From an uncultured delta proteobacterium (GTDB lineage Bacteria; Desulfobacterota; Binatia; Binatales; Binataceae), in assembly GCA_963842085.1 (NCBI GenBank), contig CAWJET010000001.1, positions 1,856,001 to 1,920,000 on the forward strand: a stretch of 64,000 bases of DNA, read 5' to 3'. Positions 1 to 64,000 of the stretch are shown here, in pieces. A model generated the notes under the pieces. It was not told the DNA's origin and made no database searches. It was given only the letters and a program-made list of their open reading frames with translations. Position 1 is the first letter of the stretch. The number at the start of each line of letters is the position of its first letter. Made by a program: the position numbers and the translations under genes.

Positions 1-223
1 ACACGCCAAGCCCCATCGCGGATGCGCTCACCTCAAAGCGATCGTGGCCGGTCACTCCGTTGGCCAGCAGCATCAGCCACAGTGCCAACAACGCGTCGGG
101 CAGCGCCGCGAGCAGCGACAGCCCGAACGCGACCGTCAGCAGGCGAGGCTCCGCTTGATAGCCGCGCTTGAGCGCGCGCCACATCGCGGGAATCGCGGCC
201 GGCAAATCGTCACGCGGGCTCAT
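1..223 (-). CDS. ABC transporter permease/ATP-binding protein, N-terminal part (truncated by window edge)
   Basis: ATG at 223 overlaps the end of the upstream ABC gene; reads MSPRDDLPAAIPAMWRALKRGYQAEPRLLTVAFGLSLLAALPDALLALWL, a typical start for the second subunit of a heterodimeric exporter. Confidence 0.75.
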   Translation of the reverse strand, partial: MSPRDDLPAAIPAMWRALKRGYQAEPRLLTVAFGLSLLAALPDALLALWLMLLANGVTGHDRFEVSASAMGLGV

Positions 224-2030
224 CGAGCGCCACTCCTTCTTCGGTGCCGGCCCCGGTTTCGCCGAAGCGCGACGCCTGCAGCTCGAACATCGTGCGGTAG
301 CGTCCGCCCGCTGCCATCAGTTCATCATGCGTGCCGAGTTCAACCACGCGCCCGTGTTCGAGGACGCAAATGCGATCGGCGTGACGCACGGTCGAGAATC
401 GGTGCGATATCAGGATGGTGGTGGCGTGATGGGTCGCGGTAAGGATGCGATCGAAGATTTCGCTCTCGCCGCGCACGTCGAGTTGCGCGGTTGGCTCGTC
501 GAGCAGCACGACCCCGGCGCCGAGCTTGACCGCGCACAGTGCGCGCGCGAGGGCAATCCGCTGCCACTGACCGCCGGAGAGATCGGTGCCGCCCTGGTAT
601 CCGCGGGCGAGCACGGTGTCGAGTGACGCGAGATGCGCCGCGCCTGCTTCCGCGAGCGCCTGCTCGATCGCCTCGTCGGGCGCGCCGGCAGGCGAAACAT
701 TGTCGCGCAGCGGCAGCTCGAAGCGGGTGAAATCCTGGAATACAGCCGCGACGCGCGCGCGCCACGCCTCAAGATCGAGTTCCCGCAGATCGACGCCATC
801 GATCTCGATCGCTCCTTGGTCCGGGTCATAGAGACGGCACAGCAGCTTTGCCAGCGTGGTCTTGCCCGCGCCATTCTGGCCCACGATTGCGAGCGACGAG
901 CCCGCCGGAATTGTCAGGTCGAAGCCGGCCAGCACCCGGTCTCCCGTCGTGGGATATGCGAAACTGACGTTTCGGAACCGAATCTCGCGCGCCGGCATGC
1001 TCTGCGCCGCATGCGCTCCCCGCACAAGATTCCCGGCCGGAGCCATCGCATCTTGCAGTCGAAGCACAGCGCCAGCCGGCGCCGCCGCACCATCCAGTGC
1101 CCACGACAATCCGCCGAAAGCAATCATGCTTGTGCTGACCGCCGCGCTGGCGAAGGTAACGACGTGGCCTACCAGGACGCGTCCGGCGGCGGCGTCTGTT
1201 GCCAGCGCCCAGAACACAACCAGGTTGGCGGACAACACCAACAGCAGGCTCCATAGGACAGGCCGCTCGCGCAGCCGCGTCGCTTCCCAGCGGAGATCGA
1301 ACAGGTGCCGCCTGCGCGAGGTGAAGCGCTCGATCGTCCATGACGCAAGTCCGAACAGCCGCAGCTCTTTGGCCGCAGGCGGATCGACGGCAAGCCGATA
1401 AGCATAGTCGGCGTGGCGCTGCGCCTCGCGCACCTCCGTCGTATTGCGATCGCGCCAGACGCCGCTCTCTCGCAGCAGCCAATGCGTCGCGAGCCATGCC
1501 CCGGCGAGCAGCAGCGGCGCCCACCACGCGTAGGCTGCCAGTACCGCAGCGGACAGCAATCCTCCGACCATCTCGACCAGCCCCGACGCGATAAAGTCCA
1601 TCGAGATGCTCATCGGCGGTCCGCTGATTCCCAGGTCGAAATCGCGCGCCATCGCAAGGTCGGTGGTAAGGCGCGGGTCTTCGAGATGTCCCATGCCGGG
1701 CGGGCTGACGCAGGCGATTGTCAACTGGTCGTAGAGCCAGGCCGCGGTCCGGCTGCCGAGATTCGCACCGACGGCATGATGGAACGGCGGCGTTATCTGA
1801 AGCAGGACGAACACCGTGCCGACGGCGATTAGCGGCGTGGCGAGTGGATTGCCGCGCTGCACGGCGCCGACGAGCACGCCCATCGCAATCGCGAACAGGG
1901 CCGGCAGCAGTCCGCGCAATCCGAGCGCCGCCCACCAGGCGACCGCGAGCGCGCGATCGGCTTTCAGCAAAACGCCGAAGAACTTCCATTCATCACGCGC
2001 CTTTAGACGATCGAGCATCGGCACCGTCAT
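210..2030 (-). CDS. ABC exporter, fused TMD + NBD
   Basis: Hydrophobic N-terminal half; Walker A GQNGAGKTT, signature LSGGQWQR, Walker B LLDEPT. Confidence 0.95.
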   Translation of the reverse strand: MTVPMLDRLKARDEWKFFGVLLKADRALAVAWWAALGLRGLLPALFAIAMGVLVGAVQRGNPLATPLIAVGTVFVLLQITPPFHHAVGANLGSRTAAWLYDQLTIACVSPPGMGHLEDPRLTTDLAMARDFDLGISGPPMSISMDFIASGLVEMVGGLLSAAVLAAYAWWAPLLLAGAWLATHWLLRESGVWRDRNTTEVREAQRHADYAYRLAVDPPAAKELRLFGLASWTIERFTSRRRHLFDLRWEATRLRERPVLWSLLLVLSANLVVFWALATDAAAGRVLVGHVVTFASAAVSTSMIAFGGLSWALDGAAAPAGAVLRLQDAMAPAGNLVRGAHAAQSMPAREIRFRNVSFAYPTTGDRVLAGFDLTIPAGSSLAIVGQNGAGKTTLAKLLCRLYDPDQGAIEIDGVDLRELDLEAWRARVAAVFQDFTRFELPLRDNVSPAGAPDEAIEQALAEAGAAHLASLDTVLARGYQGGTDLSGGQWQRIALARALCAVKLGAGVVLLDEPTAQLDVRGESEIFDRILTATHHATTILISHRFSTVRHADRICVLEHGRVVELGTHDELMAAGGRYRTMFELQASRFGETGAGTEEGVALDEPA

Positions 2031-2332
2031 TATGATCGCATAACCGTCGAGGCGTCGCTTGGGTTACGCAGCCGCGCGCGATGGCATCATTGCCACCGCC
2101 TGAACGCCGTCTTCAGCGAGAGCGGCCGCACCGCGGAGTTCTTCCTGGCTGAGGCGCTCGACCGCGCGAGCTTGAGCACCGCGCATCGGGCGATTTCCTC
2201 CCCACTCGACGCGCCAGGCATTCTCGTCAATCCAGAGCCAGCAGCTTCGTCACCGGCGCCAATATTCGAATTGAGGCGACTTTCTCAGTCAGCCGATCTG
2301 ACTATTTCAGGAATCCAACTTTCTGCCGTGTG

Positions 2333-3805
2333 TTACCCTTCACGCGTCGATGACGAGGAAAGCGGGGCGGCGATCTGTTCCAGGCTCTTGCGCTCCGCGC
2401 TCACGCCCAGGAGTAACTCGACGATGGCAGCCGCAAGCATCAGCGCGACGGCTGTCATGTAGCCGCCAAACAGGGCCTGGCGCGATCCGGTGTCGATAAG
2501 CATTCCGAAAAACCACGGCGCCACGATTCCGCCAACCGCAGTTCCGGCGGAGTAAAACACCGCGATAGCGAGCGCCCGAATTTCCAGCGGGAAAATCTCG
2601 CTTACCGTGAGATATGCCGCACTCGCAGCGGGAGACGCGAAGAAGAAAAGCAGCGTCCAAAGGCTGGCCTGGGCGAAGGCCGATAGCATCCCGTGCGCAA
2701 ACATCCATCCGGTGAGCGCGAGCACCACGGCCGAGGCGGCATAGGTGCCCGCGATCATCTGACGGCGACCAATGGTGTCGAAGAATCGCCCGAGCAACAA
2801 CGGACCCATGAAGTTGCTTATCGCGAAGGGCAGCATGTACAGCCCGGTGTCGTCGGGACGGACTGAATAGTATCGAGTCAGCACCAGCGCGTAAGTGAAA
2901 AAAATCGCGTTGTACACGAAGGCCTGCGCCGTCATCAGCACGAACCCGACAATCGAGCGGCTAAGGTAACGCCGAAAAATCGCTTCGAAGATCACGTCGA
3001 GGCCGAAACGCTGGCGTTGCGTGATGCGCAGCATCAGGTCGCTGGACGGCGGCGGCAATCTGACTGTCCCGTTCGCGGACGCGGTTTGCTCGATGTCGCG
3101 CACCACGCTCTCCGCCTCTGCCATCCGGCCATGGGTCAGAAGCCATCGCGGGCTCTCGGGCACGAATCTCCTGAGGTACAGAATCGCGGCTCCTATGAGC
3201 GGGCCGATCGCAAAGCCTATACGCCATCCCACGTTTATCGGTAGGAGTGCGGGATTGAGCGTGACCAGCGTAGACACGGAGCCAAGCGCCGCGCCGACCC
3301 AGAAGCTGCCGTTGATCGCGAGATCGATCCTGCCACGGAACTCTGCCGGGATGAGCTCATCGATCGCGGAATTGACCGCCGAGTATTCGCCGCCGATTCC
3401 CGCCCCCGTGATGAAGCGAAAAACCGCGAAGCTCAACAGGTTCCAAGAGCATGCCGTCAACCCAACGCCGGCAAGGTAGAGCGCCAGCGTAATGAAGAAA
3501 AAGGTGCGCCGGCCGAACAAGTCCGTAAGATGCCCGAACACCAGGGCGCCGATCACCGCGCCCGTGAGATAGCAGGAACTGAGAAATCCGATCTGCGCCG
3601 CGCTGAAATTGAGGGTCTGCGGATGCTGCAGAACCGCGGCGACCGCTCCCATCAGGGTTACTTCCAACCCGTCGAGCGTCCACGTGATACCGAGCGCAAC
3701 TACCAGCAGCCAATGAAATCGGCACCACGGCATCCGGTCCAGGCGCGCCGGTATCAGCGTCTCGATCTCGTCGCCATGCTCGTGCACCGCAATCGGCATC
3801 GCCAT
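2333..3805 (-). CDS. MFS transporter (sugar-porter-like)
   Basis: ARLDRMPW N-terminal motif, DLFGRR and DTIGRR loops, GIGGEY, PESPRWL; start trimmed to MAMPIAV. Confidence 0.9.
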   Translation of the reverse strand: MAMPIAVHEHGDEIETLIPARLDRMPWCRFHWLLVVALGITWTLDGLEVTLMGAVAAVLQHPQTLNFSAAQIGFLSSCYLTGAVIGALVFGHLTDLFGRRTFFFITLALYLAGVGLTACSWNLLSFAVFRFITGAGIGGEYSAVNSAIDELIPAEFRGRIDLAINGSFWVGAALGSVSTLVTLNPALLPINVGWRIGFAIGPLIGAAILYLRRFVPESPRWLLTHGRMAEAESVVRDIEQTASANGTVRLPPPSSDLMLRITQRQRFGLDVIFEAIFRRYLSRSIVGFVLMTAQAFVYNAIFFTYALVLTRYYSVRPDDTGLYMLPFAISNFMGPLLLGRFFDTIGRRQMIAGTYAASAVVLALTGWMFAHGMLSAFAQASLWTLLFFFASPAASAAYLTVSEIFPLEIRALAIAVFYSAGTAVGGIVAPWFFGMLIDTGSRQALFGGYMTAVALMLAAAIVELLLGVSAERKSLEQIAAPLSSSSTREG

Positions 3806-3861
3806 GACCGGTGACTTTGGTGGTCGTCCAGAACCACGCTCGAAATCAGACTGAAAGAAAT

Positions 3862-4662
3862 CTAGCCGCTTTCGACCGAGGATCGCTCCTCGCACGCCGC
3901 GGCGAGTGCACGGAGCTCGCGGGCCACCGCTCGCGGACTCGCGACGCGGTAGCGCGCGAAACTCTCGCGTGCCGGTCCGACCAGGATGCCGAGGTCGTCC
4001 TGGTCGAGCGCGGCGAAGGCTGATTCGTCGGTAGTATCGTCGCCAAAATAGACCGTGACGAAAGAGCGCGGCGCGTGTTGCTTGATGCGTTTGACGGCCA
4101 GGTCCTTGCCTCCGGCCCGAGGGATCGCCTCGAGCATCATCTTGAGCGGCAGCAACTTCAGCGACGGTGCGTCCCGAGCCACGAAGTCGGCGAATCGCGC
4201 GCATAGCCGCGAAGATTGGCCGGGATCGGCATTGCGATAGTGCAATCCCACGGCGACGGTTTTGTCTTCGATCCAAAAACCGCGCTGTGGCGGCACGTGC
4301 TTTCCAAGCCATCGCCGGACCCGGGCAAGCTCGGGCGCGCACGCGAGCGCAGCCTCGATGAATTTGATCTCGCCGTCACGATCGGTGAACTCCATTCCGT
4401 GAACACCTGAGAAATGCGCGCGCGAACGCAGCGGAAGCAGCCGTTTGACCTCGGCAATCGGCCGGCCGGTGACGATGGTCACCATTGCGCGAGAGTCGCC
4501 GCCGGCGATTTGATCGATTAGGCGCGCAACTCCGGGAATGGGCATTGCCTGCGACGGATCGCTGACGATGTCCGCGAGGGTGCCGTCGTAGTCGAGCAGC
4601 AGATTCAGGCCGCGGGCTGCGGCCAGCCGGGCGAGCAGTCGAGGTGGCAGCGGCTGCGGCAT
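3862..4662 (-). CDS. otsB: Trehalose-6-phosphate phosphatase
   Basis: HAD motifs LLLDYDGTL, VTGR, GVHG, YFGDDTTDESAF; directly downstream of otsA. Confidence 0.92.
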   Translation of the reverse strand: MPQPLPPRLLARLAAARGLNLLLDYDGTLADIVSDPSQAMPIPGVARLIDQIAGGDSRAMVTIVTGRPIAEVKRLLPLRSRAHFSGVHGMEFTDRDGEIKFIEAALACAPELARVRRWLGKHVPPQRGFWIEDKTVAVGLHYRNADPGQSSRLCARFADFVARDAPSLKLLPLKMMLEAIPRAGGKDLAVKRIKQHAPRSFVTVYFGDDTTDESAFAALDQDDLGILVGPARESFARYRVASPRAVARELRALAAACEERSSVESG

Positions 4663-4663
4663 C

Positions 4664-6157
4664 CTAGTTCGCGGAGAGACTTTCATCGATTCGAAGCTTG
4701 CGCCCACGGAATAACGTACCAAGAAAGTTCTGCGACCAGGACTCCAGGTCGTTTTCCTCGACCTGCTTGCGCAACTCGGTCAAACGCGCGTGCCGCTCTT
4801 CCATCGGCATCTCGACCGCCTGGTGCAAACGCTCGGCGATCTGATCGATGTCGTAGGGATTGACTTCCAGGGCCGCTTTCAGTTCGTTTGCTGCTCCGGC
4901 GAACTCGCTCAGTATCAGAACGCAACTATCGCCCTGGTGCGAGACAACGTATTCCTTCGCCACCAGGTTCATGCCATCGCGCAAAGGAGTCACCAGCGCG
5001 ATGTCGGCGGCTTGATAGTAGGCCACCAGTTCGTCAACCGGGAATTGATTGTATATGTACCGAACCGGCACCCATCCTCCCGACGAGAATCTACCAACCA
5101 GGTGACCTACCAACTCGTCGACGTGCCGCCTTAACGCGGTATACTCGGCAACGCGAGTGCGGGACGGAACGGCAATCAGCACCAGCGATACGCGCTTGCG
5201 GTATTGCGGATAAAGTTCCAGAAACCGTTCAAACCCCAGCAGACGCTCAACGATGCCCTTGGTGTAGTCCAGGCGATCGACGCCAAGCACTACTACAGGC
5301 GTGTGCAACGCCTTTCGGATTCGTCGTGCGCGCGCGCGGACCAGCGCGCTGGTCGAGAGGCCGCGAAAATAATCGACCGCAATCCCCAGCGGGAATGCTC
5401 CGACTCGCGTGGAACGTGAACCGTGAAAGACCACCCCGCGCGCGCGGTCTACTTTGAGTCCTAGAATCCTCTCGCAGCAGTCGAGAAAATGCTTGACATA
5501 GATAGGAGTGTGAAATCCGATCAAATCGCTTCCCAGCATCCCGGTTAGAAACTCCGATCGCCATGGAAACACGCGAAACACCTGTTCGGGCGGCCACGGC
5601 ACATGCCAGAAGAGTCCTATGGGAACTTTCATAGTGCTCTCGCGCAATAATCCGGGTACCAGTGCCAGGTGAAAGTCCTGGACCCAGACGCAGTCATATG
5701 GTGCGCTCTCGGCCTCGGCGGCTCGCGCGAAGATGTGGTTGACGCGGCGGTAAGACTCCCATTGCCCGGCATCGAAGCGGCAATTCAGAGTCATAAAGTG
5801 CATCAGCGGCCACAGCGCGCGATTACACGCGCCGTAATAGAACTCCGAGATGTCGCGTTCGCTCAGCGTCACAAAGGACAGCGTAAAACGTGGATTACCC
5901 GGCGGCATCTCAATCCGCTTCGGGCTGTTCCTTCCCTCAAACCACGCGAGCCACACCCCGCCGTGCTTGTCCAGCAGCCTTAGAAACGTGGAGCCTACGC
6001 CGCCGACCGTCGGTTCGATCTGTCTGCGCCCCCGTGCGCGGACCAAACGCACCGGCGCGCGATTTGACATCACGAGTAAGCGGGGCGCGTCGCGCGTGGG
6101 CTGCGCGGCAATGCGCTCGCTGGTCGAGGCGTCCGAGGTACTGCTGGAAATGCTCAT
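4664..6157 (-). CDS. otsA: Trehalose-6-phosphate synthase (GT20)
   Basis: [47 protein letters not shown]. Confidence 0.96.
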
Positions 6158-6285
6158 CGTCCGTTCAAAAGTCCGCAGCCCGCCTTGCGCGGAGTTGAAT
6201 CAAAAGTTGAGCTGGATGAATATCTTGATAGTAGCTCACGTCGTCTTTGATCGGCAACCCATTCCGCCCGGCTCTGGATGTGACG

Positions 6286-6945
6286 ATGCCTGAGATTGCC
6301 CGAGAACCGTTCGAGTTTGAATCGCGCCTCAACCTGACCCTGCTCACCGGGTTGAGGGCGCGTGACCTCGCGCAGTTGCTCGAGAACTTGCGCACGGTGC
6401 CGGGTGCAGTGATTTACTTTCACACGCACCATTTTCTCGTTCAGCATCAGTTCCTTTCGCCCGAACCGCCGAACGACTTCGCCTATTGGGTGTCGAACGT
6501 TCTGCTGGAAGAGAGGCTGGGCGAAGAACTGGCCGCGATCGACATTCTGCGTTTTCGTACAATCCACGACCTGCGCCAGGATCTGATCCGGGTGATCGAG
6601 AATTACCTGGAGCGCGGCGCGGAGATCCGCGTCGCGCCGCCCGGGATGGAGTTTCATTTCGAGCGCTCGGTGTCATTCGTGCTTAAAACTGGCGTGGTCG
6701 CTCACAATTTGCGCGAGTTCCGCGATGCGCTCGAGCACATCTCGCTGAGCTCGATTTCATTTCATATGTTCGACGCCCGCCTGCGCCTGGAACGGGGCAA
6801 CAACGACTTCTCGATCTGGCTCGACAGGGTAATGGGTGAAAAACAATTGGCGAAGGATTTGCAAGTGCTCGATCCGTACACTCACACCGAAGACGGTTTG
6901 CGGCGCGCGATAGCCGCATTGGTCGACAAAGCATTGCGGAGGTAG
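6286..6945 (+). CDS. Conserved hypothetical protein, DUF5752-like, internally duplicated
   Basis: Two repeats (TG...YFH...NDFAYW and TG...SFH...NDFSIW); stop codon 2 nt before the treT start. Confidence 0.75.
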   Translation: MPEIAREPFEFESRLNLTLLTGLRARDLAQLLENLRTVPGAVIYFHTHHFLVQHQFLSPEPPNDFAYWVSNVLLEERLGEELAAIDILRFRTIHDLRQDLIRVIENYLERGAEIRVAPPGMEFHFERSVSFVLKTGVVAHNLREFRDALEHISLSSISFHMFDARLRLERGNNDFSIWLDRVMGEKQLAKDLQVLDPYTHTEDGLRRAIAALVDKALRR

Positions 6946-6947
6946 CC

Positions 6948-8174
6948 GTGCCGGCTGGGTTATCCGACTACGTTCCAATCGTGGGCGACGGCGTCGTGGC
7001 GGAACTGCGCCTGCTGGGCGAGCGCTTGGCGGGAAAACGCGTGCTGAATGTCAATTCCACCAAGGTCGGAGGCGGTGTCGCCGAGATTCTGCTGCGACTC
7101 ATACCGTTGCTGCAAGAACTTGCAATCGATGCGCAATGGGAGGTGATCAACGGAACCGAGGATTTTTTCCGTCTGACCAAGAACCTCCACAATGCGCTTC
7201 ATGGCGCGCCGATCAACTTCACTCCCGCCGATCGTCAGATTTTCAACGAGGTAACCGAGATGAACCTCGCTTCGCTCGACCTCGAGGCCGACGTCAAGTT
7301 CATCCACGATCCGCAACCCGTGGGGCTGATCAGAGCGCGCGACGGGCGCGACGGAAACTGGATGTGGCGATGTCATATCGACGTGTCGGCGCCGGCGCCG
7401 GGAGCCTGGGAATTTATCGCACCGTTGGTCGAGCGCTACGATCTATCGGTTTTCTCGGCGCCGCAGTTCGCGCGACCGATACAGATACCGCAGGTCCTGA
7501 TCGCGCCGTCGATCGACCCGCTTTCGGACAAGAATCGCGAGCTTTCGCAATCGGAAGTAGACGCGGTCCTGACGCGGTTCGGAATTCATAGCGACAAGCC
7601 GATTGTATCGCAGATTTCACGCTTCGATCGGTTGAAGGATCCGGTCGGCGTGATCAAGGCATGGCGGATGGTGCGAAGCCGCTTCGATTGCCAGTTGGTC
7701 CTCGCGGGCGGAGCTGCCACCGACGATCCCGAAGGAGTTGCAGTTCTCAACGAAGTGCGGGAGCAGGCCGACGACGATCCCGATGTATTCATTCTCGATC
7801 TTCCACCGACTTCGAACGTGGAGATCAACGCACTTCAACGTGCCTCGGCAGTCGTTCTGCAGAAGTCACTAAAGGAAGGCTTCGGCCTGACCGTTTCGGA
7901 GGCGTTATGGAAGGGACGGCCGGTCATCGCGAGTGCGGTCGGCGGCATACCGCTTCAGATAACTCATAAGTATTCAGGCATCCTGACTCATACGATCGAG
8001 GGCACTGCCTACTGGATCAAACAATTGCTGGGCGCACCGGACTTTGCGCTAAGGCTCGGCGAAAACGGGCACAATTACGTTCGTGAAAACTTCCTGCTAA
8101 CCCGCCATATGCGCGACTACCTGCTGTCGTTCCTGTTCATGGCCAACGGTGAGTCCGACGTAATTCACCTTTGA
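6948..8174 (+). CDS. treT: Trehalose synthase TreT-type GT4 glycosyltransferase
   Basis: VNSTKVGGGVAE, IHDPQP, WRCHID, PSIDPLS, SRFDRLKD, EGFGLTVSEALWK. Confidence 0.9.
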   Translation: MPAGLSDYVPIVGDGVVAELRLLGERLAGKRVLNVNSTKVGGGVAEILLRLIPLLQELAIDAQWEVINGTEDFFRLTKNLHNALHGAPINFTPADRQIFNEVTEMNLASLDLEADVKFIHDPQPVGLIRARDGRDGNWMWRCHIDVSAPAPGAWEFIAPLVERYDLSVFSAPQFARPIQIPQVLIAPSIDPLSDKNRELSQSEVDAVLTRFGIHSDKPIVSQISRFDRLKDPVGVIKAWRMVRSRFDCQLVLAGGAATDDPEGVAVLNEVREQADDDPDVFILDLPPTSNVEINALQRASAVVLQKSLKEGFGLTVSEALWKGRPVIASAVGGIPLQITHKYSGILTHTIEGTAYWIKQLLGAPDFALRLGENGHNYVRENFLLTRHMRDYLLSFLFMANGESDVIHL

Positions 8175-8248
8175 GGAGCTGGGTGCGTCGGTCAATAGAC
8201 CGCCGCATCGTTTGCGATATCCCCAGTTAATCGCTTTGCACAGCTCTC

Positions 8249-8896
8249 CTATAAGGCGATGTGACGAAAGGTCAGGTTCACCCGCGGACCGCATCGACGC
8301 GTCTCCTTCGCGATTCCGTGCTGCCAATAGCGCTGCGTTTCACCTTTCATCAGCAAAAGACTACCCGACGCAAGCCTCAGCCGGACCGGCTTCGCAAGCT
8401 TGTTTGCCTTGTGCTTCAAAACGAAGGTCCGCTCTTCACCTAGGCTCAGCGACGCGATGATGGGCCTTTCGCCCAGCTCCGGTTCATCGTCGCTATGAAA
8501 CCCCATGCTATCTCGATTATCACGGTAATAGTTCAGCAGTACGCTGTTGAAAGATGCCGCCGTCGCAGCCTCGACGTGTCTCCTTATCTCGAGCAAAAGA
8601 TCTGTCCAGGGCAGCGGGGTCAGTCTCAGGCCTGAATAGGTGTAGTAGCTGCCCAAATCTCCATACCAGGCGGCCAAGCGCGGCTGCTGAAACACTTTGC
8701 CCCAAACAAGAATCTTTTCCTGTCGCCAAGGCACGTCAGCGATCAGCGTACGCAAACCTTCATCGTGACCGCGCCCGAGTTCAAGGTCGCTCAAGTAGTA
8801 CACTTCCGCGTCTGCTATAGGAACCTTCTCAAAAAGATTGGTATTCTTAGTCACGATGCGTCGAGTCGCATGCCGCTCAGGCATGAGGGTTGCCAC
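8249..8896 (-). CDS. AlkB-family 2OG-Fe(II) dioxygenase (ALKBH2/3-like)
   Basis: PRL..WYGD, NYYRD..DSMGFHSDDE, WQHGI, RVNLTFR. Confidence 0.92.
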   Translation of the reverse strand: MATLMPERHATRRIVTKNTNLFEKVPIADAEVYYLSDLELGRGHDEGLRTLIADVPWRQEKILVWGKVFQQPRLAAWYGDLGSYYTYSGLRLTPLPWTDLLLEIRRHVEAATAASFNSVLLNYYRDNRDSMGFHSDDEPELGERPIIASLSLGEERTFVLKHKANKLAKPVRLRLASGSLLLMKGETQRYWQHGIAKETRRCGPRVNLTFRHIAL

Positions 8897-8913
8897 GATG
8901 AGATCGATCCCTG

Positions 8914-10104
8914 TCAGATGCCGATCGCATCGCGCAATGCCTTGGTCCAGCCGATCCAGCGGGGGTCGGGACCGCTAATGCCATCCCATACCATGTTGTT
9001 GCATACATAGGCCACTGCGGTGCCGGATTCCGGATGCGCGAACGCCATGCGGCCGCCCGCGCCTCCATGACCGAAAGAGCCCGCGCCCAGCATCGGCTCG
9101 ATCGCGCGCGGCAACTCGAAACCGAGGCCAAATCTTTGCGGTCCCGGCCCGGCCAGCGGCGTCAACGAAGCGGGCGCTCCAAGCCCCTCGTTCTGCGATT
9201 CGCGCGCACGCTCAATCGTCTCAGGCGTCAGTAGCCGGATGCCATCGATCTCGCCGATGCACGCGGCGTACATCTTTGCCAGCGCGCGCGCATTCGCGAT
9301 GCCGTTGCCGAACGGCAGCTCGGCGGCGTGAGCTTCGCGCGTGTTGATCAGATTGAGACCCTCGGCGATGGTTGTGGCCATGTTGAACGCGGCGCGCACC
9401 GGGCGTGAGTTCATATCGAGTCCCAGGCTGGAGAACAGCGCGCGGCATTGCTCCTCGCTTAGCTGCGCCGCCGGAACGATGTGCGGCGCGACGCGATACT
9501 CCTGTTCGGACGGGAGCCCAATCCACAGGTCGAGCTTGAGCGGACCGGCGACTTCCGCATCGACAAACTCGCCGACGGTCTTTCCGGAGACCGTTCGTAC
9601 GACCTCGCCGGCCAGGTAGCCAAAAGTCAAAGCGTGATAGAAGTAAGCCGAGCCCGGTTTCCACCATGGCTCCATGTTCGCGAGCGCCGCGGTGCAGCGT
9701 TTCCAGTCGAAGAGAGTGCGGCCGGATATTCCGGTTTCCTCGTCGAAGCCCATAAGGCCCGCTCGATGTGCCAGGATGTCGCGAATCGTGATTGCCGCCT
9801 TTCCTTTCGCCGCGAACTCCGGCCAATAGCGTGCAACGGGCGCGTCGTAGTCGATCAGCCCGCGCTCGGCCAGCAGGTGCACGCAAACGGCGGTGACCGC
9901 CTTGGTGCACGACATCAAGATCGTGATCGTATCCGCGGTATACGGACGGCGATTGAGCTTATCCATTCCCGCCCACAGATCGACAACTCTCCTGCCGTGC
10001 CGATACACGCATAACTGGGCGCCGCCTTCGTCGTGGGACTGGCCCTCGGCGAATGCGTCGCGCACGGCATCGAACCCCGGTTCCACCGTTCCTTCAACAG
10101 GCAT
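8914..10104 (-). CDS. Serine hydrolase (beta-lactamase/esterase family VIII)
   Basis: SCTK (SxxK), YHALTFG, FGHGGAGG; start trimmed to MPVEGTV. Confidence 0.92.
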   Translation of the reverse strand: MPVEGTVEPGFDAVRDAFAEGQSHDEGGAQLCVYRHGRRVVDLWAGMDKLNRRPYTADTITILMSCTKAVTAVCVHLLAERGLIDYDAPVARYWPEFAAKGKAAITIRDILAHRAGLMGFDEETGISGRTLFDWKRCTAALANMEPWWKPGSAYFYHALTFGYLAGEVVRTVSGKTVGEFVDAEVAGPLKLDLWIGLPSEQEYRVAPHIVPAAQLSEEQCRALFSSLGLDMNSRPVRAAFNMATTIAEGLNLINTREAHAAELPFGNGIANARALAKMYAACIGEIDGIRLLTPETIERARESQNEGLGAPASLTPLAGPGPQRFGLGFELPRAIEPMLGAGSFGHGGAGGRMAFAHPESGTAVAYVCNNMVWDGISGPDPRWIGWTKALRDAIGI

Positions 10105-10221
10105 ATTCGGCACCTCGCATTGATTCTTCTCCAGCCTATGCCAATTAGCCGGATCGCACAGAAAGGTGTAGCTGAATTTGCGAGCAAGTGTTAATTCGCT
10201 AGGCCAATGGCCCGGCGAAGT

Positions 10222-10663
10222 TGCGCGACCTCTTCCAAGGCGATTGGCGTTGGCGGGAACCTCAACTATCAGGTGGCGGGATTCAGCCGCTACTACGAGC
10301 TGAAGTTCAATCCGGATCCGATCTGCGATCTCATATACAACGGCGTCGCGGCAAGGATTCTCCACACAGGCTTCGTCAACGGAGTGCAGGGAGACACCAG
10401 CTACCGGTTCGATTCGCGTCACACGCTGCGCGGGATTCTACCTGAGTGGCGAGGCGATTGAGCTAGACGATCATGCGGAGACGTTTCCCGCGATGGACGG
10501 AGTGCAGACCGGCGCCACGCCGATCATCAATGTCTTCGATCACGCGTATCAGATTCGCAATGGCAGCGGGATTGGCGTGTTTTCGCCGTCGTATGGCGCG
10601 CGCCGCGCTTTGTACGCGGGAATAAAAATTCCGCTGGCGCCACTGGTCAAAGGATCGCCCTGA
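10222..10663 (+). pseudogene. TonB-dependent receptor remnant (5'-truncated, frameshifted, internally deleted)
   Basis: Barrel-strand-like segment YQVAGFSRYYELKFNPDP..DLIYNGVA..NGVQGDTSYRF..HTLR; frameshift near 10432 into GFYLSGE; then the C-terminal NVFDHAYQIRNGSGIGVFSPSYGARRALYAG. Confidence 0.7.
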
Positions 10664-10733
10664 CGTTTATGCACGTTGCCTCCGGTGAATACCATGGTGT
10701 ACAAATTCCTGGGGGATTCGGAGGAGTTCAAAT

Positions 10734-10883
10734 ATGAGTGACTGGAAAAAGCCTGAGTTCGTCGAGATCCGGATGGACGCGGAAATCAACTGCTACAGTT
10801 CGGCCCTCACTGACGATCCCAGGGTGCGAGTCCTGAAGCAGCCGTTGAGTCGCGACAACTCGGAAACCAGCCAGGAATCGTAA
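10734..10883 (+). CDS. pqqA: PQQ precursor peptide PqqA, 49 aa
   Basis: MSDWKKPEFVEIRMDAEINCYSSALTDD...; W..P and E-x3-Y motifs, GGAGGAG RBS, 12 nt before pqqB; absent from the ORF track. Confidence 0.92.
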   Translation: MSDWKKPEFVEIRMDAEINCYSSALTDDPRVRVLKQPLSRDNSETSQES

Positions 10884-10895
10884 GACCCGGCCGTC

Positions 10896-11795
10896 GTGCG
10901 GGTCCATATCCTTGGTTCCGCTGCCGGTGGCGGCTTCCCCCAGTGGAACTGCAATTGCGTCAACTGCCGGGGGTTCAGGACCGGGTCGCTTCGCGCGAAA
11001 GCACGGACGCAATGCTCGGTAGCGGTTAGCGCGGACGGCTCGCGATGGGCGATTCTCAACGCGAGCCCCGACCTTCGAGCGCAAATATTCTTATTCCCCG
11101 ACCTGCTGCCAAATAGCCTCGTGAGAGGTTCATCGATCGACGCGGTTCTGCTCTCCGACGCCGAACTCGATCACATCGTCGGACTTCTTTCGCTGCGAGA
11201 GGCACAACCGATTCGGCTCTATTGCACGTCGCAGGTTTTCGATTGGGTGTTTGGGTCGAATCCCATTTTTGGCGCGTTGAATTCGCCGGAGAAATTTCGC
11301 TGGAGTAAGGTGCAAGATCGCAAAGTCGAGACGATCGGATGCGGTCTCGGCTTCGAGCCATTTTTCGTCAGCGGCAAGGTGCCGAGCTACGTGAAAGCGC
11401 CGCCGGTCAATTACGACGGGGCTACGGTCGCCTACAAGCTCATCGACGTCCGCGCCGGCTCCTCTATCCTCTATGTTCCGGCGATCAAAGAAATCGACGG
11501 CCGGTTTGTCGCAGCCGCCGCAGAGTGCGACTGTCTTCTGTTCGACGGCAGCTTCTGGTCCGAGAATGAAATGGAGCTCCGCGGCGCCGGGATGCGGACC
11601 GCGTCCGCGATGGGCCATGTCTCCATCTCGGGGCCGCGCGGCAGCCTGGCGCAGCTCCGCGATCTCTCGATTAGAAAAATCTATACTCACATCAACAACA
11701 CAAATCCCATTCTCGATGAAACCTCGGCCGAGCGCCGCGAGGTCGAAAAAGCGGGATGGGAAGTCGCCGAAGACGGCATGGATTTTAGGGTGTGA
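10896..11795 (+). CDS. pqqB: PQQ biosynthesis protein B
   Basis: LGSAAGGGFPQWNCNC..C, RTQ.S, NASPD, MGH, HINNTNP. Confidence 0.97.
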   Translation: MRVHILGSAAGGGFPQWNCNCVNCRGFRTGSLRAKARTQCSVAVSADGSRWAILNASPDLRAQIFLFPDLLPNSLVRGSSIDAVLLSDAELDHIVGLLSLREAQPIRLYCTSQVFDWVFGSNPIFGALNSPEKFRWSKVQDRKVETIGCGLGFEPFFVSGKVPSYVKAPPVNYDGATVAYKLIDVRAGSSILYVPAIKEIDGRFVAAAAECDCLLFDGSFWSENEMELRGAGMRTASAMGHVSISGPRGSLAQLRDLSIRKIYTHINNTNPILDETSAERREVEKAGWEVAEDGMDFRV

Positions 11796-11813
11796 CTTCG
11801 GGCTTGAACGATA

Positions 11814-12554
11814 ATGACAGAAAGCAGAGCTGACTCGCCTGAAAAATTTGTCGCGCGCCTGCGGGCGATTGGTGCTGCGGCCTATCACGACAAGCATCCC
11901 TTTCACCTGCTGATGCATCAGGGCAAACTCACCAGGCGGCAACTGCAGGCGTGGATCGAAAATCGTTTCTATTATCAGTGGACGATTCCGAAAAAGGATG
12001 CGCTCATCCTGGCCAAGGCCGACGACCCGGAATTTCGCCGCGCATGGATCACGCGGATCATCGACCACGACGGGACGCGCGACACCGAGGGCGGCATCCG
12101 CAAGTGGTACAAGCTGTCGGAGGCCGCGGGGCTCGACGCCGCCGATGTCGCGAGCCTGCGCTACGTGCTGCCGGGCGTGCGGTTTGCGGTCGACGCCTAC
12201 CTGCATCTGTGCGCGTCGCGCCCGCTGACCGAGGCGGTCGCCTCGTCGCTGACGGAACTATTCGCGCCAACTTTGATGGCCGATCGTATTGCGGTTCTCG
12301 AAAAACTCTACCCGTGGCTCGACAGCCGCGGCCTGGAATATTTTCGCGGACGCCTGGTGCAGGCGCCGCGCGACTCGGAGTTCGGCTTGCGCTATGTCGT
12401 CGCGCATTGCACCACGCGCGAGTCGCAGGATCGCGCGGCTGACGCGCTCACGCTCAAGTGTCACATACTGTGGGGCCTGCTCGACGCGATTCACTACGCG
12501 TACGTTTCACCCGGCTATTTGCCGCCGCTATGGCACGATACGCGGAAACTCTGA
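11814..12554 (+). CDS. pqqC: PQQ synthase
   Basis: YHDKHPFH, NRFYYQ..IP.KDA, RIIDHDG, RFAVDAY, SSLTELFAP, QAPRD. Confidence 0.97.
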   Translation: MTESRADSPEKFVARLRAIGAAAYHDKHPFHLLMHQGKLTRRQLQAWIENRFYYQWTIPKKDALILAKADDPEFRRAWITRIIDHDGTRDTEGGIRKWYKLSEAAGLDAADVASLRYVLPGVRFAVDAYLHLCASRPLTEAVASSLTELFAPTLMADRIAVLEKLYPWLDSRGLEYFRGRLVQAPRDSEFGLRYVVAHCTTRESQDRAADALTLKCHILWGLLDAIHYAYVSPGYLPPLWHDTRKL

Positions 12555-12829
12555 TGGGCTCCGACGACGCATGGCGGCCGCGGCTGGCGGCGCGCGCGCG
12601 GCTCAAGTTCGACCCGATCGCGAACCGGGAAATGCTCCTGTTCCCGGAGGCTGCGTTGGCTCTCAACGAAACGGGCGCCGCGATCGTGCGGCTATGCGAC
12701 GGCGCGCGCTTGATAAGTGAAATCGTCGAACAACTGTCGCAAAAGTATCGCGACGCAGACCGCGACGCGCTGACGCGCGAGGTCGTCGAGTTCCTCGCCA
12801 CGATTCGCGCGCGCGGGTTGCTCCAATGA
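12554..12829 (+). CDS. pqqD: PqqD peptide chaperone (RRE)
   Basis: LLFPE...LNETGAAIVRLCDG; start overlaps the pqqC stop (TGATG). Confidence 0.93.
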   Translation: MGSDDAWRPRLAARARLKFDPIANREMLLFPEAALALNETGAAIVRLCDGARLISEIVEQLSQKYRDADRDALTREVVEFLATIRARGLLQ

Positions 12830-13926
12830 GCGCGGCGCCGCGCCCATACACGCTCGTCGCCGAGCTAACCTATCGATGTCCGCTGCGATGCCTGTACTGT
12901 TCCAACCCCGTCGATTTCCACCGCTCGCGCCGCGAACTCTCGACCGACGAGTGGCGGCGGGTTTTTTCGGCGGCTGCGGAACTGGGTGTCATGCAGTTGC
13001 ATCTCTCGGGCGGCGAGCCCGTTCTTCGCGGCGATCTCGTCGAACTGATTCAGCATGCGCGAGCCTGTGACCTCTACACCAACCTGATAACCGGCGGCAC
13101 GCTGCTCGACGAGGACAAGCTGCGGCAGCTTCGCGCGGCGGGCCTCGACCATATTCAACTGAGCATCCAGGGCGCGGCGCGCGAAAGCGCCGAGAAGATC
13201 GCCGGCGTCCGCTCGCATCGAAAAAAGCTCGAGGTCGCGCGGCTCATCGGCAAAACCGGCTTTCCGCTTACCCTCAACGTGGTGCTCCATCAGATGAACA
13301 TCGCCGAGGTGCCCGAGCTCATCGCGCTCGCATTGGAGCTCGGCGCGGATCGGCTCGAGCTGGCCAATACCCAGTTCTACGCGTGGGCGGCCGAGAATCG
13401 GCGCGCCTTGATGCCGACTCGCGAAGATTACGATCGCGCCGAGGAAATCGCGCGCGCGGCGATCGCGCAGTATCGTGGCACGCTCGAAATCGCGTTCGTG
13501 CAGAACGACTATCTCTCGGGCGAGCCCAAACCCTGCATGGGCGGATGGGGCCGCAGCTACATGTGCATCAATCCGGCCGGCGAAGTGATGCCGTGCCACG
13601 CCGCCTCGGTGATCCCAGGCATGCACTTCGACTCGGTACGCGACAGCGCGCTTCGAGAAATCTGGCGCGACTCACCCGCGATGAATGCGTTTCGCGGCGA
13701 CGACTGGATGATGGAACCGTGCCGCAGTTGCGCCAGGAAGGAAATCGATTTCGGCGGATGCCGATGTCAAGCCTTCATGCTGACCGGAAATGCCGCCGAG
13801 GCCGATCCGATCTGCCGCCTGTCACCGCATCGCGCGGTAGTCGCGTCGATGCGAAACGATTCCGCCGCGGACGTCGCGCTGATCTATCGTGACGCAAAGA
13901 CCAGCCGGGAGATCGAACGAAGATAG
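12826..13926 (+). CDS. pqqE: PqqA peptide cyclase, radical SAM/SPASM
   Basis: AELTYRCPLRCLYCSNP, PKPCMGGWG, PCH, DFGGCRCQA. Confidence 0.97.
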   Translation: MSAAPRPYTLVAELTYRCPLRCLYCSNPVDFHRSRRELSTDEWRRVFSAAAELGVMQLHLSGGEPVLRGDLVELIQHARACDLYTNLITGGTLLDEDKLRQLRAAGLDHIQLSIQGAARESAEKIAGVRSHRKKLEVARLIGKTGFPLTLNVVLHQMNIAEVPELIALALELGADRLELANTQFYAWAAENRRALMPTREDYDRAEEIARAAIAQYRGTLEIAFVQNDYLSGEPKPCMGGWGRSYMCINPAGEVMPCHAASVIPGMHFDSVRDSALREIWRDSPAMNAFRGDDWMMEPCRSCARKEIDFGGCRCQAFMLTGNAAEADPICRLSPHRAVVASMRNDSAADVALIYRDAKTSREIERR

Positions 13927-14333
13927 ACGAACAGCGCGCCCGAGAGCAACACGGCGTCCAGCGCAAGCTCCACCCACATTCGCGGCCGCGACGGAGCGCC
14001 GAGGCCGAAGCATCCGCAGTCGAGCGTGAGGCCTCGAAGCAGCGCGGACGACAAGGCCGCTAAGAACATCACGGAGATGACCGCAACCGCGAGCGCTCCG
14101 ATGCGTCTGGTCGGTGGGGCGAACAGCAAGAGGCCGCATGCGATCTCGAATGGCGGCAGACCCAGCGCCAGCAGGTTGATGAGCACCGCGGGCAGGATCG
14201 CGAACGCCGCGATGCTGTCCGCGAACTGCAGCGGGTCGCGGATCTTGTCGACACCCGCGTAAATGAAGACGGCAGCCACGGCGATGCTGACCGCGAGCAC
14301 CGCGTAGCGGCGCGAATTGTCGGAGGACATCAT
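13884..14333 (-). CDS. MauE/DoxX family membrane redox protein
   Basis: Hydrophobic protein with AGVDKI.DP..F, LP.FEI and RGLTLDCGCFG. Confidence 0.85.
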   Translation of the reverse strand: MMSSDNSRRYAVLAVSIAVAAVFIYAGVDKIRDPLQFADSIAAFAILPAVLINLLALGLPPFEIACGLLLFAPPTRRIGALAVAVISVMFLAALSSALLRGLTLDCGCFGLGAPSRPRMWVELALDAVLLSGALFVYLRSISRLVFASR

Positions 14334-14923
14334 CGTCCGCTCCCTGTGGATGCCGGCAGCCTGGCCGCCGACCACGCATCCCAGCCGCCAGTGAAGACGC
14401 TGACGTTGCTGAAGCCGAGACTCAGCAACGCGTTCGCCACGAGGCGGCTGTCATGACAGTCGCCGCCGGAGCAGTACACAATGATCGGCTTGTCATGGGC
14501 GGCCTGCAACACGCCGGCCAGGCGCCGATAGTCTTGCGCGAAATCGTCTCGCGCGAGGTTCAACGCGCCCGGCACGTGTCCATTTTCGAAGAACACCGAC
14601 GGCCGGGCATCAAGGATGAGTGCGCTCTTGCGGTCGACGGCTGAACGGAATTCATCAAGTGTGACAGTTGCCGCGGGCGCGATCTTGAAAGGCGGCGCCG
14701 CGACCAGAGTCGTCAGCTCGGCATCGAAGCGCTGTTCAGGCGTTTGGTAGACCATAGGAAGTGGCGCGGCCGAAAAACGGTTCATCGCGAGCCCGGTGGC
14801 CAAAGCCGCTATAGCGAGCAGGGCGACGCTAACGAGGTCGCGCAGAATCTGCGATCTGAGACTCCTCGCTGGAGGCAGGTGCGACGGCTTGTTGGTGACA
14901 ATCGATGACACTGCTGAAGTCAT
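14330..14923 (-). CDS. Membrane-anchored rhodanese-domain protein (CxxxxC loop)
   Basis: N-terminal TM; LDARP..F..GHVPGA, VYCSGGDCHDS, FTGGWDAW. Confidence 0.88.
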   Translation of the reverse strand: MTSAVSSIVTNKPSHLPPARSLRSQILRDLVSVALLAIAALATGLAMNRFSAAPLPMVYQTPEQRFDAELTTLVAAPPFKIAPAATVTLDEFRSAVDRKSALILDARPSVFFENGHVPGALNLARDDFAQDYRRLAGVLQAAHDKPIIVYCSGGDCHDSRLVANALLSLGFSNVSVFTGGWDAWSAARLPASTGSGR

Positions 14924-14987
14924 ATCAGCCGATCGGCGCTCCTGAGCGTGCCTGTCAGATCGCGTTGCCATTACGCTCGAACCTGAA

Positions 14988-16400
14988 CTAGCGCCAGGCC
15001 GGGGGATCGCTGCCCAGCGGCGCAGGCGAGAGATCCCATCGAGGCGGCGTTTCCGACATCCGCGCGATCGGCCCCAGCCGCGACAGTCGGCCCCAAGCGC
15101 TATCCATCTCAATCATCCAGGGAGCAATCGACGCCGAGTCGAATCCTCCGGGCTTGGCATCGGGCGCGGTGCGCGGCAACGACATGATCCACATCGATGT
15201 GCGCGCGAGCGACACGCGAACGTGCCAGGTCCCGCCTTCGGTTGTGCGTCGCGCGAGCGCACACATCACGCCCAGCGCGCCAAGATAGCCCGTCGTGTAG
15301 TCGTTGATCGCGGCGGGTACGAGCGCGGGATGCTCGTCGCCGGCTTGCTCGTGCGCCATGCCGGTGACGGTTTGCGCGAGTTGTTCCCATCCGGGGCGGC
15401 CCGCAAACGGGCCTTCATGTCCGTAGCAGTCGATCGACACGACGATGATGCCGGGGCGCACCCGCGCCAATTCTTCCGGCGCAAAGCCGCGCCGCGCGAG
15501 AGCGCCGGGCCGGTACCCTTGCGAGAACACGTGCGCATCGCGGACCAGCGCGCGCAGTTGCTCGACGTCTTCTTTGTGGTCGAGGTCGAGATAGCACGAA
15601 CGCTTGCCGGGATTCGTGTCGATGACGAAGGGCTCGATTGACGGCAGTTTGGGACTTCGCACGTGCAGCACGTCGGCGCCGTGCTCCGCCAGGGTCCGCG
15701 CGCAGGTCGGTCCAGCCAGCACGCGCGTAAGGTCGAGAACGCGCACACCCCAGAGCGGCCGTGCACCGCGCTCATCGGCGCGAGGTCCGGGCAGCAGCTC
15801 AGGAGGTGCGTCGCCGAGGCGAAGGATCTCGACGACGGGCACCCGCGCAAGCGCGATCCCTTGCGGATGAACGCGCCACTCGTCGGCGCTGCGGAGCTTC
15901 GCGCCGCATACGCCGCGCTCTGCGAGCGTATCTTCGAGCACTTGCGCATCCCACGTCGCGACCGCCTTGGCGAGCGCGCTCGCGTCATCGTCGCATCGCA
16001 AAAGTGCAAGCGTGCCTTCGCGCGAACGGAATCCGCCATGCAGATGAACCCATCGCCCGCCACGGGCTTGATAGAGCGCGGTCGTCGGCTGCGCTCGCCG
16101 CTCGAACGAGGCGCCTTGATACCTCAAGTATGCGAACGACACGAGCGACGCGGCAGCGGCGCGCACGTCCACTTCGATCCGCTGCGGACGGCCGCCGCGC
16201 GTGCACCACAAGTCGGCGGCGGCGGTCGCATTCGCGGCAAGAACCGCGGCGGCAGCCTCGCCGGCGCGAAATCGCGTTGCGATTACCGGATCGCTTCCGG
16301 TGATGTGAAGCGCGTGCCGATTCGAAGTATCCGCGCATCCGAGCGAAGCAAGCAGATCGCGGATCCACCCCACCGGTTCCATCGCTGAAGAGGTCGCCAC
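14988..16400 (-). CDS. CaiB/BaiF family III CoA-transferase
   Basis: GVRVLDLTRVLAGP, GKRS, QGYRPG, NDYTTG. Confidence 0.92.
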   Translation of the reverse strand: MATSSAMEPVGWIRDLLASLGCADTSNRHALHITGSDPVIATRFRAGEAAAAVLAANATAAADLWCTRGGRPQRIEVDVRAAAASLVSFAYLRYQGASFERRAQPTTALYQARGGRWVHLHGGFRSREGTLALLRCDDDASALAKAVATWDAQVLEDTLAERGVCGAKLRSADEWRVHPQGIALARVPVVEILRLGDAPPELLPGPRADERGARPLWGVRVLDLTRVLAGPTCARTLAEHGADVLHVRSPKLPSIEPFVIDTNPGKRSCYLDLDHKEDVEQLRALVRDAHVFSQGYRPGALARRGFAPEELARVRPGIIVVSIDCYGHEGPFAGRPGWEQLAQTVTGMAHEQAGDEHPALVPAAINDYTTGYLGALGVMCALARRTTEGGTWHVRVSLARTSMWIMSLPRTAPDAKPGGFDSASIAPWMIEMDSAWGRLSRLGPIARMSETPPRWDLSPAPLGSDPPAWR

Positions 16401-16511
16401 GCGCCGAAGTTAGCACTCGAACAAATCGATCGGGAAACGCTCGATCACAGTGACTTGAGAAGTTTGCCGATCGCTGTGAGACCTGCTTGAATCGGCTTCG
16501 AGGACGGCACC

Positions 16512-17396
16512 ATGAATCCGGAAATCGAATTGCGCGATCATGTGTTCGTCGGCCCGTTGCGCCGATCCCAGAACAACGCTCGCAACGTTAAGGGCAGCAT
16601 CCATGATGATGCGACGGCGACCAAGCTCGGGTTTCGCGGCGGCACCGTCGCCGGCTCGATCCACCTGGAACTGTTTCCGCCGCTCCTGCTGAAAGCGTTC
16701 GGCAAGCGATGGTTCGAACACGGCACAATCTCCATGTACTTCCTCAACGCGACGACTGACCGCGAGGCGGTCCGCGCGTTCCTCAAAGAGTCGCCGCTCG
16801 ACGCTACCGACGCGCAGGTCGATATCTGGATCGAGCGCGATGACGGCATGCGCGTTGCCGAGGGCACTGCGTCGGTCGGAAGCCCCGAGGAGCCGAGCGC
16901 ATTGCTGCGCCGTCCGCTCGATCGGTTCGACGCAGGTGAGTTGCGGATCCTCGGCGGGCTCAAGGTCGGCGATCGTTTCGAGGAGTGCGATGCGTTTCTG
17001 ACGAAAGACGCGATGACCGAACGGATGAAAGTCATCACCGAACCGCTGGAATGGTACACCAAGCCCTCACCGTGGGGTGGTGCGATCGCAACTCCAGCAA
17101 CGATGGTGCAGCTTCTCTACGCGCAATCGATCGCGACCCTGCGCGGCAAGCTCGGCCAGGCGGTGGGACTGTTCGGCGCGATCGAGTTGCGCAACATCAA
17201 CGGGCCGGTTCTGGTTGAACATCCGTATCGCGTGAACGGGAGTATCGTTGCGCTGGGCCAGAGCCCGAAGACGGAGTACATGTGGTTCGAGACCGCGCTG
17301 AACGAAGCGGACGGCAAGCGAATCGCCGAGATGAGGATGCTCCTGCGCTTCATGAAGGCGTCGTCGCCGAAGTACAAGGACGCCGTCGCAAGCTGA
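16512..17396 (+). CDS. Hypothetical protein, probable double hot-dog (MaoC-like) fold
   Basis: SIHDDATATKLGFRGGTVAG resembles the MaoC hydratase motif; second repeat SPWGGAIATP. Confidence 0.65.
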   Translation: MNPEIELRDHVFVGPLRRSQNNARNVKGSIHDDATATKLGFRGGTVAGSIHLELFPPLLLKAFGKRWFEHGTISMYFLNATTDREAVRAFLKESPLDATDAQVDIWIERDDGMRVAEGTASVGSPEEPSALLRRPLDRFDAGELRILGGLKVGDRFEECDAFLTKDAMTERMKVITEPLEWYTKPSPWGGAIATPATMVQLLYAQSIATLRGKLGQAVGLFGAIELRNINGPVLVEHPYRVNGSIVALGQSPKTEYMWFETALNEADGKRIAEMRMLLRFMKASSPKYKDAVAS

Positions 17397-17492
17397 TCCG
17401 TCGCGGCAGGCTCGAACGCGATCTAATCCGCTCGGAGCGGGCGGCAGGAGAGGAATCATTCTGCCATCATGCTCTCGCGCCCAGACTTCGGC

Positions 17493-18449
17493 TCAGGCAA
17501 TACCTTCGAACAGTGCCGTGCTCAGGTACCGCTCGCCGGAATCAGGCAGCACGACGACAATGGTCTTGCCCGCGCTGGCCGGGCGCTTGGCGATGCGCGC
17601 GGCGACCGCGACGGCGGCTCCGCATGAAATGCCCGACAGGATTCCTTCTTCGCGGGTCAGTCGCCGCGCGTACTCGATCGCCTCTTCGTTGGTGACCTGC
17701 TCGACTACATCGACCAGCGAGAGGTCCAGATTTTCGGGCACGAACCCCGCGCCGATGCCTTGGATCTTGTGCGGGCCCGGCTTCAGCGGTTGTCCGCTGC
17801 GCTGCTGCGTGATGACCGGGCTGGCACTCGGCTCGACGGCCACCGAAACGATCGCCTTGCCCATCGTTCGTTTGATGTAGCGCGAGACTCCGGTGATAGT
17901 TCCGCCGGTACCGACCCCCGACACGAAAATATCGATCGCGCCGTCAGTATCGTTCCAGATTTCCGGTCCGGTGGTCGTTTCGTGAATCGCGGGATTCGCG
18001 GGATTCTTGAACTGCTGCAGCAAAACGTAGCGCTCGGGCGCCGACGCTACGATTTCCTCCGCCTTCGCGATCGCGCCGGTCATGCCGCGCGCGCCCTCGG
18101 TCAATACCAGCTTGGCGCCGTAGGCAATCAGCAGTTTGCGGCGCTCGAGGCTCATCGTATCCGGCATCGTCAGGGTCAGGGGGATCTTGCGGGCAGCTGC
18201 GACGAACGCCAGCGCAATGCCGGTGTTGCCGCTGGTCGGTTCCACCAGTTCCTTGCCCGGACCAAGCAGGCCGCGCTTTTCCGCGTCCCATACCATTGCC
18301 GCCCCGATTCGGCATTTGACGGAATAGGCAGGATTGCGTCCTTCGACCTTGCCCAGAACTATGGCCGGCGCGCCGTCGATGACGCGGTGGAGCCGCACCA
18401 GCGGCGTATGTCCGATCGATCGTGAATTGTCTTCGTACCAATGTGGCAT
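17493..18449 (-). CDS. cysK: Cysteine synthase A
   Basis: [43 protein letters not shown]. Confidence 0.97.
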
Positions 18450-18501
18450 CGGTCTGTCTCCTTATTGAATCGTCGATTGATATCGGGTGCGTCTTTCGAT
18501 G

Positions 18502-18882
18502 CTATCGGCGTGATCGGCGCCTGCGCGCGCGATGCCTGCCTCTGGCAAGAGAACCCGCGCCGATGACCACTATGCCGATTAACCCGCAGACCGCCCACCA
18601 TTGAAGAAAGATTCCCAGGAACAAGACCAACCCAGCCAGCAGAAAGGCCGTGCCGACTGCCCCCGCGCATAGCCAGACGAAAGTTGCGTGGGCGTTCGCT
18701 ACGGCGGAATCGAGAAACGCCATCACGTTGTCTTCGAACTCATGCAGTTCAGCGCTGACTACTCCTTCGACTATGCGCGCGAGGAGCCGGGGCCACTCGG
18801 CGTCTGAACTCGACGCTTTGCTTGCGCTTGGCGGGGGTTCGGCAGACTGCTGTGGTTCGTCCGAGTGATCTTTAGATGACAT
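18502..18882 (-). CDS. Small two-TM membrane protein (YqjE/holin-X-like)
   Basis: Helical N-part (AEL..E), two TM segments, Arg-rich tail; GGAGG RBS upstream. Confidence 0.6.
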   Translation of the reverse strand: MSSKDHSDEPQQSAEPPPSASKASSSDAEWPRLLARIVEGVVSAELHEFEDNVMAFLDSAVANAHATFVWLCAGAVGTAFLLAGLVLFLGIFLQWWAVCGLIGIVVIGAGSLARGRHRARRRRSRR

Positions 18883-18973
18883 GGCGCAATGACCTCCGAA
18901 GCGCGCCGTTATCGGGTCTTGGATTAGCGAATCTTTTTGCCTGCGCTGACGACTACTCGACTTTGATCCAACC

Positions 18974-19264
18974 TCAATTAATAGGTTTCTGGCACGTAGT
19001 TATATCGCCGTTTTTTGGTTCTACATAGCGACGCGGCTCCTGTCTCTTAGGCAGCTTCAAAGGAGCGCGTTTCACCTCTTCGTATGGAATCAGGGTTTCT
19101 GTATCGGTTGCAGCCATCATTTCGTCGCGGGCCCGCGAGTAATCGTACCAGCGCCGATGCGACTCGAGATCGATCTTCACCCAGACAACGAGAAGAACAA
19201 GCCCGACGAGCCGAACTAAAGCGAGCAGTCGCGCGAGCCTTTTTCCCGTGATGGCAGACATCAT
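18974..19264 (-). CDS. Hypothetical membrane-anchored protein
   Basis: Single N-terminal hydrophobic segment; fills a gap in a co-oriented run. Confidence 0.5.
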   Translation of the reverse strand: MMSAITGKRLARLLALVRLVGLVLLVVWVKIDLESHRRWYDYSRARDEMMAATDTETLIPYEEVKRAPLKLPKRQEPRRYVEPKNGDITTCQKPIN

Positions 19265-19315
19265 ACACGTCTGTCGTTTCTCGCCACGTTCCTCCGGCGC
19301 CGAGGTGTAAATGAT

Positions 19316-20038
19316 TTATCCGCGCAGGAAGTGGGTGACCAGAAAAATTACGAGCATCCCAACGCAAGTGGCGACGGCGACCAATGGAGAGTCGTGCTCG
19401 CGCGCTTCAGGCAGTAGATCCGAGGCGCCAATATAAAGAAAAGAACCGGCGAAGAATGCCAGCAACCACGGCAGGAGTCCTGCCCTCAAGTTGAACATCA
19501 GCGTCGAGGCTGCACCGAGAACCGGCGTCGACATGTCGATTAGCAGCCAGAAAACGGCGCTGCGGTGCGAATTCCCATGGGCGAGGACGACCGTCACGGT
19601 GTTCAGCCCATCGCTGAAATCATGCGCGATTATGCCGAAGGCAATCACGAGTCCCATCTGAACGCTGGTCTGAAAGCCGACACCGATTGCAACGCCGTCC
19701 AGGAAACTGTGGAAGGCCAGGCCCGCCGCGGACATCGCGCCGAGCTCCGGCTCATGCGCTTCCACCAGATGAGGGTGTTCGCGGGCGCGGTGCATCGCCG
19801 TATAACGTTCAAGTCCGAAGAACGCAAGGAATCCCAGCGCGGTGATTGGCATGTACGATGCGCCGTGGTCGAAGGCGAAGACTTCCGGCAGTATGTCGAA
19901 CAGAGCGACTGCCAACACGGCGCCGGAACTGAAGCCGAGCAACAGATGGAGCCGGTCGCGCAACCGAATGGCTGCCGTCCCGCCCAATCCGGTAGAGAGG
20001 AACGTTGCAAAAGCGAGCAGAATCGGCGCGAATCGCAT
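19316..20038 (-). CDS. ZIP family metal transporter
   Basis: HSFLDG and HDFSDG metal motifs, His-containing loop, LYIGASDLLPE. Confidence 0.92.
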   Translation of the reverse strand: MRFAPILLAFATFLSTGLGGTAAIRLRDRLHLLLGFSSGAVLAVALFDILPEVFAFDHGASYMPITALGFLAFFGLERYTAMHRAREHPHLVEAHEPELGAMSAAGLAFHSFLDGVAIGVGFQTSVQMGLVIAFGIIAHDFSDGLNTVTVVLAHGNSHRSAVFWLLIDMSTPVLGAASTLMFNLRAGLLPWLLAFFAGSFLYIGASDLLPEAREHDSPLVAVATCVGMLVIFLVTHFLRG

Positions 20039-20124
20039 GGATGGATTTTGCTCAGACTTCAGGGTCGATGGTCAAATTCAAACCTGCTTCGGGGAACCAG
20101 ACGCGAGTCTCGGGCGTTGCTAGT

Positions 20125-20781
20125 ATGATGAACATGACATCGCGAACGAAGTGGATATCAACGCGCTTGCTTGCCCTGGGCATTTTATTCGGCCTGACGA
20201 CGGTCGACACTTTCGCGCAGAGCAGCGGCAACGACAGCGCTACTGCGGTTTTTTCGGGCGGCTGTTTCTGGGGCGTGGAGGCCGTCTTCAAGCATGTAAA
20301 GGGCGTGACCAAAGTCGTTTCCGGATACGCTGGAGGAGCGGCAGACACCGCGCACTACGAGATCGTCAGCACGGGAACGACCGGACACGCGGAGTCGGTG
20401 CAGGTTACCTACGATCCGTCGAAGGTCTCTTACGACGACCTCTTGAAAGTATTTTTTTTCGTCGCTCACGATCCGACCGAACTGAATCGGCAGGGCCCGG
20501 ATTCAGGAACTCAGTATCGCTCTTCGATTTTCTACGAGAACGACGCACAGAAGAAGATGGCGGATGACTACATCGCGCAACTCGATCGCAAACACGCATT
20601 CTCCAAGCCCATCGTGACCAAGGTTGTTCCGCTCACCGGCTTCTATCCGGCCGAAGACTACCATCAGAACTATCTGGAGCTTCATCCGGATCAACCCTAC
20701 ATCGTGTACAACGATTTGCCGAAACTGGAACGGTTTCAGAAAGACTTACCCGGGCTGTACCAGCAACAGGCCGCAAACTAG
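20125..20781 (+). CDS. msrA: Peptide methionine sulfoxide reductase A with signal peptide
   Basis: GGCFWG, GHAESV, RQGPD.GTQYRS, AEDYHQNY; N-terminal signal ending TFA. Confidence 0.95.
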   Translation: MMNMTSRTKWISTRLLALGILFGLTTVDTFAQSSGNDSATAVFSGGCFWGVEAVFKHVKGVTKVVSGYAGGAADTAHYEIVSTGTTGHAESVQVTYDPSKVSYDDLLKVFFFVAHDPTELNRQGPDSGTQYRSSIFYENDAQKKMADDYIAQLDRKHAFSKPIVTKVVPLTGFYPAEDYHQNYLELHPDQPYIVYNDLPKLERFQKDLPGLYQQQAAN

Positions 20782-20782
20782 A

Positions 20783-22573
20783 TCAGCCGGCGGCGGCGCG
20801 GCGGAGCTCGATCTTTCGCATCTCCGCGGCGCGCGATTGGGCCTGCTCGGCGGCGCGGCGCGCTGAATCCGTCGCGTGGTATAGCTCGAGATCGGCGTCG
20901 AACTCGCTATCAACGACCGGGCTGAGCGCGACATCGGTATAGAGCTTCGACACCGGATCGTTTTCGATCTTGCGTCGCAGCCGTTCCAGACGCCAGAAGA
21001 ACCACAGCCCAGGCACATAGGTCGCTGCCATCTCGCGCGCGCGCCGCGCAAAAAAGCTGAGTGCGTTTTCGCGCGGAACTCCGGGACGGCGTTGCGTGCG
21101 CGGCTTGCGGCGAAGGATGCCGCCTTGCAAGGGATGCACCCGTTCGAATGCATGACTCCCGTAGAAATAGAAAATCATCGAGGTAATTCGCCGCGTACGC
21201 ATTCCGCTGGCGACCGCCCGCTTGATCAGCGTCTCGATGTGCGCCGGCGAATAGTACAGGTGCCACGCCCGCTGGTAGATATCCTGCCATTCGGCGGCGC
21301 TCATCCGCGGATGAGCGGCGGTCGCATGCTCGGCGTCATACTTATTGGTGTCCGCTTCCATCCGCTCGCCGCGCAGGTACATCTCCTGGTGATCCTTGGA
21401 GCCGGGCAGCGGCGTCAGCATGAAGAACTCCATGATGTCGATCGGGAGTTCGCGCTGGATGATCCCGATGTCGCGCTCGATGCTCGCGGGCGTATCGGAC
21501 GGGAAGCCCAGGATGTAGCCGGCGTAGGTGAGCACCTTGGCGCGCTTCCACGCCTGGAGCATCTTGCGGTACTCAGTGATGCGATTCTGACCCTTCGATG
21601 CGCCCTTGAGGGAGTCGGGATTGATGCTCTCGAGCCCGATGAAAACTTTCTTGCACCCTGCGCGCACGGACTTCTCGACGAAGTTCGGGATTTTGTGGCA
21701 CATGGTGTCGACTTGCATGATGATGTTTATCTTGAGCCGGTCGCGGCGTTTGAGTTCGATGATGCGGTCGAGGATCGGTTCCCAATTCCGGTTGCGCGCG
21801 AAATTGTCGTCGGTGATGAAGAAACTGCGCACGCCCTGGGCCGCATGCGCGCGAATCAACTGCTCAATGTCGTCGGCGGTGCGATGACGGGACTTGCGCC
21901 CCTGCACATTTATGATCGTGCAGAAGCTGCAACTGAAAGGGCATCCGCGCCCCGCGTCGAAGCATCCGAGCGCGCCGGCGTAGCGCTTGACGTATTTGAT
22001 CGGAAGGAACGGCAGCGGCTCACCGTCCATCGCCGGCAAATCGGCCATGTAGTTGTAAACCGGCGCGAGACGATTCTCGAAGGCCGCGACGAGCAGCTCG
22101 TCGAGCCGGCGCTCGGCCTCGCCCGCGAACAGCGTGATTCCGAGCGCGAGCGCGTCCTTCATCTCGGGCGGCATCTCGGGCAGCATCGCGAGGCATCCGC
22201 TGACGTGGAATCCTCCTATCGCGACCTGGATTCCGGCGGCACGCATTTCGCGCGCGATATCAACGGCCCGCGCAAACTGGTTGGTTTGCACTCCGACCAA
22301 CAGAACGATGCCGCGGTTCGCGTTGCGCTTGAAGCGGCGGATTATCGAACGGACCCGGACTTTCGCATTAGTCTCGTCGTGCGCCTCGATATCGAGATCA
22401 ACGCCGTCGCCGAGGATGCGCCGCGTCTGCGCGTCGAGCGCGAGGCCGTAGAGGTTCGACAACGAGCTGGACGGCACGAATCCGCGCCACCATTGGATCA
22501 GGTAGCCGTCGTCGTCGTAGTGCGAGGGTTTGATGAGCTCGACGAGAAATCTAGTGCGATGAGCTTCGTTCAC
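20783..22573 (-). CDS. Radical SAM protein with N-terminal B12-binding-like domain
   Basis: GGFHVSG, GEAE, RGCPFSCSFC, DDNF, IGLES, TPLPGS. Confidence 0.9.
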   Translation of the reverse strand: MNEAHRTRFLVELIKPSHYDDDGYLIQWWRGFVPSSSLSNLYGLALDAQTRRILGDGVDLDIEAHDETNAKVRVRSIIRRFKRNANRGIVLLVGVQTNQFARAVDIAREMRAAGIQVAIGGFHVSGCLAMLPEMPPEMKDALALGITLFAGEAERRLDELLVAAFENRLAPVYNYMADLPAMDGEPLPFLPIKYVKRYAGALGCFDAGRGCPFSCSFCTIINVQGRKSRHRTADDIEQLIRAHAAQGVRSFFITDDNFARNRNWEPILDRIIELKRRDRLKINIIMQVDTMCHKIPNFVEKSVRAGCKKVFIGLESINPDSLKGASKGQNRITEYRKMLQAWKRAKVLTYAGYILGFPSDTPASIERDIGIIQRELPIDIMEFFMLTPLPGSKDHQEMYLRGERMEADTNKYDAEHATAAHPRMSAAEWQDIYQRAWHLYYSPAHIETLIKRAVASGMRTRRITSMIFYFYGSHAFERVHPLQGGILRRKPRTQRRPGVPRENALSFFARRAREMAATYVPGLWFFWRLERLRRKIENDPVSKLYTDVALSPVVDSEFDADLELYHATDSARRAAEQAQSRAAEMRKIELRRAAAG

Positions 22574-22830
22574 GAAACCTTTCCAACAAAACGTCGCTTC
22601 ACTCTAGTGGTAATCGAGGTTGTTCGCTACCTCCACGATCGCGGCTGCTCGCACGGAGGATCTTCGGTATGGATTTCTGCGTGATTGGATTCGGCCGATA
22701 GAAAGAGTAGGTATTTGCCCTGATACGAATTGGCATGCGCTCCTATCCGGACTGCGATAGGACGCGAATCGCGTGGACAGTTGCAGAAAGGCGTGAGCTG
22801 CGTATAGCAACCTCGCCAAAGGAGCCAACC

Positions 22831-23064
22831 TTGGACCTGAACAAATTAGTCGCGGACTTGAAGAAGGAGAGAGACAGGCTCGGTCGCGCTATCACGGCGC
22901 TCTTGGGATCGGCCATGTCGGGGAGTGGCAGAAGGACGAGCGCCGGCAGGCCTAAGGGGAGCACGTCGAAGAGGCGCAAGCGCGGCCTGACGCCGGAAGG
23001 CAGACGGCGCCTGTCACTTGCGATGAAAAAGCGTTGGGCCGAGCGCAGGAAGAAAGGTTTGTAG
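22831..23064 (+). CDS. Small basic protein (77 aa), candidate DNA-binding
   Basis: AAGGAG RBS + TTG; coiled-coil LKKERDRL..AI.AL, GRPKG, TPEGRRRLSLAMKKRWA. Confidence 0.8.
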   Translation: MDLNKLVADLKKERDRLGRAITALLGSAMSGSGRRTSAGRPKGSTSKRRKRGLTPEGRRRLSLAMKKRWAERRKKGL

Positions 23065-23131
23065 CGGACGGACTGATCGACAGAAATACGTCCTGAGCTG
23101 TGCGCGAGTTGGCTAGGCAAATCCGAAAGAA

Positions 23132-23602
23132 GTGATTCTGACGCGGCTGCCGATTCTCATAGTGGCGATCGTGGCGCTCGCAGGATGCTCCGGCGTTCAG
23201 CAGGAAGAGCAGCACGTCGATCAGGATGTCGCCCATCTACAGCAGCAGCAAGACGCCTTAAGCGCCGCGATCAAGAAGATACAGGTTGTCTCCGGCGCCA
23301 ACGTCAAGGGTCATCCGCAGTACACCACGCTCGGACGTGTGGAGGGCTACTGCTTCGACCGGCCGAATTCCAGGAGCGGCCCGGCAGTCCACGGCGACCG
23401 ACTCAAAGCTGCCGCATATCGCAAGTACGGCAACCAGGTTGATGCGATCGTGAAGACGAGCGTATGGTTCGCCTCAGACGACAACTATGCTCCTTCCGAG
23501 CCCTACACCGAAAGTGGATACTTCGAATGCGCCGGCACCGCTGTCCACTTCACTGGTGAATCGGCGCCGCCGGCTCCGCCTGCGCAGCCGCCAACTGGTT
23601 GA
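23132..23602 (+). CDS. Hypothetical lipoprotein
   Basis: Lipobox LAGC, short coiled-coil, two further Cys, C-terminal CAGTAV. Confidence 0.75.
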   Translation: MILTRLPILIVAIVALAGCSGVQQEEQHVDQDVAHLQQQQDALSAAIKKIQVVSGANVKGHPQYTTLGRVEGYCFDRPNSRSGPAVHGDRLKAAAYRKYGNQVDAIVKTSVWFASDDNYAPSEPYTESGYFECAGTAVHFTGESAPPAPPAQPPTG

Positions 23603-23643
23603 CCCGTGACTCGTATACTCAAACCAATCCAGGGGAGATCGGG

Positions 23644-24225
23644 ATGGCTATACTGATAGCACCGTTGGGCATCGAAGAGGTGAGGGCGCATCGTACCTGG
23701 TTTCTCTGCCTGGGAGCGGCGCTGATCGTCATAGGCACGATTGCGATAGGCAGCGCCGAGCTGATGACGATGGTTTCCGTGCTCTTACTCGGCTGGCTGT
23801 TAATCTTCGGCGGCTTGTTCGAGATCGTTCACGGTTTCGCGCGACGCGCCTGGGGCGGTTTTTTCATCAATCTCATGGGCGGTCTGCTCTATGCGGTGAC
23901 CGGCCTCCTGATAATCTCGCATCCGGGGGTAGCTGCCGTGACCCTAACCCTGATGATCGCGATGCTGTTGATCGTCGCGGGCACTTTCAGAATCTTCGTG
24001 GCTTTTTCGACTCCAATACCTCATCGGGGATGGCTGGTCCTCAACGGTGCAATTTCACTGTTTCTCGGATTTTGCATCATGAGTTCGTGGCCGGTTTCAG
24101 GACTGTGGGTCATCGGACTTTTCATCGGCATCGATATGATTTTCGACGGCTGGACTGAAGTGATCCTCGCATTGAGCAGCGGAAGCGGTGGAGGATCCGC
24201 ACCCGCCCAAACAACGGCTGCGTGA
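23644..24225 (+). CDS. HdeD/DUF308 family membrane protein
   Basis: About six TMs; WPVSGLWVIGLFIGIDMIF.GW signature. Confidence 0.88.
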   Translation: MAILIAPLGIEEVRAHRTWFLCLGAALIVIGTIAIGSAELMTMVSVLLLGWLLIFGGLFEIVHGFARRAWGGFFINLMGGLLYAVTGLLIISHPGVAAVTLTLMIAMLLIVAGTFRIFVAFSTPIPHRGWLVLNGAISLFLGFCIMSSWPVSGLWVIGLFIGIDMIFDGWTEVILALSSGSGGGSAPAQTTAA

Positions 24226-24244
24226 TCCTGCTTTCGAGCGCCGC

Positions 24245-24640
24245 TCAGGGCGGCGCGTGGCTGGAGCGAAAAGCTTCCAGCGCGGCGCGGACGCGTTCCG
24301 TTTCCGCGACCATGGAGTCGATCGCCGCTTGCAGGCCGTCGGTTTCTCCCCACCTGATCAGGTCCTCGATCTCACCAGACAGCTCCATCAGCCGCACCGC
24401 ACCAAAATGACTGCAACTGCCCCTTATCGCGTGTGCCGTCGTCGCAATTCCGGCGCGGTCGTTGCTGCTCATCTGCGCGCCGATTTTGCGTGCGCGTTCG
24501 CTCAAGTCGGCAAGAAATACGTCGATGATTTCGGCGATAAATTGCTCGCCCAAATCGTCGCCTTCGGCGAGTTGGGTGATCGCCCGCATGTCGATCGCGG
24601 GAACGCTTGCCCCTTCAGTGCTCACTCTGCTTTCCGGCAC
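24245..24640 (-). CDS. Stand-alone Hpt domain protein (start uncertain)
   Basis: EIIDVFL.D...AHAIRGSCSHFGA.RL..L..EIE. Confidence 0.8.
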   Translation of the reverse strand: MPESRVSTEGASVPAIDMRAITQLAEGDDLGEQFIAEIIDVFLADLSERARKIGAQMSSNDRAGIATTAHAIRGSCSHFGAVRLMELSGEIEDLIRWGETDGLQAAIDSMVAETERVRAALEAFRSSHAPP

Positions 24641-24816
24641 CCTTGATCGATCCAAGTTGCGTGCCGCAGCTGCCGATCGCCCTGCGCATCGCGACCGACG
24701 CCACCAATAATTGGCTGCGGCAGGCAATCGCGCGCCTCATGAACTAATGTGAGTTATCAACCTCAACCAGGATAGGGCACGCGAACCTCGCCAGCCGTCT
24801 GAATCGCACCGCAGCG

Positions 24817-25746
24817 TCATTCCTTTGCCGGTGAGTCATTCGAGGAAGGTCTTTTTGAGGTTGCGGCGCGCGGCTCGAGTAGCGCCATGAGCCGGCCTGG
24901 CAGAGCGCTGAGGAAGGCCATCGGGGCGCCTGACGCCGGATGGCAAAACTTCAGCTCACACGAATGTAGCGCCAACCGCCGGGCAGGATCGCTGGTCGCA
25001 CCGTACTTGCGATCGCCGACGATGGGATGCCCAAAGCCCGCCATCTGCACGCGGATCTGATTTTTGCGGCCGGTTTCGAGCGTTAGCTCGATCAGCGAGT
25101 TGTCTCGACCTGTTCGTAAAACGCGGTAGTGAGTGATCGCCAGCTCGCCACCCCGCTCGACGCGATGCATCTTGAATGACTTGCTCTCAGCAAGATTGTC
25201 GCGGAGCGTCCCCTCGGTCTTCGCGGGCACGCCCTCCACCACGGCAAGGTATTTCTTTGTGACGCTCTTCCAGTTTTTCTGAAGCGCCGCCTGCATCGGG
25301 CGGCTTCTCGCGAACAGCATCAGGCCGGAGGTCTCGCGATCGAGTCGATGCACGATGAAGACCTGCTGCAGCGGCGAATTGGTGAGCGCCTTCAGATGTT
25401 CGTTGAGAATCCGATACGCGGTCCTCTCCTTCTCGCCCGCCGAGCCCATCGAAAGCAGACCCGCTGGTTTGTCGACGACGACGATATCATCGTCGCGATA
25501 CACGATTTTCAAGCCGTGGCGCTCGATCGATGCGGCCGGGAGTTGCTTGCCTGCCGCGATAGTCACGACGTCGCCGGGCTCCAACTGGGTGTTGTGCCTC
25601 ACGGTGGTGAAACGAGTTACGGCCACTGCCCGGAAGCGCAGCAGATCCTTCGCGTGTTTGCGCGACAATCCGAGCGGCAGCGTGAGCAGATACGGCAGCA
25701 GTTCGCAGCGCGACGAGACGCTAAACCGGTGGTCACGCGTAGCCAT
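24817..25746 (-). CDS. RluA family pseudouridine synthase
   Basis: VDKPAGL, VHRLDRETSG, ETGRKNQIRV, PIVGD.KYG, LALH. Confidence 0.95.
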   Translation of the reverse strand: MATRDHRFSVSSRCELLPYLLTLPLGLSRKHAKDLLRFRAVAVTRFTTVRHNTQLEPGDVVTIAAGKQLPAASIERHGLKIVYRDDDIVVVDKPAGLLSMGSAGEKERTAYRILNEHLKALTNSPLQQVFIVHRLDRETSGLMLFARSRPMQAALQKNWKSVTKKYLAVVEGVPAKTEGTLRDNLAESKSFKMHRVERGGELAITHYRVLRTGRDNSLIELTLETGRKNQIRVQMAGFGHPIVGDRKYGATSDPARRLALHSCELKFCHPASGAPMAFLSALPGRLMALLEPRAATSKRPSSNDSPAKE

Positions 25747-25849
25747 TGCGGTAATATTGGTCGCCCACTACTCTTCACGCACCAGCCCATAGCAGAACAC
25801 ATCCGCCGCAAGGATCAGGCGCAACCCACTTCTTTCCCCTGCGCGACGC

Positions 25850-27346
25850 CTACGCTTTCGCCCAATCGACGCTCTGTTCGTACGCGTAGGCGATCTTCAG
25901 CGGCGTCGAATCCTCGAAATGCCGCCCGACGATCATCAACCCCACCGGAAGTCCGTTGGACATCGCGCACGGCACGCTTACCGCCGGATGTCCGGTGATA
26001 TCGAATGGCGCCGTGTTGGTGATCATCGAGTAGGGCGCGCGTTCGTCGATGCGATGCGCCTTCATGGGCGTCGCGGGCATCACGAGCGCGTCGTACTCGC
26101 CGAGCGCGGCATCGTATTTTGCCGTCAGCACCGGCCGGTAGCTCTGCGCCTTGGCGTAAAACTTACCGTGATAGCGCTCGCGCATAAGGTCCCCGAACAC
26201 CAGCATAAACTTGACGGTCAGCGCGACATCGTTCGCCCGTTCCGGGAACCGCTCTCCGAAGTGCGCTGCGAGTTCCGGCATGTACGCACCAGCATGATGC
26301 GTCCCTTGCAGATTGGTCCGCGCCAGCATCGCCATCCCCTCGGGCACTATCGCGTAGAGCAGGTCGGAGGCATTTCGATGCTCGGGGATCGAAATCTCGG
26401 TCGCGCGCGCCCCAAGTTTTCCGAGCGCCGCAAGCGCGCGATTCACCGCGGCGTTCACGTCGTCTTGGGCGCCGGCTTGCGTAAAGCCCTGGCGCACGAC
26501 TCCCAGCCTGATTCCGTCGAGCGACTTCCCCAGCGCCTCGCGATACGGCGCGGTCGTGACCTCGCGCTGGCGCGGATCGAACGGATCCTTGCCCGCGAGC
26601 ACTTCGAGCAGTAGCGCAACGTCGCCCACACTACGAGCCATCGGCCCGACATGATCGAGCGTTGGGTCGATACTCATCACTCCCGTGTAAGGAACGAGAC
26701 CGTAGGTCGGCTTGATACCGACTACGCCCGACCACGACGCTGGAATCCTGATCGAGCCGCCCTGGTCGGTGCCAATGGTCAGATCGATATCGTCATAGTA
26801 AAGCGCCGCCGCCGAGCCGCACGACGAGCCACCCGTGCAGTCTTCGGGATTGTGCGGATTGCGCGCCGGTCCATAGAAGCTGGTGCGGCCGTCGCCCGAA
26901 AGCGCGAAGTCGTCCATGTTCAACGTGGCGACAATTTCCGCGCCCGCGTCGAGCATCCGCGCAACGATCGTTGCGTCGCGCTCCGCCACGTAACCCTTCA
27001 GCACCGACGACCCGCCGCTCGCCGGTATCCCCGCCACGCACACGCTGTCCTTCACTCCCACCCGCTTGCCCTTGAGCGGGCCGCCGGACGCGCCCTTGAC
27101 GCTACACCGTGTGACAATCGCGTTCAGCGGATCATCCTTCGGCGAAGGCCGCACGCCCGCCTTGCGATCGCGATACCGCGTCACCGAATCCTGTGGCGCG
27201 ACCGCGATCGCGTCGATCTGCTCGAGGATCGCCATTTGTCCGGGCATCATGCCCTCAAGCGCCGCGAGTTCCTCGGCCGTCAGCTCGATATGATTCGCAC
27301 GCGCAACTCTCTTCAATTCGTCTGCACTGGGGACCTGGAACGCCAT
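25850..27346 (-). CDS. Amidase signature family protein
   Basis: GVKD, GGSSCGS, GTDQGGSIRIPAS. Confidence 0.95.
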   Translation of the reverse strand: MAFQVPSADELKRVARANHIELTAEELAALEGMMPGQMAILEQIDAIAVAPQDSVTRYRDRKAGVRPSPKDDPLNAIVTRCSVKGASGGPLKGKRVGVKDSVCVAGIPASGGSSVLKGYVAERDATIVARMLDAGAEIVATLNMDDFALSGDGRTSFYGPARNPHNPEDCTGGSSCGSAAALYYDDIDLTIGTDQGGSIRIPASWSGVVGIKPTYGLVPYTGVMSIDPTLDHVGPMARSVGDVALLLEVLAGKDPFDPRQREVTTAPYREALGKSLDGIRLGVVRQGFTQAGAQDDVNAAVNRALAALGKLGARATEISIPEHRNASDLLYAIVPEGMAMLARTNLQGTHHAGAYMPELAAHFGERFPERANDVALTVKFMLVFGDLMRERYHGKFYAKAQSYRPVLTAKYDAALGEYDALVMPATPMKAHRIDERAPYSMITNTAPFDITGHPAVSVPCAMSNGLPVGLMIVGRHFEDSTPLKIAYAYEQSVDWAKA

Positions 27347-27371
27347 CGTCGAGTCCTCTTGGTCACGTCTA

Positions 27372-28385
27372 TCAGGTGAAATACGGCATCAGATGCCGAT
27401 GCGCGTCGTCCATCGTCTGTCGCGGCGGCACGCCCGGCACTTCGAAGAACACCGGCGCCGTCACGCCCGCTTCGACGAGCCGGGCCAGGTTCTCGCGGCA
27501 TCGCGCGGGGCTGCCGGCAATCGTAAATGTATCGAGCATCTCGTCGGTCACCATGTCCGCTGGCACTTTTCCGCGCGCGAAAGTCTCGCCGAAGGCGCGA
27601 ATCGTGTCGGGCGCCAGTGCGGCCGCCGCGAAGATCGGCGTCGTCGGCTGCGGCGCCATCAGGGAGATCAAAATCGCGACGAACGGCCGAAGCCGGTCGC
27701 GCGCCGCGCGTTCGTCCTCCGAAATCGACGACAAGATATACGCGCCGACACCGAACGCGCGCTCGTCGCGGCCTGACTTCGCAAGACCTCGCCGCACGTG
27801 CTCCATCGCGAACTTCACGTACGCCGGCGACGACATCACGCTGAGCAGCAAGCCGTCCGCCACTTCTCCCGTCAGCTCGCAATTCTTTGGCCCGAGCACG
27901 CCGAGATAAATTGGAATCTCCGTGCGCACCGGCTTGAAACTCAGCTTGATTCGCTCGGTCTGAAAGACCTTTCCCGGGTACGTGACCTCTTCGCCACGAA
28001 AGAATCGCCGAACGATCTCGATACTCTCGCGCATCGCCACCGTCGGTTTTGTGTATGGAATTTTGAGGCGTCCCGCGATCCAGTCTTTCAGTCCAGCGCC
28101 GATGCCGAGAATTGCGCGTCCTTCCGCGACCTCGTCGAGCGCCGCGAATTCCATCGCGGTGAGCGCGGGATGCCGCAAATAGGGATTCACGATGCCGAGC
28201 CCAATCTTGATCTTCGACGTACCGCACGCGATTGCAGATCCTACCGTGAACGCACCGCGGTAGAAGGGATCCTCGGGCACCCAAAACGTCCCGAAGCCGA
28301 GTTCTTCGGCGTGCCTGGCGTGCGCGACGAACTCGCGCGTGTGCAGCGTTTCGAAACCGACGCCGAATTCGCGAACTTTGGCCAT
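27372..28385 (-). CDS. LLM-class flavin/F420-dependent oxidoreductase
   Basis: AEELGF..W.PE, NPYLRHP, GRAILGIGAG, GEVADG. Confidence 0.9.
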   Translation of the reverse strand: MAKVREFGVGFETLHTREFVAHARHAEELGFGTFWVPEDPFYRGAFTVGSAIACGTSKIKIGLGIVNPYLRHPALTAMEFAALDEVAEGRAILGIGAGLKDWIAGRLKIPYTKPTVAMRESIEIVRRFFRGEEVTYPGKVFQTERIKLSFKPVRTEIPIYLGVLGPKNCELTGEVADGLLLSVMSSPAYVKFAMEHVRRGLAKSGRDERAFGVGAYILSSISEDERAARDRLRPFVAILISLMAPQPTTPIFAAAALAPDTIRAFGETFARGKVPADMVTDEMLDTFTIAGSPARCRENLARLVEAGVTAPVFFEVPGVPPRQTMDDAHRHLMPYFT

Positions 28386-28389
28386 TGCC

Positions 28390-28857
28390 TTAAGCCTCGT
28401 CCTCGAATGCCATCCGCGGACCTTGCGCGCACCACGAGAAGTGGCAATGCCACATCTTCCAGGCCGGTTTCCCGTGCTCATCTTCGCGCACGTACACCTC
28501 GGTGCTGCGGAACTTGCCGCTGCCCGGCAGCGGCTTGCCGTCGTCGAGCGTGATCGTGAAGGCCGCGCTGCACGAGAGCCATCCCATGTCGCCGCGCACG
28601 CGCACGCGCAGGTCTTCGTCCTCGCCCAGAGTCGCTTTCGCTTTCGACTTGCCCAGCCACTCCCACAGCGTCGCCCACTCTTCGATCCCGTCGTACGAAA
28701 AGCCGTTGAGATTCCATCCGAAGAACTTGTCGCCTCCGACGAACGCGTCGCGCATCATCGGGATGCTGCCCGTCCGATTTGCTTTCACCCATAGATTGTG
28801 CAGCCGGACGATCTCGTCGATATCCTGCTGCGGGCCTTCGCCGCGAACTTTTGCCAT
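28390..28857 (-). CDS. NTF2/SnoaL-like protein
   Basis: GGAGGAG RBS; RVRGDMGW...FRSTEVYVRE..WKMWHCHFS. Confidence 0.8.
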   Translation of the reverse strand: MAKVRGEGPQQDIDEIVRLHNLWVKANRTGSIPMMRDAFVGGDKFFGWNLNGFSYDGIEEWATLWEWLGKSKAKATLGEDEDLRVRVRGDMGWLSCSAAFTITLDDGKPLPGSGKFRSTEVYVREDEHGKPAWKMWHCHFSWCAQGPRMAFEDEA

Positions 28858-28977
28858 TGCAACTCCTCCGTTGAGCGCGTTCGTACGCGAGTAGCTATAC
28901 CTCAGTTCGCACCGAACATTCACGCTTGGCGAATCTCCAAAGTTCGGGCTAAGTTGGCGCCAGACAGGAGGCTCGCA

Positions 28978-29841
28978 ATGGACCAGTTCAAAGTCGGCAA
29001 CGTCAAGATAACCCGGATTGTCGAGAGCGAGGCGCCATGGCCCGGCACCTGGCTCCTGCCCGACGCAACTTACGAGAACGTGAAGCAGGAAGCCGACTGG
29101 CTCTATCCCACTTTCTCCGACGAGAAGGGCAAGCTCCGCATGAGCATCCACGCGCTCGTCATCGAGTCGCAGGGCAAGCGCATCATCGTCGACACCTGCA
29201 TCGGCAACGACAAGGTCCGTTCGAACCCGGTGTGGAGCAATCTGAAGCTGCCGTTCCTGAGCGACCTGGAAAAGGCCGGACATACGCGCGACAACATCGA
29301 TCGTGTCATCTGCACGCATTTGCACGTGGACCACGTCGGCTGGAACACGATGCTCAAGGACGGCAAGTGGGTGCCGACGTTCCCCAACGCCCGCTACCTG
29401 ATTGGCGGCACCGAGTGGGATTACTGGTCGCACTTCGACGGCAAGGACGCGCGCGACCCGGTCGAAGATTCGGTGCGCCCGGTTGTCGACGCTGGCGTTG
29501 CCGATCTGATCGACTCAAACTTTCGTGTCACCGACGAAGTGTGGCTCGAGCCGACGCCCGGTCACACTCCGGGGCATCACAGCGTGCGGATTTCGTCGAA
29601 CGGGCAAGAGGCAGTGATCACCGGCGACCTGATGCATCATCCGATTCAATGCCGCTATCCCGAATGGGACGACAGTTTCGATTCCGACGGCGCGATGGCC
29701 AAGAAGACGCGGCGCGCATTCTGCGAAAAGTATGCCGACACCAACGTCGTCGTTTTCGGAACGCATTTCGCGACGCCATCGGCGGGAAAGATCTCGAAGA
29801 AAGGCGACTCGTTCAGGTTCACGGCATCCAAATCACAGTAG
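28978..29841 (+). CDS. MBL-fold metallo-hydrolase
   Basis: VDT, THLHVDHVGWN, PGHTPGH, GDLMH, GTHF; AGGAGG RBS. Confidence 0.93.
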   Translation: MDQFKVGNVKITRIVESEAPWPGTWLLPDATYENVKQEADWLYPTFSDEKGKLRMSIHALVIESQGKRIIVDTCIGNDKVRSNPVWSNLKLPFLSDLEKAGHTRDNIDRVICTHLHVDHVGWNTMLKDGKWVPTFPNARYLIGGTEWDYWSHFDGKDARDPVEDSVRPVVDAGVADLIDSNFRVTDEVWLEPTPGHTPGHHSVRISSNGQEAVITGDLMHHPIQCRYPEWDDSFDSDGAMAKKTRRAFCEKYADTNVVVFGTHFATPSAGKISKKGDSFRFTASKSQ

Positions 29842-29845
29842 CGTC

Positions 29846-30499
29846 ATGGGTGACGTTGCGCTTTCGTTCGACAATGGCCCCGATCCCGCCGTGACGCCGG
29901 TGGTGCTCGACGTGCTCGCGCACCGCGGCGTGAAGGCGTCGTTCTTCGTCCTCGGAAAAAATCTCGCGATGCCGGAGCGGATGAAACTCGCCCAGCGCGC
30001 GGCGGCCGAGGGGCATCGAATCGGCAATCATTCGTACACGCATCGCATACCACTAGGCGACGACCCCGCTGCGGATGCCGTCGATTCGGAAATCGCAAAA
30101 ACCGAGCGGCTGATCGGCGCGCTCGCCGAAACGCCGAAACTGTTTCGTCCGTTCGGCGGCGGCGGCAAGATTGGGCCGCATCTGCTGAGCCGCGCCGCGG
30201 CCGATCACCTGGTCGCCAATCGTTACACCTGCGTGCTCTGGAATTGCGTGCCCGAGGATTGGATCGATCAGGACGCGTGGGTCGAGCGCGCGCTTCGCGA
30301 CGTCTCGACGCGGCCGCATACGCTGGTCGTGATGCACGACATCCTGCTGCGCGCGATGAGCCATCTCGATCGCTTCATCGGCGCGCTCGAGGACGCTGGA
30401 CATCGCATGACGCGCGAGTTTCCCGCCGAATGCGTGCCGATCGAGCGCGGCCAGATCGTCCGCGATATTTCGGGAATCGTGTCTTGCGCGCGCGTTTGA
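29846..30499 (+). CDS. Polysaccharide deacetylase (CE4/NodB-like)
   Basis: SFDNGP, GNHSYTH, FRPF, DW, MHD. Confidence 0.88.
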   Translation: MGDVALSFDNGPDPAVTPVVLDVLAHRGVKASFFVLGKNLAMPERMKLAQRAAAEGHRIGNHSYTHRIPLGDDPAADAVDSEIAKTERLIGALAETPKLFRPFGGGGKIGPHLLSRAAADHLVANRYTCVLWNCVPEDWIDQDAWVERALRDVSTRPHTLVVMHDILLRAMSHLDRFIGALEDAGHRMTREFPAECVPIERGQIVRDISGIVSCARV

Positions 30500-30511
30500 T
30501 AGCCTGACGAC

Positions 30512-31018
30512 ATGGGCACGCATTCTCGCGAAATTTTCCGAGCGCGCCGCTCAATCGTATTTGCGATTGCCGGTGCGATCGCTTTGTCGCTGACCGCGCC
30601 GGGGTTCGCGTTCGACATCGGGGCGCTGCTCAACAACAAGCCAAAAGAGCCGGACAAGTTCGCGATCATCCGCGTCGAACAGCTTGCTTCGCTGATGGCC
30701 GATCCGAATTCGCACGTCAACATCTATGACGCGAACGGATGGGGCCTGCGTTCGACGGCCGGCGTGATTCCCGGCGCGCATCTTCTCACCAGCGACGACA
30801 AGTACAACGTGGCGAAAGAGTTGCCCCCCAACAAAAGCGCGAAGCTGGTCTTCTACTGCGCCGACCTGCATTGAACCGCGTCGCATGAAGCCGCCCGGCG
30901 GGCGGCAGCAGCGGGTTATACCGATGTGAGCGTGATGAGCGACGGCATCCAGGGCTGGAAGCACGCCGGCAAGCCGGTCAATTATCCAAGTCTTGACGGC
31001 AACACGAAGACCGACTGA
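30512..31018 (+). CDS. Exported rhodanese-domain protein, probable selenoprotein (UGA at 30872-30874 read as Sec), 168 aa
   Basis: The fold continues in frame after TGA: VFYCADLH-U-TASHEAARRAAAAGYTDVSVMSDGIQGW..AGKPV; a hairpin follows the UGA. Confidence 0.8.
30890..30906 (+). promoter_or_regulatory. Candidate bacterial SECIS hairpin
   Basis: GCCGCCC-GGC-GGGCGGC, a perfect 7-bp stem with a G-leading loop 22 nt after the UGA. Confidence 0.6.
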
Positions 31019-31051
31019 TCTGAGCTACTCTCTCGCGCCCGCCATCGCGCG

Positions 31052-32863
31052 ATGACATATAGTGTCGGCGTGCAGCGCGACATTCCAATTCCAGAGCCGT
31101 CGACTGCGCCGCTGCGTGAACTGACGCGTCGCAGTATCGTGCTTGGCATCGCACTGGCGCTGATCCTCGGCGCGGCGAACGCCTACCTCGGCCTGTACGC
31201 GGGCCTGACCGTCTCCGCGAGCATCCCGGCTGCCGTCATCTCGATGGCGATTCTGCGGATTCTTGGCGGCTCGACGATTCTCGAAAACAACGTGGTGCAA
31301 ACGATCGCGTCGGCAGGCGAAGCGGTTGCAGCCGGCGCGATTTTCACGTTCCCGGCGCTGGTAATCCTTGGCGGCGTCAGGACGCTGCCGTACGTCGAAG
31401 TGACGGCGCTATGCGTCGTCGGCGCGACGATGGGCTCGTTGCTGGTGGTGTTCTTGCGCCGTGCGTACGTCGTCGAGGAGCGCCTGCCGTTTCCCGAAGG
31501 GGTCGCGTGCGCGGAGGTGCTTCGGGCCGGTGACGCGCAGGCGAATGTTCGTCCGTTGGTAGTAGGCGGTTTGATCTCGGCGGCTCTCAAAGCGCTTCAG
31601 GACGTCGCCGGAATTATTCCCGGCGCCGTCTCAGGCGCGCGATGGGTCGGAAGCGCCGCGATCGCCGGGTCGCTTGATATTTCGGCGGCGCTGCTCGGCG
31701 TCGGTTACATAATCGGAATCAGGATCGCGGCGCTGGTATTCGCAGGCGGCGCATTCGCCTGGCTGGTCGCGATTCCGGTACTAACGGCGTCACATCCCGC
31801 ATACGGAACGGGCGACGCCGGCACGACCGCGTCGCAACTGTGGAGCACCCAGGTGCGCTATCTCGGGGTCGGCGCGATGCTCACGGGCGGGGTCGTGACA
31901 CTATGGCGGCTGCGCACGCGCATCGCCTCCGCAATCGCCGAGAGCATCCGGATCGTGCGCTCGGCGCACGCCGTCGCCACGGCGCGCGAGGACACCGATC
32001 TTTCGGCGCGCGCGGTGCTGACTGCGGTGGCGCTTTGCGTGCCGATTATTTTCGCCATCTGTCTGGGCCTGAGCGGGCAAGTCGCGCTCAGCGCGTCGCT
32101 GGCAGTGTTACTCACACTGATCTGTTTTTTCGCGACGGCGATCGCCGGCTACCTGACCGGAATAGTCGGCGCGTCGAACAATCCGGTGTCGGGTGTCACC
32201 GTGATCGTATTACTCGCGGTGGCGCTGTTTCTGAAATTCGCCGGAGTGTCGCAGAGCGCCGGGCCGCACCTGGCGATTCTTGCCGGCGCGATCGTATGCA
32301 CGGCGGCCGCAATGGCGGGTGATTCCCTGCACGATCTCGCGACCGGCTTTCACGTTGGCGCGACGCCGCGCTCGCTCGAAATAGGAGTGCTGGTCGGCGC
32401 GATCGCTTCATCATTCGTGATGGCGCCGATTCTGAATTTGCTGATCGCCGGCTACGGAATCGCAGGCACTGCGACCGCGCGCGCGGGTGCACTGGCGGCG
32501 CCACAAGCGTTTCTGATGGCGAAAGTGACGCAGGGAGTTTTCCACGGCGGACTACCGCTCGGGACAATAGCGACCGGCGCGGCGCTCGCGGCGCTTCTCG
32601 GATTCAGCGATCGCTACCTGGAACGGATCGGATCGAAGTGGCGCACGCCGATCATGCCGGCCGCGATCGGTCTCTATCTCCCGTTGGGACTCAGCGTAAC
32701 CATCTTCATCGGCGCGCTGGCGCACTCCCTCTTGGGACCCGAGGATGAGGCAGAGAACGGACCCGGGATTCTGCTCGCGGCCGGTCTGGTGGCAGGCGAA
32801 GCGCTGATGGGAGTTGCGAGCGGCGCGATAGTCACGGCGGGAATCCGGCTGCCGCTTTTTTGA
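31052..32863 (+). CDS. OPT family oligopeptide transporter
   Basis: ELT.R, NAYLGL.AGLTVSASIPAA, ENN.VQT.ASAG, FPEG.A, NNPVSG, APQA. Confidence 0.95.
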   Translation: MTYSVGVQRDIPIPEPSTAPLRELTRRSIVLGIALALILGAANAYLGLYAGLTVSASIPAAVISMAILRILGGSTILENNVVQTIASAGEAVAAGAIFTFPALVILGGVRTLPYVEVTALCVVGATMGSLLVVFLRRAYVVEERLPFPEGVACAEVLRAGDAQANVRPLVVGGLISAALKALQDVAGIIPGAVSGARWVGSAAIAGSLDISAALLGVGYIIGIRIAALVFAGGAFAWLVAIPVLTASHPAYGTGDAGTTASQLWSTQVRYLGVGAMLTGGVVTLWRLRTRIASAIAESIRIVRSAHAVATAREDTDLSARAVLTAVALCVPIIFAICLGLSGQVALSASLAVLLTLICFFATAIAGYLTGIVGASNNPVSGVTVIVLLAVALFLKFAGVSQSAGPHLAILAGAIVCTAAAMAGDSLHDLATGFHVGATPRSLEIGVLVGAIASSFVMAPILNLLIAGYGIAGTATARAGALAAPQAFLMAKVTQGVFHGGLPLGTIATGAALAALLGFSDRYLERIGSKWRTPIMPAAIGLYLPLGLSVTIFIGALAHSLLGPEDEAENGPGILLAAGLVAGEALMGVASGAIVTAGIRLPLF

Positions 32864-32876
32864 CAGGATATTTTGC

Positions 32877-33498
32877 ATGCGACCGATCCTCATCTCTGTC
32901 CGGGACATCACCTGGATTTGCGGGGTTGCATTGATTTTGTTCGCCGCACCGGTGCGAGCGCAGGCGGGTCACTTCTATGACGGTTACCCAGACGAAGGTG
33001 ATTCGGTTCATACCGCCGATCCCGACCGGCGACGTGCGCGAAGGTTCGTGCTGGACTGAATCGATCTCCGTTACGCGGGTTGGTGCTTGGCGGTGCATGG
33101 TCGGTAATGCGATCAGCGATCCGTGTTTCACGATACCCGGCAATCGTACGCAGCTCGTATGCGACGCCAATCCCGCCCTCAAAACCGACGGCTTTGTTTT
33201 GATGCTCACCAAGCCGTTGCCCAGGTCATCGCTTCCCAATCGGAAGCCGGAACCCTGGCTCTTTCGTCTGGCTGACAATTCGATCTGCGAGGCGATGACC
33301 GGGACGCTGTCGCCCGTGAACGGCGAGCCTGCGCGATGGGCTTGCGCGGTACACATCCGCGATCAGGTCAGACCGTCGGGACTGGTGACGGCGCTAATGC
33401 CGGGAAAAATCTGGACGGCCGACAAATTCCCGGAAAGCGCGATCGGCAAGCAAGGCGTCGAGCCGCAAAGAGTGCCGGTGAAGACGGTCTGGGAGTGA
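32877..33498 (+). pseudogene. Secreted Cys-rich protein split by a +1 frameshift (or sequencing error)
   Basis: Signal peptide MRPILISV...PVRAQA is in one frame and the mature six-Cys domain (32977-33498) is in the +1 frame; removing one G from GGG at 32966-32968 fuses them. Confidence 0.6.
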
Positions 33499-33506
33499 GC
33501 GCGCCG

Positions 33507-34007
33507 CTACTTGCGCATCGTGCGCAATTGCCGATGGGTCAGCATCCAACGCAGCTCGCCGCCGCCGCGTTCGAAGCGCGCAGGCAGATCAATCGCAATA
33601 CATCCGCCCGTCTTCAACTTCAGATGAACGGCGTCGCTCGCGCCGGTCAGCAGAATCGATGCGACGGCGCTGAGTTGGGGCTCGTGGCCGACGATCATGA
33701 CCTCGCCATGCTTTGAAAATGCGCGCAGTGCCGCCACCGCGTCGGCGGGCGCCACGCCGGTCGCGAGCGCGGGCAGCACTTGCGGCGGCGGAGTATTCTC
33801 GTATGCGGCCGCGACGATCTCGGCGGTTTCCGCGGCGCGCACGAGCGGACTGGTCAATATCACGTCAAACTTCAGGCCCATCGCGCGTAGACCGGCGGCG
33901 GCCCCGCGCATCTTTTCCTTGGAACGTTCGGTCAGCTTGCGCGCCCCGTCGTCGCCGCTGGATGCGGCCTCTTCGGCGGTCGCGTGACGCAGAATATAGA
34001 GCATCAT
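33507..34007 (-). CDS. sixA: Phosphohistidine phosphatase SixA
   Basis: LRHA.A, TSPLVRA.ETA, VGHEP. Confidence 0.9.
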   Translation of the reverse strand: MMLYILRHATAEEAASSGDDGARKLTERSKEKMRGAAAGLRAMGLKFDVILTSPLVRAAETAEIVAAAYENTPPPQVLPALATGVAPADAVAALRAFSKHGEVMIVGHEPQLSAVASILLTGASDAVHLKLKTGGCIAIDLPARFERGGGELRWMLTHRQLRTMRK

Positions 34008-35095
34008 GCAGTTGCTTCCGCAGTGGAATGAGAGTTCATCGAATCGTGATTGGGCTGCGGCTCTCGTTCGATCTCGCCGCCCGCTATATCCGGTTGCTTC
34101 GGTGGAGCGGCTTCGCCGGCATCGGAATCCGGCGCGGCCGGGCTGACGGGCTTCAGCGCTGCCCTGCCGGCGCGGCGAATTTCGTCGAGCGTGTCGCGCA
34201 TCGCATCGGAGCGCTCGAACCGCCGCCACGCTCTCATGCATCGCCGGCGCAATTTGTTTTCGCTGCTGCGCAGCGACTGGATCAGCGCACCGGCTGCGAG
34301 CACGGTCCTGGGCGGCGCGGCCGCCGTCTCCGCATACGACAGCAGCCACGCAGATGCGACCGTGACGTCGTGATAGAGCCCCAGCAATTCCTGGAGTTCT
34401 TCGAGCCGCGCCAGGGTTTTTTTGTGGCGCTTGGCGCCCAGCGGCGCCATCATCTCGAGTTCGTAGCGCAGACGCTTGATCCGAACGCGCAGCTTGTGGA
34501 AAAGCAGCGCGGGAGCGTCGTCCGCAATCTTTTCGCCAAGGCGTGATGCACCGCGTGCAGCCGGCCTGATCAGTTGGGGCGCGACGATGCCGAGCGGGCG
34601 GTCGCTGCCGATTTTCTTGATCGCCGGCCGCGACAGCTTCGCGAGCAGGGTCCGATAGCGCTTCGACGCAAGCAGCTCGTACAGCTTCGCGTGCTCGGCT
34701 TTGCGCCGTTCGTCCAGCGCCGCAACCATCGGTGCGATCGCGTCTCTCAGGTCGGGATCGATTTTGGCCGCACGCGCGGCGATCAGCGCCGGGGTCACGT
34801 CACACTCGCGGACGGCGCCCGCCTGGGTGCTGATCCACCGGATGTCACGCCGGAAGATCCTGAGTTGCGCGGCGTAGATGACGTTCGAAAATAATTCGAT
34901 TGATGCGCGCAGGCGCCGCGTGGCGACGCGAAGTTGATGCAGCGACTCCGCATCGCCCGACTCCGCCGCGCTCTGATGCCGCAACAGCGATTCAGCGCCG
35001 AATGCAAGCGCTTTGCGCGCGGCATCGGCCACGGTTTCTCCGGGCGAAAGCGTCACCCTGCGCGGCGGCGCATCGGAGCGCGGGGCATCCATCAC
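34004..35095 (-). CDS. CHAD domain (polyphosphate-binding) protein
   Basis: LHQLRVATRRLR, VRECDV, FHKLRVRIKRLRYELE, LQELLG.YHD. Confidence 0.92.
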   Translation of the reverse strand: MMDAPRSDAPPRRVTLSPGETVADAARKALAFGAESLLRHQSAAESGDAESLHQLRVATRRLRASIELFSNVIYAAQLRIFRRDIRWISTQAGAVRECDVTPALIAARAAKIDPDLRDAIAPMVAALDERRKAEHAKLYELLASKRYRTLLAKLSRPAIKKIGSDRPLGIVAPQLIRPAARGASRLGEKIADDAPALLFHKLRVRIKRLRYELEMMAPLGAKRHKKTLARLEELQELLGLYHDVTVASAWLLSYAETAAAPPRTVLAAGALIQSLRSSENKLRRRCMRAWRRFERSDAMRDTLDEIRRAGRAALKPVSPAAPDSDAGEAAPPKQPDIAGGEIEREPQPNHDSMNSHSTAEATA

Positions 35096-35100
35096 TTGTG

Positions 35101-35859
35101 CTATTCCTTGCGCGTCGATGCGCCGTGATCGGTCGAATCGGGACGCGGCTTGCCGTTGGCCCGCGACAAATATTCGGCGATGTGTTTTCTAAGCTCGCCC
35201 TGGAGCTCCACGACCGGAAGGCGCGCATCGACGGAGATGAAGCCGAACTCGCCGGACAAGCGCCGGTATTCGTCTATCAGGCGGCTCTGGTAGCGCTCGA
35301 ATGAATCGAACAGGTCGGTGCCGAGCGCCAGATGCATCCCGGATTCCCAGTAGTCCATCCCCTTGCCCATGATGACGCGGGGAATCAGAGATTCGACGTC
35401 GATGTCGAGGTAGAGCACGAGGTCGGGCACCAGCGCCATCCCAAACACCTCGCGCGTCCATCGCGGGTCGGCGCCCATCACCGAGTTGCGCGCGAACGCG
35501 GTGTACATGTAGCGATCGGCGATCACGATAAAGCCCGCCTGCAACGCCGGCAGGATTTCGTGCTCGAGCCGATCAGCAAAATCCGCGGCGTAGAGCAGCG
35601 AGAAGGTGGTGACCGTTAGCTGATGCCCCGCCTTGGCCTCGTTGATGGTCTCGGAGAGCAGTGGCGAGCGCGTCCATCCGGTGTTGCTGACGGCGTAGCC
35701 TTCGAGTTCGAGCCACGGGCGGAGCAGCTCGATCTGCGCGGAGCGGCCGACGCCGTCGGTTCCTTCGATCGCGATCAAGTGGCCAGGCAGCCGTTTTTTC
35801 GTGAGGTACGGCAGGCCGTGCCCGTACCAGGTCTTAGCGCGGCTGGGATGTGACGCCAT
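35101..35859 (-). CDS. Thymidylate kinase-like protein with atypical P-loop
   Basis: IEGTDGVGRSAQ, YAADFADR, ADRYMYTAFAR, PDLVLYLD. Confidence 0.88.
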   Translation of the reverse strand: MASHPSRAKTWYGHGLPYLTKKRLPGHLIAIEGTDGVGRSAQIELLRPWLELEGYAVSNTGWTRSPLLSETINEAKAGHQLTVTTFSLLYAADFADRLEHEILPALQAGFIVIADRYMYTAFARNSVMGADPRWTREVFGMALVPDLVLYLDIDVESLIPRVIMGKGMDYWESGMHLALGTDLFDSFERYQSRLIDEYRRLSGEFGFISVDARLPVVELQGELRKHIAEYLSRANGKPRPDSTDHGASTRKE

Positions 35860-36700
35860 TTTTTCCGTTTGCTCGATTAAGATCGTAGTCGCGAAGAATT
35901 TCCTGGACCATCGTGCGTACGACTCGCTGTTGATTGGGGATTTCGGCGGTCGCGTCGATCGGACGCATCCCGAACTCAAGCGTCAGTTGATCGTAAATTT
36001 CGAGCACGCGGCTCTGAAACATGCGGAAGCTTTCGACCGGATCGGCCGAGAGACCGACGTCCATCCCGGCTTCGTGGTACTTGAGCTTGGCGCGTCCCGA
36101 CAGCAGGCGCTCGAGCGAGATGTCGATCGGCACGCGAAAGTAGAGCGTCAAGTCGGGCCGCAGCGCGGGGCTGTAAACCGAGCGGACCCATTCGGGATGC
36201 ACGCCGCGGGCGACGTCGCGCGCAAATGCCGTGTAGACGTAGCGATCGGCGAGCACGATCATGCCGGCCTTCAGCGGCGGCAGAATCTGGTAAGTCAGGC
36301 GATCGGCGAAATCGACGGCGTGCAACAGCGAGAAGGTGGTCGGCGTCAGCAGATTTTTTTTCTTGCCGCGTTGCATCGAACGGCGTACCAGCCGCGACGA
36401 ATTCCACTCCGTGAAATGCACCGGGTAGCCGCGCGACCGTAGCCATCGCTCGAGCAGCAGCAGTTGCGTCGATTTGCCCGACCCGTCGATTCCCTCGACG
36501 CAGATCAGCCGGCCGCGATAGGGATGCGGCGTTTCGAGCAGGGTCTTCGGCGCACTCGTGACGGCGGACTTGGCGCTGGTCGCGGACGGAGTAACGTGAC
36601 CGTTGGGCGAAGGAACGGCGGCAGGCAGCCTTACCGCTGCAACACCACCTGGCGATCCAGCAGTCTCGATAACAGGTCGGTCCTTCTCTCGCATGTCCAT
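35834..36700 (-). CDS. Thymidylate kinase-like protein
   Basis: VEGIDGSGKSTQ, DFADR, ADRYVYTAFARD, PDLTLYF. Confidence 0.9.
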   Translation of the reverse strand: MDMREKDRPVIETAGSPGGVAAVRLPAAVPSPNGHVTPSATSAKSAVTSAPKTLLETPHPYRGRLICVEGIDGSGKSTQLLLLERWLRSRGYPVHFTEWNSSRLVRRSMQRGKKKNLLTPTTFSLLHAVDFADRLTYQILPPLKAGMIVLADRYVYTAFARDVARGVHPEWVRSVYSPALRPDLTLYFRVPIDISLERLLSGRAKLKYHEAGMDVGLSADPVESFRMFQSRVLEIYDQLTLEFGMRPIDATAEIPNQQRVVRTMVQEILRDYDLNRANGKNGVTSQPR

Positions 36701-38145
36701 AGCTCGAGGTCGGCCTCCTCGCGCTTCGAATCGACTCCGACGATTACACGGCCCGGTGAATACCTGACCTCGATATTCTTAACCACACCGAAGTGGGTTC
36801 GATCCAGCGCGTCGGCAACACGCAGAATCGCGGCGAGGCCCCTTATCACACGGCGCTTGGCGGGGCTGAGCGATTTCAAATCCGGCGAATCGAGCTTGGG
36901 GGCCTGCTTGCGATGCCCGCGAGCCGCCTGGGCGATGACCTCGATTTCGTCAGTGTCGAAGCCGAACAGCTCCGCATTCTTAATCAGGTAGTAAGAATGA
37001 CGATTGTGCCGGTCATGATCAATCGCGTGGCCAATATCGTGCAGTAAGGCCCCGAATTCAAGGAGTTCTCGCGAGGACTTGGGCAGGCCCAGAACCGGCG
37101 CCGTCGCGTCGAACAGCTTGAGCGCCAGCCGCGCGACCTGCTTGCCGTGCTCGTTGCTGCCGGCGAATCGCGCCGCCAGGGCGCCGACCGAGCGGCGGCG
37201 CGCGTCGGCCGCCGAGCGCGAGTCGAGCTTGCGCGCGAGACCCAGCAGCACGCCTTCGCGCAGCGCCCAGGTGCATGCGGCCAGTTCCGGCGCGCCGGAT
37301 TTCTTCAGAATAAAATTCACCAGCGTGGCCGCGGCCGGCATCAGGTCGACGCGCTTCGCGTCCATCCCGGGAAGATCGACGCGCAGCGCCGCGTTGGCCT
37401 CGACCAGGTCGCGCTTCAACTCGGCAATCTCACCGGCCGAGGCGCTCGCGCCATGCAGGCGGCCCAGTTCCTCGCCGCGCGCGGCTCGCGCCATCGCGAC
37501 CATCGTGTTGATCGTGCCCGAGGTCCCGATCGCGCGGACCACCCCCGCGCGCCGCGCCTTGCGCATCAGCGGCCCAATCGCGCGCTCGAGATGCGCCTCG
37601 AGCTTGCTCAACTGCGTGCGCGTCGGCGGGTCGTCGAGCAGAAATCTCTCTGCCAGCCGCGCCGCGCCGAGCTTCACGCTGCGCATCCACAGCGGCTTGC
37701 CGTCGCGCACCAGCACGAGTTCCACGCTGCCGCCGCCCACGTCGACGAGCAAATGAGGTCCGCCGTCGAGACCCAGCGCGTGACGCGCAGCCTGAAAGAT
37801 CAGCCGCGCCTCGTCGAGTCCCGAGATCACCTCAACCGTCAGGCCGGTCTCGCGCTTGATGCGCCGAATGAACTCCGTACGGTTGCGCGCTTCGCGCACC
37901 GCGCTGGTCGCCACCGCGCGCAGCCGATCCACTCGGCGCACCCGCAGCAGTTTCTTGAAATTCACCAGCGCGCGCACCGCGAGGTCCATCGATTCCGGCG
38001 TGAGCCGTCCCGTCGTGAACGATCGCCGGCCCAGCCGCACCATTTCCTTGACGCGATCGACGACTTCGAGATGACCGTCGCGGCTCACGTCCGCCACGAT
38101 CATGTGGACGGAGTTGGATCCGACATCGATGGCTCCCAGCCGCAT
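36631..38145 (-). CDS. ppx: Exopolyphosphatase Ppx/GppA with HD domain
   Basis: IDVGSNS, ATSAVREA, DVGGGSVE, LREG, LLHDIG, ADALD. Confidence 0.93.
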   Translation of the reverse strand: MRLGAIDVGSNSVHMIVADVSRDGHLEVVDRVKEMVRLGRRSFTTGRLTPESMDLAVRALVNFKKLLRVRRVDRLRAVATSAVREARNRTEFIRRIKRETGLTVEVISGLDEARLIFQAARHALGLDGGPHLLVDVGGGSVELVLVRDGKPLWMRSVKLGAARLAERFLLDDPPTRTQLSKLEAHLERAIGPLMRKARRAGVVRAIGTSGTINTMVAMARAARGEELGRLHGASASAGEIAELKRDLVEANAALRVDLPGMDAKRVDLMPAAATLVNFILKKSGAPELAACTWALREGVLLGLARKLDSRSAADARRRSVGALAARFAGSNEHGKQVARLALKLFDATAPVLGLPKSSRELLEFGALLHDIGHAIDHDRHNRHSYYLIKNAELFGFDTDEIEVIAQAARGHRKQAPKLDSPDLKSLSPAKRRVIRGLAAILRVADALDRTHFGVVKNIEVRYSPGRVIVGVDSKREEADLELWTCERRTDLLSRLLDRQVVLQR

Positions 38146-38354
38146 GAATAGAAGGTAACGCCCCGGGCGCTCGATGTCATCCATATTGCCCCGCATCCGC
38201 ACCGGCGGACCGAAAATCCGCGCACTCAACCTGCGACGATTAGAAGCGACGCGCGTTACCGTGCGATGAACGCCGGATGTCGAATTTGTTTTCGCGGTAT
38301 CATCGCAAATCCATCGAGTCTAATCTGAACTGAACCCTGCACGGACCTATTTCC

Positions 38355-39956
38355 TTGGCAGTCGCAGCCTCATCCCCGATTGGCACCGAGTATCCCGACT
38401 ACGGGACCTCCAGCCACAAATGGCTCATCGCCCTGGCCGTGATGCTCGGCACGACGCTTGAGGTCCTGGACACGTCGATCGTCAACGTCGCGCTGCCGCA
38501 TATGCAGGGCAGCTTTTCCGCGAGCGTCGACGAAATCGCCTGGGTGCTCACCAGTTACCTGGTCGCCAACGGCATCATGATTCCAATGACGGGATGGATC
38601 TCGTCGCGCTTCGGCCGCAAGCGCTACTTCATGACCTCAGTCGCCGTGTTCGTCGCCGCCTCGGGCCTGTGCGGCGCCGCGCGATCGCTCGATCAGATGG
38701 TCGTCTTTCGATTGATTCAGGGCGCGGCGGGCGCTGCGATGGTCCCGTCGTCGCAGGCGATCCTGATGGAGACCTTCCCGCCCAACGAACAGCAGCTCGC
38801 GATGGCGACGTGGGGGATGGGCCTGATGGTCGCGCCGATCATGGGTCCGACGCTCGGCGGATGGATCACCGACAATTGGAACTGGCGCTGGAATTTTTAC
38901 ATCAACCTGCCGATCGGCGCCGCTGCCTTCCTGATGGTCTGGACCTTCGTTCACGACCCCGCGTACCTGCGCACCCGCGCCAAGGGCGGCAAGACCGACT
39001 ACACCGGCATCATCCTGCTCGTCATCGGGCTCGGCCTGGCGCAGCTCGTCCTCGATCGCGGCCAGCGCGCCGACTGGTTCAGTTCGCCGTGGGTCGTTTA
39101 CTGCACGATAATTTCCACGCTCTGCATCGTCGGCCTCGCGATCAACGAACTGCGCACGCCGGAACCGATCCTCGATCTGTCAATCCTCGGGATTCCTGTA
39201 TTCACGATGTCGGTGATGCTGATGGTGGCGATGAGTTTCGCCCTGTTCGGCACCGGACTGCTGAATCCTATTTTCCTGCAGGAGTTGATGGGTTACAGCG
39301 CGTGGAAGGCCGGCCTGGTGCTCGCGCCGCGAGGACTCGGCACCATGGGGGCGATGCTGATCGTCGGACAGCTCGGGCGCTACCGCTACGACACGCGTCC
39401 GCTGATCGGCGTCGGGTTCGTCATCATGGCATTCGGGCTGTGGACGATGGCCGGATGGAATACTCAGGTCAGCATGTGGGCGGTGACGTGGCCGAGCCTC
39501 GTTATGGGCGTCGGGATGGGCATGATCTTCCCCACGCTGTCCGCCACCACGCTGGCATGCGTCAGCCGCGAGCGCGTCGGCTACGCCGCAAGCCTCTACA
39601 ATATGATGCGCAACACCGGCGCCGCGATCGGCATCTCGTACATGACGACCGTGCTCGTGAATCACGAGCAGACGCATCAGTCGTACCTGGTCGAGCATTT
39701 CACCGCCTTCGACGCATGGAAGATGAGCGGCGCTGCGCGGCTCACTCCCGGCGCGCGCAGCTTCGACTACCTGCCGCAAATACTCAGCGGCCAGAAGCAG
39801 GGACTCGGGATGGTGTATGGGATGATTCAGCGTCAGTCGATGATGCTGTCGTTCAACGACATCTACCGCACACTGGCTATTGTAATGATGATTCTGATTC
39901 CGACCTTTCTGCTCCTGCGCCGCGCGCAACCCACCACCGGCGTGGCCGCCCACTAA
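38355..39956 (+). CDS. DHA2 (EmrB/QacA) MFS efflux transporter
   Basis: LDTSIVNVALP, WVLTSYL, FGRKR, GPTLGGWITD, WNFYINLPIG. Confidence 0.95.
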   Translation: MAVAASSPIGTEYPDYGTSSHKWLIALAVMLGTTLEVLDTSIVNVALPHMQGSFSASVDEIAWVLTSYLVANGIMIPMTGWISSRFGRKRYFMTSVAVFVAASGLCGAARSLDQMVVFRLIQGAAGAAMVPSSQAILMETFPPNEQQLAMATWGMGLMVAPIMGPTLGGWITDNWNWRWNFYINLPIGAAAFLMVWTFVHDPAYLRTRAKGGKTDYTGIILLVIGLGLAQLVLDRGQRADWFSSPWVVYCTIISTLCIVGLAINELRTPEPILDLSILGIPVFTMSVMLMVAMSFALFGTGLLNPIFLQELMGYSAWKAGLVLAPRGLGTMGAMLIVGQLGRYRYDTRPLIGVGFVIMAFGLWTMAGWNTQVSMWAVTWPSLVMGVGMGMIFPTLSATTLACVSRERVGYAASLYNMMRNTGAAIGISYMTTVLVNHEQTHQSYLVEHFTAFDAWKMSGAARLTPGARSFDYLPQILSGQKQGLGMVYGMIQRQSMMLSFNDIYRTLAIVMMILIPTFLLLRRAQPTTGVAAH

Positions 39957-39965
39957 CCTGTCTCG

Positions 39966-40496
39966 CTAATCTTTCATTTGCGCGAGTGCTCGCTCGAAGG
40001 CCTCGAGCGAGCGGCGATCGAACAGCACGAATTCCACCCGCTCCAGCGTCGTCGCACCGCCGAGATGCGCTCGCACTTCCCCGAGCATCACCTCGGCGCA
40101 TCGCTCGATCGGAAAACCCGCGATGCCGGTGCCGATCGCCGGAAATGCGATCGTCTTGAGCGAGTTCTCGTCGGCACGCCTCAGCGAGTTACGCGTCGCC
40201 GCACGTAGATTTGTCTCCGACGTCGATTCTCCCAGCCGCATGCTCGCTGCGTGAATTACATGCCGCGCGCGCAGCCGTCCCGCCCCCGTAATCGCCGCCT
40301 CGCCGAGCGCGATCGGCCCAATGCGGTCGCACTCGCGCTGAATCGCCGGTCCGCCCTTGACGCGAATCGCGCCCGCGACACCGCCGCCCAGCATCAGATC
40401 GTTGTTCGCAGCATTCACGATCGCGTCCACCTCCGCGTCCGTGAGGTCGCCCTGGCGGAGTTCGATCTTCGCGCGCCAATCTCTACTCATCGCCAT
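39966..40496 (-). CDS. Macro domain (ADP-ribose-binding) protein
   Basis: GDLT, DAIVNAAN, GGGVAGAI, VIHA, FPAIGTGIAG. Confidence 0.93.
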   Translation of the reverse strand: MAMSRDWRAKIELRQGDLTDAEVDAIVNAANNDLMLGGGVAGAIRVKGGPAIQRECDRIGPIALGEAAITGAGRLRARHVIHAASMRLGESTSETNLRAATRNSLRRADENSLKTIAFPAIGTGIAGFPIERCAEVMLGEVRAHLGGATTLERVEFVLFDRRSLEAFERALAQMKD

Positions 40497-40533
40497 GTTA
40501 TTATCGCGCCAATCGGTGATAATCCGAAGCGGC

Positions 40534-42105
40534 GTGTTCACGGTGTGGACGAGGAAGACAATTGCCCCGCTGCGATTGGTCGCGCTGATCGCTGCGCTCG
40601 CGCTCGCGGGATGCGGCCCCGATCGCACCGCTCGTTCCCCCGCGACGATTCAGGTCGATATCGAAATCACGCCAACCTCGACTGACCCGCGCTTTGCGAC
40701 CGACGCGACCTCATCGCGGATCAACGAACTCATTTTCGATTCGCTGGTGAAGACCGACCGCGATGGTCAATTTGTTGGCCACCTTGCTGACAGCATCGAG
40801 CGTCCTTCGGCTACGGAAATTGTTTTCCATCTGAAGCATGGGGTGCGCTTCAGCGACGGCCGCGAACTGACCGCACGCGACGTGTTATTCACTTACGATT
40901 CGATTCTCGCGCCCGAGTCGATGTCGCCAAAGCGGGCCAGCCTCGAGGAGTTGACCTCAATCGTCGCCCCCGACGACTACACCGTCGTCATGACCACCGC
41001 GCATCCATACGCCCCCGCGCTCGAGATGGCGACGGAGGGTATCGTACCCAGTGGCACTCCGCTGCCCTCGAAAGGAAGCGCAGCCGCTCCCGTCGGCAGC
41101 GGTCCCTTTCATATGGTAGCTTACGCGCGCGACGAGGCCGCGCGGCTCGAGCGCAATCCGTACTACCCGCATCCGCCGGGCGCAGCACAATCGATCCTGT
41201 TCAAGATAGTTCCCGACCCTACGGTGCGCGCGCTCGAACTGGCAGAGGGAGTCTGCGATTTCTCGGGGAACAATATCGAGAACGATGTCTTGCCGTGGCT
41301 GGCAAGGCACCCTTTTCTGGAAGTCAGCAACACTCCGGGTACTACTTATAGGTACCTGTCTTTCAACTTTCGTGATCCGCGGCTGCGAGACTTACGCGTG
41401 CGACGCGGAATTGCCTATGCGATCGACCGCAATACTATAGTCAGTACCATCCTTCGTGGTACTGCTCGAGTAGCTACTGGTATGCTCTCACCCGAGAACT
41501 GGGCATACGACGGCAACGTAACTAGCTATACCTACGATCCGGAGAAGGCGCGTCAGTTGCTCGATCAAGCCGGCTACAGGGTCGGAAGCAACGGCATGCG
41601 CGGCCTCAAATTTGAATATAAGACGACGCCGGAAGGCGCTCGCATGGGCGAAGTGTTTCAGGCGATGCTTCAGCGAGTGGGTATCGAGCTGACTATTCGG
41701 ACTCTCGACTTCGCCACCTATTATGCTGACATTCAGGGCGGAAGTTTCGACCTGACTTCGCTCCAGTGGGTAGGTATCAACGACCCCAATAGCTACTACA
41801 TGGTATTCGACTCGAAGAAGACACCTCCGCACGGAGAAAATCGAGGTTACTATTCCAGCCCCGCGATGGATCGTTTGGTCGAAGCAGGAATGCGAACCGT
41901 CGCTCCGGAAGAACGAAAAAAAATATATGCACAGGTGCAGCGGCTCGCTGCCGCGGACCTGCCGTATGTTTCGCTGTGGTGGGTCGACAATGTGGCTGTG
42001 ATGAATCGGCGGCTCGTCGGTTTCAACGCGTATCCCAATGGCAGCTTCCGCTCGCTCGCGACTCTGACGCTGAGTACTCCCGGCGGCGGAGAGCCGTCGG
42101 ATTGA
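40534..42105 (+). CDS. ABC transporter substrate-binding lipoprotein, family 5 (start approximate)
   Basis: Lipobox LAGC, FSDG.ELTA.DV, GSGPF, VRR.IAYAIDR, YDPEKA..LL. Confidence 0.92.
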   Translation: MFTVWTRKTIAPLRLVALIAALALAGCGPDRTARSPATIQVDIEITPTSTDPRFATDATSSRINELIFDSLVKTDRDGQFVGHLADSIERPSATEIVFHLKHGVRFSDGRELTARDVLFTYDSILAPESMSPKRASLEELTSIVAPDDYTVVMTTAHPYAPALEMATEGIVPSGTPLPSKGSAAAPVGSGPFHMVAYARDEAARLERNPYYPHPPGAAQSILFKIVPDPTVRALELAEGVCDFSGNNIENDVLPWLARHPFLEVSNTPGTTYRYLSFNFRDPRLRDLRVRRGIAYAIDRNTIVSTILRGTARVATGMLSPENWAYDGNVTSYTYDPEKARQLLDQAGYRVGSNGMRGLKFEYKTTPEGARMGEVFQAMLQRVGIELTIRTLDFATYYADIQGGSFDLTSLQWVGINDPNSYYMVFDSKKTPPHGENRGYYSSPAMDRLVEAGMRTVAPEERKKIYAQVQRLAAADLPYVSLWWVDNVAVMNRRLVGFNAYPNGSFRSLATLTLSTPGGGEPSD

Positions 42106-42109
42106 TCCA

Positions 42110-43030
42110 GTGATCAACTACCTGGTCCGGCGTTTGCTCGCACTCGTTCCGGTGGCGCTTGGCGTCGCGACCCTGACATTCGCGATCATCCACCTGGTGC
42201 CGGGGGATCCGGTGGTTGCGATGCTCGGTGAGACCGCCGCGCCCGCCGACATTGTCGGTATGCGTCATCGACTCGGCCTCGATCGCCCGCTCCTGGAGCA
42301 GTACGGCGCCTATCTCGGCGGGCTCGCCGTCGGCGATCTCGGCGAATCGATCTCATATCGCAAGCCGGTCTCGCGGCTTATCGCTGAACGCTTTCCGGCC
42401 ACGATTGAGCTCGCCGCCGCGGGGATGCTGGTCGCCTTGCTCCTGGCCTTTCCGCTGGGAATAATCGGGGGTTCCAATCCGGGCGGCGCCGGCGATCTCG
42501 GCGCCATGGGATTTGCAATCGTCGGCATTTCGATTCCGCACATCTACCTCGGCCCGCTGCTCATGATTTTATTTTCACTGGATCTGCGCTGGCTGCCGCT
42601 CACCGGCCGCGGCGGTCTCGCGCATCTGGTCCTGCCCGCGGTCACGCTCGGCACCGCGCTCGCCGCGATCCTAGCGCGGATGCTCCGCCAGAGTCTGATT
42701 CGTGTGCGCGAGAGCGACTATATGCGCACCGCGCTCAGCAAGGGGTTGAGCACGCGCGCGGCCCTCGTTCGCCACGGCCTTAAGAATGCACTCACCACCG
42801 TTGTGACCATCATCGGGCTTCAGATGGGCGCGCTGCTGAGCGGCACGCTCATCACCGAGATAATTTTTTCGTGGCCCGGTATCGGACGCCTGCTGATCAG
42901 CGCGATCGGGGCGCGCGATTATCCCGTCGTCGAGGGATGCGTGCTCACGTTCGCGATGACCTACGTCGTCGTGAACATGGCGACCGATCTCGCTTATGCA
43001 ATCATCGACCCGCGAGTGAGAATCCAGTGA
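42110..43030 (+). CDS. Peptide/nickel ABC permease (DppB-like)
   Basis: PGDP, GDLG.S, HLVLPA.TL, DY.RTA..KG, FSWPGIG, DPR. Confidence 0.93.
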   Translation: MINYLVRRLLALVPVALGVATLTFAIIHLVPGDPVVAMLGETAAPADIVGMRHRLGLDRPLLEQYGAYLGGLAVGDLGESISYRKPVSRLIAERFPATIELAAAGMLVALLLAFPLGIIGGSNPGGAGDLGAMGFAIVGISIPHIYLGPLLMILFSLDLRWLPLTGRGGLAHLVLPAVTLGTALAAILARMLRQSLIRVRESDYMRTALSKGLSTRAALVRHGLKNALTTVVTIIGLQMGALLSGTLITEIIFSWPGIGRLLISAIGARDYPVVEGCVLTFAMTYVVVNMATDLAYAIIDPRVRIQ

Positions 43031-43839
43031 GCCTCCGCGTCCGCAATCCGTCACTGGCTATTGGACTGACTATCATCGCAGCGATCGTCGTCGCTGCGAT
43101 CCTGGGTCCGCTGCTGTTTCACGCCGATCCTTTGTCGATCGATCTTGCCAACACGCTCGCCGGTCCCAGCCGCGCGCATCCGTTTGGCTGCGACGCGCTC
43201 GGCCGCGACGTGCTCGCCCGAGTCCTGTCCGGCGCGCGGCTTTCGCTCTCGATCTCTACCGTCGTCGTTGCGCTCTCGCTGGTCGTTGGCAGCCTGATTG
43301 GAGCGACCGCCGCGTTATCGGGCGGTCAAATCGACAACCTGATGATGCGCGGCGTGGATATCGTCCTCGCTTTTCCGGGAATCCTGCTCGCGATCGCGCT
43401 GGCGGCAATCCTCGGCCCGGGCCTCGTCGACCTCGCGATCGCGCTGACCGCCATGGGATGGACCGGTTACGCGCGCATCGTGCGCGGCGAAGTGCTGAGC
43501 TTGCGCGAGCGCGAGTACGTTCTCGCCGCCGAGAGCTTGGGCGCCACTCGGTCGCGCCTACTGATGCGCCATCTGCTGCCCGGCGTCGTCGGACCGCTCG
43601 CGGTGCAGGCGACGTTCGGAATCGGCGGCATCATCGGCGCCGAAGCCGCGCTTTCGTTCCTTGGCTTGGGCGCGCTCCCTCCCACTGCCAGTTGGGGCAA
43701 CATGCTCGACGCCGGCCGCGCTTTCCTGCTGGTCGCGCCGCATCTCACGACCGCGCCGGGACTCGCGATCGGGCTTTCGATCCTCGGCTTCAACCTTCTC
43801 GGCGACGGGATTGCGCAGAAGGTCGGCCATCGCGCCTGA
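43027..43839 (+). CDS. Peptide/nickel ABC permease (DppC-like)
   Basis: HPFG.D.LGRD, GARLSL, EYV.AA..LGA, LSFLGLG, FNLLGD. Confidence 0.93.
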   Translation: MSLRVRNPSLAIGLTIIAAIVVAAILGPLLFHADPLSIDLANTLAGPSRAHPFGCDALGRDVLARVLSGARLSLSISTVVVALSLVVGSLIGATAALSGGQIDNLMMRGVDIVLAFPGILLAIALAAILGPGLVDLAIALTAMGWTGYARIVRGEVLSLREREYVLAAESLGATRSRLLMRHLLPGVVGPLAVQATFGIGGIIGAEAALSFLGLGALPPTASWGNMLDAGRAFLLVAPHLTTAPGLAIGLSILGFNLLGDGIAQKVGHRA

Positions 43840-43916
43840 CGGTCAAGTACGCGTTTCGCTCGGCGTGCGCAGCGGCGAAATTTCGTGATACTCATTCTTG
43901 GGAGTGACTGCGCATC

Positions 43917-44936
43917 ATGGAGAGAATCGAGCCCGGCGAAATGGTCCAGCGGCTGACTGCTTTCATCCGCGAGCAGGGCCGTTTCGACCGCGTCGCGATC
44001 GACAACTTTCGCAGGATGCCCGGCGGCGCGTCGCGCGAGATCTGGTCGTTCGATTGCGCGATGGAGCGTGGCGGCGAAGTGAGTCGCCGCGCGATGGTGT
44101 TGCGGCGCGATCCCGGCGCCCACAATATCTCCACCAATCGCCGTCACGAGTTCATGGTCATTCGCGCCGCGTTCGAGGAACGCATCCCGGTTCCCGAAGT
44201 CTTTTGGGTTTCGGAAGACCCCGCCGTTCTCGGCTCCGCGTTTTTCATCATGGAGCGCATCGACGGCGAAACACTGGCGCGTCGACTCCTGCGCGACGAC
44301 GCTTACGCTCGCGCGCGCGAAGTGATGCCCGCGCAACTCGCGGAAATTCTCGCGAAGATTCATCGAATCGATCCCGTCAAGCACAAGCTCGACTTCCTGG
44401 CGGAGCCGGGCGACAACGCGGCGCTGACCGAGGTCCGACGCTACGAGGAAAACTTCCGGCTTCTCGCGCTCGAACCCCATCCCGCCTTCGAATTGGCCTT
44501 CCGATGGCTCCTGAAGCGGGTTCCCAAGACCCCGCGCAAAACGCTGGTACACGGCGACTATCGAATCGGCAATGTTATTTTCGGCCCCGAGGGCGTGCGC
44601 TCGATCCTCGATTGGGAGCTGGCCCATCTCGGCGATCCGATGGAGGACGTCGGCTGGATGTGCGTGCGGGCTTGGCGTTTCGGCAACGATCAGAAGCCGG
44701 TCGGAGGACTCGGCTCGCGTGAGGATTTCTTTCGCGCCTACGAAAAAGCCAGCGGCACCGCCGTCGATCCCGACGCGGCACGCTTCTGGGAGGTCTTCGG
44801 CAACCTGCGCTGGGGCATAATCACCATCAGCCAGGCCCGAACCCATATCGACGGTTTCGTGAAGAGCGTCGAACTGGCTAGCATCGGACGGCGGACTGCC
44901 GAAACGGAGCTCGAATTGTTGAATCTGATCGAATAG
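43917..44936 (+). CDS. APH-family phosphotransferase (LvaA/ACAD10 kinase-like)
   Basis: GGASRE, PVPEV, VHGDYRIGN, LDWELAHLGDP.ED. Confidence 0.9.
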   Translation: MERIEPGEMVQRLTAFIREQGRFDRVAIDNFRRMPGGASREIWSFDCAMERGGEVSRRAMVLRRDPGAHNISTNRRHEFMVIRAAFEERIPVPEVFWVSEDPAVLGSAFFIMERIDGETLARRLLRDDAYARAREVMPAQLAEILAKIHRIDPVKHKLDFLAEPGDNAALTEVRRYEENFRLLALEPHPAFELAFRWLLKRVPKTPRKTLVHGDYRIGNVIFGPEGVRSILDWELAHLGDPMEDVGWMCVRAWRFGNDQKPVGGLGSREDFFRAYEKASGTAVDPDAARFWEVFGNLRWGIITISQARTHIDGFVKSVELASIGRRTAETELELLNLIE

Positions 44937-44987
44937 CAACATGGTAATTCCGCAGCCTGGTAGTGATACGTAATGTGAGTAATCAAT

Positions 44988-45413
44988 ATGCAGGACCGGC
45001 CGACCTCAATTGAGTTGCTCGAAGCCGCCGCTGACTTCGTCGATCGCGAACTGGTGCCGACGATCGAGGGCGCCCGTCAGTTCCAGGCGCGGGTGGTCGC
45101 CAATGTGATGCGAATCGTCGCCCGCGAGATAAAGATGGAAGATCCACTCGTTCGCAGCGAGGTAAAAGCGCTCGCGCGGCTGCTCGGCCACGATTCACCG
45201 CATCTGCACAGTCTTGACGATCTACGCTCCGCCGCTGCCAGTATGGGCGAAGAGCTGACCGCAAAGATTCGCGCGGGCGCAGCGGACGACGGCGAATGGC
45301 GCCGCGAAGTGCTGGCGGTCGTGCGTCAGAGCGTAGAGGACAAACTCCGTATCGCGAATCCGCGCTACCTCGAGAGCGACATCGCAATCCGCAGCGCCGC
45401 AAAAGTCAAATAG
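44988..45413 (+). CDS. DUF6285/LvaB-like small protein
   Basis: MQDRPT..ELLEA...FQARV.AN..IVARE...KL.IANPRYL; follows the APH gene. Confidence 0.75.
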   Translation: MQDRPTSIELLEAAADFVDRELVPTIEGARQFQARVVANVMRIVAREIKMEDPLVRSEVKALARLLGHDSPHLHSLDDLRSAAASMGEELTAKIRAGAADDGEWRREVLAVVRQSVEDKLRIANPRYLESDIAIRSAAKVK

Positions 45414-45425
45414 GAGATCTGACTA

Positions 45426-46445
45426 ATGCCTGAAATCAAAGTAGTACTTCTCGAACAGGACGACCTGATGCATCCCAACACCGGCGAGTCCAATTTCAAC
45501 GAAAGCGCATACTATAATTTCTACGATCGTAGTCAGCGCCTCGGCGGGTTTATCCGACTGGGCAATCGCGCGAACGAAGGTTACGCCGAAATGACGGCGT
45601 GCCTGCACCTCCCGGACGGAACCGTCGGCTTCATGTTCCAGCGGCCCGAGATCAAAAATAACGACGCTCACGACGCCGGCGGCGCAAAGTTCGAAGTCGT
45701 CAAACCGTTCGAACGCCACCGCGTCAGCTACCACGGCAAACTCTGCATTCTGAAAAACCCGCTCGAGATGGCCGATCCAGCCAGGGCGTTCAAGAGTAAT
45801 CCATACTCGCAAGCGTCGCTCGAGATTGACTACGTCGCCACGTCTCCCGGATGGGGCGGCGAAGTGCGCGAGAAAATCGGAGAGCAATGGGTCTCGCCGA
45901 AACCATCAGGCGATCCTGAAGCTCAGTTCGCCAAGGGGCATCTCGAGCAACTTGGCCGCGCAACGGGAAAACTGGTGCTTACGACTTGCGGTGCGGACCG
46001 CGAGTTCAAAATCGACGCGCTGGGCCTGCGCGATCATAGCTGGGGCCCGCGCTACTGGCAGGCGCCGAAGTATTATCGATGGCTCACGATGAACTTCGAC
46101 CAGGACCTCGGTGCGATGGCCACCATTACGGTGAATCGCGACGGTAGCGAACGGCCCGGAGGATTCGTTGCGCGCAAGAACCGGCCGTTTCTCAATATCG
46201 TGAAGGTAGACATTCAGACCGAATTCGCCGGCGAGCAGCAGCTGCACGACAAAATCACAGTGAACTGTCAGACTGCCGACGGCGGAGCGCCAATAGTCAT
46301 TACCGGCAAAGTGTTATCGATGATTCCGCTGCGCAACCGCCGCGCCGGTATAGTCACTCGAATCGCCGAAGGTATGACTGAATGGAACTGGGACGGCAAG
46401 ATTGGCTATGGGCTCTCTGAGTATCTCGATCACTTCGATGAGTAG
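45426..46445 (+). CDS. Conserved hypothetical beta-rich protein (CrtC/tocopherol-cyclase-like motifs)
   Basis: NESAYYNF, HLEQ.G, RDHSWGPRYW, GYGLSEY. Confidence 0.7.
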   Translation: MPEIKVVLLEQDDLMHPNTGESNFNESAYYNFYDRSQRLGGFIRLGNRANEGYAEMTACLHLPDGTVGFMFQRPEIKNNDAHDAGGAKFEVVKPFERHRVSYHGKLCILKNPLEMADPARAFKSNPYSQASLEIDYVATSPGWGGEVREKIGEQWVSPKPSGDPEAQFAKGHLEQLGRATGKLVLTTCGADREFKIDALGLRDHSWGPRYWQAPKYYRWLTMNFDQDLGAMATITVNRDGSERPGGFVARKNRPFLNIVKVDIQTEFAGEQQLHDKITVNCQTADGGAPIVITGKVLSMIPLRNRRAGIVTRIAEGMTEWNWDGKIGYGLSEYLDHFDE

Positions 46446-46453
46446 TCAGTCGA

Positions 46454-47488
46454 TCATCGTCCACTCTTCAACGCGCGCAGACTCTCCGTGTAAGGCGGAT
46501 ACGCGACTCCCCGTTCGGTGATAATCGCGGTCACCAGCTCGGCCGGGGTGACATCGAACGCGGGGTTGAAAGTCTGGACGCCCTTCGGTGCGATCTGCCT
46601 GCCGCCGTACTCGGTGAGCTCGCGACCCGACCGCTCTTCGATCGGGATCGCCGCGCCGTTGGGACAGTCCAGGTCGATCGAGGACAGCGGCGCCGCGACG
46701 TAAAAAGGCACGCCGTGGCGCCGGGCCATAACCGCCAGCGGGTAGGTCCCGATTTTATTCGCGACGTCGCCGTTCGCCGCTGTGCGATCCGTTCCTACCA
46801 CCACGCACGTGATCTTGTTTTGCGAGAGCACGGTGGCCGCCATGTTGTCGGCGATTACCGTCACCGGTATCCGATCCTTTTGTAGTTCCCACGCGGTCAG
46901 GCGCGAGCCCTGCAAGAAAGGCCGCGTTTCGTCGGCAAACACCCGGATCTTTTTTCCCGCGTCGCGTGCGGCGCGCACCACCCCGAGCGCCGTGCCGTAT
47001 CCTGCCGTCGCCAGCGCGCCCGCGTTGCAATGCGTCAACACCGTTGCCGAATCTCCGATGAGTTCCGCGCCGAACCGTCCCAGCGCTCGATTCGCGGCCA
47101 GGTCTTCCTCGTAGATTGCGATCGCTTCCGCGCGCATGCGCCTGAACAATGCTCCCGCGTCCAGCGAAACGCTCTCGTCGAGTGCGCGTCCCATTCGATC
47201 CACCGCCCACGCAAGGTTTACCGCAGTTGGCCGCGTGGCTTTGAGAGCCTTCGCGACCACCGCGAAGCGTTTCCGCGCCTTCGCCCCCGCGGTGCCCTTG
47301 ATGCCGAGCGCGACGCCCATCGCCGCCGCCACGCCAATTGCCGGCGCGCCGCGAATCACCATCGTGCGGATAGCGTTCGCGACGCCGCGGTAGTCGCGAT
47401 AGGTTCGAATTACCTCGCGTGCGGGCAGCAAGCGCTGATCGATCATGCGGACGGTGTCCGCCCGCCATTCAATCGTCATCACGGCCAT
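46454..47488 (-). CDS. mtnA: Methylthioribose-1-phosphate isomerase
   Basis: IRGAPAIG, RPTAVNL, THCNAGALAT.GYGTA, ETRP.LQG.RLT, ANKIGTY, NPAFDVTP. Confidence 0.96.
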   Translation of the reverse strand: MAVMTIEWRADTVRMIDQRLLPAREVIRTYRDYRGVANAIRTMVIRGAPAIGVAAAMGVALGIKGTAGAKARKRFAVVAKALKATRPTAVNLAWAVDRMGRALDESVSLDAGALFRRMRAEAIAIYEEDLAANRALGRFGAELIGDSATVLTHCNAGALATAGYGTALGVVRAARDAGKKIRVFADETRPFLQGSRLTAWELQKDRIPVTVIADNMAATVLSQNKITCVVVGTDRTAANGDVANKIGTYPLAVMARRHGVPFYVAAPLSSIDLDCPNGAAIPIEERSGRELTEYGGRQIAPKGVQTFNPAFDVTPAELVTAIITERGVAYPPYTESLRALKSGR

Positions 47489-47639
47489 GTGGTCTGACTC
47501 TTTCGCACGCGCATGAGGCTCCACTGACTAATATTCAACTAAGCAATAGAAAACGGCGTCGCTGATCGTTCGCGGCGCCGCTCAACTATGCTCTCGTCGC
47601 GCGACGACCGCATCCCGGCCGGCACGCGCGAAGCTTCGC

Positions 47640-48023
47640 CTAGACTCTTTCGTATACTCCGCGTGCCTTTCGCCTTGCGGCTCCCGCGTCGATCCATCGC
47701 GTGATTGCCGCAAAAATCTCTGACGGCCGCTTGCCCTTGAGTCCGCGCACGTTGCGCACGTCGGCGGCCTTGAATTGCCTGGGAAGTGCCGAAAGCACGT
47801 TGCGCCAATTTACCCGGCCGCGAGGCCCGCTGCTGATCGCTTTCGCTGCGCCGCCCCCCCGACCGATCAACGACCCCAGCCGCGCTTCCTCCGCTTTGAG
47901 TTTGCTCAGTATCGATTCTTTCATGCGGATGTCTTTGCGCAGATTCATCAGCAGCGTGCGCGCTTGCCGCTGAACTTGCTGGAATGCCGACGCGCCTCCG
48001 CGAGGGGCTTTCTTGCGAGGCAT
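47640..48023 (-). CDS. Basic hypothetical protein (coiled-coil + Gly linker + wHTH-like C-domain)
   Basis: GGAGGAG RBS; K/R-rich; ends with a RKARGVYERV wing-like segment. Confidence 0.8.
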   Translation of the reverse strand: MPRKKAPRGGASAFQQVQRQARTLLMNLRKDIRMKESILSKLKAEEARLGSLIGRGGGAAKAISSGPRGRVNWRNVLSALPRQFKAADVRNVRGLKGKRPSEIFAAITRWIDAGAARRKARGVYERV

Positions 48024-48054
48024 TTGGCTATATCTCCTCCGCGAATTGGTCAGT

Positions 48055-48115
48055 ACAAATTGACTTTGAATCTACACAATCTAACCTACTTCTACAAGTA
48101 TCAAAGTCATTTTGT
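48055..48115 (-). repeat. 15-bp inverted repeat (1 mismatch) with 31-nt spacer
   Basis: ACAAATTGACTTTGA at 48055-48069 and TCAAAGTCATTTTGT at 48101-48115. Confidence 0.85.
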
Positions 48116-48117
48116 CC

Positions 48118-48146
48118 ATTATCAACATCAACCAACTGGATATAAA
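48118..48146 (-). promoter_or_regulatory. Candidate sigma70-type promoter for the 47640-48023 gene
   Basis: TTTATA-17 nt-GATAAT on the minus strand in an AT-rich stretch. Confidence 0.4.
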
Positions 48147-48774
48147 TCATCTATAGCGACTCGTCATTGCCACACTACGCGATCGGACTACTCCGCGCAG
48201 TGCTGAATTTATCCGGCGGGTAGCCAGATTGACTCGCCGATACTTCCGCAAGTTCCCCCGATCGCAATTGCCTGCCAGCCAGGGTTCGCATCGATAAGCG
48301 GAACTCGATCTCGCCGCGCTCCGCGCTGAATGCGGATGCTTCCCCGAGCGGTTCAAGCGCGTGTACCCTCGATGTGTTCCCGTCGAGGGTGACCTACACG
48401 TCCTAACGGCGGGACAATGCAGAGACGACCGTCGTTCAGGCCGCGCCTGCGGCGTGCGATATAACTATTTTAGAAGCGCCCAGGAATCAGAATGCGTACA
48501 ATATGATGCATAGGCATTCGTTGGTTTTCTCCCTATTCGAGACCAGGTAACTGTTGGGACCAACCACGAAATGAAGTAAGGGGGGCAGCAGTAGGATGAG
48601 GCTATGTTTGAGTTTGGCGCGATGCTATAAGCATTCCGGAAATTCGGACTAGATGCGCGCCGTAGGTATCGCCCCGCCACTTAGGTGTCTGTACATCAGA
48701 TCAGGTTTCCGAATGCCTCTAGATACAGACGGAGTACGCCGTAGGGCAGCCGGTTTGCGCGCGAGGAGAGGGTA

Positions 48775-49086
48775 ATGGGCCGCAGACTGTATGTTGGGAA
48801 TCTGGCTTGGACTGTGACCGACCAGGATCTGCTCGACGTCTTTTCGGAAGCAGGAAAGGTGGACAGCTCGCAAGTCATCATCGACCGCGCCACCAACCGC
48901 TCGCGGGGATTCGGTTTCGTCGAGATGGCGACCGATGAGGCGGCCGAAGGCGCGATCAAGAAACTGAATGGCCGCGACATCAAGGGCCGTCCGATTCGCG
49001 TCAACGAAGCGCAGGCGCGCAGCGGCGGAGCTGGTGGTGGCGGCGGCGGCGGCGGTGGCGAACGCCGCGGCGGACGCGACCACTAG
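48775..49086 (+). CDS. RRM RNA-binding protein with Gly-rich tail
   Basis: RNP2 LYVGNL, RNP1 RGFGFVEM, GGGG..RRGGR tail; GAGGAG RBS. Confidence 0.96.
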   Translation: MGRRLYVGNLAWTVTDQDLLDVFSEAGKVDSSQVIIDRATNRSRGFGFVEMATDEAAEGAIKKLNGRDIKGRPIRVNEAQARSGGAGGGGGGGGGERRGGRDH

Positions 49087-49228
49087 TCAGTTCCGAAGTT
49101 TCTGGATAGCGCGCGATTGTAGCTCGCCTCTTCGTCGCGCCGCAAAATATACTTAACCCACCTGCGGGGACGCCCGCCTGTCGGGCCGAACCCTCGCGTC
49201 CGGACGCTCCTCGTACTAAACCATCACC

Positions 49229-50167
49229 GTGGAACTCATCGCGCTTGAAGCACAGAGCGAGCGCGCCGTGATTGTGCCGGGCGCCGGATGCCAATGCCTG
49301 CGCTATCGCGCCGGCACGCTCGACCTCATCGCGGGCCCTGCCGATCCCGACGCATGGCGCGAGCATCCGCATCGCGGCGGCATCCCGATTCTCTTTCCGT
49401 GGCCGGGCCGCATCGCCGGCGCACGCTTCACGTTCAACGGCCGCGAATACCGAATGCCCGTGAATGAGCCCGCGCGCGGTCACGCGATTCACGGCTTCGC
49501 CTGCGAGCGCGCCTTTCGCGTGACGCGGCGCGGACCCTACTTCGTCACCGCGCTTCTCGATTCGTCTGACTATCCGGATCTCAAGGCGATCTGGCCATGG
49601 CCGTGCGCGCTCGAAATAGACTACGAAGTAGGTAATGGACTGAGATTGAAGGCCCGCATTACCAACACCGGCAACTCGGTGATGCCGTTCGGATTCGGCG
49701 CGCATCCTTACTTTCACGCGCCCCTCAATCCCAAAGGCGCGCGCGACGCGATGCTGATCCAGCTCGACGCCAGCGCGCGATGGCCACTCGACGCTCGCCT
49801 CATACCCACCGGCGCCGCCGAGCCTCTTGCGGGCAAGTACGATCTTCGCGCGCCACGTTCGCTTGGCGGTGACACTTACGACGACGCATTCCGCATGGCG
49901 CCGATCTCGAATGGCGAGCGCCAGACGCCGCGCGCGCGGCTGATCGATCCGTCGCTAAAAGTTGCGCTCGAGATTCGCGCCGACGCCGCGTTCGGCGACT
50001 TTGTCGTCTTCGCTCCCCCGGACAACCCGGTCGTCGCGCTCGAGCCGTACACCTGCGCACCCGACGCGTTCAATCTCGCCGCCCGCGGCGTCGCGGCCGG
50101 GATGCGCGAGCTCGCACCCGGCCAGACCTTCGAAGCCGGCTTCGAGATTCGCCTCAACGTCCCTTGA
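49229..50167 (+). CDS. Aldose 1-epimerase family protein
   Basis: LFPWPGRI, AIHGF, GAHPYF, YDD, LEPYT. Confidence 0.9.
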   Translation: MELIALEAQSERAVIVPGAGCQCLRYRAGTLDLIAGPADPDAWREHPHRGGIPILFPWPGRIAGARFTFNGREYRMPVNEPARGHAIHGFACERAFRVTRRGPYFVTALLDSSDYPDLKAIWPWPCALEIDYEVGNGLRLKARITNTGNSVMPFGFGAHPYFHAPLNPKGARDAMLIQLDASARWPLDARLIPTGAAEPLAGKYDLRAPRSLGGDTYDDAFRMAPISNGERQTPRARLIDPSLKVALEIRADAAFGDFVVFAPPDNPVVALEPYTCAPDAFNLAARGVAAGMRELAPGQTFEAGFEIRLNVP

Positions 50168-50969
50168 AGCGCGGCTCACGCCGCTGCGCCAGTGCTGCCG
50201 CGCCTTCGCGAAAATCCTCGGTGACGAGCAGCGAGCTCTGCGCCAGCACTTCGAGTTCCTGGAACGTCATCTTGTCCAGGCCGTGACCCTTGTCGATGAT
50301 TCGCTTGGCCAGCCCGACCGCGAGCGGCGCGTTGCGCGCCATCTCGCGCGCCAACTCTTCGGCCGCGGCAAGATGCGCGCCGTCGGCGACGACGCGATTT
50401 ACCAGCCCGATCTTTTCAGCGTCCGCCGCCTCGATCATCCGCGCCGTCATGATCAGCTCCTTCGAGCGCGCGTAGCCGACTGTCCGCGTAAGCCGCGTCG
50501 TGCCACCCACGTCCGGCACGAGGCCGACACGCACTTCCGGCATCCCGAGGCGCGCGCCGACCGACGCGATTCTCGCGTCGCAGGCGAGCGCCAACTCGAG
50601 TCCGAGTCCGCCGACGAAGCCATGCAGCGCGCCGATGACCGGTTTCTCGATACTCTCGATCCGGTTGAGCGACGCCTGCGACTCCGCCACGAAGCGCCGA
50701 AAACGCTGCATGTCGGGCCCGCCTCCTTCGCCGGCGCGCGCGCCCGTGTCGTTGGCGAGCGAGGCGAAATCGATCCCCGCCGAGAACGCCTGCCCCTCGC
50801 CATAAATGATGACCGCGCGAACTTCGGGCCGATCGACCTCGTCGATCGCCTGCGGAATCGCGCGGAGCATCGCCTGGTTAATCGCGTTGCGTTTTTCAGG
50901 CCGGTTGAGCGCGATGTACGCGATCTCACCGTCGATTCGAACCTTGATTACGTCTTCAGCCATGGCCAT
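50154..50969 (-). CDS. Enoyl-CoA hydratase/isomerase
   Basis: LNRPEKRNA, FSAGID, GLGLELALACD, GMPEV. Confidence 0.93.
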   Translation of the reverse strand: MAMAEDVIKVRIDGEIAYIALNRPEKRNAINQAMLRAIPQAIDEVDRPEVRAVIIYGEGQAFSAGIDFASLANDTGARAGEGGGPDMQRFRRFVAESQASLNRIESIEKPVIGALHGFVGGLGLELALACDARIASVGARLGMPEVRVGLVPDVGGTTRLTRTVGYARSKELIMTARMIEAADAEKIGLVNRVVADGAHLAAAEELAREMARNAPLAVGLAKRIIDKGHGLDKMTFQELEVLAQSSLLVTEDFREGAAALAQRREPRFKGR

Positions 50970-51329
50970 ACCTCGTTGCTGGGTCGAAACTAGTTGGTTA
51001 GCGGGGCAAAAATGAGTGTTCTTTCGGGAACCGGATTTCGTGAGATGCTACCATCTGTTGTGGCTCAGTGACCTTCAGCTACTATCGGCGGGTTCGTTCC
51101 GTCAAATTTGCGTTTTGCATGAGGGTCGATGTGGGCAGAGTTTCGCTGGATGATCGCGCGGCGTGGAGGTGTTGATTGATGCGCATCACCGATCACATAG
51201 CATGTCGGAGTCTGCGCGGTAAGGCTGAAGAGTTCAGTTCCACCTGAAGTATGTATGTACCCACAGAGTCGCTATCAGAGTGGTGCGCGCGAAGCGCGCG
51301 ATTAAGGGACCGGGTTCGCGTCGCGCGAA

Positions 51330-51384
51330 GCTGTCCGAGATCCCTCCATCCGCTCGCGTTGCTCGCTTCGTCGGGATGACACAA
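51330..51384. repeat. REP-like palindromic repeat, copy 1
   Basis: GCTGTCCGAGATCCCTCCATCCGCTCGCGTTGCTCGCTTCGTCGGGATGACACAA. Confidence 0.9.
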
Positions 51385-51455
51385 CAAGTGATCACGTCAG
51401 AATCGCGAACGATGCCCGCGACTCTCAGAACCGGTACCGGCGGCGCTTGCGCGCC

Positions 51456-51510
51456 GCTGTCCGAGATCCTTCCTGCCGCTCGCGTTGCTCGCTACGTCAG
51501 GATGACACAA
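51456..51510. repeat. REP-like palindromic repeat, copy 2
   Basis: 55-bp near-identical direct copy of 51330-51384. Confidence 0.9.
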
Positions 51511-51604
51511 GAAAGTGCTCGCTTCGGCACCAAGGTCTGGGCGGACCTGTATCAGACAGAACCGGAATATTGAATAGCGGGCGAAAAATGCGCGCTGCAT
51601 ACGG

Positions 51605-51645
51605 CCCCCAACCTTCGATCCTCTTCCTTGCAGGAGAGGGGAAGG
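51605..51645. repeat. Imperfect hairpin just 3' of the ADH stop (second REP-like family or terminator)
   Basis: CCTTC..CCTCTTCCT-TGC-AGGAGAGG.GAAGG. Confidence 0.5.
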
Positions 51646-51647
51646 CT

Positions 51648-52703
51648 TCAGGGCTTCAGCAGGACCTTCATTGCGTTGTCTTTTCTTGCGTTGAAGATTT
51701 CGTAGCCTTTGGCGGCCTCGTCCAGGGGCATTATGTGGCTTATCAGGGGTCGCGGGTCCAGGGTGCCTTTTTCTATCAGGCGGGCCAGTTGCGGGATGTG
51801 GGCGTTGATGTTTGCGAGGCCGATGCTGAACGTCAGGTCTCGCGCGAAGGCATAGCCGATTGGGAAATTGAACGACGGCGCGGCGAAGACGCCGATTACC
51901 GACACGGTGCCGCCGCCGCGCGCGGCCATTATCGCCGAGGTCAGGGCGGCATCGTTGCCGACCGCTTCGATCGTGACGTCGGCGCCGCGGCCTTCGGTGC
52001 GATCGAGGATCGTCTGCTGCGCTTTTTCAGTGTCCACGGCGAACGCGCCGAGTTTGCGCGCGAGTTCCAGGCGGTACGCGATGCTATCGACGGCTATCAC
52101 TTCGGCCGGACCGAACAGCTTCGCACTCATCACGGCGCAGAGGCCGACGGGGCCGCATCCGAAGATTGCGACCGTGTCGCCGGGGCGGATGTTGCCGTTG
52201 ACGGCGCCGAAAAAGCTCGTCGGCAGGATGTCGGCGAGAAAGACCGCGACGTCATCGTCGATCGCGTCGGGCAGAGGATAGCAGGTGTAATCGGCCATCG
52301 GGACGCGCACCGCTTCGGACTGCTCGCCGCCGAGCCATCCGAGCTTGCCCGCGGAACTCGAGCCGTAGCCGAATACCGCGGAGCCGCTCTCCGCGCATTG
52401 CGAGGGCTGTCCGCGCCGGCAGAAGAAGCATCGCCCGCATGCGACCAGCCCCGAGACGACGACGCGATCGCCTTTCTTCAGACGATCGACGCCCGCGCCC
52501 ACTTCCTCGATCACGCCGACGCCTTCATGGCCCAGCACGAAGCCGGGCGCCGCGGGAATAGCGCCGTGATAGCAGTGCAGGTCGGAGCCGCAGATTCCCG
52601 CGCGCGTGATTCGCACGAGCGCGTCGGTGGGCGTCTGGAGGGCGGGGTCATCGACGCGCTCGACGCGCACGTCGTGGGGTCCGTGGAAGACAGTTCCTTT
52701 CAT
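51648..52703 (-). CDS. Zn-dependent (MDR) alcohol dehydrogenase, FDH-like subfamily
   Basis: ICGSDLH, GHEG.G, C..C..C.......C, ADILPT, GCGPVG; true start MKGTVFHGP. Confidence 0.93.
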   Translation of the reverse strand: MKGTVFHGPHDVRVERVDDPALQTPTDALVRITRAGICGSDLHCYHGAIPAAPGFVLGHEGVGVIEEVGAGVDRLKKGDRVVVSGLVACGRCFFCRRGQPSQCAESGSAVFGYGSSSAGKLGWLGGEQSEAVRVPMADYTCYPLPDAIDDDVAVFLADILPTSFFGAVNGNIRPGDTVAIFGCGPVGLCAVMSAKLFGPAEVIAVDSIAYRLELARKLGAFAVDTEKAQQTILDRTEGRGADVTIEAVGNDAALTSAIMAARGGGTVSVIGVFAAPSFNFPIGYAFARDLTFSIGLANINAHIPQLARLIEKGTLDPRPLISHIMPLDEAAKGYEIFNARKDNAMKVLLKP

Positions 52704-52777
52704 GGTGTGGGTGATACCTTTTGTGTAATGGCGTTCTCCAGCATGGGCAAAACCGGTACCGGCTTCGCCGGCGCGAA

Positions 52778-52866
52778 GCTGTCCGAGATGCTTCCTTCCG
52801 CTCGCGTTGCTCGCTTCGTCAGCATGACACAAGACGCTCGCGTTGCTCGCTTCTGTCAGGATGACA
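52778..52866. repeat. REP-like repeat copy 3 plus tandem partial copy 4
   Basis: Full copy at 52778-52832; 3'-half copy at 52835-52866. Confidence 0.9.
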
Positions 52867-52994
52867 GGACACCCGCGGCGCTTTGCGCTATCGTCGAGAC
52901 GGCGAACCAGCGAATAATGGCACAGAGCAAGGCGGGTTTGCAGAGGCGGCGAAGCCCGTGATAATTGCAGAGGCTTGCTACTCGGGAGGTTCCT

Positions 52995-53459
52995 ATGATT
53001 CAAACGGTGAAGAAAATTCTCGCACCCATAGATTTTTCGGTGCACTCGATGGAAGCGATGCGGGCCGCGTTTGAAATGGCGAAAGAGGTCGGCGCCGAAG
53101 TTCACCTGGTGCACGTTATCGCGCCGCATCACACCTTCATCCCGTTGCCGTTGGAGTCCAATGCCGAGCAGAACCGGGAGCTGGTGCGGGAATCCGCGAT
53201 GCTCGAGCAGGCGGAGGAAGAACTCGCGCGCATCAAGAAAGATGACTTCGGCGATTCCACGAAGGTCTTCACCTTTTCCGTGGTCGGCCATCCCGTTCAG
53301 AAGCTCGTCGAATACGCCAAGGAGCAGGCGATTGACCTGATCGTGATGGCTACGCACGGACGTAGCGGCGGCGAGCATATGTTGATCGGCAGCGTGGTCG
53401 AGAAAATGGTGCGCAACTCACCGTGCTCAGTCCTGGTCTTCCGTCCGCGCCCCCGATAA
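52995..53459 (+). CDS. Universal stress protein
   Basis: KILAPIDFS, DLIVMATHGRSG...IGSV.EK.VR.SPCSVLV. Confidence 0.95.
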   Translation: MIQTVKKILAPIDFSVHSMEAMRAAFEMAKEVGAEVHLVHVIAPHHTFIPLPLESNAEQNRELVRESAMLEQAEEELARIKKDDFGDSTKVFTFSVVGHPVQKLVEYAKEQAIDLIVMATHGRSGGEHMLIGSVVEKMVRNSPCSVLVFRPRPR

Positions 53460-53706
53460 CCAACAAGCACGTCATTCCCGGCGGCCGCGTGCACTCGCGG
53501 CCGTCGTCGCGTCGCGGCAAGTATTACTGCGCGGACGTATTAGTTCTGCTGATGACCACTACTCTGAACAAATAAGGGCCAGGCAGATTGCTCTACCCAG
53601 CCCGTAGCCAACCGGGAAAAGGGGGGCAAACCCCGGCCAGCAAAGGAATTATACGCAACTGCCGCTGTGTTGCAACAACCGCCGAACCCCCCTGCCAACC
53701 AGCCCG

Positions 53707-53976
53707 TCAGACTTTGCCGCCGCCAAGCGCAGGGATGAAATGCACTTCGCTATTCTCGCCGACTGCGTCGAGCACGCCGCCGGTGGCGATTTCGCCGTCG
53801 ATTGACACCGCGATCGACGGCCGGATGTCTCCGTCCACGAGTAACTGCTGGTCGATTCCTGGAAACTGCTCGCCAAGATGCCGAACCAGCTCGCGAATCG
53901 ATTTTCCCGGTACGTTAATGCGCTCGATGCCACCGGTAAATTTGCGTAACAGGGCAGGAATAACAACGATAGGCAT
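53707..53976 (-). CDS. MoaD/ThiS family sulfur carrier with C-terminal extension (GGGKV)
   Basis: Ubiquitin-like pattern IPALLR..TGG...EVHFIPALGGG. Confidence 0.85.
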   Translation of the reverse strand: MPIVVIPALLRKFTGGIERINVPGKSIRELVRHLGEQFPGIDQQLLVDGDIRPSIAVSIDGEIATGGVLDAVGENSEVHFIPALGGGKV

Positions 53977-53985
53977 CGTAAAAGC

Positions 53986-54020
53986 AAAAAAAGGAGCGAG
54001 CAACCAAGCTCGCTCCTTTT
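53986..54020 (-). terminator. Intrinsic terminator after the molybdoenzyme operon
   Basis: Perfect stem AAAAGGAGCGAGC/GCTCGCTCCTTTT with a 7-U tract on the minus strand. Confidence 0.85.
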
Positions 54021-54032
54021 GACCACTCCTGA

Positions 54033-56321
54033 TTAATCCGCCGCGGCGGAATGCTGGGTCGAGCCGCGATGCTTCAGCATCGCCTTCAGCAGCTTCGGCG
54101 GCGACATCGGCGTCTCCGTCATCCTGACGCCCACCGCGCGATAGATCGCGTTGGCGACCGCTGCCACCGGCGGCACGATCGACACTTCGCCGACACCGCG
54201 CACGCCCAGCGGATGGCCGGGGTTTGCCTCCTCGACGACGATCGTTTCGATCATCGGCAAGTCGAGGCAGGTCGGCATCCGGTAGTCGAGGAATCCGGAG
54301 TTACGCAGCGTGCCCTTGTCGTCGTAGAAATATTCCTCGTTCAGCGCCCATCCGAGTCCCTGCGCCGTGCCGCCCTGCATCTGTCCTTCGACGTAGCTCG
54401 GATGAATCGCCTTGCCCGCATCCTGCGCGACGGTGCATCGCAGAATTTGCACCTTGCCGGTGTCGGGATCGACCTCGACGTCGACGACCGTGGTGGCGAA
54501 TCCCGGCCCTACGCCGCGTGCGTTCACGCTGGCGCGACCGGTGATCGGTCCGCCCGTGCGCGGGAAGCGTGGCGCGAGCTGCTTGATCGACAGCGGCGGC
54601 ACGCCGTTGCCTTTCGCGTGGAGCTTGCCGTCGCGGAATTCCACCTCGTCGGGCTTTTTCTCCCAGACCTTGGCGGCGCGCTCGATCAACTGGCGCTCGG
54701 CGTCCTTGGCCGCCTCGTACACGGCCATCCCGGTTGCGAAGGTGACGCGGCTGCCGCCGGTCACGTCGGTATGGCCTATAGAATCGGTGTCGGCGGTGAT
54801 CGGGCGCACGTCGGTCACCGGGATTCCGAGCACTTCCGCCGTGATCATCGCCATCGAGGCGCGCGAGCCGCCGATATCCGGCGAGCCGGTCACGACGCTG
54901 GCGGTACCGTCGGTGTGGATATTCACCGTGGCCGACGACTGCATCCCGGCGTTGAACCAGAAGCCCGAGGCGACGCCGCGTCCGCGGAATTTGCCGGTCA
55001 GCTTCGACTTGTAATGCGGGCTGTTCTTGATCGCTTCGCAAGTCTGGATGAATCCGATGCGCTTGAACGGAGGGCCGACGACCTGCGGCGCGCCTTCTTT
55101 GGCGCCGTTCTTGATGCGGAAGTCGATCGGATCGATTCCGCACTTCTCGGCGAGTTCGTCGATCACCGTCTCGGACGCGAACGCGGCGTTAGTCGCGCCC
55201 GGCGCGCGATAGGCCGCGGTCTTGGGCCGATTGACCACTACGTCGTACGCATCGATTTGAAAATTCTCGACCGTGTACGGAGCGATGATGCACATCGCGC
55301 CCGCGCCCACCGGCGAACCGGGGAACGCGCCCGCCTCGTACGCCATCCAGATTTCCGCGGCGACCAGTTTGCCCTCCCTGGTCGCGCCCATCTTCACTTT
55401 GATCTTCGAGCCTGAGGTCGGGCCGCTGGCGCGGAGTACCTCCGAGCGCGACATGACGAGCTTCACCGGCGCGCCGGTCTTCTTGGACAGCAGCACCGAC
55501 AGCGGTTCGAGGTAGATGGTGGTCTTGCCGCCGAAGCCGCCGCCGATTTCAGCCGGCACGACCTTGATATGGCCGACCGGCATCCCCAGCACCTGCGCGC
55601 TGAGCGAGCGCACGTCGAAGGCGCCTTGCGTCGAGCAGTAAATCGTCGCCTGCCCGTCGGAGTTGTAGATGCCGACGGCGTTGTGCGGTTCGATATATCC
55701 CTGGTGGACCATCGCGGTGTTGAATTCGCGCTCGATCACGTAGTCCGCCGCCTTGAATCCCGCTTCGAGGTCGCCGCGCTTGAACTGGTAGTGCTGCGCG
55801 ACGTTGGTCGGCTGGTCGCCTTCCTCCTTGTTGCGCAGGTCCTTCAGCAGAATCGGCGCACCGGGCCTGGTCGCGGCATCGACGGTCATCACCGGCGGCA
55901 GCACTTCGTACTCGACTTCGATCAGCCGCAGCGCCTCCTCGGCGATATGCGGGCTGATCGCGGCGACGGCGGCGATCGCGTGGCCGTCGTACAGGACCTT
56001 GTCGTGCGCGAGGATGTTCATCGACAGGTACATCGGGTTGATCACCATCTCGCCGGACTGCTCGAGCTTGTTCTCCGCCTGCGGGAGATCCTTCGAGGTG
56101 ACGATCGCCTTGACGCCGGGGAGCTTGAGCGCCTTGTCGATTTTGATCGATTTGATATTCGCGTGAGCGTGCGGGCTGCGCAGCACCTTGCCGTGCAGCA
56201 TGCCGGGGAAAGCGTAGTCGGCGCCGTACTTGGCGCGGCCCGTCACTTTGTCAACGCCGTCGTGCCGAATCGGACGCGTGCCGATAACTTTGAAATTGCC
56301 GGTCGTGGTTGATGCCGCCAT
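54033..56321 (-). CDS. Xanthine dehydrogenase family molybdopterin-binding subunit
   Basis: KVTG.AKY, HQGYIEPH, GGGFGGK, AYRAPG, GGSR, EGQMQGG, GVGE. Confidence 0.95.
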   Translation of the reverse strand: MAASTTTGNFKVIGTRPIRHDGVDKVTGRAKYGADYAFPGMLHGKVLRSPHAHANIKSIKIDKALKLPGVKAIVTSKDLPQAENKLEQSGEMVINPMYLSMNILAHDKVLYDGHAIAAVAAISPHIAEEALRLIEVEYEVLPPVMTVDAATRPGAPILLKDLRNKEEGDQPTNVAQHYQFKRGDLEAGFKAADYVIEREFNTAMVHQGYIEPHNAVGIYNSDGQATIYCSTQGAFDVRSLSAQVLGMPVGHIKVVPAEIGGGFGGKTTIYLEPLSVLLSKKTGAPVKLVMSRSEVLRASGPTSGSKIKVKMGATREGKLVAAEIWMAYEAGAFPGSPVGAGAMCIIAPYTVENFQIDAYDVVVNRPKTAAYRAPGATNAAFASETVIDELAEKCGIDPIDFRIKNGAKEGAPQVVGPPFKRIGFIQTCEAIKNSPHYKSKLTGKFRGRGVASGFWFNAGMQSSATVNIHTDGTASVVTGSPDIGGSRASMAMITAEVLGIPVTDVRPITADTDSIGHTDVTGGSRVTFATGMAVYEAAKDAERQLIERAAKVWEKKPDEVEFRDGKLHAKGNGVPPLSIKQLAPRFPRTGGPITGRASVNARGVGPGFATTVVDVEVDPDTGKVQILRCTVAQDAGKAIHPSYVEGQMQGGTAQGLGWALNEEYFYDDKGTLRNSGFLDYRMPTCLDLPMIETIVVEEANPGHPLGVRGVGEVSIVPPVAAVANAIYRAVGVRMTETPMSPPKLLKAMLKHRGSTQHSAAAD

Positions 56322-56379
56322 GGCCTTACCTCTCGAATCGCCTGGTCGTATCGATCGTCGTCTGAGTACTGCGACGCGC

Positions 56380-56883
56380 TCAGCGCGCGGCCGCCTTGCC
56401 TTCGCCCTGCGAGCGCATGTCCGCCGCCGCGTCGAGCACCGCCTTCACAATCTTGTCGTAGCCGGTGCATCGGCAAAGATTCCCGGCGAGCGCGTAGCGG
56501 ACTTCGGGCTCGGTCGGCTTCGGATTGCGATCGAGCAGCGACTTCGCCGAAATCAAGAATCCCGGCGTGCAGATACCGCACTGCAGGCTCGCGTGCTCGA
56601 GAAACTTGTTCTGCAAAACGTGCAGCACGCCATTGGTGGCGAGTCCCTCGACGGTCGCGATGTTTTTGCCCTGCGCCTCGACGCCGAGCATCAGGCACGA
56701 GCATACCGCGCGGCCGTCGACCAGCACGGTGCACGCGCCGCAGTCGCCGGTCAGGCACCCTTCCTTCGAGCCGGTGAGTTCGAGCACGTCGCGCAGGGTT
56801 TCGAGCAGGCTCTGGCGCGGCTCGCACAGGAACTCGACCGTTTCGCCGTTGATCGTCGCTTCTACCAGGGTCTTTTTGGACAT
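56380..56883 (-). CDS. Molybdenum hydroxylase 2x[2Fe-2S] subunit
   Basis: GC..GDCGACTV, QCGICTPG, GNLCRCTGY. Confidence 0.96.
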   Translation of the reverse strand: MSKKTLVEATINGETVEFLCEPRQSLLETLRDVLELTGSKEGCLTGDCGACTVLVDGRAVCSCLMLGVEAQGKNIATVEGLATNGVLHVLQNKFLEHASLQCGICTPGFLISAKSLLDRNPKPTEPEVRYALAGNLCRCTGYDKIVKAVLDAAADMRSQGEGKAAAR

Positions 56884-56914
56884 CGTCTTGTTCGCCGTGA
56901 TTGATTTTCGGGTG

Positions 56915-57784
56915 TCAGTTCTTCTTCGCGCGTTCGGCGGCGATGGTCAGCGCGCGGCGCGTCAGCACGCCGGTGACGTGAAGCCGGAATTCGGCCGTTC
57001 CGCGCATGTCGTCGATAGGCTTGCACGCCGCGCTCGCCGCACGTCCGGCGGCCTCGAGCGTTGCATCGTCGAGTTTCTTGCCGACCAGCGCGTCGGCAGC
57101 CTTGCTCGCGAGCAGCGGAGTCGCCGCGACCGCGCCGAGCCCGATGCGCGCCACCTTGACCTTGTCGCCGTCGAGCGTGACCGACGCTCCCACGCCGACC
57201 ACTGCGATATCCATCTCGTTGCGCGGGATGAAACGCAGATACGCGTCGCTCGAATGCGGCGCCGGTGCCGGCACCAGCAATTCGACCAGCAACTCGCCGG
57301 GCTTGAGCACCGTGCGTCCGGGCGACACGACGAACGATTCGACCGGCACCTCGCGCTCGCCGCTCGGGCCGACGATTCGCGCACGCGCACCGAGCGCTAT
57401 CAGCGCGGGCGTCGTGTCGGCGGCGGGCGATCCGTTGCACAGATTGCCGCCGACCGAGGCGCGGTTCTGAATCTGCAGCGAGCCGATTAGATGGGCCGCT
57501 TCCGTCAGGCCGGGATAATGACGCCGCATCACATCGCTCTCGCTGATCTCGGTGCACGGGACTGCCGCGCCCAGGCGCAGTCCTTTCTTCGCGTCGAAGG
57601 AGAGAGTCTGCAGCTCCTTGATTTTTTTGACGTCAACCAGATGCTCGGTGCGGCGGACTCCGGCGCGCAACTGGATGAGGATATCGGTGCCGCCGCAGAA
57701 CGGGCGCGCGTTCTCGCCGTGGGTTTTGAGGATGCTGACCGCCTGCTCGAGCGTGGTCGGGGCTTCGTAGCTAATCGCGTGCAA
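56915..57784 (-). CDS. Molybdenum hydroxylase FAD-binding subunit
   Basis: GGTD, QIQNRASVGGNLCNGSPAAD, IDDMRG; GGAGG RBS + TTG. Confidence 0.94.
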   Translation of the reverse strand: MHAISYEAPTTLEQAVSILKTHGENARPFCGGTDILIQLRAGVRRTEHLVDVKKIKELQTLSFDAKKGLRLGAAVPCTEISESDVMRRHYPGLTEAAHLIGSLQIQNRASVGGNLCNGSPAADTTPALIALGARARIVGPSGEREVPVESFVVSPGRTVLKPGELLVELLVPAPAPHSSDAYLRFIPRNEMDIAVVGVGASVTLDGDKVKVARIGLGAVAATPLLASKAADALVGKKLDDATLEAAGRAASAACKPIDDMRGTAEFRLHVTGVLTRRALTIAAERAKKN

Positions 57785-57906
57785 GAGTGGAAAACCTCCG
57801 GGTCGGGCCAAGATTATACCCGCCTTTATGCATTGGATAGCCTAGATGCCGCCCGCTGAAAAGGGCACCCCGGACAGCGCCCGGCGTCACGCCGCGCGCG
57901 CCCAAT

Positions 57907-58695
57907 TCACCTCCCGCACCAGACTGGCTTGCGCTTTTCCAAGAATGCGCCGATGCCTTCCTGCGCGTCCTGCGCCATCGCATTCTGGCTCATCACTTCT
58001 TTCGTGTAGTCGTACGCTTTCGCCGTATCCAGATCGATTTGCTCGTAGAACGCGCGCTTGCCGATTCCGATGATTAGCGGACTCGCCTCGACGATCTGTA
58101 TCGCCAGCTTGCGCGTCTCTGCGATCAGGTCCGCGTCGGCCACCACGCGGTTCACGAGCCCCCATTCGGCTGCCGTGCGCGCTTTTACCGGCTGTCCCGT
58201 CAGCAGCATTTCCATCGCATGCTTGCGTCCGACCGCGCGCGTCAACGCCACCATCGGCGTCGAGCAAAACAGTCCAATCCTCACGCCCGGCGTGGCGAAA
58301 CTCGCGCTCTCGCCCGCGACGACGAGGTCGCAGGTCGCCGCGAGCTGGCATCCCGCGGCGGTGGCGATCGCATGCACGCGCGCGATCACCGGCTGCGGAA
58401 TCGCTTGAATCGTGAGCATCAGTTGCGCGCACAGGTCGAATTCATATCGGTAGAATGCGAGGTCGCGCCCCTTCAGTTCGCCGAGGTCATGACCGGCCGA
58501 GAACGCCGGCCCGTTGCCCGCGATTATCACCGCGCGCGCGTCGCTGCGTTTGCCGATCGCGTGAAGCGCGTCGTTCAGCTCCGTCATCATCGCTGTCGAA
58601 AGCGCGTTGCGCTTCTCCGGGCGGTTCATCGTGAGCGTGACCAGTCCGGCATCTTCCTCGACGATCAGGTTTTTTTGCGCAGTTTCATTTGCCAT
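57907..58695 (-). CDS. Enoyl-CoA hydratase family (ECHDC3-like)
   Basis: FSAGHDL, ATAAGCQL.ATCD, FATPGV.IGLFCSTP. Confidence 0.93.
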   Translation of the reverse strand: MANETAQKNLIVEEDAGLVTLTMNRPEKRNALSTAMMTELNDALHAIGKRSDARAVIIAGNGPAFSAGHDLGELKGRDLAFYRYEFDLCAQLMLTIQAIPQPVIARVHAIATAAGCQLAATCDLVVAGESASFATPGVRIGLFCSTPMVALTRAVGRKHAMEMLLTGQPVKARTAAEWGLVNRVVADADLIAETRKLAIQIVEASPLIIGIGKRAFYEQIDLDTAKAYDYTKEVMSQNAMAQDAQEGIGAFLEKRKPVWCGR

Positions 58696-58739
58696 TGATT
58701 TTCACCCGTCTTCCATTCTCCAACTTTTTAAGCCGCGTG

Positions 58740-59576
58740 CTAATCGCCCGGCTCGTTTTTCCATTCCTCGGGATAGAGCAGCAGCAAATCCTGGCCGAGC
58801 GCGCGCACCAGGAAGCGCTGCGTCTCGTTGATCGCGCGTTCGAGCGCCCGCCCGCCAATCAGCCAATGCCCGCGGCCCGCGATCGTCGCCATCTTCGCGC
58901 CGATCGACTCGGCAAATTTTGTCGTCTGCGGCAGCGGCGCGAAGATGTCCGAATCGCCCGCCACGACGAGCCGCGGTGCGGCTTTGTCCGCCGCGGCAAA
59001 CTCGATCGCTCCGCTCGTCACATCGCTAGCCAACGCACCGGAGTCGGGCACCATCGCATTTATCAGGCCGTCGCGAGTGAACGGATCGGAATCGGCGATC
59101 AGCTCGAACAATATCCGTCCGTGCGGCGGCTTGATCGGTCCGCCCAGCATCATCGCGAGCCGATTCGCGAATCCGCCCACCAGCGGCGTGCGAAAGCCAG
59201 GTGCCAGCGGTGCGTACGCGACTGCGGCCTTTACTCGGCGACGCTCGCTGAGTTTGAGCGCGATCAATCCGCCAACACCGTGACCGAGCACGACTGCGTC
59301 GCGGCCCATCCCCTCGATTGCCTCGCCCGCCAGCGCGGTCAAATCGTTGAAGTGAAGTTTTTCGAGCGAGGGCGTCGCGCCTTTGCCGAACGCAGCCCGC
59401 AGATCCGGCACGAACACTTCCCATCCGATCGACGCGAGATAGCCGAGCACGAGTGCAAGATGCCGCGGCGTCGTGAACAGTTCAGGCAGCAGCACGATGG
59501 GCCACGCGAACTTGACCGGCTCGGGCAGCTCGCGTTGCGCGGGGATGCGGCCCAGTTCGATTTCGTTGTCGTCCAC
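58740..59576 (-). CDS. Alpha/beta-hydrolase-fold protein lacking the nucleophile
   Basis: GWEV.VPDLR, VLGHGVGG, VAGDSD, RGHW. Confidence 0.8.
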   Translation of the reverse strand: MDDNEIELGRIPAQRELPEPVKFAWPIVLLPELFTTPRHLALVLGYLASIGWEVFVPDLRAAFGKGATPSLEKLHFNDLTALAGEAIEGMGRDAVVLGHGVGGLIALKLSERRRVKAAVAYAPLAPGFRTPLVGGFANRLAMMLGGPIKPPHGRILFELIADSDPFTRDGLINAMVPDSGALASDVTSGAIEFAAADKAAPRLVVAGDSDIFAPLPQTTKFAESIGAKMATIAGRGHWLIGGRALERAINETQRFLVRALGQDLLLLYPEEWKNEPGD

Positions 59577-59587
59577 CGGACTGCGGA

Positions 59588-60850
59588 CTAGGCGGCCCGC
59601 GACGCCGCCGCCATCAGCCGCGCGAATCGGAACGACGGAAACGCGGCGCGCGGCGTAATCATCTGCGCGAACCTGATCATCTCGTCCGCCGCCCACTGTT
59701 CGCGGCTCGCCGCGCGATGCGCATAACGGCTGGCCGGATCGAGCCCGAGTTCCTGCGAGGCGCGAACGCTCGACCTGTAGTACGGCATCAACTCCGCATC
59801 ACGACGCCGCGTGAATTCAGCCAGCGTCGCCGCGGGAATCGAGTTGCTGCGGCCGTTGGAAAACCACTCGCGCGCGAGCTCGCCGGCGATCCATGCGCTC
59901 ATCAGCGCCAGCGAATGCCCCTGGCCGAACAGCGGATCGACGTGCAAGCCCGCGTCGCCGAGCAGGAGCGCTCCATCAGTCACCGGATTGCGATACGTGT
60001 TGTTGAGCAGGCCCGAGGAAAACACCTTGCCCGCCATCGTCGCGCCCTCGAGCATTTTGCCAACCGCGAACGAACGGTTCAGGTAGGTGCGCAGATTCGA
60101 CGCGAGGTCGGTGCGGAAGGTTTGCATCTCGGCCGCGTCGAATGCGGTCGCCGCGACCGTGAGTCCGTTCTCGCATCGACACAGCAGGTTGCCCGCGCCG
60201 GGGGCGGCCTCGAATTCCACGACCAATTCGTCGCCGAGGTTTTTGCGCGCGACGCCTTCGAAGTACGCATAGTAATAGGCGCGTGCGCATGGAACGTCGA
60301 TGCGCTTGAACGCGCCGATTCGCGCCGACGCGATCTGCGCGACCGTGCTGCGCATCCCGTCGGCGCCGATTGTCAGCGGCGCGCGAAACTCGTGGACGCC
60401 CGACGCATCCTCGCCGCGAATTCCGACCACGGCGCCATCTTCAATGAGCAGATCGACGAGCCTCAAGCGCTCGCGAAACGTGACACCGTCGAAACTCCGC
60501 GCCGCATCGATCATCGCAGCATCCATCAACACGCGCCCCAGACACAGTCCGCGATCGTCGGCGCCGTCGCGCGCGAGTTCGCCGCGGTAGTCGAAGTCCG
60601 GACCGATCGTGCGCATCCGCGCAAAGCGGACGCCGCCCAGGCGCTCGAGCATATCGAGCACGCCCATTCGCTCGAGCACTCTCGTTCCGCCACCGAGCAC
60701 GATGTGCGTCGAAAGCCGGTCCGACGGGAAGGCATCCTTATCGACCAGCAAAACGCGGCGCCCGTCGCGCGCAAGTAAAATCGCGGCCGCGCTGCCGGCG
60801 ACGCGCGCGCCAACAATTATCGCGTCAAAATTTTTCGCCGACTCGGACAT
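59588..60850 (-). CDS. FAD-dependent oxidoreductase (geranylgeranyl reductase/halogenase-like superfamily)
   Basis: IVGARVAG, IGADG, LLGDAG..DP..GQG. Confidence 0.9.
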   Translation of the reverse strand: MSESAKNFDAIIVGARVAGSAAAILLARDGRRVLLVDKDAFPSDRLSTHIVLGGGTRVLERMGVLDMLERLGGVRFARMRTIGPDFDYRGELARDGADDRGLCLGRVLMDAAMIDAARSFDGVTFRERLRLVDLLIEDGAVVGIRGEDASGVHEFRAPLTIGADGMRSTVAQIASARIGAFKRIDVPCARAYYYAYFEGVARKNLGDELVVEFEAAPGAGNLLCRCENGLTVAATAFDAAEMQTFRTDLASNLRTYLNRSFAVGKMLEGATMAGKVFSSGLLNNTYRNPVTDGALLLGDAGLHVDPLFGQGHSLALMSAWIAGELAREWFSNGRSNSIPAATLAEFTRRRDAELMPYYRSSVRASQELGLDPASRYAHRAASREQWAADEMIRFAQMITPRAAFPSFRFARLMAAASRAA

Positions 60851-60929
60851 TAAGCTTGCGTACCTTCGCGGGCGATTGAACCCTATCATGTTGACCGCGC
60901 GTGTTCCCAAGCGAGCGCCACATAAGGAA

Positions 60930-60955
60930 AGAGCCCCCTCTTTCAAGGGGGCTCT
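60930..60955 (-). terminator. Terminator-like hairpin downstream of the small basic peptide gene
   Basis: AGAGCCCCCT-6 nt-AGGGGGCTCT, followed by TTCCTTAT on the minus strand. Confidence 0.65.
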
Positions 60956-61058
60956 CCCGTGTTGCGAGGCCCTTCAGCCTCGGCTTATTCCAGCAGCAAA
61001 TCCTGGCAGCCTTAGCCAGCCTTCGGGGTATTGGCCCGAAGGTAAACTCGTTAAGTGG

Positions 61059-61163
61059 TTACTTCTTTTTGGTCTTTTTGGCCGGTTTCTTCTTTGCCAT
61101 TTTGCTCTTTCGCATCGGTTTGGACTTGGTGGCCTTTTTGGCCCGTTTCCTTCTCACTGGCAT
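61059..61163 (-). CDS. 34-aa Lys/Arg-rich peptide (histone H1-tail-like)
   Basis: MPVRRKRAKKATKSKPMRKSKMAKKKPAKKTKKK; GAGGAGG RBS 5 nt upstream; own promoter and terminator. Confidence 0.8.
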   Translation of the reverse strand: MPVRRKRAKKATKSKPMRKSKMAKKKPAKKTKKK

Positions 61164-61245
61164 AGGTACCTCCTCTTCCTAGGCTGCTACTGGACAAGCA
61201 CCCTTTTCTTATGGATGAGGGTTCATCCCTCATCGAGTCGGGCCG

Positions 61246-61274
61246 ATTATAGAAACATGTTATTCTCAAATCAA
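61246..61274 (-). promoter_or_regulatory. Sigma70-type promoter
   Basis: TTGATT-17 nt-TATAAT on the minus strand. Confidence 0.7.
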
Positions 61275-61409
61275 GGGTTACGAGGTGATTTATAAAGAAA
61301 TTTTAAAGTCGAAAGAGTGCAACCTAACCGGTCTGTTTCGGCTCTTTAGAATGTCGTTCAAAATTAGATCGCTTGAACTGGACCAGGCGCTTGGATTACG
61401 ATTCCTCGG

Positions 61410-61739
61410 ATGACCCGGTTAAGCTTCGTACTCCGCCGCGAGTGGCTCAGCCTAATCTTCGGCGGGGTGCTCGTGATGCTGCTGCTGAGCGCCCTGCTCG
61501 GCAACCTGGGTCCGCGCGACCTGCTCGCCCTCCAGAGCCATCGCGCCGCGTTGGAGGAGCGCCGCAATCAACTGGCAGCGGACAACGCCGCGTTCAGAAC
61601 GCGCATTCAGAAGCTTCGTTCCGACGACCGCTATATCGAACGCCTCATTCGCCGCGAGCTTGGCTACGCCCGCCCCGATGAACTGGTGTACAAGTTCACC
61701 GGCGACGCGGATCGCGACGACGACACGCCGTCGCGCTGA
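61410..61739 (+). CDS. ftsB: Septum formation initiator FtsB/DivIC
   Basis: One TM, coiled-coil, IE..IR.ELGY.RPDE.VY. Confidence 0.85.
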   Translation: MTRLSFVLRREWLSLIFGGVLVMLLLSALLGNLGPRDLLALQSHRAALEERRNQLAADNAAFRTRIQKLRSDDRYIERLIRRELGYARPDELVYKFTGDADRDDDTPSR

Positions 61740-61753
61740 ACGGTTCGCAACTA

Positions 61754-63088
61754 TCAGAAAACGGCGCGCGAGATCAGCCGGTACTCGCGCGCCTGGCGCT
61801 CCAGCTCTTCGCGGAAATCAGGATGCGCGATCGAGATCAGCGCGCGCGCCCGCTCCGGCACTGATTTGCCCTTCAGATTGACCATCCCGTACTCGGTCAC
61901 CACGTACATCACGTCGGTGCGCGGCGTCGTCACGATGTTGCAGTCGTCGATGCGCGCGACGATTCGGCTCGCGCGCCGCCCGCTACGTTCGAAGGTCGAA
62001 GCGAGACACAGGAATGACTTGCCCCCGCGCGAGGCGTACGCACCGCGCACGAATTGCAGTTGTCCGCCGGTGCCGCTTATCTGCCGTACTCCCGCCGACT
62101 CGGAGCACGTCTGCCCGGTGAGATCGATTTGCGCCGCGTTGCAGATCGAGATGACGCGATCGTTCTGCATGATGTGATGCGGCAGGTTGGTGTAGTCGAC
62201 CGGTCCCGCGAAGCATGCGGCGTTGCGATCGAGGAAGTCGTACATCCGTTTCGAGCCCGCCGCGAAGGTGTACGCCATCTGGTAGCGATTGGTCGCCTTG
62301 TGCGCGCCGGTCACCTTGCCGGCCTCGTAAAGCGAGACCAGCGAATCGACGAACATCTCGGTATGCACGCCGAGGTCCTTGATCGGCGCGGCCGCCAGCA
62401 ACTCGCAGACCGCGTTGGGCATCGCGCCGATGCCGATTTGAACGCAGGCGCCGCTGGGAATTTCCGGCGCGATCAGCTCCGCGACTTTCTGATCGACCGC
62501 GCTCGCGGCGGGATTCTTCAGCTCCGGCAACTCGGACACGCCGCCGTCCAGCACGTACTCGACATCATCTATATGGACCGCGTTCTCGATTCCGAAAACG
62601 TACGGCACGCTGGCGTCGGTCTCGACGATCAGGGTCTTCGCCTTTTCGCTGATCGCCTTGTGATAGGTGACCGACGGTCCGAAGTTGAAGAATCCGTGCT
62701 CGTCCATCGGCGCGGTCTTCAACACCGCGACATCCACGTCGACGAAGCGGCGATAGTTGTCGGGCGCCTCGCCGAAGTTCATCGGGATATGATGCGCGAG
62801 GCCGCGATCGTGCATCTTTCTTTCCAACCCCGAGAAATACCACGACAGGTAGGTGAGATGACGCTCCTCCGGATCCGCCTCGGCCGCCGCACGCGGGCGC
62901 AGCGCAAGGCATCCGCGGATTTTCACGCGTTCGAGCGTTCGCGCTCGCCCTGCCAACGCGCGATCGAACAAATCCGGCTGCCCGAGTCCGAATCCGTACT
63001 CGACCCAATCGCCGGATTTGACCTTGGCCGCCGCTTCCTCGGCGCTGACTTTTTTGCGTTTGAGTTTTCCCTCGTGGGAAGTCGCCAT
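61754..63088 (-). CDS. Acetyl-CoA hydrolase/4-hydroxybutyrate CoA-transferase family
   Basis: QIGIGAMPN, HTEM, SGTGGQLQFVRGA..S.GGKS, VVTEYG, LISIAHPDFR. Confidence 0.92.
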   Translation of the reverse strand: MATSHEGKLKRKKVSAEEAAAKVKSGDWVEYGFGLGQPDLFDRALAGRARTLERVKIRGCLALRPRAAAEADPEERHLTYLSWYFSGLERKMHDRGLAHHIPMNFGEAPDNYRRFVDVDVAVLKTAPMDEHGFFNFGPSVTYHKAISEKAKTLIVETDASVPYVFGIENAVHIDDVEYVLDGGVSELPELKNPAASAVDQKVAELIAPEIPSGACVQIGIGAMPNAVCELLAAAPIKDLGVHTEMFVDSLVSLYEAGKVTGAHKATNRYQMAYTFAAGSKRMYDFLDRNAACFAGPVDYTNLPHHIMQNDRVISICNAAQIDLTGQTCSESAGVRQISGTGGQLQFVRGAYASRGGKSFLCLASTFERSGRRASRIVARIDDCNIVTTPRTDVMYVVTEYGMVNLKGKSVPERARALISIAHPDFREELERQAREYRLISRAVF

Positions 63089-63172
63089 CGGTACGCCCTC
63101 GTGTTGATTGCGATAGCTTCGCTTGACTGCGCGGCCGGCGTAGGATTCTCTGCAACCCGCGTACTCCAATCA

Positions 63173-64000
63173 ATGCCAAGTATCGAACCAGTCACGCAAG
63201 CGCGCGCCGGGGCTCCTGCAGCCTCGCGGCTGATACTGTTTCTGACCGTCTTTATCGATCTGCTCGGCTTCGGAATCGTCATACCGTTCCTGCCGATGTT
63301 TGCGCACGGCATGGGGGTCGGCGCGATCGGGGTGGGTCTGCTGCTTTCGATCTATTCGCTGATGCAATTCGTGTTCGCGCCGATTCTGGGCCGAATCTCC
63401 GATCGCGTGGGACGCCGGCCGATCCTCTTGCTCGGATTGCTCGGCTCGTCGCTCGGCTATTTGATTTACGGATTTGCCGACACGTTCTTCTGGCTGCTCG
63501 CGTCGCGCGCGATGCACGGCGCGTGCGCCGCCACGATTTCGACCGCGCAGGCCTACATCGCCGACACCACCGACGCCGAGCATCGCGCCGGGGGCATGGG
63601 ACTGATCGGCGCCGCGTTCGGACTCGGCTTCGTGCTGGGCCCGGCGCTCGGCGGCACTATGGGGCATTCGAGCCTGCGCGTGCCGGTGTTCTTCGCCAGC
63701 GCGCTGACGTTCGCGAACTTCATCTTCGCCGCCGCCCGGCTGCCCGAGTCGCATCATCCCGATCGCTCAGCGCCGCTCGACCTCGCCCACTTCGTCGCGC
63801 CGCTGCTGGCAATCCCGCGCCAGCTCGTGGGCCATCGCCTGGCACGCATGTTCGCGATTGCATTTCTGCTGACGTTTTCGTTGTCCGCGCTCGAAGCCAC
63901 GTTTGCGCTGATGGTGCCCGTAATTTACGGTTACGGCGCGTTGGGCATCGGTGTGTTGCTGGCATTCGCCGGCCTGATGCAGGCGCTGGCGCAGGGCTAT
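63173..64000 (+). CDS. DHA1/TetA-like MFS transporter (truncated by window edge)
   Basis: FLTVFIDLLGFGIVIP, MQFVFAPILGRISDRVGRRPILL, AQAYIADTT, GFVLGPALGG. Confidence 0.9.
   Translation, partial: MPSIEPVTQARAGAPAASRLILFLTVFIDLLGFGIVIPFLPMFAHGMGVGAIGVGLLLSIYSLMQFVFAPILGRISDRVGRRPILLLGLLGSSLGYLIYGFADTFFWLLASRAMHGACAATISTAQAYIADTTDAEHRAGGMGLIGAAFGLGFVLGPALGGTMGHSSLRVPVFFASALTFANFIFAAARLPESHHPDRSAPLDLAHFVAPLLAIPRQLVGHRLARMFAIAFLLTFSLSALEATFALMVPVIYGYGALGIGVLLAFAGLMQALAQGY

Follow-up and report, generated by a model that had tools for sequence, protein, structure and literature searches.

Does a TGA that falls within the active-site loop of a rhodanese-like protein, in the DNA of a Candidatus Binatus-type soil bacterium, end a protein, break one, or specify selenocysteine (Sec)? 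The TGA in question (30872-30874) closes a 120-aa open reading frame (ORF; 30512-30874) that ends ...KLVFYCADLH-TGA, and the same frame continues beyond it for 47 codons (TASHEAARRAAAAGYTDVSVMSDGIQGWKHAGKPV...) as far as a true stop TGA at 31016-31018. All positions refer to the window, by which we mean the whole 64,000-nucleotide stretch of DNA that was analysed. The initial annotation had taken the 47 codons for the C-terminal half of the rhodanese, which translation and the Pfam match described below bear out, and had proposed that the gene encodes a hidden selenoprotein. We assign a probability of about 0.88 to the reading that 30512-31018 encodes, as one gene, an exported selenoprotein with a single domain of the rhodanese fold, whose read-through product would be 168 aa long with one Sec. 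The features to which this reading refers are:

30512-31018, + strand: complete predicted selenoprotein gene of 168 codons, with Sec as codon 121 (translation; Pfam Rhodanese; homologs colinear to the end)
30512-30613, + strand: putative signal peptide, residues 1-34 (RARRS, hydrophobic core, AFA/FD), as read from the sequence
30857-30859, + strand: codon of Cys116, the canonical catalytic Cys of the rhodanese loop (YgaP profile alignment)
30872-30874, + strand: UGA, a predicted selenocysteine codon (Sec121), five loop positions on from Cys116 (TGA/Cys column in homologs; contigs of a second study)
30890-30906, + strand: candidate hairpin of the bacterial SECIS (bSECIS) type, with a 7-bp GC stem, 6 bp of it conserved, and a GGC apical loop at 30897-30899 (fold, pairing, synonymous sites)

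The Pfam Rhodanese model (PF00581) runs directly across the TGA, matching residues 56-151 of the read-through protein at 40.6 bits (E 3.8e-10) against a gathering score of 22.2. In an AF2 model built from a 25-sequence alignment the pLDDT exceeds 90 over residues 50-160 and falls below 55 over residues 1-40, the leader, and the top Foldseek matches of this model are all rhodanese domains, namely those of YgaP, Sud, TSTD1, persulfide dioxygenase-rhodanese fusions and LmACR2 (probability 1.00; TM ~0.5 when normalised to the 168-aa query). A profile alignment to the rhodanese domain of YgaP (FHCQAGKR) sets C116, which is invariant in 25/25 aligned sequences, on the active-site Cys, and Sec121 on the sixth and last residue of the loop, five positions further on. 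Profile score, fold and catalytic Cys all place the protein within the rhodanese homology domain PF00581. When longer, fused homologs were sought only 2 unrelated multi-rhodanese proteins were returned, a weak indication that this rhodanese stands alone.

One rival reading takes this for a broken Cys-rhodanese gene, its TGA being due to nonsense mutation or to a mistake of sequencing or assembly, which a single window cannot exclude. We collected homologs from 61 related genomes, 13 further stretches of DNA and 40 loci of a public genome collection, the latter nearly all labelled as Candidatus Binatus, Binataceae, Binatia or ‘uncultured delta proteobacterium’ soil MAGs, and removed identical copies to leave 48 distinct homologous sequences. 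At column 121 these carry TGA in 41 cases, drawn from many genomes, and Cys in the remaining 7 (TGC in 4, TGT in 3). One of the 41 TGA forms (L033) comes from a genome flagged as unpublished, and no claim made here depends on it alone, the count without it being 40/47; the row of the other genome so flagged (G018, no stop) was left out of the column count. Relatives with as little as 41-53% protein identity still have the TGA, among them members of other families of the class. A protein-database search gave a complementary picture, in that 11 of the best 120 matches are full-length proteins of 152-168 aa with Cys at column 121, while the other 109 end at that very column, cover 63-71% of the query and have no Pfam domain. 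The placement of the TGA exactly at a second Cys, giving a CxxxxU motif, was thus correctly called in the initial annotation, which had also expected that homologs would show either Cys or TGA here.

A second study points the same way: contigs from three of its runs also have TGA at this site, with 0, 0 and 1 other letters, the single differing letter being position 30534. In public annotation the database pieces of 110-138 aa are mostly named ‘hypothetical protein’ where a source names them at all, which counts in favour of broken genes. In our view the shared column, the second-study contigs and the coding pattern after the TGA together refute an error or nonsense mutation, and we give it a negligible chance. 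The systematic mistake would instead lie in the databases, where 109 of the 120 nearest proteins appear as truncated pieces that a Sec reading would correct.

Evidence that the region past the UGA is translated comes from the way in which it varies. When 39 Sec forms are compared pairwise over offsets +36 to +113, their differences are distributed over codon positions 1:2:3 as 2329:2002:6570. Variation in the 47 codons past the UGA is thus concentrated at third positions, which means that they are translated. Gene callers stop at the TGA, and the gene's own terminal stop is likewise a TGA, both of which would suit a true stop with the 120-aa N-terminal fragment as the product and the following 47 codons either untranslated or translated separately. 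Such a fragment would however lack the last helix-strand-helix of the rhodanese fold as seen in the AF2 model, the downstream peptide is conserved with differences that are mostly at third positions, the Cys forms are colinear full-length proteins, and no in-frame start codon is visible by eye just past the TGA. A true stop at this position appears highly improbable to us, and a gene continuing to 31018 is the reading that we retain.

One contig of the RNA-library run X20 also bridges the UGA (30690-30949). With 27 other letters it is the contig of a relative, and it was rejected as proof that the gene at 30512-31018 is transcribed.

Decoding of UGA as Sec requires dedicated machinery, which the initial annotation had suggested looking for, and the genome (two contigs, 4.93 Mb) proved to hold all of it above the model cut-offs: selA scored 558.5 bits (cut-off 267.9), selB 367.5 bits (cut-off 242.25), selD 379.7 bits (cut-off 125) and tRNA-Sec 70.9 bits (cut-off 47), ARAGORN assigning the latter the anticodon tca. 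The features by which a bacterial selenoprotein is recognised, i.e. a UGA/Cys alignment, a hairpin fitting the bSECIS model, the selA/selB/selC/selD set and coding conservation after the UGA, are accordingly all found here.

SelD is itself a selenoprotein in this bacterium, with an in-frame TGA in ...KAAG-TGA-AGKLGP, and its gene adjoins selB (L001; contig 1, 2098030-2101956, minus strand). Downstream of the UGA in selD the structure of lowest energy has a CCUU loop, not GGC, although a GGUCC-GGC-GGACC hairpin is possible by eye.

We next consider the hairpin, which lies within the codons for a conserved peptide, AARRA. Its perfect stem, GCCGCCC-GGC-GGGCGGC, folds at -13.7 kcal/mol, and its loop begins 22 nt after the UGA. 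According to the legend of Fig. 2 in PMC13188914, bacterial SECIS elements have an apical loop of 3-9 nt, an upper stem of 4-16 bp, a G within the first two letters of the loop (usually as G[G/U]), a UGA-to-loop distance of 16-37 nt and a minimum free energy of <= -7.5 kcal/mol. With its 3-nt G[G/U]C loop, 6-7 bp, 22 nt and -13.7 kcal/mol the hairpin falls within all four of the constraints as given in that legend, and the SECIS-like hairpin with a G-leading loop that had been noticed at the outset stands. Rfam returned no SECIS family in a scan of 30400-31200 at E<=10, only three sub-threshold chance matches.

Hairpins arise readily in GC-rich DNA, and by itself this one would be weak evidence: the 65-nt fold has a z of -1.37, with 19/200 shuffles folding as well, and for the 17-mer 4/200 shuffles did so. 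What lifts it above chance is conservation, that of the TGA column (41/48 homologs) included. The 6-bp core (CCGCCC/GGGCGG) keeps its pairing in 98.2% of cells when 38 Sec forms are aligned, the only changes being two C-to-U wobbles that keep a G-U pair and four unpaired cells, and the loop reads G-G-C in 31/40 and G-U-C in 9/40 Sec forms, an additional Sec form (L091) also having GGC. None of the 6 conserved pairs shows a compensatory change in the 38 sequences (0/6), because the stem hardly varies, and the case for an RNA element consequently turns on synonymous sites. The stem has four third positions, at offsets +20, +23, +29 and +32 from the UGA, all of them four-fold degenerate. In Sec forms these depart from consensus in 1/156 cells versus 130/445 at the other downstream four-fold sites, and for the seven Cys forms the corresponding figures are 9/27 cells in the stem versus 19/75 elsewhere, with the reservation that the sequences compared are related and hence not independent. 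The constraint is therefore present only where a UGA needs decoding. A caveat is that the AARRA peptide may by itself favour GC-rich, self-complementary codons, as it is conserved in the Cys forms too and still gives partial GC hairpins there. An additional lower helix (columns 16-22 with 44-49) was rejected as part of the element, since it is paired in only 78% of cells; one of its pairs is changed on both sides in 2 sequences.

These data also bear on whether the UGA might be read through other than as Sec, or not only as Sec, whether by near-cognate insertion of Cys or Trp or with a product that forms only when selenium is available. The evidence presented here is at the level of sequence, and Cys evidently works at this column in 7 homologs, both of which speak for such a reading. 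The complete Sec machinery, the synonymous constraint that is specific to Sec forms and falls on a hairpin fitting the bSECIS model, and the same pattern in other CxxxxU genes of the genome leave it only a slim chance. That SelB and tRNA-Sec decode the UGA as selenocysteine, guided by the hairpin 22 nt downstream, is in our assessment very probable, and selenium is accordingly a predicted constituent of the protein. With the TGA column conserved, the downstream codons coding and the Sec genes in place, the proposal of a real selenoprotein gene holds up well, and we are about as confident that this is a true Sec-decoded rhodanese.

Other rhodanese genes of the same genome can be set beside this one. 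A second CxxxxU candidate (L055; contig 1, 130000-133500, + strand) reads VYCGKFT-TGA-TRAQEA, with the UGA at locus position 1838 and a GGUC-loop hairpin 17 nt after it, and its 512-aa frame leads into a membrane, ion-channel-like C-terminal part; congeners have rhodanese matches with one TGA in frames of ~430 aa that are probably the same gene. A third (L104; contig 2, 240300-242600, minus strand) reads VVVYCRDSL-TGA-DLSARAAAQ, with the UGA at about locus position 1126, a 178-aa continuation and, 20 nt past the UGA, a perfect 7-bp stem with GGC in its loop. The window holds a second rhodanese as well (L099), at about 14336-14635 on the minus strand, in a 260-aa frame with a hydrophobic segment ahead of the domain; its loop, IIVYCSGGDCHDS, which the initial annotation had used for comparison, is of the CxxxxC type with Cys at both positions and no TGA.

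The N-terminus of the Sec-rhodanese had been described as a signal peptide with an RR pair, and RARRS, a hydrophobic stretch and AFA/FD can indeed be seen in the sequence. Hydrophobic leaders are present at the N-termini of all homologs inspected. The RR pair occurs in 36/46 of them, a figure that depends on a rough automatic choice of starts; two homolog leaders are lipobox-like, and distant members have leaders without RR or with lipoboxes. Pfam and NCBIfam scans of the read-through protein gave no match to a Tat signal model at E<=0.1. Export, by either a Tat or a Sec route, is a well-supported prediction.

To place the protein among its wider relatives a profile search was run over 1.84 billion representatives, of which 226 cluster representatives matched at E<=1e-30. 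Among the best 150 of these 226, 146 carry [FY]YCxxxxC-x-A-[SA], 2 end at the second Cys column (both as FYCAD[LI]H) and 2 lie outside the pattern. The protein accordingly belongs to a large family of small exported rhodaneses with an invariant CX4C loop, some with tandem domains. This FYCxxxxC family of single-domain rhodaneses is unnamed, has leaders in the members inspected, and differs from the protein of 30512-31018 in having Cys where the latter has Sec; its Binatia branch has Sec as the second Cys. A quick family tree is poorly resolved (28/49 inner branches being open), and the one result taken from it is that its well-supported branches force at least 3 Sec/Cys changes. Two loci (L043/L079 and L092) have a Cys form and a Sec form of the gene in tandem, immediately ahead of the OPT gene, an arrangement that looks like a Sec form paired with a Cys backup.

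At the second, non-catalytic loop position nature offers a clean Sec/Cys pair, a good system in which to ask what selenium adds to a resolving residue, and the tandem Sec and Cys paralogs of two genomes extend the comparison. The residue that precedes the column also differs between the two forms: it is His in 36/39 Sec forms and Leu in 3/39, and in the 7 Cys forms it is Q, R, M, V or L, never His. Where it is His the codon before Sec is CAT or CAC (30869-30871 in the window, and in homologs), a preference that may be chemical or one of decoding context.

How novel is such a protein? A 2026 review already lists rhodanese-like selenoproteins in five forms, with the motifs UxxS, UxxG, CxU, UxxG and UxxxxU (PMC13188914). 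As described there, these forms likewise place Sec within or at the active-site loop of a PF00581 domain. Forms 1, 2 and 4 were compared through their descriptions in the review only; for form 1 (UxxS; WP_010941598.1) the local U-T-A-S fits the described motif, a compatibility at the level of the motif. Form 3, rhodanese_LYCAU (NF041203), matches at 33.5 bits against a cut-off of 115 and has, by the review's motif, CxU in place of the CxxxxU found here. Form 5, TsoB (WP_332113227.1), supplies the best NCBIfam match (NF045694, E 5.9e-12), with residues 96-160 lying on profile positions 96-160, yet at 44.5 bits against a cut-off of 805 this model does not claim the protein. The N-terminal rhodanese domain of TsoB, as outlined in the review, is of the same size and has the same four-residue spacing between reactive positions, so that its UxxxxU presumably matches C116/U121 column by column; TsoB differs in having two Sec and a DsbD-like membrane domain, versus one Sec and no DsbD domain here. 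We conclude that the protein is a genuine, unannotated rhodanese-like selenoprotein of a kind already known in outline.

The passages of PMC13188914 consulted make no mention of Binatia or of export. Our literature search found no description of selenoproteins of the Binatota and, among the papers listed, nothing on a rhodanese selenoprotein paired with an OPT transporter. The present gene would add an exported rhodanese to the selenoproteome of the Binatia, a phylum of soil bacteria for which we found no description of selenium use. Geobacter ExtH, a 49-kDa protein described as rhodanese-like (PMC5877670), was considered and set aside as having no bearing on the exported CX4C family.

The characterised rhodaneses with a single reactive Cys act by a persulfide ping-pong mechanism, and two of them, Sud and PspE, are periplasmic. 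YgaP, PspE/GlpE, Wolinella Sud and human TSTD1 share the fold and have the catalytic Cys at the same place, but carry Arg, Thr or Ser at loop +5 and hence no second reactive residue. Cys116 would be the usual persulfide carrier. A second chalcogen five residues on, where the cradle loop ends, is invariant in the family and suggests an intramolecular Cys-S-Se-Sec (or S-S) bond. In the scheme that we propose Cys116 would take up sulfane sulfur or selenium, or be oxidised; Sec121 would then resolve the Cys116 adduct through a Cys116-Sec121 selenenylsulfide. As this bond forms, the transferred atom would be set free or a substrate reduced, and a periplasmic reductant would then open the bond again by reduction. 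The protein might in this way be a redox-cycling sulfur/selenium transferase or reductase rather than a plain ping-pong rhodanese. Such a resolving role for Sec121 is a possibility that we put at somewhat short of even odds, the chemistry being read from the residues and their spacing. The fusion of the TsoB rhodanese to a DsbD-like electron conduit, as presented in the review, fits the idea of Cys-Sec redox cycling and does not test it.

Genes around the rhodanese were then examined for possible partners. The nearest features are:

29732-30499, + strand: gene of the polysaccharide deacetylase family, its end 12 nt ahead of the rhodanese start and its synteny limited to the genus (Pfam Polysacc_deac_1)
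31052-32863, + strand: OPT family transporter gene, 33 nt downstream of the rhodanese (TIGR00733, 497 bits against a cut-off of 182.5; Pfam OPT)
32835-32854, + strand: hairpin resembling a terminator, with a T run, where the OPT gene ends; a likely operon end (consensus scan only)

The initial annotation had gone further and proposed that an MBL hydrolase, the deacetylase, the Sec-rhodanese, the OPT transporter and a secreted Cys-rich protein form one envelope system for sulfur or selenium transfer. All five genes lie on one strand with short gaps, and of the 40 public loci 36 have OPT downstream on the same strand, 31 have the MBL gene, 30 the deacetylase and 21 the Cys-rich ORF. This synteny is confined to one genus, and its retention as a whole may reflect relatedness only. 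Of the seven loci with <= 66% identity, four retain OPT, one retains MBL, one the Cys-rich ORF and none the deacetylase; the three at which OPT was not found are L091, L093 and L094. Terminator-like sites, again from a consensus scan, follow the MBL gene and also the OPT gene, ahead of the Cys-rich ORF. The MBL protein resembles a lactonase and the deacetylase the PgdA/NodB-type enzymes, both below cut-off, and from these resemblances neither has an evident link to sulfur. As only OPT persists in the distant loci, the five-gene system is unsupported, and we rate it very unlikely. Among the neighbours the rhodanese-OPT pair alone qualifies as a candidate functional unit.

The Cys-rich ORF itself (32977-33498, + strand, 173 aa) follows the terminator-like site of the OPT gene and is kept at 57-82% identity in the 21 loci that have it. 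It gave no Pfam or NCBIfam match.

The Sec-rhodanese is probably co-transcribed with the downstream OPT gene, and would probably work with its product, e.g. on thiol- or peptide-bound sulfur or selenium species that are taken up. Functional coupling is the more tentative element and to us rather doubtful. Yeast OPT proteins transport glutathione, and selenite and glutathione reportedly give rise to a selenium-substituted rhodanese; any connection with glutathione-bound selenium is speculative here. To our knowledge few bacterial OPT transporters have known substrates, and the constant OPT neighbour thus offers a testable lead for one of them.

A bolder proposal would be that the Binatia repeatedly turned the resolving Cys of CX4C rhodaneses into Sec, with three such genes in this genome, and that the exported Cys-Sec rhodanese and OPT constitute a two-gene periplasmic module capturing thiol- or peptide-bound selenium or sulfane sulfur, for example as glutathione-type selenotrisulfides or persulfides, and passing it inward. 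We consider this proposal unlikely as a whole; if true, the rhodanese-OPT module would be an undescribed route of selenium or sulfur acquisition.

No redox partner gene is linked to the Sec-rhodanese. Among 25 ORFs near five distant loci there were no thioredoxin, DsbD or sulfur genes, those present encoding acyl-CoA enzymes, a regulator, ABC parts and MoxR/VWA. When TsoB was sought in the bacterium's own genome, only a Sec-free DsbD-like ORF matched. This ORF (L096; contig 1, 1156957-1158120, + strand; 598 aa) covers TsoB profile positions 178-571 at 411 bits without the Sec-rhodanese domain, and might supply reductant to periplasmic proteins of the Cys-Sec type.
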